Source: Pundamilia nyererei (lineage: Eukaryota). Taken from it: a DNA stretch of 28,553 nucleotides. Positions 1 through 28,553 of the stretch are shown here, one piece after another. A program made the translations under genes and the position numbers. The notes beneath the pieces were generated by a model. It was not told where the DNA came from and made no database searches. It worked only from the letters and a program-made list of their open reading frames with translations. The stretch spans positions 597,779-626,331 of the forward strand of contig NW_005187603.1 in the NCBI RefSeq assembly GCF_000239375.1. The letters are read 5' to 3'. Numbering within the stretch: position 1 is the stretch's first letter; each line of letters begins with the position of its first letter.

Positions 1-1001
1 ATATTGAACAATAAATAGAATATTTTAAAGTAGTGACTGTAAATTAAACTAAAGTGAATCAACGGGTGATGAGGTGTGGAGCTTACCATGTGTGGCATGC
101 CATCACAGTGCATATCTTTGGCAGTCGTTGAGGCTTTTTAGTCAGCGTCCTTCTAGGAGCAGCGCTCGCCACTCTGCAGCGCTCACAGTGTGAATGAACA
201 GAGAGCCAAAACTATAATCTCCTTCAAGTAGAAGCGAAATGGGACGCGGTCTTCTGGGGGCCAAAGAGCTAAAAGCCAACTGATCCTGGAAAGAAGAGAA
301 ATGAAACCAAGAAACGAGGCCTGAGCTCGCAGCCACAACACAGGACAAAAGGTTTGCATCAGCCAAAGTGCCACAAACCTCCTACCACGTCCCAGCGCAC
401 GGTAACCAAAGCTTTCTCCTGCTGTGCTTCCAGTCAGCCGTCCAACAGCCTGTTTCTAACTGTGCTGTCCCGACCTTTGACCTTTAACATGGAAGTTAAA
501 TGTAAAACAGATGTTTGTTCTTTCAAAGCAGAGATGAGACAATCAGCCTTTAGGCCTGAACCCTCACATACATCGAGCCATGTCTCTATTTATCTCATCA
601 TAGTGCATCAGAGGTAGTTTAACACGTGAGTCCGTGCATTAGAACATCTCTGATCCCAACTGGGTGGAAATGGGAGCCTCCAGCTGGAACTGGTTTAAAT
701 CCGGATCTCTGGTGATCCTGTCCTTCACTTTCCTTTCCTAACCCGGACTAACCCACTCTCCTCTTCTTCTTCTTCTCTTCCTTCCTTTGACTCAACACCC
801 CCACCCCCAAACCCTCTCCTGACTCCACCCACCATCACGCCTTCCACCTTTTCCTTTTATCTTCCCTTCACTGTTTTTACTCAGTATTTTCCTCCAATCC
901 CGTCTCCTCCTCTCCCTCCCTCTCCCCCACCGCTCCAGTGCATCACCACGTTAACCCTTCTCTCCGTCCTCCTCCTCTCTGTCTCCCATTCTGTCTGCCA
1001 G

Positions 1002-1217
1002 CAGGAGGAAGACGAGGAGGAGGAGGAGGAAGAGCAGCAGGAGAGGGCCAAGCGCTCTCGCAGAAGCGGCACCCCCCGTCGCCCTGGAGATCGCTGGATG
1101 CTGCGGGGCCCCATCGAGTACGTCCCCCCTGCCAGCGTGGAGGTGTTGCTGCGGCGCCAAGCCATCCCGCTGGATGAGAACGAGGGCATCTACGTCAGGG
1201 ACATCAAAACGGGAAAG
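1002..1217 (+). CDS. mvp: Major vault protein (MVP), internal exon encoding …[73 protein letters not shown]. It matches human MVP (…[42 protein letters not shown]) apart from an acidic/basic insert.
   Basis: A polypyrimidine tract (ctctccgtcctcctcctctctgtctcccattctgtctgccag) runs into a tandem CAGCAG (NAGNAG) acceptor at 1000-1005, so the exon starts at 1002 or 1005, in frame either way. The donor is AAG|GTAGGA at 1218-1219. The frame continues exactly into the next exon (TGK|VRAVIG). Confidence 0.85.
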
Positions 1218-1477
1218 GTAGGAGTGGCCTCAGCGTTCCCAGCCCCGCCTCTTTACATTGTCTTATATTTAGCAGAACGCTAAATATAACGCTAAGAGTC
1301 CTTAAACCTTCCTCGTGACCAGCAGGGGGCGACTCCTGCTGGTAAAGATTGCCTCAGCTCATCATCATCACAGGACCCTCAGTGCAGAGCGTTTAGGGTT
1401 TTCCTTTTATGTGTCACGTGTCTGTAAATGATTGATGATCGTGGTCAATGCCATAGCAACGTATTGCTGGTCTGCAG

Positions 1478-1713
1478 GTGCGCGCGGTGATTGGTCACAC
1501 CTACATGCTGACTCACGACGAGGAGCTGTGGGAGAAGGACCTTCCTCCGAACGTCGAGGCCCTGCTGGGCGCTCGTCTCGACCCGCTTGCCGACCGCTCA
1601 GACCGCGGCCAGCAGGCACCGGCCGCCCCGAGGGAGAAGACCAGGGTGGTGTCCTTCAGGGTGCCCCACAACGCCGCCGTGCAGGTCTACGACTACAGGG
1701 AGAAGAAAGCCAG
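1478..1713 (+). CDS. mvp: MVP exon encoding [78 protein letters not shown](R)
   Basis: Acceptor tctgcag|GTG at 1476-1477. Donor AG|GTGGGC at 1714-1715. Near-identical to human MVP [24 protein letters not shown]…[25 protein letters not shown]. The exon ends in phase 2 (AG of Arg), and the next exon supplies the G. Confidence 0.9.
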
Positions 1714-1782
1714 GTGGGCGCTGCTGTGCGTTGGAGTTGGATGAAGCTGAACTGCTGGTGCTGATGGTGGTTTTGTCTGCAG

Positions 1783-1980
1783 GGTGGTGTTTGGACCGGA
1801 GATGGTGATGCTGGGACCCGACGAGCAGTTCACCGTGCTGTCGCTGTCTGGGGACAAGCCAAAGAGGGCCAACGTCATCAAGGCCATCTGCCTCCTGCTG
1901 GGGCCCGACTTCTTCACCGACATCATCACCATCGAGACGGCCGACCACGCCCGGCTGCAGCTGCAGCTCTCCTACAACTG
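1783..1980 (+). CDS. mvp: MVP exon encoding (R)[65 protein letters not shown](W)
   Basis: Acceptor ttttgtctgcag|G at 1781-1782. Donor CTG|GTAAGC at 1981-1982. Matches human [29 protein letters not shown]…[32 protein letters not shown]. Confidence 0.9.
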
Positions 1981-2159
1981 GTAAGCGCACGCTTGTGTGA
2001 GTCCGTGGAGAGGCCGGTTCACAGCACAGCAGCATGATCTCTGACTGCTCCGGGTTTTTAAAAAAAAAAAGTGCATTTCCGGGTTAAAGCGCCGACAAAC
2101 ACAGACGCCTCTCAGTTCTAAGTGTTTCTTACCTTGGCTCCTCCCCCTCTCCCTTGCAG

Positions 2160-2304
2160 GCACTTCGAGGTGAAGTCTCGGGCGGACGCAGCCAACGCCG
2201 CGGCCGTGTTTTCGGTCCCCGACTTTGTGGGCGACGCCTGTAAAGCCATCGCATCGCGGATCCGTGGAGCTGTCGCCTCGGTGCAGTTTGATGATTTCCA
2301 CAAG
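2160..2304 (+). CDS. mvp: MVP exon encoding (W)[48 protein letters not shown]
   Basis: Acceptor ctccccctctcccttgcag|G at 2158-2159. Donor AAG|GTTTGT at 2305-2306. Matches human HFEV…[33 protein letters not shown]. Confidence 0.9.
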
Positions 2305-2825
2305 GTTTGTATCGGAACATCCAGCCTGTGATATCCTGATGCTTTTACATTCAGAATGAAATGAAATCACCAACTGATGAAGAACAAGCCGGTCTGCAGG
2401 TCAGGCCGACCGACATCCATCTCTGTGTTTGTGTTCTGGGACTTTGCTCGAGCAGCTTTGCATGATTCAGTTCGAAATAATCCTTCTTTGTCTCACACTG
2501 AACCTGAGAGCAGCCTGTGAAACGAGCTGTTTTACCCCCAGACCGGCGCAGGTTGGAGTCGTTTTCTCCTCATAATTAATGTCAGCTGAGTGTACTCAGG
2601 CTTGATAAGAACAAATGACTAAAGTAAAATATTAGAGTCGAAAATGTGCCTCCATCTGTTGTGGTGGGAGTCGCACAGGTCACAAGATTCAAATAGAAAT
2701 ATCAGATCTTCCCTTCAGCACCGTCTCTGTGGATCATAACTGCTCAGTTCATGTCCGAGTACAACGAATCGTTTAAAAATCCCAGATTCTGATGTGATCG
2801 TTGAGCCAACGTGTTTCTTCTGCAG

Positions 2826-3037
2826 AACTCAAACCGGATCATCTGCTCGGCCGTGTTCGGCTTCGATGAGAAGATGCAGGTTCGCTCGAGTCTTCGCTTC
2901 AGCCAGAACAACCTGGTGATCAGCAGCGTGGACATCCAGTCCGTGGAGCCCGTCGACCAGCGCACACGAGATGCCCTGCAGAAGAGCGTCCAGCTGGCCA
3001 TCGAGATCACCACCAACTCCCAGGAAGCGGCTGCACG
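2826..3037 (+). CDS. mvp: MVP exon encoding [70 protein letters not shown](R)
   Basis: Acceptor gtgtttcttctgcag|AAC at 2824-2825. Donor CG|GTCCGA at 3038-3039, which is weak. The donor position is fixed by frame continuity, because CG plus the A of the next exon gives CGA=Arg and then [12 protein letters not shown]. Matches human NSARIIRTAVFGF…[38 protein letters not shown]. Confidence 0.85.
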
Positions 3038-3047
3038 GTCCGACGCA

Positions 3048-3048
<1 letters not shown>

Positions 3049-3100
<52 letters not shown>
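3049..3100. repeat. (AC)26 dinucleotide microsatellite in an mvp intron, beginning 11 nt after the exon 2826-3037 donor
   Basis: An uninterrupted acacac… run, read directly. The six-frame ORF track shows HTHTHTHT / CVCVCVCV runs across it. Confidence 0.95.
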
Positions 3101-3102
<2 letters not shown>

Positions 3103-3146
3103 CATCAATGAGACGTCGCAGCTTCATGAGGTTTGCTTGTGTGCAG

Positions 3147-3263
3147 ACACGAGGCCGAGCGTCTGGAGCAGGAGGCCCGGGGGAAGCTGGAGAGGCAGCG
3201 CATCACCGACCAGGCCGAGGCGGAGCGAGCCAGGAAGGAGCTGCTGGAGCTGGAGGCGCTCAG
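3147..3263 (+). CDS. mvp: MVP exon encoding (R)[38 protein letters not shown](S)
   Basis: Acceptor tttgcttgtgtgcag|A at 3145-3146. Donor AG|GTGAAG at 3264-3265. Matches human [39 protein letters not shown]. Confidence 0.88.
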
Positions 3264-3562
3264 GTGAAGCCAGACGCCACCAGCAGGAGAAAATCAGAGC
3301 GTTAGATGGCTCTTAAATATCTTCTCAAGGTCACAGGATGCAAACAAACCACGACGCCTAACGTTATCAATTATGAGACTTCGACATGTTTTATGTCTGT
3401 CGTCACATTTTTGTCCGATTTTTAAAGATCAGCTTGGAGCTGCTTCCATGAGGCAGAGCTCGAGTGTAACACACAAAGACTCTGACAGACTCCAACCGTC
3501 AGAACTAATTTACAACAAACTGCAGACAAAACTAAAAGTGTGCGTGTGTGTGTGTGTTTCAG

Positions 3563-3689
3563 CGCGGCGGTGGAGAGCACCGGAGCGGCGAAGGCTGAAG
3601 CTCAGTCTCGGGCGGAGGCGGCTCGGATTCAGGGAGAGGCGGCGGTCAGTGAGGCCAAACTGAAGGCCGAGGCTCAGAGGATCGAGGCG
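3563..3689 (+). CDS. mvp: MVP exon encoding (S)[42 protein letters not shown]
   Basis: The acceptor is preceded by a (TG)n tract, tgcgtgtgtgtgtgtgtttcag|C, with the AG at 3561-3562. Donor GCG|GTACGT at 3690-3691. Matches human [42 protein letters not shown]. Confidence 0.88.
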
Positions 3690-4275
3690 GTACGTTCACA
3701 CTTCCTCCCTTTCAGTATAAAACATGTCAGTAAAATCTGCCGCCTGCTTTAAAGTAACGAGTCGGCATCAAACGCTGACTCACAGCTCAGTGATTCACCA
3801 AAAAGATTAAAAGTGAGCTTGAAATAGAGTTCAAGGGTCGAATGATGTCACACCGATTAATCCAGTTTACATGAACAACAACACAAAGACTTTGTGCTGG
3901 ATGGATTTAACCTCGCCGTCTGAAAGAAGGCGTCGGCTCACGAGTCCCAGTTTAAATGGATTCAAAAGAAAAAGTGACGCCGCGGAGTCGAAGCTGTCCA
4001 AGTCAAAAAGAAGAAGCTGGCAAATTATCGCGCAGATCTAAACAGCTGTGTTAAAAAATTCTCTCTCGTCTCCATGGCGATATTTTCTCTGTCACGTGTT
4101 TTGGCTGTCGTCTCTTCGTTGTAGTATTTCTGTCGTAGCGCTACGTCAAAGTTTTCCCTCATCTGTCTTATCTGCTCCATCTCCACACCAGCTTTATTCA
4201 GTTTAATTCAGCCTCGAGGTGCTTTTTATTGTAAGGTCGACCCTATATGTCTCTGTAATGTGTGTGTGTGTGCAG

Positions 4276-4464
4276 GAGGCGGAGCTGCAGCGCCTGGCGA
4301 AGGCTCGTGAGCAGGAGCTGAGCTATAAGAAGGAGATCGACCATCTGGAGGTGGAGAAGCAGCAGCGGCTGGCTGAGATCGAGAGTCAGCGCTTCAAGCA
4401 GATGATGGAGAGTTTGGGCAGCGAGACGCTGAAGGAGATCGCCAGAGCCGGCCCCGAGATGCAG
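4276..4464 (+). CDS. mvp: MVP exon encoding EAELQRLAKAREQELSYKKEIDHLEVEKQQRLAEIESQRFKQMMESLGSETLKEIARAGPEMQ
   Basis: The acceptor is preceded by (TG)n, tgtgtgtgtgtgtgcag|GAG, with the AG at 4274-4275. Donor CAG|GTACAA at 4465-4466. Matches human [64 protein letters not shown]. Confidence 0.88.
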
Positions 4465-4468
4465 GTAC

Positions 4469-4558
4469 AACACCCACGCCGCTGACACCACACCCACGCC
4501 GCTGACACCACACCCACGCCGCTGACACCACACCCACGCCGCTCACACCACACCCACG
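4469..4558. repeat. 20-bp minisatellite, ~4.5 tandem copies of CACCCACGCCGCTGACACCA, in an mvp intron starting 4 nt after the exon 4276-4464 donor
   Basis: Direct reading: cacccacgccgctgacacca repeated four times. The last copy is variant (gctcacacca) and the array decays into cacccacgaa. Confidence 0.9.
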
Positions 4559-5309
4559 AACATGAAATGCTCCGAATTATTTTAAGAATAAGAAAGACTC
4601 TGCTGAGAGTCTACGCCACACACAAGCTGATTATGTGTTTATTATAATAAACATTATTGTGTTTATTAAAGCAAAAAGGTTTTTTCTGCTCTTTTTGTAG
4701 ACGTCTGACAACAGGTTTCATTTCACTGAGCCATTGCTTTTATTTTGAAAAACCACACCATACTTGTTAACCGACCACCGAGCGAGAGTAAAACTAGAAG
4801 CACGCGTGTTTCAGACCAGACGCACGAGACTTTGTTTCAAAGATCTGTGTTTGAAAACGTGTAACTGAAGGCGACGCGCTCGCCATCGAGCTTCAACCTC
4901 AGTGGTCTGTGTACGAACGGCGTGATGATGAATAAGGCGCGACGTTGAACTGCAGCACAGACTCATTACAGTCTGTCTATTGAAGATTTATTAACGCAGT
5001 CTTTGCTTTTAATTTGCGCTTGTTTACTTTTCCATCACATCGCTCGCCTGACTCGGACGCTGGCCGCTTTTTGCAGCGTTTGCTCGAATAATAAACGTGA
5101 TAATGAATTAAAACAAATTCGAGATTGTTTGCAGATGAACCAGAGTAACGTTTATCGTCTCATTTAAACCTCCTACTGCTGCGCAGGTGTTTATGCTGTC
5201 TTATAATGGGGGGGTTATTTTAAAAATAAGGTTTTAAGCCTTGTTTTAATTTCTCTTGTTTTTGCTGCTGCTGAGCTTAAAACTGTCTGCACTGGTTTGT
5301 TTCCTCCAG

Positions 5310-5435
5310 GTGAAGATGCTCCAGTCTCTGGGGCTCAAGTCCACCCTCATCACGGACGGCTCGTCTCCCATCAACCTCTTCACCACAGCCAACGGCCTGC
5401 TGGGGGCGCTGCCGGGTCAGGGACAGGCCCAGTGA
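5310..5435 (+). CDS. mvp: MVP terminal coding exon encoding [41 protein letters not shown], with TGA stop at 5433-5435
   Basis: Acceptor ttgtttcctccag|GTG at 5308-5309. Matches human [32 protein letters not shown]. The in-frame stop follows 41 codons. Confidence 0.88.
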
Positions 5436-6440
5436 GGAAGAGGAGGGGAACAGATGTGAAAGTAAACCTCAGCAGATCTTCTCTCTTGTTTCTGTTACTG
5501 CCGACTTCTCAGTGATTTCATTCAGTTTCTGCAGCCGTCAAACAAAACCCATCTTTTAGCCTCGTTCATCGGCTCTGTGCAAAGAAATGTTTCTTTTTAA
5601 TCATTTAAGCCCAAATTTGTTTAACTTAACACGAGTGTGAAGCAGGAAACGTTAGACTGACGAGGCTCAGAAACATGAAGCTGATGCACCTGAAGGACAC
5701 AGACCCTCATCACATCTCGTTTTTTAGACTCGTCATCGACTAGTTTAGAACAACTGACTTTTCAAAATAAGAGCCAGAGGAACAAATATGAAAGCACAAC
5801 ACCTGATGGTTCAGTGGGACAAAGGTCACTGATGAAGACGACTCCTGACATTTAGGAATTTCTTTCTGTTGTTTTCTTTATTTTTCAGGTTCAACATTGG
5901 AGGTCGTGACGGGTTTTTTCCACCTATCATACAATATGTTAAAGTTCAATATTAAAGCGATGTGTGCTGGCCAGAGGAAGTGAGGTGCGCACGTGTCGGA
6001 GAACCCGCAGCGAAGATGTCGTTCACCGTCCCACGCTGACAGCCAAAGATTTGTTCCTACTGAGCACTTTTTCTCCCAAAGCTAAAAATGCTGTTTACAG
6101 ATGTTGACTCTGGTGTGTGGATGTCTCTGCCTTACAAAGTGCTCATGTTCTTCCTTCTGTGGTTTTTTCACTGAAGCAATATTAAAACTGACGTCCTCCG
6201 CTGTGCCCGTGTTTTATTTTCATGAGCTGCTCTGATTCGCCAATAATGAGCAAACAAAAGCTCCAAACGCTCAGTTCATGACCGTGTTTCTACTCCCGGC
6301 CCTGTGTGAGGTCATGGGGTGTCCGCTCTCTGGGTTCAAATGTTCCTCCAGTCCAAAAGCAAAGCGTCCTCACCTTCAGCTCCAAAGGGTCACGTGTTCT
6401 CTCAGCTGTTACAATAAAGTCAAACAAAGGTTTGTTTTCC
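5436..6440 (+). other. mvp: Probable mvp 3' UTR, with candidate polyadenylation signals ATTAAA at 6181-6186 and AATAAA at 6413-6418
   Basis: This lies downstream of the mvp stop codon. The hexamers were read directly from the sequence. Which one is used, if either, cannot be decided without transcript data. Confidence 0.3.
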
Positions 6441-8190
6441 ATCTAAATCTGATACGCCCCGTTCTGATTGAAGGATGTATGAAACGGGGTCAGTGAAGCC
6501 CAGGACGAGGGGGCAACTGTGCTCATTAAAAGGTCAGGTTGTGGGTCACTGATGGGTGGAGACAGACGGCATCATGTGACAGGAAGAAGGTGGCGAGAGC
6601 GGGCAAAGTTCAGCATAGAGAAGGTCCGAGATGATCATGTAGGTTACTCGCCAGATGTTGTTTGAGCACACTGCAAACAGTGGCTAACTCAGCCACACAA
6701 GTCCCGCCCACCTGTTCATCAGTCAATCAGAAGAAAGTCTCAAAGGTCAAAGAGCACACGAAGGCCTGGCGTAAAACAAGCAGGGATGATTTTGAGCCGC
6801 GACCCACGCAAAGCCAAAGAGCGAGGCGTGGCCCGTTTAATCCACCTGAGAAAATCCACCTGAAGGATCTACTTGGTCTTCTCCATTTGGCCACAGGTTC
6901 TCATCCACATCACATCTTATGTCATCCAGGGCAACACACCTAGGAAAGAATCTTCTGGCTGCCAGAATTGAAGGAGTTGAAAAATTGAAGGAGTAACACC
7001 TGTGCAGATGTTCATCTACAATGAGGATCAGCTGTGGCTGGTTAAACTGCATGTTTAGATTTAAAATATGTTTCAATAAAATATTGCTGTTGCATTTTGC
7101 TCTTTTCAAGTTTTGCATTGTGTTATTGTTTTGGCCATAAGTTTAACAGTTTTGGAAACAGTATGTAAGCACATGCAAAATGTCCTGTACGTACAAAGAT
7201 TGTTGGCAGTTGTTGTGTCTGAGTGAGAAGATGATTCATGAAATTTGAGAGATGTAGTCATTGAATGCATTTTGTGCCAAAACAATGATAACTGGTCCTC
7301 AGTTTAGCCCACATAGACTTCTGTTGTGCTCACTGTGTGAGGAGTTTTGCAAACGTGACCTGAGTATTGAGACATGTGTCCTAGCGTCTGTAAAAAACTG
7401 TAATAGTTATATATTATTGTTAAGGGGCACAGACAGGACTCCGCACGCACACACACATAAAAAAAAGTTGCCTCAACAAAAGGGCACTTTGGGCACCCAT
7501 CAGGAAAGGGGCGGGTGCTCAAGCCCCTCTAGCCCCCCCTCTGCACGTGCCTGACCCTAAGACCTGACCAACTTGGGTGGCCAAGCTTCTGCTGGTCTAG
7601 CTTTTAGGGTCACTGAGACACGCAAACCCCCCCGACTACATTATGGTGGTAATCCCTCAGGGGGAAACTGATTTCAGTCAGGTTTCAGAGCTCATCACAG
7701 CACAGAAACAGCTTTGAAAACCGCTAATTTAAATAAAAGTAAAACAAAGTAGCCCAAGTTATAAAGAAAAAGGCAAATTCACCAAGTCTTGAAATATAAA
7801 AGTGAAAAATAGAAATACAGAATAAAATAAAATATCTTTACAACCAACAACATAAAATCTATCTTAATTACATGACCTTATTTTGCAAAAATGAAATGAG
7901 AATAAAATCAGACATTCAATTTATGGACTCTCAAATTAACAGAGTCGCATTAAACGCGCCTCACTGCCTGCCGTAGCTGCACCTCAAAGGTTGGATTTAA
8001 CCAAAGTCCCGCAATTAAAGGAAATTAAAAAAAATGTTTCTAACAGATACAGTGAAGAACATTAAAATCGTTCACTGTCAGTTACAGCCGCTATGACCCT
8101 GACGCCCTGCCTACTGAGAAACCTACCCCCGGGTCATCTGCATACTAACAGTGATTGGCTGAGGGCGGGTGAGCATGCGCACAAACACAA

Positions 8191-9028
8191 CCGCGGTAAA
8201 GTGAGCCGTCATTTGTGAGCCGCGGTCAAGCCAGCCGCCTCTTATCCGCCTCATAAATTTCCTTGCGCTTTTACACCAGTCTTTACGGTAGCGCCTTTTC
8301 GCTTTATATGCCGATTGAAAGCTTAGACCCGAACACTCACACGCGCACACAAATTACAATGGAACAGCCCAATACAGTCAATACAATTAAGGAAATGTCA
8401 GAAATTCATTAAAAATCATCCTGAGTAGTTGAGGTCCAACTTTCAACAGATTCCTTCTCCGGGACACCTCCTGTACCCGTGTGCCAAGTTTCAGCCAGAT
8501 TCACTGTACAATTCCTCAAAAATTAAAGGACATTTATATGCAATTTTTATAAATTATAAATGCATTATAAAATTATAAATGCAATTTTTGAAAATTGACA
8601 TAATTCTATTGTATTGACTGTATTGAATTGTATATAAATGTCCTTTAATTTCTGAGGAATTTTACAGTGAATCTGGCTGAAACCTGGCACACAGGTACAG
8701 GAGGTGTCCCGGAGAAGGAATCTGTTGAAAGTTGGACCTCAACTACTCAGGATGATTTTTAATGAATTTCTGAAATAGACATAATTGTATTGACTGTATT
8801 GGGCTGTTCCATTGTAATTTGTGTGTGCGCGCGTGCGTGTGACTGTTCGCGCGCGCGTGTGACTGTTCGCGCGCGCGCACGTGTGCGCGAGTATAGGCTT
8901 TCAATCAGGATATAAAGCGAAAAGGCGCTACCGTAAAGACTGGTGTAAAAGCGCAAGGAAATTTATGCGGCGGATAGGAGGCGGCTGGCTTGACTGCGGC
9001 TCACAAATGACGGCTCACTTTACCGCGG
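8191..9028. repeat. Long inverted repeat (palindrome). The left arm is ~8191-8545 and the right arm ~8630-9028, at roughly 90% identity, separated by an AT-rich spacer of ~85 bp. This is a foldback-like structure.
   Basis: The reverse complement of 8395-8545 (gaaatgtcagaaattcattaaaaatcatcctgagtagttgaggtccaactttcaacagattccttctccgggacacctcctgtacccgtgtgccaagtttcagccagattcactgtacaattcctcaaaaattaaaggacattta) aligns to 8631-8780 with a handful of mismatches. The outer ends pair as ccgcggtaaagtgagccgtcatttgtgagccgcggtcaagccagccgcctc (8191-) against gaggcggctggcttgactgcggctcacaaatgacggctcactttaccgcgg (-9028). The mirror-image ORFs 8123..8350(-) and 8881..9117(+) share the peptide YKAKRRYRKDWCKSARKFMRRI, which confirms the symmetry. 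The right arm also carries a short tandem duplication, gtgtgactgttcgcgcgcgc x2, at 8838-8877. Confidence 0.85.
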
Positions 9029-11579
9029 TCAAACACAGCACGGAGCGAAAGAGCGAAAGAGATGTGAAATATGTCATCTCATGTGTGCCTTTTCTAGCGG
9101 TTTTGCAGCTACTGTAGTGAATCGTGTCCATGTTCAGTTTGGTGGTAAACTATTATTTTCGTTCTCAACTTGTAAAAGTTTGACTTGAGCGGGCAGGATG
9201 TTTGTTTGAGGGGGCAACTTGGCCCAGTGTAGCCCGGCACAGAATGAACAGGTGAGATTGGGATCACTGGGACCATCTTCATCGTTTATTTCACGTCATT
9301 TTGAGTTTTGCATCTGGGTTGGGTTTGGGATCACCAGCTTCACGTCACAGTGACGTTTAAACGTTGAGAGTGATCAGAGAGGAAACCGATGTTTCAGGCG
9401 CCATCAGCAGACGCTCCAGCTCCAGCTCTGGGCAGCGTACTGAACACTGGGGCTTGTGCTCCCGTGTGTCCACTAGAGGGAGCTCACAGAGTTCTCTGTT
9501 GGTGATCATGCTGTGGCGTGTCCCAGGTGAGGTTGTAGATTTTAAAGCTGCACATAGGCTGAAGCTATCACACTTAAGGAGCAATGAAACAATTACAGCT
9601 TTACTCCGAATATTACAACGTGTCTTTGTACTCCCCACAGATCCACTGGATCTAAATGAAAATGATCGATCCTGTGCAGAGCCACCATGGTTTTCTGCAT
9701 GTTTGAAATTTCGGACATGTGAACACAGGACCCCCCGCTGGAGCCCCCAGTGGACAATAGAGGAACTGCAGGTTTCAGTCCCGGTGTTTGCAAACGCTCA
9801 TGCTTTCTCTGCACAGCGACCCCGATCACACCGATCAGCCTGAGCGACAGAGAGGCACGCGTGTGAAAGAGCATGTTTTTAGTCTGTTATTAGGACGGAC
9901 TCGATCGCAGGCACGTCAGGGCGAGCAGCTCTGCAGAGACGAGGTGGCTCCTCTTTAACTCAATTCATCGACCCTGTAATTGAATCAGGAGAGGATAATG
10001 AAATCCCTCAAGGTTGACTCTAACTCTCTCCAACTGTCTCCTCTCCTTCAGGTTCCTCTTCATCTTCTGTTATCGACCCATCGCCCTCTGCTGGCTCCGC
10101 GTTTGCGTGGATATCCAGGATTCATCGATAAATCAGCTGATCGATGCCACAGAAACCCTGAGTAGTAAACGGCGAGCGTCACAGTCAGACTGAGAACAGA
10201 GACGTGTGTTTGTGCAGCGACTTTTCAGTAGAAATGAATCTTGATTCATTAAGAAACTGACAGAAAATTAACTGGTGACTCACTCAGTCCTGCACTAATC
10301 TAATCTTTCCTCCACGTAGGACTTTGTGTCAGATTTGCTCTTTTTCACATTTTTAATAGACTCGTGAAATGTTTATGTTCTGACTCTTCTTTTTTCTCTT
10401 ACTTGAAAAAACAATAAGATCCAGAAACACAATGGTTCATGACATCCAACAATCGCGTTATATTTTCAGAATGATGCCAGAAACACTCAGCGTTCACCTC
10501 AGCGTCTCTCTGCAGAGAGGTCGGCATCTTCCAGGCGACCAGTCGGGACCTGTGTGTTCTTCACATCTACCAGATCCAAGCTGAAGCGAACACAGCAACA
10601 TTCACTGCAGGTTCGACTTCAGCCTGTAACCAGCATCACGCAGAGAAACACATCTGAGAGCATCTTCCTGCATATATTATGCACTTTGTGCTCATTTAAT
10701 TCCTTGTTTGTTCTGTATCTGCTGCTTTCCTGTGTATCAGTGACAGCTGTCTGCTTGCATACGTAGTACTTGCTTTGGTCCTATTTCTATTATCTTCCTT
10801 TTATTCTCTATGTTACTTGTTAAGCATACCCTTGGTTTTAAGTGTGCTTTATAAATAAAGTTTATTATTATTATTATTATTCCTGATAACCAATCGGGAG
10901 GCCACATCGAGGACAATCCAAAGACCTGAATCTCCTGAGTGCATTTTAAAATCACCACCCTGTGAGCCAGCGAGCGCCACGCGGGCACAGATTCACCCTC
11001 CTCAGATCCTCAGCAGGGAGCCAGACGGCAGCGGCGTCACGCTAAGCTCCAGAATGCTCGCCAAGGTGACATGAAGGCAGGCGAACGCAGAGAAACCAAA
11101 TGCACCTCATAAGCACCCAAAGCACAGATTTACTGCACAGCTGCACAGAAAACGCTCCGCGGCAATAACAGCCCAAGAAGAAGAAGATCAGAAGCACCCA
11201 GCGCTGCCGACTGAAGCCTCCGTCACACCATGAACTCCACAAGTATATACACAGTACACAACTGCACACATCCAACCACAAACAAAGAAATAACAACAAT
11301 AACAATGAAGGCGAACCTTCAGGGTCACGATCTGCACAACAGCAACTAGACTTGTTTTCCATTGTGTCCTGGTACTGTAGGAACGCGACACTCAGAAGCA
11401 GCTTTTGGTCACAGCTGTCCTCTCGTGAGTTTCACCGTTGGTTCTGAAAAACGGACTGAAAGGAAAAAGGCAGCAGGGTGGAGACAAAGGCTGAAGCAGC
11501 TCCGACTTCGATTCGTCACCACGTCACATGATCAACAAGGAACGACCTCACGAGTTTAACCAAACTGCAACTTCTGCCT

Positions 11580-11900
11580 GAAATCACCTAGAAAGCCATT
11601 TAATGTGAAGGTGGCATCGCCCGACCACTGCAACGACACCAACCAATGAAATTAAAGCAGCATCTGCACATAAAGTCGTACTGCAACAGGCTGTCACTAC
11701 AGCGATGTGGCCGATCCTGCAACCACTGAGAGACCATACAGCAAAACACCTGCAGCTAAACCAACCAATGACAACAATTTCTGCAGCCAATCACTGCAAA
11801 CACTCAGAGCAACTAATCACCGACACTACGGCAACGCCAGCAATCTCTGCATCTACAGCAATCATTTCATTGACAACCTGCAACTAAACTGTTGCGGTGG
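11580..11900. repeat. Degenerate low-complexity tandem array built on the words CTGCAAC / CTGCAGC / CCAACCAATGA, with a period of roughly 20-40 bp
   Basis: Motif-bearing units recur: actgcaacgacaccaaccaatga, actgcaacaggctgtcac, cctgcaaccactgag, cctgcagctaaaccaaccaatgacaac, ctgcagccaatcactgcaaacac, cctgcaactaaac. The overlapping ORFs on both strands (11584..11790-, 11705..11887+, 11707..12006+) are composition artefacts. Confidence 0.6.
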
Positions 11901-12389
11901 ATTGGTTCTCCACCCACCTGCTGTTCAAACCTTGCCTTTGGAAGGGGCAGTCAATCATAAACAAGCGTGTCTTAAAGGGGGAGGGACTAAAACAGACACA
12001 GGTTGACCCTGGGGGCCGCAGTAAGGCCCAGTATCAGATAAAGGATTATTGTCAGTCATGCAAAGCTGGGAGTGAGCAGAACAGGAGTTTGCTGTCGCTC
12101 CGGCCTCACTGATACATCGCTCTGACCGAGGGAGTCTTCACACTCATTGCTGTGACAGCAGGCAGCACACACACTGAAACACAAATACACTTCTCTTTGT
12201 GTTTTCCTTTAACAACCATCTGTTTGTGTAGCTGTGGCACTCTGTGACCTTTATTTTGAAAGGTGCTCGTACAGCCTCAGACTGGGTGGATGAGAAACGG
12301 TTCACTTTAATGCTTCTGTGCTGCTTCTGTTTACGTCTCCATCGAAGATGAGTTATAGGAGCATATCTCCTTAAACATTTTGCTTCACC

Positions 12390-12780
12390 GTCTCCTCTGT
12401 GAGCGCCTCCTCCTGCCAGTGTTTGGGGTCATTTAGCTTCTCGCTTTCTCCTCATTTGTTATTGTTTTCACCTCAAATCCCCTTCCTCTCCCTCCCCTGC
12501 TGCATTATGACAGCTCCCCTCCCCCTCCCTCGCACCTCCTCCTTTGCTCATCTGTTGTTTCTCCTCCTGTCTTGTTACTTTTCCATCTCTTGTTCCTTCT
12601 GCAGACACCTGGAGATGCCTCTATCTCAGCCCCCACACATGTAACACGAACGCTCTTTAAAATTTTATTTCCCCTGCTTTTCTTCTCTGTTTCCCATCCT
12701 TCCCGCACCTCCCCACCTTCCTCCTCCTCCTGCTGTCCATGTCCTCATCTCTCCTCTCGCAGCCCCAGCAGAGTCCTTTA
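12390..12780. repeat. Polypyrimidine (CT-rich) low-complexity tract, ending in a (GA)8 run at ~12821-12838
   Basis: Direct reading: cctcctcctgcc…ccttcctctccctcccctgctgc…ccctccccctccctcgcacctcctcc…ccttcccgcacctccccaccttcctcctcctcctgctg. Confidence 0.7.
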
Positions 12781-14405
12781 ATAATTTATAAGAATCTAAA
12801 ATTCAAATGCAGCTCGCTGGGATAGAGAGAGAGAGAGCTTTTATTAACAGTGAAGAACCAGACCTCTCTCTCCTCTCCCACCACATCCCAACATCTCACT
12901 CCCTTGCTGACGGTTACCATGACAACCCTCTCGTCCTAGAAACAAGTTGCAAGAAAATGAAGTCTGCCACCTCATTATGTCTCCGTCCTTCCTCCCTCGC
13001 CACCTTAACGTCAAATAAAAAGACACGAAAACATAAAAGCATCTGTATGAACATGCAACACGCCGACTTTTTAAGATGACGTTGAACACAAACGACTGTT
13101 TTGCTTTTGCAAACTGAGCCTCTGTGTTTCCACTATCGATTACTGTGAACTTAAACACCCACACACCTTCTCCTGATTTATGGCCTTCTATTAAGCTGCT
13201 GATGGGCTGTGAATAACACACAAGTGACTCACGCAGTTCAACAGCCCGACCGCATTCAAAAAGGGAACTTTTTTTTGCCTTTGCCATCAGAACATCATGA
13301 CGGAAAATGACAACGAATCCACATTTTTGCACAGATTTGGCCTTTAAAGGCACGTGGTCCCAAACTTTTATCAGCTGTAAAACAGCCTGTTTCAGTTTAA
13401 GCGATGCTTTCAATAAACTGCATGCTCAGAAAACTGTTTTGTCTCACTCCCATTTCTTCTTGTTGCATATTTAAGATTGACTTGGAACCTTGTTACAATC
13501 CAACTGTGCAAAATGTGAATTTTTTGACAGTTTTTTTTTGATTGGGACTGTATGTGCACCTGTGGGATTTGCATAAAATATTTGCATACATCATATAGAT
13601 GTTGGTACTCACAGACAATGTTTATGCAAAGTCTCATCTAGACTGGTCCACCAGTCTAGAAGGAAACAGGGAACATGCAAGCATACACGGATAAGCTGCG
13701 ATATAAAATACTTGGACCAAGCTCATGCTTAAACATCAGCAGCAGTCATATTGATTCATTTCATTTCCTTTCACTTATTTATTTATAAAGCACATTTAAT
13801 AACAACAGGGAGCTGACCAAAGTGCTGTACAAAATAACAGTTAAACAATGACATTGACAACAACATGAGGTAAGAAAATTAAAAGAAAATTAGGATAAAA
13901 TAATTGGTAACTCTCACACAGTTCCGAAAGCCAGAGTAAAAAAATATGTTTTAAGATGTGATTTAAAAAGAGTGACAGTCGGGGCCTTTCTAATGTGGAG
14001 AGGTAGATCGTTCCACATTTTCGGTGCCACAACCGCAAATGCCCGATCTCCTCTATGAACCATCCTAGACTTATGTGAGGTAAGGAGCAGGTGATCGCTT
14101 GATCGAAGGGCTCTAGAGGGCGTATAAAGCTGCAATGGGTCAGACAAATAGTCCGGTGCCCGGCCAATTAGCACTTTATGAGTCAAAAGTAAGATTTTGA
14201 ATTTAATTCTAAAACGCACTGGAAGCCAATGAAGGGAAGCAAGCACCGGAGTAATATGTTGGTGTTTCTTCACACGAGTCAAAAGGCGAGCTGCAGCATT
14301 CTGTACCAGTTGGAGCCGGGCTGAGCTGGACTGACTGACACCCACATATAGTGAACTGCAGTGATCCAGTTGAGATAAAACGAACGCATGAATGGCTCGT
14401 TCCAA

Positions 14406-14530
14406 GTTTCTAAATGGTAAATGGCCTGTATTTATATAGCGCTTTTACTAGTCCCTAAGGACCCCAAAGCGCTTTACATATCCAGTCATCCACCCATTCA
14501 CACACTGGTGATGGCAGCTACATTGTTGTT
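14406..14530 (-). mobile_element. Short nested insertion of a LINE 3'-tail-like segment (tatttatatagcgctttt…caaagcgctttacata family) interrupting the ORF2 between the RT and the C-terminal domain
   Basis: The same motif family recurs at 13745-13860, 15905-16030 and 18163-18250. Here it sits between EKQQ… and …ERAIHAF of ORF2 and introduces two in-frame stops. It may alternatively be a divergent part of the ORF itself. Confidence 0.4.
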
Positions 14531-15904
14531 TCTCGAATGTAAGTTTGCTATCCAAGAAAACCCCACGTTTTTTACAAGTGTTTTAACAGCACGTTAGGTT
14601 GCATAAGTCCAAATCTGGGGCATTGAAATTACAGCTCGGTCCAAAAATAATTACCTCAGTTTTATCCTCGTTGAAGGTAAGAAAATTTGAGGCCATCCAG
14701 GTTTTAACTTCGTCAAGACATTTGACTAGCGATTCCATGGGTGTGGAGGTGTTTCTATTAAACCGAAGATAAGTCTGGTGTCATCGGCATATGAGTGAAA
14801 GCAGATGTTATGTTTCCTAAAGATTAGGCCTAGGGGCAACATATAGATTGAAAAAAGAATTGGGCCTAATACGGATCCCTGCGGGACACCACAAGTAAAA
14901 GGAGCTGGGGAAGAAATAAAATCATCAAGGCTCACGGAAAAAGTCCTCTCGGAGAGGTACGACCTAAACCGTTCCAAGAGGATACCTTTGATACCACATT
15001 GCTCCAAACGGGAGATCAGAATGCTGCGGTCAACAGGATCAAAGGCTGCAGTTAAGTCTAGGAGCAGGAGCACAGCTGGGTCATACCGGATTAAGTATTT
15101 TTAGGAGGGCATTTTCTGTGCTGTGGTGGGTTTTGAAGCCCAACTGGAACTTCTCGAAGGTATTATGACTATTTAGAAAGGTTTGTAGCTGCTCAAATAC
15201 AATCCTTTCTAAAATTTTTGACAGAAACAGTAGCTTGGAGACAGGTCTAAAATTAGCAAGAACAGAAGAATCAAGGTTCGGCTTTTTAAGCACTGGCTGC
15301 ACTACAGCGTGCTTGTATCCAGTTGGTACCACTCCAGAGCTGAGACTACTATTAAAAATAGTTAAAATGTCAGGACCGACTACCTTAATAATCTTTTTTA
15401 GAAAATGGTTGGGACTCCATCGGAAGGGCAGGATGCTATTGCAAAGATCTTCCACCTGGTTAAGACATACAGCCTCAATCTGGTCAAAAGCAGTTGAGGA
15501 GGTATATGTTAATGAGACATTATACAGAGATGGGGTAGATGTAGATGTAAATGGGGCGATCACATCAAGAGTAGTCTTGCATTTATTATTAAAATTCGAA
15601 TCCATCTGCTCAATACCATCACCAAGGGAAGAATTCGACAGTCTTTCAAAGGCAGTGGAAAACTGTTCTGTGGCCGTTGGTTTAAAAACACGATAACGTC
15701 GTGTTGAGGATGTAGGTTTAAGATGGCAATGAGATAAAAGTATATTAAACACTAATGGACAGTGGTCAGAAAAGATTGCATCACTTATTTCCAAATTAAC
15801 AACTGGTAATCCAAAAGACAACACGAGGTCCAACGTGTGGCCCTGTACATGTGTTGGATCCAATACATGCTGGATGAGGCTAAAAGACTCAATCAAATTT
15901 CTTT

Positions 15905-16030
15905 AGCCAGCTGGTTGTGGGGGCAGCATACATAGTTTAATAGTTTAATAGTTTAATTATTTATATAGCACATTTAATTACAACAGGAGCGTTGACCAAA
16001 GTGCTGTACAAGAATACAACATACATAATA
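15905..16030 (-). mobile_element. Second nested copy of the LINE 3'-tail motif (ttatttatatagcacatttaattacaacaggagcgttgaccaaagtgctgtacaag), inserted inside the endonuclease domain between GDFNIHV and IESFSLIQHVLDPTH
   Basis: Near-identical in sequence and orientation to the tail at 13745-13860. The ORF2 frame is closed on both sides of it. Confidence 0.5.
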
Positions 16031-18162
16031 AAACAACTTAGAGTATTAAACATGGATATTAAAATCACCTACTAGTAAAATTTGATCATAACTCGGGATG
16101 ATTCCTGCTAAAAAAGTTGAAAAATCTCGAATAAAATCTTTGTTATATTTTGGAGGTCTGTATATTACTCCAATTCAAAAAGTAGGATTTCGAAGCTTGA
16201 GTAGAAGTCTGTTGAAAGTTGTTTATATGTTAGTCTCTTCCTGAGGACAGCCGGAACTCCGCCCCCGCGTTTGCCCATACTCGGCAGATTTAAATAACAG
16301 TCAGAAGGTAGAAGTTCAGTAAAACAACTGAGCTCACCTCAGCCAAGTTTCCGTTAGGAGCATGAGATCCAAATCGCGGTAAGTAAAAAAGTCCTTTAAA
16401 ATAAAGGTTTTATTAGCTAACGAGCGGACATTAGCAAGGCTGATCCGTAGTGAAGTCGAAGGCTTAGTAGTGGAAATAGGAGCCCGTTGAAGCGTCCGCA
16501 GGTTCTGGAAGCTTACTCCTCTCCGACAATGTCGCGGCGGTCGCAGGCATTCATGTACAGTAAAACACCAATGTGGAGTGTTTCTGTGCCAAAGAAGTAC
16601 TTTAACTTTTTTCAGAGTTTCCAAAAATACATTCATGTTTGTATTAAGATGCTGTAACAGTGTGGCTGCTTACACTGAATAGTGATGGGATTTCCAGCTC
16701 TTTTTAGAGAACCGGCTCTTTCGGTTCGGCTCACTAAAAAAAGCCGAGTCTTTTCGTTCGCGACCGACACATCACTAACACTGAAGAAAAAGGTCTAAAA
16801 CAAGCAGAAGAATAAACACGTGGAACTCCCGACTCCCATGAAACAACCTGAAGCCCAAACTGAGCCATGCAACAGATGGAAAAACACCCCCAAACCTGAA
16901 AGAATGACCGGATAAAACATGAGATCAAGGTCCGGGAGCAACTAAAGCAAGAGAGGATAAACTATGAAAAAACTGGTGCTTTCATAACAACACGGGGCAG
17001 TGAGGATGGGAGGATCTGGAGGCTGTGTCCCACTGGAAGTCTTCCATTTGTTTTATTTAGTCCAAAAAAGAAAAGCCTAAGTTATACTTACAAACTCTCC
17101 CCTCGGGGTGAGACCATCTTATCGGAGCGAGGCTCCCCGAGAGAGTCAAGTGAGTCTTCGCACATCCGCCGGTGTGGGCAAAACGACAATCTGACTCCAG
17201 AGATTTAGCACATCTTTATTGTTATTGTTTTTCATGTGCTCGTGGGATTTGCTCATTAATAGAAAACAACTAAATTCCTAGGTCATTTTCTTAGCATCAG
17301 GTGACACCGGTGTTTCTAACAGTTCTTCCTCCTGATTGTATCTCTACAGTTTAAACATGTAATAAGCTTTGCCCTGCACAGAGTGGATAGTGAAACAAAT
17401 GGAATCATCATAAATACATTATTTCATATTTATTACTTCCCCCTCCTCATTGCTTTATTATTGTAGCTCTAGTAATAAATAATAATGTAATGATTCTGGA
17501 TCAGCACCATGATGCCCATAGTATATACAGTATTCTGAAGAAGGTCTAAAATGTCACTGTGTGTGCGTGCATGTGTGTGTTTTATTTAGCTGGATTTTTT
17601 TTTATTATTACTCAGGATATAACATTGTCCAGACATGGCTGGTAAGGACATGAGGAGGAAACAGCAGGAGCTGTGTGAGCTACTAAAGGCAGGGCTATAA
17701 CATTTTTCTGTCATCATTTTATTATAGATTAAGTGCAAGAGTTGTTAGGTGTGGATAATTAGATTATAGTTTATTGCAATAGCAAGTTGTGCCTTGTTCT
17801 CAGATAGACAGCAAGTGGAGAGTGATATATGAAATGATGGGATGGAAGGAAGAAGAGAAGCAAAGAGTGATTCACAGGCAGAGCCTAAATTTTTTCTCAC
17901 AGTGTTTTGTGTCCTTATGGTTCCAAGCGCTGTCACCAATCTTTGCATTTTGTTATTATCTCATGACACTTGTTTAATCAGCTACCATCTCTCCTGTGGA
18001 CTTTTTAATGTCTACAGTCTCAGATCAACACAGCCCTGCCCTTCCCATATTAGATTCTTGATGAATGTGTGTTGTTGTTATTCAGCCTGGTTCAATGTGC
18101 CCCTTTTTAACTTTGAGCACCCACCCCTTTAAACCTCTCTGCACGGCCCTGCTCCATCTCAC

Positions 18163-18360
18163 AATTTCAATTCAATTCAATTCAATTTTATTTATATAGC
18201 GCCAAATCACAACATAAGTTGCCTCAAGGCGCTTCATTCACAAGAGCCTTACTTACTTCTTTGATTGTTCCCGTCTCATAGATAATGGATTCAAGGTTCT
18301 CATCGCTTGGACTAGAGGAGCTGGGTAAAGTCTCCCTCTGCTTGCACAGGCAGCTCAGCC
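18163..18360 (-). mobile_element. 5'-truncated LINE or SINE copy on the - strand ending in a (TTGAA)n simple-repeat tail. On the + strand it reads caatttcaattcaattcaattcaattttatttatatagcgccaaatcacaacataagttgcctcaaggcgcttcattcaca.
   Basis: It shares the TTTATTTATATAGCGC…CAAGGCGCTT tail motif with the LINE at 13741-16640. The pentanucleotide tail is at 18163-18187. The inner boundary of the element is uncertain. Confidence 0.5.
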
Positions 18361-18639
18361 TACCTGCATATCTCCTCAGACACAAAGCATGCGTCTCTTT
18401 TCATGTTGGTTGTTTGATTGTGATGTTAACATGGACTGCATTTTGATTTAAGACGAAATTATTATTTAAAAAACATCCTTAAATGTAAACATGGAGACAC
18501 ACAGATAATATCCGCCATCACATTATATTGGCATAAAGTTTCTGGGCACTGACTCGGGTGATTCAGGACTCAATATCATGTTGGAATCACATGAAAGTTT
18601 GTAAAGTTTGATACTTGAATTCTGCACAGACAAAAAACA

Positions 18640-18950
18640 TGTGCGGCAGATGTAAATGTGCGTGTTCCTCCAGCCTACGAAGGTCTCGCAATGACGTCAA
18701 CAGAAACGATGGCGTGCACTGGCAAGCCGTGGTTACTCAGAGAGCGAGTCACACTTTCAATGAGCTTCCCGTATCAAACTTTACGACCCAGCGAGCGATA
18801 ACAACATTCAGTCCCCAGAGACGACCGGCGTGTAGCGAGAGAGCCAGCGAGCGGGATTTTTATTTTGGTTCAAGCCGCCAGCAAAAGCGTTTCTGTGCCG
18901 CTGCTCTCGGCAGATTCATGAGCCTGCAGACGTCAAGGAGGTCGTAATTT
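18640..18950. promoter_or_regulatory. GC/CpG-enriched islet containing a perfect palindromic CRE (TGACGTCA at 18692-18699) and a second GACGTCA at 18929-18935. Candidate regulatory element.
   Basis: Motifs were read directly. The local CpG density (cgcaatgacgtcaacagaaacgatggcgtgc…cgaccggcgtgtagcgagagagccagcgagcggg) is clearly above the AT-rich surroundings. No adjacent gene is identified. Confidence 0.25.
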
Positions 18951-21900
18951 AACATGGGCTTTATTGCCTTCAAACATAATCAAATATTCAACATCAGAAG
19001 TCAAGATCAACGGTGTCTTTGATAAATGTTTTGTGTACAACCATACTCATTCATTATGCTCCATAAAGCAATCAATTTAAGGCATGCACAGGCACAACGA
19101 GAGTCCGGTGTCAGGACACAGCAATCAATAATAAGAGGACATAATGAAGTTGGTATACTCATGCTTACACCATCCCCCGCCTTGCAGTTTCTCCTTTGTC
19201 TTAAAAAGAAAAAGCAGGAAGCAGGTCATACTGAGCGATACAAACAGTAGATTACCATGTAAATACAAAAGAGATTCAGAGGATGAGACTAGAAATATAA
19301 AAATACAAAGATCAGGTTGTCAGGTGTTCAAAGAGCATTTACAAAAGAAATGAAAATTAAAACTGGTGTAACATAAAGAGTTAAAGTAGGCATCAAATGA
19401 ACGGACCGTCACTAACTGCAGCTTCTATACAGCATGTACAGGCGTGTGTTCAAAATGAGAAGCTCTTGAGAAACTTTTCAGTATTTAAATGACAAAATGA
19501 CAAAAGTCTTTCAGGTATTTTGGAAAAAATGTAACCTAATTTCATGACCACCGATGAGTAAATTATGGCATAGAAATAATTAGCTAAACATAACAGAACA
19601 TACAGTACAGCCACACTGGTACTGGTTCAAAATTAGCATAACCGTATTAAATGTGATTCTATTTGCTTTGAATAAGATTGTTTAAAAACATGAGCACTAA
19701 TAAAATTTAAGTGGTAAACATGCAAATTTAATTTTTTTACTTTTTCTTGTTGGAAAGCAGATTTCTAGCTAACTGCTGCTACTGATTTTTGGATTTTGTG
19801 CTAAGCTAATCATATTCTGCATCATTTTATTTAAAACAATTCAGATAATTTCTCTATGAAGAACCAGACACCGTCACCACGAAGCAGTTCGATTTAAATA
19901 TTTTCACACATTATAGTTTCGTGTCAGGATTAACTATTTAGCTAGCAATGCGAATGTTAGCTTCCTTGTATTTAATTAAACATTGTGCCTAAAAACCCCA
20001 CTGAAGAACAATTCTCTGTCTGTTCATAGTAAGAGTTATTTTCTGTCAGTATATAGTGTCACAGAGTCACTTGATCATATTAAACATCATTGTGGTTTCA
20101 TTTAAAGCATGCAAAGCTAAGCAAATCCAAAAGTATTTTAGAAACATTTATTTAAGTAAATTTCAAACAAATCGCAAATTTTCTAAATGAAAAGCAAATT
20201 TATATATTTTCAAGCATTCTTTAGTATCTAGATTTGTTAGCTAGCATGCCAGCCTCCCACACTTTGCATTGTCAAATAAAATGTTAGCTTCCCGACTGAA
20301 GAACCTAGCTATCTACTCACTGCGGACTCATTTTCTGTAAATTTATAATGTTAAGGAATTAGAAGTTCATATTAATCATGGCCAAGTTTTCCAATAACAA
20401 GTCAAACATATGCTTATGGATGTTTTCAACATTGTGTTGACTTTTATTTAAATTTATTTATGTTACGATATCATGGGATTACAACTAAAAGCGCAGAATT
20501 TAAGGCACGTTTCAGATGTTCTGAGATCATCTTTTACTGGATTGTTTTCAGAGTTTGAACTTTGGGATCATTCATGTCATCAAATATTACCCGAAAACTT
20601 TTACATTTATTATATTATGACATCGTGCTGGGCACAGCCAAAAAACACCTCAAAGTAAGGCGAGTGTAGCTTGCTGCTGACCCTCAGCAGGCTTCCAGAA
20701 TCTGGCCAATCAGAAGACAGTGGGTTTTAGCCGGAGGAGGCATAAGAAAGATTTCAAAAAGATGAACCTAAAACAGCTAGTATGGCATCTTCTTAAAAAA
20801 ATATTTTCTAAATTAGAAAACAAGACTATTTTACTAATTGTTTCTTTAAAGATGATAAATGCTGGTTACCAAAATCTTCCTCAGAGCTTTTCATTTCTCA
20901 GTGTAAGACAGCTTGATTCTTATAACACAGTTTCCTGTTTAAATGTATGTTGTAGAGATTTTTCTATTTACACGAGTTGTGCTGCTGGACAAATGAAGAA
21001 ACTTATAGATTTGTGGAAATATGTTCACAATCAAAACCCTGCATGTAGATATCGTAATTACAACGGCTGCAGTGAAACTCTCACAGGAACAGAAGCACAA
21101 AGATTTAACAGTCACTTAGAAATCGGTGACACCGTGTGATGTGCGGTTGGTTAATAAAACAGGGTAGGCAGCTTTGAGAGGTAGCGCAAGCAAAGTCCGT
21201 ATGAAACCGTGTAAGAGTACACCACCACAGCGGGAATCAGCAAAGCTAGCATTCGTACTGATAACGAGCCAGGCCTTTTTTTTCCTTTTTAGTTTACAAT
21301 TGATTTTTTTGCATAATGTGATTAGTAAACAGGCATGCTACATACAGAGTGGGCGGAGTGAAGGTGCGAATGGGATGGACGGGACCTCGTGCTGCATTCA
21401 TGTCATACTGGAAGTATTTGTGTTGGTTTACGACATGTTTCTGATTTTTTGTGTGAAAATACAGACAATGAAACCTGCGCTGAATAAAGTTCTATATTTA
21501 ACAAATGTTGTGACGCTGTCGACAAACGTACATCTAAGCCTTAAACGACCACCTCTGCAGTGACACAGTCGATGATGCGACTAATAACATTTGTGAAATA
21601 TGACATGAATGCAGCACTACAAGACCCTCCTTTCCTCCCCCACCTCTGAACCTGACCTCACCTGACCTTACCTGTACACTCTGATTGGCTCTCAGTCCAA
21701 ACGTGTCACCTGATCTCCTTAAAGACCTGCAGTGCGTTTTTGGCACTGAGGTGACTGCAGTTACATCTCAGTGACAAACCTAGACCGGCTGATAGGTTAC
21801 CTTCCAATTAACATCCCATACTGTTTATTTACATAGTGCTACTCAGTTAGCTCGCCTGCTAACTGAGGCTACAGTCTGTATAAAAGCATTCAGTAATAAA

Positions 21901-22458
21901 TACTCCAAGCATGCACAGGTTATAGGAGATGAAGGGCTGATTTAGTTCCACAACAACAGCTTATATCCTCAAAGAACCCCCAAAATTTCTGTTAGCACGC
22001 ACACATTTCCACACAGAGAGGCTAAAAGAGAAAGCAGTCCTGTGCTGATTGACGTGCACTCTCTGGTATTTGGCACAGCGTCACGCTGAGGCTCGGCAAG
22101 CTGAGAGAACGGCGACTAGGCGAGGACAAAATGAACGTTTTGAGAGGTTTTCTGTGTAAAACTCAAGCAGTTAAACAGCCAGTGTGCTCTAAATGGGGTC
22201 ATGTCATAACCACAGCTACACCTGACAACTAAAAATGAGTGTGTGGCCCAGAATCGCATTTCAACAGCAATAAAAATCATGATTTCAGGTTTCCTAAACA
22301 GTGTCTGGCTGCAGACAGTCCCTCCTGGCTTCGTGTACAGTGGATTTGATGAATCATCAGGTAAACTGTAAACTGTAAACTCCATCACAAACATCTGTAA
22401 ATGTTGGATGGATTGATAATGCCAAAGCTGTTTCACAGCTGCACACTAATCAGATTTG

Positions 22459-22483
22459 GGCATTAGCATTAGCATTAGCATAG
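22459..22483. repeat. (GCATTA)4 hexanucleotide microsatellite
   Basis: Direct reading: gcattagcattagcattagcatag. Confidence 0.9.
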
Positions 22484-23439
22484 TTTAACTTGGAAAACGA
22501 AAGGCTTGTAAGAAAGAAGGAGACACCTTATAGATCTTATAGATATCTCAGACTGACTTACAAACGAATTACATTGATGACTCCTGATGAATAACTTCAA
22601 TTAAAATAAGTAAAATACACATGACTTCACCACCTTTAAGCTCCTGCGTTACATGTACGTGAACCTGTGTAGTCTCCTTTAGGCCCTGGTTAGTGAACAC
22701 CTTATCCTGAACATGTAAAACGCTCATCCGTTCAGTTCTTTATTAGCAACTTTGCTATCAGTTCTAAGACAACAGGTCCTTTTAACCCTCTGGGGTTGAC
22801 GGACGCGCCGACGTGTCAAAATCACATGACCAATTTAAGACGACATAGCTACGAGATGCAACAACCCAGAGTCTCCAGTTTAACTTGGGTCGAAAGGGTG
22901 GACTTCAAACTATATACCAGTTTTTAAATTGTGTGGATAGGCCATGTAAAACCAGAGTTATGATCAGAAATGCATGCAATGTTTTTTTCTGAACAAAACA
23001 GTGGTGTTTACAGCGAGAGGAAAAAGAAAAAACACCCCTTCCCTTCCCTATTGGTGTTAAATTGTGCCATGTCAACCAAACAAAAGATGATATGGCAACA
23101 TGTGGCATAGTTTGTTTAGGGAGAGGGGGAGGTGACGCTCGCGAGAGAAAGCAGGCGGGCATAGTGGACAGAAACTAGTTGTTGGACTGGCACAAATAAT
23201 GTGTGTACCTTCTTATTTGATGCAGAAAACCGAATAGTTCAGTAAATAGATTTAAATGGTGAGAACCAGCCAATTCCAGTTTCCAACAATGGCGGCAGAG
23301 ACTTAGTTTTAATATTACTCTTATTTCTCTTTCTGGGTCACAAAAAACCTTTGAACATATTTTCAGGTGAGAATGTAGCTGTGTGAACTTCAAATATCTG
23401 AGCCGACCGACACATCGTCTTCAAACCCCCGCGGTCTTT

Positions 23440-23840
23440 CGCTACTCGGGTTACACATGATATATAAGTCACTTTGATAACTTAAAAATGTTCTTGTTTG
23501 GCTTTTTCAGTGTTTTATTTGTTTGTGAGTAAATCGGTTTGGCTGAGATTAAAGTTATTAGATTAGATTAAATGTAACTTCATTAATTGACGGGAGGGTT
23601 CCTCCGGGTTTTCACACAGCTGAATAAAACTAATTAAAGAAAGTGTGAGACGGTTGAGAGTTTACGTCAGTGCCCGGTTATATTTTAGATAGCAAGGAGC
23701 AGACGGCAGCATTTCACTCCACCGAGGAAGCGCATGACGTACTACCCGGCTTTCTTTAGACCGCAAAGGCCGGTCCTCAGGTGGAAGCAGCCTCTGAATT
23801 TGGACACCTCCGCTGTTTCCGGGCCGGCCAATAATAACGG
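23440..23840. promoter_or_regulatory. Promoter-like cluster: a TATA-like tatataag at ~23461-23468, two TGACGT half-CREs (ttacgtcagtg at ~23664 and gcatgacgtac at ~23733), and a CCAAT box (ggccggccaataat at ~23823-23836) in CpG-rich sequence
   Basis: Motifs were read directly. There is no coding exon downstream that I can place, so function is not established. Confidence 0.2.
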
Positions 23841-26825
23841 TGACATTTAACGTATTTTATCCGATAAATAAACACTGTAAAATGTATTTATCACCCCCCC
23901 CAACAGCCCTTCTGAATTGTCTCCCTAATCCTGAGGTCTCAAGGTTGGCAAGTATGGCCACAACACCTCACTTTTTTTGCCACATGTATCGAAACCACGT
24001 CTCAGCTGTTTGTGGAGGTAAAATACGTCCGCACATGACTACGCTCAGCCATTGTCGTGAGCGCGCACGCCAAGGGGCTGCGAGACATTTATACAGCTGT
24101 ATTTCGCACATGACTATGAAAGGCGGAAGAGGAAGTAGTTCCTTTGAATGTAGACAATCCGAATGTTATAGTTTCTTTCCACTGTGTTCCTGTTAATGAT
24201 AACCTACAAATTTACCCTAAATGACTAAAATATCGATATTTTGATGTGAGAATTTATTCTAGAACATAAATGATCGGTATCGGAGGAATCGATATTTCAG
24301 GATCGATCCGCACATCACTAGTTAGGGTTACCGATTATGGCTTAAACTGGAGATTCGCTTTGTCTGGTTATTGGATAAAACTGCAACATTAGCAACAAGC
24401 AATTTTTTTCTTGCAACCCATTTAAGCTCAGCACTGCAGGTGGAATTTGTTCTAGCCAAGGTGCTAAACTGTTACATTAGTGGTAACATGAAGATGTTAG
24501 CTGTCATGTGACGTTTTATATATTCATATCTTTAGAATTTAGATTTTTGCGAGGCGTGAGGTTTTCTGGTTGGTTCTTCCAAACAGGCTCAAATTCTATA
24601 AATGACATGTGAATGTTAAGAGGTGAAACCCCGGCTTTACTGACGAATGAATTCTGCGATATGGTTTTTCAATTTTGTTGTCCGGGTGGAAAATCGGGAG
24701 AAATTTGGGAGAATGGTGGCTCCGGGAGATTTTTGGGAGGGGCACTGAAATTCGGGATTCTCCCGGAAAAATCGGGAGGGTTGGCATGTATGGTTGTGGC
24801 AACATCACTAACCTTGTCAAACACCTCAGAGTAAATCAGAGCACAGGATATGAGGAGTGTATGTTGAGGCGAACTGAAGAGGAGGACAGGGACAGGCGCA
24901 GCTAGGGCGAGACAGACGTCTCTCACGGAGTCCTTTAGTGCTGCAGGCAGGCAAGGTGTTCAAATAGCCACAACTTCAGTTTTTTTATTTCTATATGATG
25001 AACTCTGCATTATTAAGTGATAAGAACAAGTAATCTGATGTCCTGTAATCATTATGACGCTATAATTTGAGATACAATAAATAAAATAAGTTTTTGTACA
25101 AAGTATTGGCTCAGTATCGTCGATACCACCCTGAATATTACTTGGTATCGGATCGGAAAGGAAATCAGTGGTATCGCAAATCACTAACCCTAACTCCGTG
25201 TTTTTCAGAAAAGCCAAAGGACTTTTTGAGAAGAAATGTAAATAGTTTTGAAAGGTTATCGTCCCCTGCCAGGAGAATAGTTTAAAAGAGAATAATTTAA
25301 AAGAATATTACATATTCTGATAGCGTTAGATTTAAAGATAGAACTCAGAGGGTTAACAGCCACCAGGTCGAACTACCTAAGTTTAAGGTTAGCACTGCAA
25401 TTCAGACATATGCTAAACAAGCCTAGCTTATAACCTTGCACCATTCAAAGATCACGGCTGTCACAGTTCTTGTGTAGCTGTAAGAACTATGTTCATCCAC
25501 TGTCACAGCAAAGAGTGAGTACCTGATCCAACACTTCCTAAAACTATGAACAAACTCCTTCCAAGGTTGTTACCAACATGAGGGTTACACTGGCAAACAA
25601 AGATATTTCCGAATTATGATTTTAGGCTATTGAGTGAAGACTGAGAAAGAACTTCATACAGGAAGTTGTTGAGGAAGTTCTTCTTGTATCTGCAGTAAAA
25701 CACTTAACAGAAAGGGAAGCGGGCAGCAGCTGTGAATGCTAGACTAAAGTAAAAGACTGACACTGAAAGGCCGGAGAGAAAAGAAGAATTGATCCATCTC
25801 GCATGCTGTGAGCACTCAGAGGGAGTCCAAAAGTAACCTCAACCACCCAAATTAATAGATGTCCTGGAGAACATCAGGAATAATGTGAAACGTTCCATCA
25901 CTTTACGTCCACTTAGAGCCAAACGCTGTGGTCAGGGAGAATAATTCATTAATTACTAACTCAGAATCGCTTACAGTGAGACGAGCACGGCTAACAGCCA
26001 GCAGTCTGAACGCCTGTGGTCAGTTCACGGTCTCTGAAAACCTTGGATGGAACATGATGAATGTTTAGCAGCTCCGGGGACATTTATCATGAATATGCAG
26101 AGTAAACATCAGAATCATGCCTCCGGTTTTTTCACAAAGACAGTGAAACAGAGGAAGTCCATCTCTGTGCTGAAACAAAGATCCCTCTCTCTCCTGCCGT
26201 CACAGTTCAAAGACTTTTAGAGTTCCTCCTCAGTTTGAGTTAAACTATCACTGCAGCAGCTTCTCCCCGTTTCAGTCCAGCTGAGACTGCGTTTCTAAAT
26301 TTTTGGCATCAAACCCAACAAACCAGGTCCCCCAGTTCGCACCATTACGGACCATTACGAATCTGAATAATCCCATTTCCCAGGATGTCCATTTCCTCTT
26401 GTAATTGTGGCGTCTGAGGAGGAGATAAGCTGCTGCCACAGAATGAAATGAGCATCTGGTGATCCATCCTTTTCTCCAGATCAGGTGTCAGGCGTCAGGA
26501 TTAGGTTTGTCGGTCGTGTCAGAGGTAGAGCGTCAGGCAGACCATGCTTGTCGTGCAGCAAGAAACAACAGCAAAGAACAGAAACGGGTTTTTATTCGTT
26601 TTACATCTGGTGCAGGCGCTCGACAACGATAGTGCTTCAGGAACGGGAGGAAATGGTGTCGTGTCGGGTTCGATGTTGTCATGAAGTCAGTCTCGCCGTG
26701 CCGGTTGGTTTGAATCAAGATTTTAATATCACTGGAGAGAGATAAAGATTAAATTCACACAGATTTAAGCTGGTTTTACATTTTTAATGATCCTGAACAT
26801 TCGAGAAAAGCTTGTAGAGTCAACT

Positions 26826-27002
26826 TTAGGTCGCTTTTGTGGAGAAAATGACTGAATCGTGAGACTTACATCCCCAGTTCAGGACGATGGCCGCTGCGAT
26901 GATGGCAATCCCTCCTAAAATGGAGACAACAGACAGCACCATGGCGTTACGGCCCAAACGGCGAGCACCGTCAACGTTGCCTTGCTGCAGACTGTTTCGG
27001 GA
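26826..27002 (-). CDS. prrt2: PRRT2-like terminal coding exon encoding [58 protein letters not shown]
   Basis: The - strand acceptor is cccttcag|TCC, with AG at + 27004-27003. Matches human PRRT2 [47 protein letters not shown]. The stop codon is at + 26828-26826. The last ~14 residues are unlike human, and a strong internal donor GAT|GTAAGT (+ 26870-26865) could mean the true C-terminus lies in a further exon. Confidence 0.7.
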
Positions 27003-27486
27003 CTGAAGGGAAGCAGAGAGCAAAGAAAACAAGCAATAAACGGTCACTCAACATCGTAAAATAATGATATGATTGGGTTGGGACAACAAGACAACATTAT
27101 AGTTACAGATAAAAAGAAGAAAAAAAATCAGCAGATTAGACAGCAGACGACTTGATACTGACAATTTAAATGTTATATAAATGTGTTTCTGCCTGCAGCT
27201 CCATATTTCTATTGTGGGACATCACCAAAGAACTTTCCAGGCTCTCAGCTAAAATATATTCCTCATTTATCATTCGCTGGTTCTTTCTACAGCCCGAGTT
27301 CTTCTTGGAAAAACCAATTTCAGCTCTTTTGTCTTGGTTACTAACATGTAAAATAGATTCTTTTGTTTTTGGAGTTGTCAGCTCTGTTGTCCTTAAAGAT
27401 TAAAAAGTTTTTGGTTGTGACTTATAAATTTGTCTGAGCTGCTGTTAACTGAGAGGTTTAAATGACACTGTTGTCAGAAGTCGTAC

Positions 27487-27776
27487 CATCACAGAGAAGG
27501 TGAGGGCCACGATGTTGATGGGCCACATTGGGCAGAAGCAGGATAAGATGGCGAGGATCAGGTAGTCCCTCGGCTTGGACCCATCCACAGCGGCCTCTGT
27601 GATGGCGCTGGGCTGGCGGGTGAGCGAGGGCCTGGGGGAGCCCATCGCTAGCGAGCCAGACCGGCTGCCCAAGCGGGGCCGGCCATTAGCATGGCCAGCT
27701 GGCTTTGCATGCAGCTTGGGCGACACAGAGGGCGCTATGGGTGACGAGTCAGCCATGACAGGCGCGATGCCATTAC
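27487..27776 (-). CDS. prrt2: Proline-rich transmembrane protein 2-like (CD225/dispanin family), penultimate coding exon encoding …[96 protein letters not shown]
   Basis: Matches human PRRT2 …[20 protein letters not shown]…[30 protein letters not shown]. On the - strand the donor is ATG|GTACGA, with GT at + 27486-27485. A candidate acceptor ttttgttttctag|GT lies at + 27777-27778, upstream of the in-frame Met at 27756. The frame stays open upstream of that Met, so the true 5' end of this exon, or the start codon, is not settled. Confidence 0.7.
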
Positions 27777-28553
27777 CTAGAAAACAAAAAGCTGTCAGAA
27801 GGAACTGAAAAACAACTGATAAGCAACCATCATCTCTGCCGGGGGTTTTAGCTTTTGTTGACTGTGTTAAGCTTCCCTGAAAGTATGTTCCTCAAGAGGA
27901 AACCTTGTAGGTGCTGAACAGCTTCACTGTGTTAATAAAAATAAAACACCTAAAAATAGATGTCAGGGTGGGAGAGTCAGGAAGCTCCATGAGATGAACT
28001 AGCATGTTGTTTTTGGATATTCTCACAGGAAATGATTGTGATTAAAACAACGATCTGCCAAAAACACCTTTCAATATTTTCTTTCCTGACCTAAAGTGAT
28101 GCCCCGCTGCGACTGGACCGGGCCGTAATCCTGCTGACACGGTGCAGGCTGTACCAACATAACAAAGCCAGTCAGGACAGTAGGCCATTTCCCATCATGG
28201 CCAGAATTTTTATAGTTACCTTATCCTCAGCGCTGTGGCCTACACACAGCTGAAGCCTGATTACAGCGTCTGGGCACCGAACAGCCTCAATAGCCTGGAA
28301 AGGTGCTAACCGCTAGGCTAACTAGCAACAAGATGCCTTCCCTCTCCACAGATGACTACCACAGCCTCCTGCAGAAGATTGCAGTACTGGAGACAAATTC
28401 ATCGCTTAGAAGTAAACGTGGAGGTAAATGGACTGTGTGGAAATGAAAAAACCTTGCCTTTGATTCAAAACAATGGCGATGAGCAAGCTAGTACACAGCT
28501 AAGGAGCACAGATAACATGACCAAGAAAGTAGACTCTGTGCATTATTATAAAT

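Follow-up and report, generated by a model that had tools for sequence, protein, structure and literature searches.

A probable non-autonomous, foldback-like DNA transposon bounded by an 8-bp direct repeat downstream of mvp in Pundamilia nyererei

Genomic context of the locus

The window analyzed here is a stretch of 28,553 nucleotides of contig NW_005187603.1 of Pundamilia nyererei. Exons of mvp, encoding the Vault and MVP-shoulder domains, are located on the plus strand and continue as far as the stop codon (5433-5435); their best protein matches are the major vault proteins of fishes (84-89% identity), and at the DNA level they are 80-93% identical to Labeo rohita. Two exons of a CD225-domain (prrt2-like) gene are present on the minus strand (26829-27047 and 27448-27756), hence opposite in strand to mvp, whose stop codon is about 21 kb away. 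In Labeo rohita the homologous exons (contig L001, 29266-29815) lie on the same strand as mvp and about 8 kb downstream of it; given the strand and distance of these exons, the two fishes differ in both the length and the orientation of the segment that separates mvp from the CD225/prrt2-like gene. The Labeo contig additionally displays two interleaved series of matches to the same mvp exons of the window (L001 9889-21075), one at 82-93% and the other at about 74-82% identity, which suggests that mvp is either tandemly duplicated or haplotype-merged in that assembly. Both this contig and an mvp mRNA from the Logan collection (L005) share only exons with the window (80-93%), and neither offers alignable intergenic DNA in which an empty site could be read.

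Several other repetitive features are distributed across the window. Between mvp exons there is an (AC)26 microsatellite (3049-3101), and a 20-bp tandem repeat of ACACCCACGCCGCTGACACC, with 4.4 copies and 98% matches, begins right where an mvp exon ends (4470-4558). At 951-1043, an imperfect hairpin of (CCT)n/(AGG)n (arms 957-987 and 1007-1037), which overlaps a stretch aligning to Labeo mvp, recovered several sub-threshold miRNA-family matches on both strands and is probably a low-complexity artefact. Degenerate LINE fragments occupy 13917-16636 on the minus strand, with RVT_1 reverse-transcriptase matches in the open reading frames at 14729-15073 and 15084-15896 and further open frames on either side.

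Architecture of the inverted repeat

The feature of principal concern is an inverted repeat of 840 bp (8190-9029), recovered by both repeat search and alignments, which begins 2.75 kb downstream of the mvp stop codon and is the sole strong inverted repeat of the window (Table 1). The repeat search reported it as two arm pairs, 8333-8545/8626-8838 (213 nt, 93%) and 8190-8353/8866-9029 (164 nt, 90%), which are parts of a single inverted repeat that indels have interrupted. When the left arm was aligned locally with the reverse complement of the right, 372 positions matched, 27 were mismatched and 58 columns held gaps (93% identity with gaps excluded), while global alignment of 8190-8545 with 8626-9029 yielded 337 identities in 356 positions (94.7%); a blastn comparison of the palindrome region with the window, in which gaps are counted, gave 81% over 896 columns. 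The original prediction of a near-perfect palindrome of about 840 bp with arms of about 90% identity is hence borne out, with arms 93-95% alike over aligned columns, well above the figure of about 70% that it had named as a lower limit. The 19 substitutions of the global alignment comprise 8 transitions and 11 transversions and include a block of five mismatches at 8390-8397, next to which, from 8398, starts the longest run of identity between the arms (~80 nt). Differences affect 5 of 19 CpGs (about 13% of CpG positions changed) as against 4.4% of non-CpG sites, a contrast too weak for any statement on methylation state.

Table 1. Features of the inverted repeat and of its immediate flanks (window coordinates)
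Feature	Position	Strand	Remarks
Promoter-like motifs of the target site, outside the element	8153-8180	+	Read from sequence; end 9 bp before the insertion point
Left copy of the target-site duplication, CAAACACA	8182-8189		Abuts the left terminus
Left arm, long terminal inverted repeat	8190-8545	+	356 nt; repeat search, alignments
Spacer	8546-8625		80 nt, 84% A+T, short tandem repeats
Right arm, inverted copy of the left	8626-9029	-	404 nt; terminates ...CTCACTTTACCGCGGT
20-bp GC/GT-rich tandem expansion	8824-8887		Right arm only; TRF and repeat search
Right copy of the target-site duplication, CAAACACA	9030-9037		Abuts the right terminus

The palindrome is far beyond chance, inasmuch as its predicted folds lie far below those of shuffled controls: the fold energy is -427 kcal/mol for single-stranded DNA (shuffles -101 +/- 5; z = -60) and -655 kcal/mol for RNA (shuffles -222 +/- 8; z = -57). 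The view that it was too long and too well conserved to have arisen by chance is consequently upheld.

The outer boundaries of the repeat are sharp: pairing ends exactly at 8190 and 9029, and the three bases outside each terminus (8187-8189 versus 9030-9032) are unpaired. The left arm opens with the self-complementary octamer ACCGCGGT, which is followed by two subterminal occurrences of GTGAGCCG (8201-8208 and 8215-8222). A window search found the terminal 20-mer only at the two ends of the element, and, by this search and by blastn, the window (28.5 kb) contains no further copy of either arm.

At the center of the palindrome, the AT-rich spacer of about 85 bp with two copies of ttataaatgca that had been described earlier is confirmed in slightly shorter form, with AAATTATAAATGCA present twice according to the repeat search and TRF. 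In the right part of the spacer (8592-8625) a segment of the arm is present for a third time, though incompletely, and ATTGTATTGACTGTATTG within it is 100% identical to 8784-8801. The 20-bp tandem duplication noticed in the right arm likewise proved real: TRF detects a period of 20 with 2.7 copies and 94% matches at 8824-8877, and a weaker third unit reaches 8887. The gap blocks of the arm alignment show that this expansion accounts for the additional 48 nt of the right arm.

The element has no coding capacity. Its longest open reading frames are mirror-image frames of 75-78 amino acids without any Pfam match, and protein searches recovered no transposase gene or real protein homologue in it, apart from the translated sequence P0122 discussed below.

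A direct repeat at the outer boundaries and the nature of the insertion site

Directly outside both termini of the 840-bp unit lies the octamer CAAACACA, in direct orientation and identical at 8 of 8 positions. Read on a single strand, the left junction is ...GCGCA-CAAACACA/ACCGCGGT... and the right junction is ...ACCGCGGT/CAAACACA-GCACGG (the slash marking the boundary of the element). On both strands together (57 kb) this octamer is present only 6 times, and from the octamer frequency in the window a chance match at a fixed position has a probability of ~1e-4. Removal of the element together with one copy of the octamer rebuilds a continuous site, ...GATTGGCTGAGGGCGGGTGAGCATGCGCA-CAAACACA-GCACGGAGCGAAAG..., and the empty site before insertion would have read GCATGCGCA-CAAACACA-GCACGGAG (in its other notation ...GGGCGGGTGAGCATGCGCA-CAAACACA-GCACGGAGCGAAAG...). 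Transposases that integrate DNA at a staggered cut leave a characteristic mark of this type, namely direct repeats of a fixed length outside sharp inverted termini, and the octamer pair is a target-site duplication, the argument being made from a single 8-bp match. The same bases had previously been taken for a micro-inversion of the outermost sequence (tgtgtttgtg against caaacacag); they are in fact this direct repeat, which looks inverted only because the arms were compared as complements.

The unique left flank contains an inverted CCAAT box (GATTGG, 8153-8158), a GC box (GGGCGGG, 8163-8169) and an NRF1-like motif (GCATGCGC, 8173-8180). The CCAAT and GC-box motifs noted earlier to the left of the palindrome are therefore genuine, but belong to the target site and not to the element. 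The ratio of observed to expected CpG is 0.85-1.0 across 7900-8300 and 9000-9300, compared with 0.1-0.4 in 6800-7600 and about 0.4-0.5 in 9300-9600. Judging from this composition and these motifs, the CpG-rich, island-like stretch comprising 7900-8189 and 9030-9300 might act as a promoter; if so, the element has moved the upstream motifs 848 bp from the putative transcript start. The region 9040-9250 could be a first exon ending in ATGAACAG/GTGAGA. No gene could be tied to the CpG-rich stretch: Pfam searches of all six frames of 9000-13400 recovered no domain, and tblastn with a human PAGR1 sequence, a weak test, gave no match. Several cut-and-paste families typically insert into 5' regions. 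An element placed within a promoter-like stretch could affect the neighboring transcript or itself be transcribed as a hairpin RNA.

A second copy of the family

A 53-aa frame of the arm terminus (window:8192-8350:-) was compared with 1.84 billion representative proteins in a full HMMER scan, which recovered P0122 with an E-value of 1.5e-8 and 65% identity. Two further matches of the same scan, P0121 and P0123, are repeat-rich proteins with many short matching stretches and were set aside as spurious. P0122 corresponds to an open reading frame on two public Logan contigs of fish type, L003 and L004, which derive from different sequencing runs (SRR9657492 and SRR17908689) and represent the same locus; it is a frame read across another copy of the element. 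This second copy thus amounts to one locus, seen in two runs, with one end visible.

At the DNA level, positions 85-243 of L003 are 82% identical to window 8871-9029 (E = 5e-40), 3-243 are 74% identical to 8190-8424, and 3-30 are 96% identical to 8747-8774. In a three-way alignment the similarity reaches the terminus of the element and ends there, at the ...ACCGCGGT/ that corresponds to window 9029: the terminus reads ...GCTCACTTGACCGCGGT/GACAACAG in L003 and ...GCTCACTTTACCGCGGT/CAAACACA in the window, and the other 880 bp of L003 are unrelated to the window. Since the homology at this other locus stops at the terminus, the arm has to be regarded as a mobile unit with a defined end. The subterminal region bearing the two GTGAGCCG motifs of the window is largely conserved in L003; lying next to the terminus, these motifs resemble transposase-binding subterminal repeats and might serve as such. 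Both Logan contigs begin inside the arm (1-30 in each), in a segment matching the start (8398) of the longest identity between the arms of the window, which is the point at which assembly would break off were that copy likewise palindromic, or multi-copy.

In shared columns the arms of the window are 92% identical to each other and each is 77-78% identical to L003. With L003 as an outgroup, the differences between the arms can be polarized: it agrees with the left arm in 8 cases and with the right arm in 9. This even split of derived changes indicates that both arms drifted independently from a once-identical state. Of the earlier argument for independent evolution of the arms, the conclusion stands, along with the 20-bp expansion confined to the right arm, while the part drawn from the supposed micro-inversion falls with its reassignment to the target-site duplication.

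Other searches for relatives were negative within their respective scopes. Word-indexed protein searches gave no matches either for the 50-aa terminal open reading frame of the arm or for a 607-aa composite of all six frames of one arm; given that the full HMMER scan found P0122, the word index evidently misses short Logan frames. Exact-pattern DNA scans of metagenome contigs, prokaryote genomes and viral contigs, collections which hold almost no fish DNA, came back empty, and exact look-ups of two junction-spanning open reading frames returned no record. Six 16-19-mers of the element and the two SRA run numbers were not found in the full text of the literature.

Alternative explanations of the palindrome

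Taken together, these observations make it very probable that 8190-9029 represents a cut-and-paste (class II) transposon of the non-autonomous type, foldback-like in organization and ending in long terminal inverted repeats, which was inserted as one unit. Among the explanations that had been put forward for the palindrome, a foldback or MITE-type transposon is the one favored by the perfect 8-bp target-site duplication and by the diverged second copy sharing the terminal base.

A hairpin precursor had also been considered, namely that the repeat is a functional hairpin-RNA gene, akin to an endo-siRNA or miRNA precursor, expressed from the adjacent promoter-like region. This would be compatible with a transposon origin, and the very stable RNA fold, the CCAAT, GC-box and NRF1-like motifs 10-35 bp upstream, and small Rfam E-values to long-hairpin miRNA families all speak in its favor. 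The strongest of these matches are to MIR821 (145 bits) and MIR7533 (114 bits), with further ones to the plant miRNA precursor families MIR7723, MIR8007, MIR841 and MIR2606. However, the scores of the first two fall below the gathering thresholds of 249 and 230 bits respectively, and all Rfam scores for the element amount to about half of the threshold. Moreover, matches are obtained with either strand and with many plant families unrelated to one another, their alignments are held together by compensated base pairs rather than by shared sequence, and nothing points to a conservation of pairing beyond that which any inverted repeat entails. As any long hairpin would score in this way, the matches do not amount to membership, and assignment to MIR821, MIR7533 or the other families was rejected on account of the sub-threshold, pair-driven matches on both strands. 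The element does resemble the MITE-derived long-hairpin miRNA precursors of plants in being a long, near-perfect hairpin of the transposon type, to which their covariance models align over the full length; it differs from them in its vertebrate source, in sharing no sequence with the models and in scoring at about half of gathering. A functional hairpin-RNA gene is accordingly considered very unlikely.

A somewhat broader, speculative proposal is that the element, placed between the CCAAT/GC-box/NRF1-like motifs and a downstream transcript start, is transcribed into a dsRNA stem of ~380 bp that serves as an endogenous source of small RNAs, or alternatively has displaced or silenced the promoter, and, as a separate matter, that a so far uncatalogued lineage of fish DNA transposons may be represented by this ACCGCGGT-ended, 8-bp-duplicating family with its long terminal inverted repeats. 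This we regard as improbable.

Another possibility raised earlier was a recent inverted duplication. Under this explanation fold-back priming or template switching copied ~360 bp of unique sequence in the opposite orientation in place, which would fit the 93-95% similarity of the arms and also the partial extra arm segment in the spacer, a scar of the type that template switching can leave. Such an event, however, predicts neither an 8-bp direct repeat outside both arms nor sharp boundaries on both sides. Furthermore, the arm is found at an unrelated locus in another sample, with homology ending at the same base, so that it is a mobile unit and not local unique DNA. The likelihood of an origin by duplication in place is hence slight.

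The palindrome might otherwise consist of two independent copies of a dispersed repeat that came to lie head-to-head by chance or by nested insertion. That the arm belongs to a dispersed family, and that L003 displays a single end, compatible with a one-armed family unit, would agree with this. Yet two such copies would each carry their own duplication, whereas it is the outer flanks that match each other at 8 of 8 positions, and the inner junction (8546 onwards, TTTATAAA...) is without the CAAACACA repeat. The arms are also 92-95% identical to each other as against 77% to the other copy of the family. A head-to-head arrangement of separate insertions is thus highly improbable. Finally, although palindromic artefacts of such size are known from long-read data, an assembly artefact such as a chimeric read with a missed adapter can practically be dismissed, as the arms differ by 19 substitutions and structured indels, an asymmetric 80-nt spacer occupies the center, unique same-strand DNA resumes after the 8-bp duplication, unlike in a fold-back read artefact, and a related copy exists in independent data.

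Proposed history of the element

The transposon interpretation allows a sequence of events to be proposed. The long terminal inverted repeats, or a composite of two inverted ends, would have formed at or before the donor site, such that the palindrome was brought in with the element and not made at this locus. Acting in trans, the transposase of a relative would have recognized the termini ACCGCGGT together with the GTGAGCCG repeats next to them, cut the unit out of the donor site and inserted it here at a staggered cut of 8 bp, the repair of which would have duplicated CAAACACA on both sides. Following insertion the element would have decayed passively, leaving arms that differ at ~5% of sites with the changes evenly spread over both, and replication slippage could have expanded the 20-bp GC-rich unit in the right arm.

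Fish genomes contain very many non-autonomous DNA transposons. The element is most likely an ordinary non-coding member of this kind and is probably already in a repeat library, which would probably mask it; as a transposon insertion it matters little. An inverted repeat of ~360 bp with 95% identity and an 80-bp spacer is nevertheless the type of structure that is able to stall replication and provoke rearrangement.

Comparison with known elements

In terms of architecture, the element is comparable to the foldback elements FB of Drosophila, Galileo/Kepler/Newton and Tetris, all of which combine two long inverted arms with a short center. Like it, FB, Galileo and Tetris have no coding capacity, a short target-site duplication and a strong potential to form hairpins or cruciforms. 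FB belongs to the Mutator/MULE-F group and typically generates a 9-bp duplication, while Galileo/Kepler/Newton belong to the P superfamily, with a duplication of 7 bp in Galileo; that of the present element is 8 bp. In FB, Galileo and Tetris the arms consist internally of tandem sub-repeats, whereas here one 20-bp unit is expanded (2.7 copies), and this in one arm only.

A duplication of 8 bp is compatible with the hAT, P, Merlin, Zisupton and Novosib superfamilies and with some Mutator-like elements. The hAT elements possess short terminal inverted repeats of ~10-25 bp starting with YARNG (CAG/TAG) and display a weak target preference for nTnnnnAn. With the MITEs and other non-autonomous hAT elements of fishes the present element shares an 8-bp duplication, a non-coding length below 1 kb and short subterminal repeats. 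It departs from hAT in that its termini read ACCGCGGTAAAG, beginning with ACCGC instead of YARNG, and in that its terminal inverted repeats measure ~360 bp rather than ~10-25 bp; furthermore, neither of the target octamers, CAAACACA in the window and GACAACAG beside L003, fits nTnnnnAn. The THAP9-related Pdre elements of zebrafish likewise occur in a teleost, generate an 8-bp duplication and carry both terminal and subterminal inverted repeats (PMC10983969). In the case of the P-like Pdre2 these are a 13-bp terminal inverted repeat, CATACCTGTCAAC, and a 12-bp subterminal repeat, TGTTTAAACCAA (PMC10983969), neither of which matches the ACCGCGGT... termini of the element. Thus, as read from their sequence, the termini fit neither of the two 8-bp-duplicating groups compared, hAT and zebrafish Pdre2, and for this reason the transposase of the family is worth looking up.
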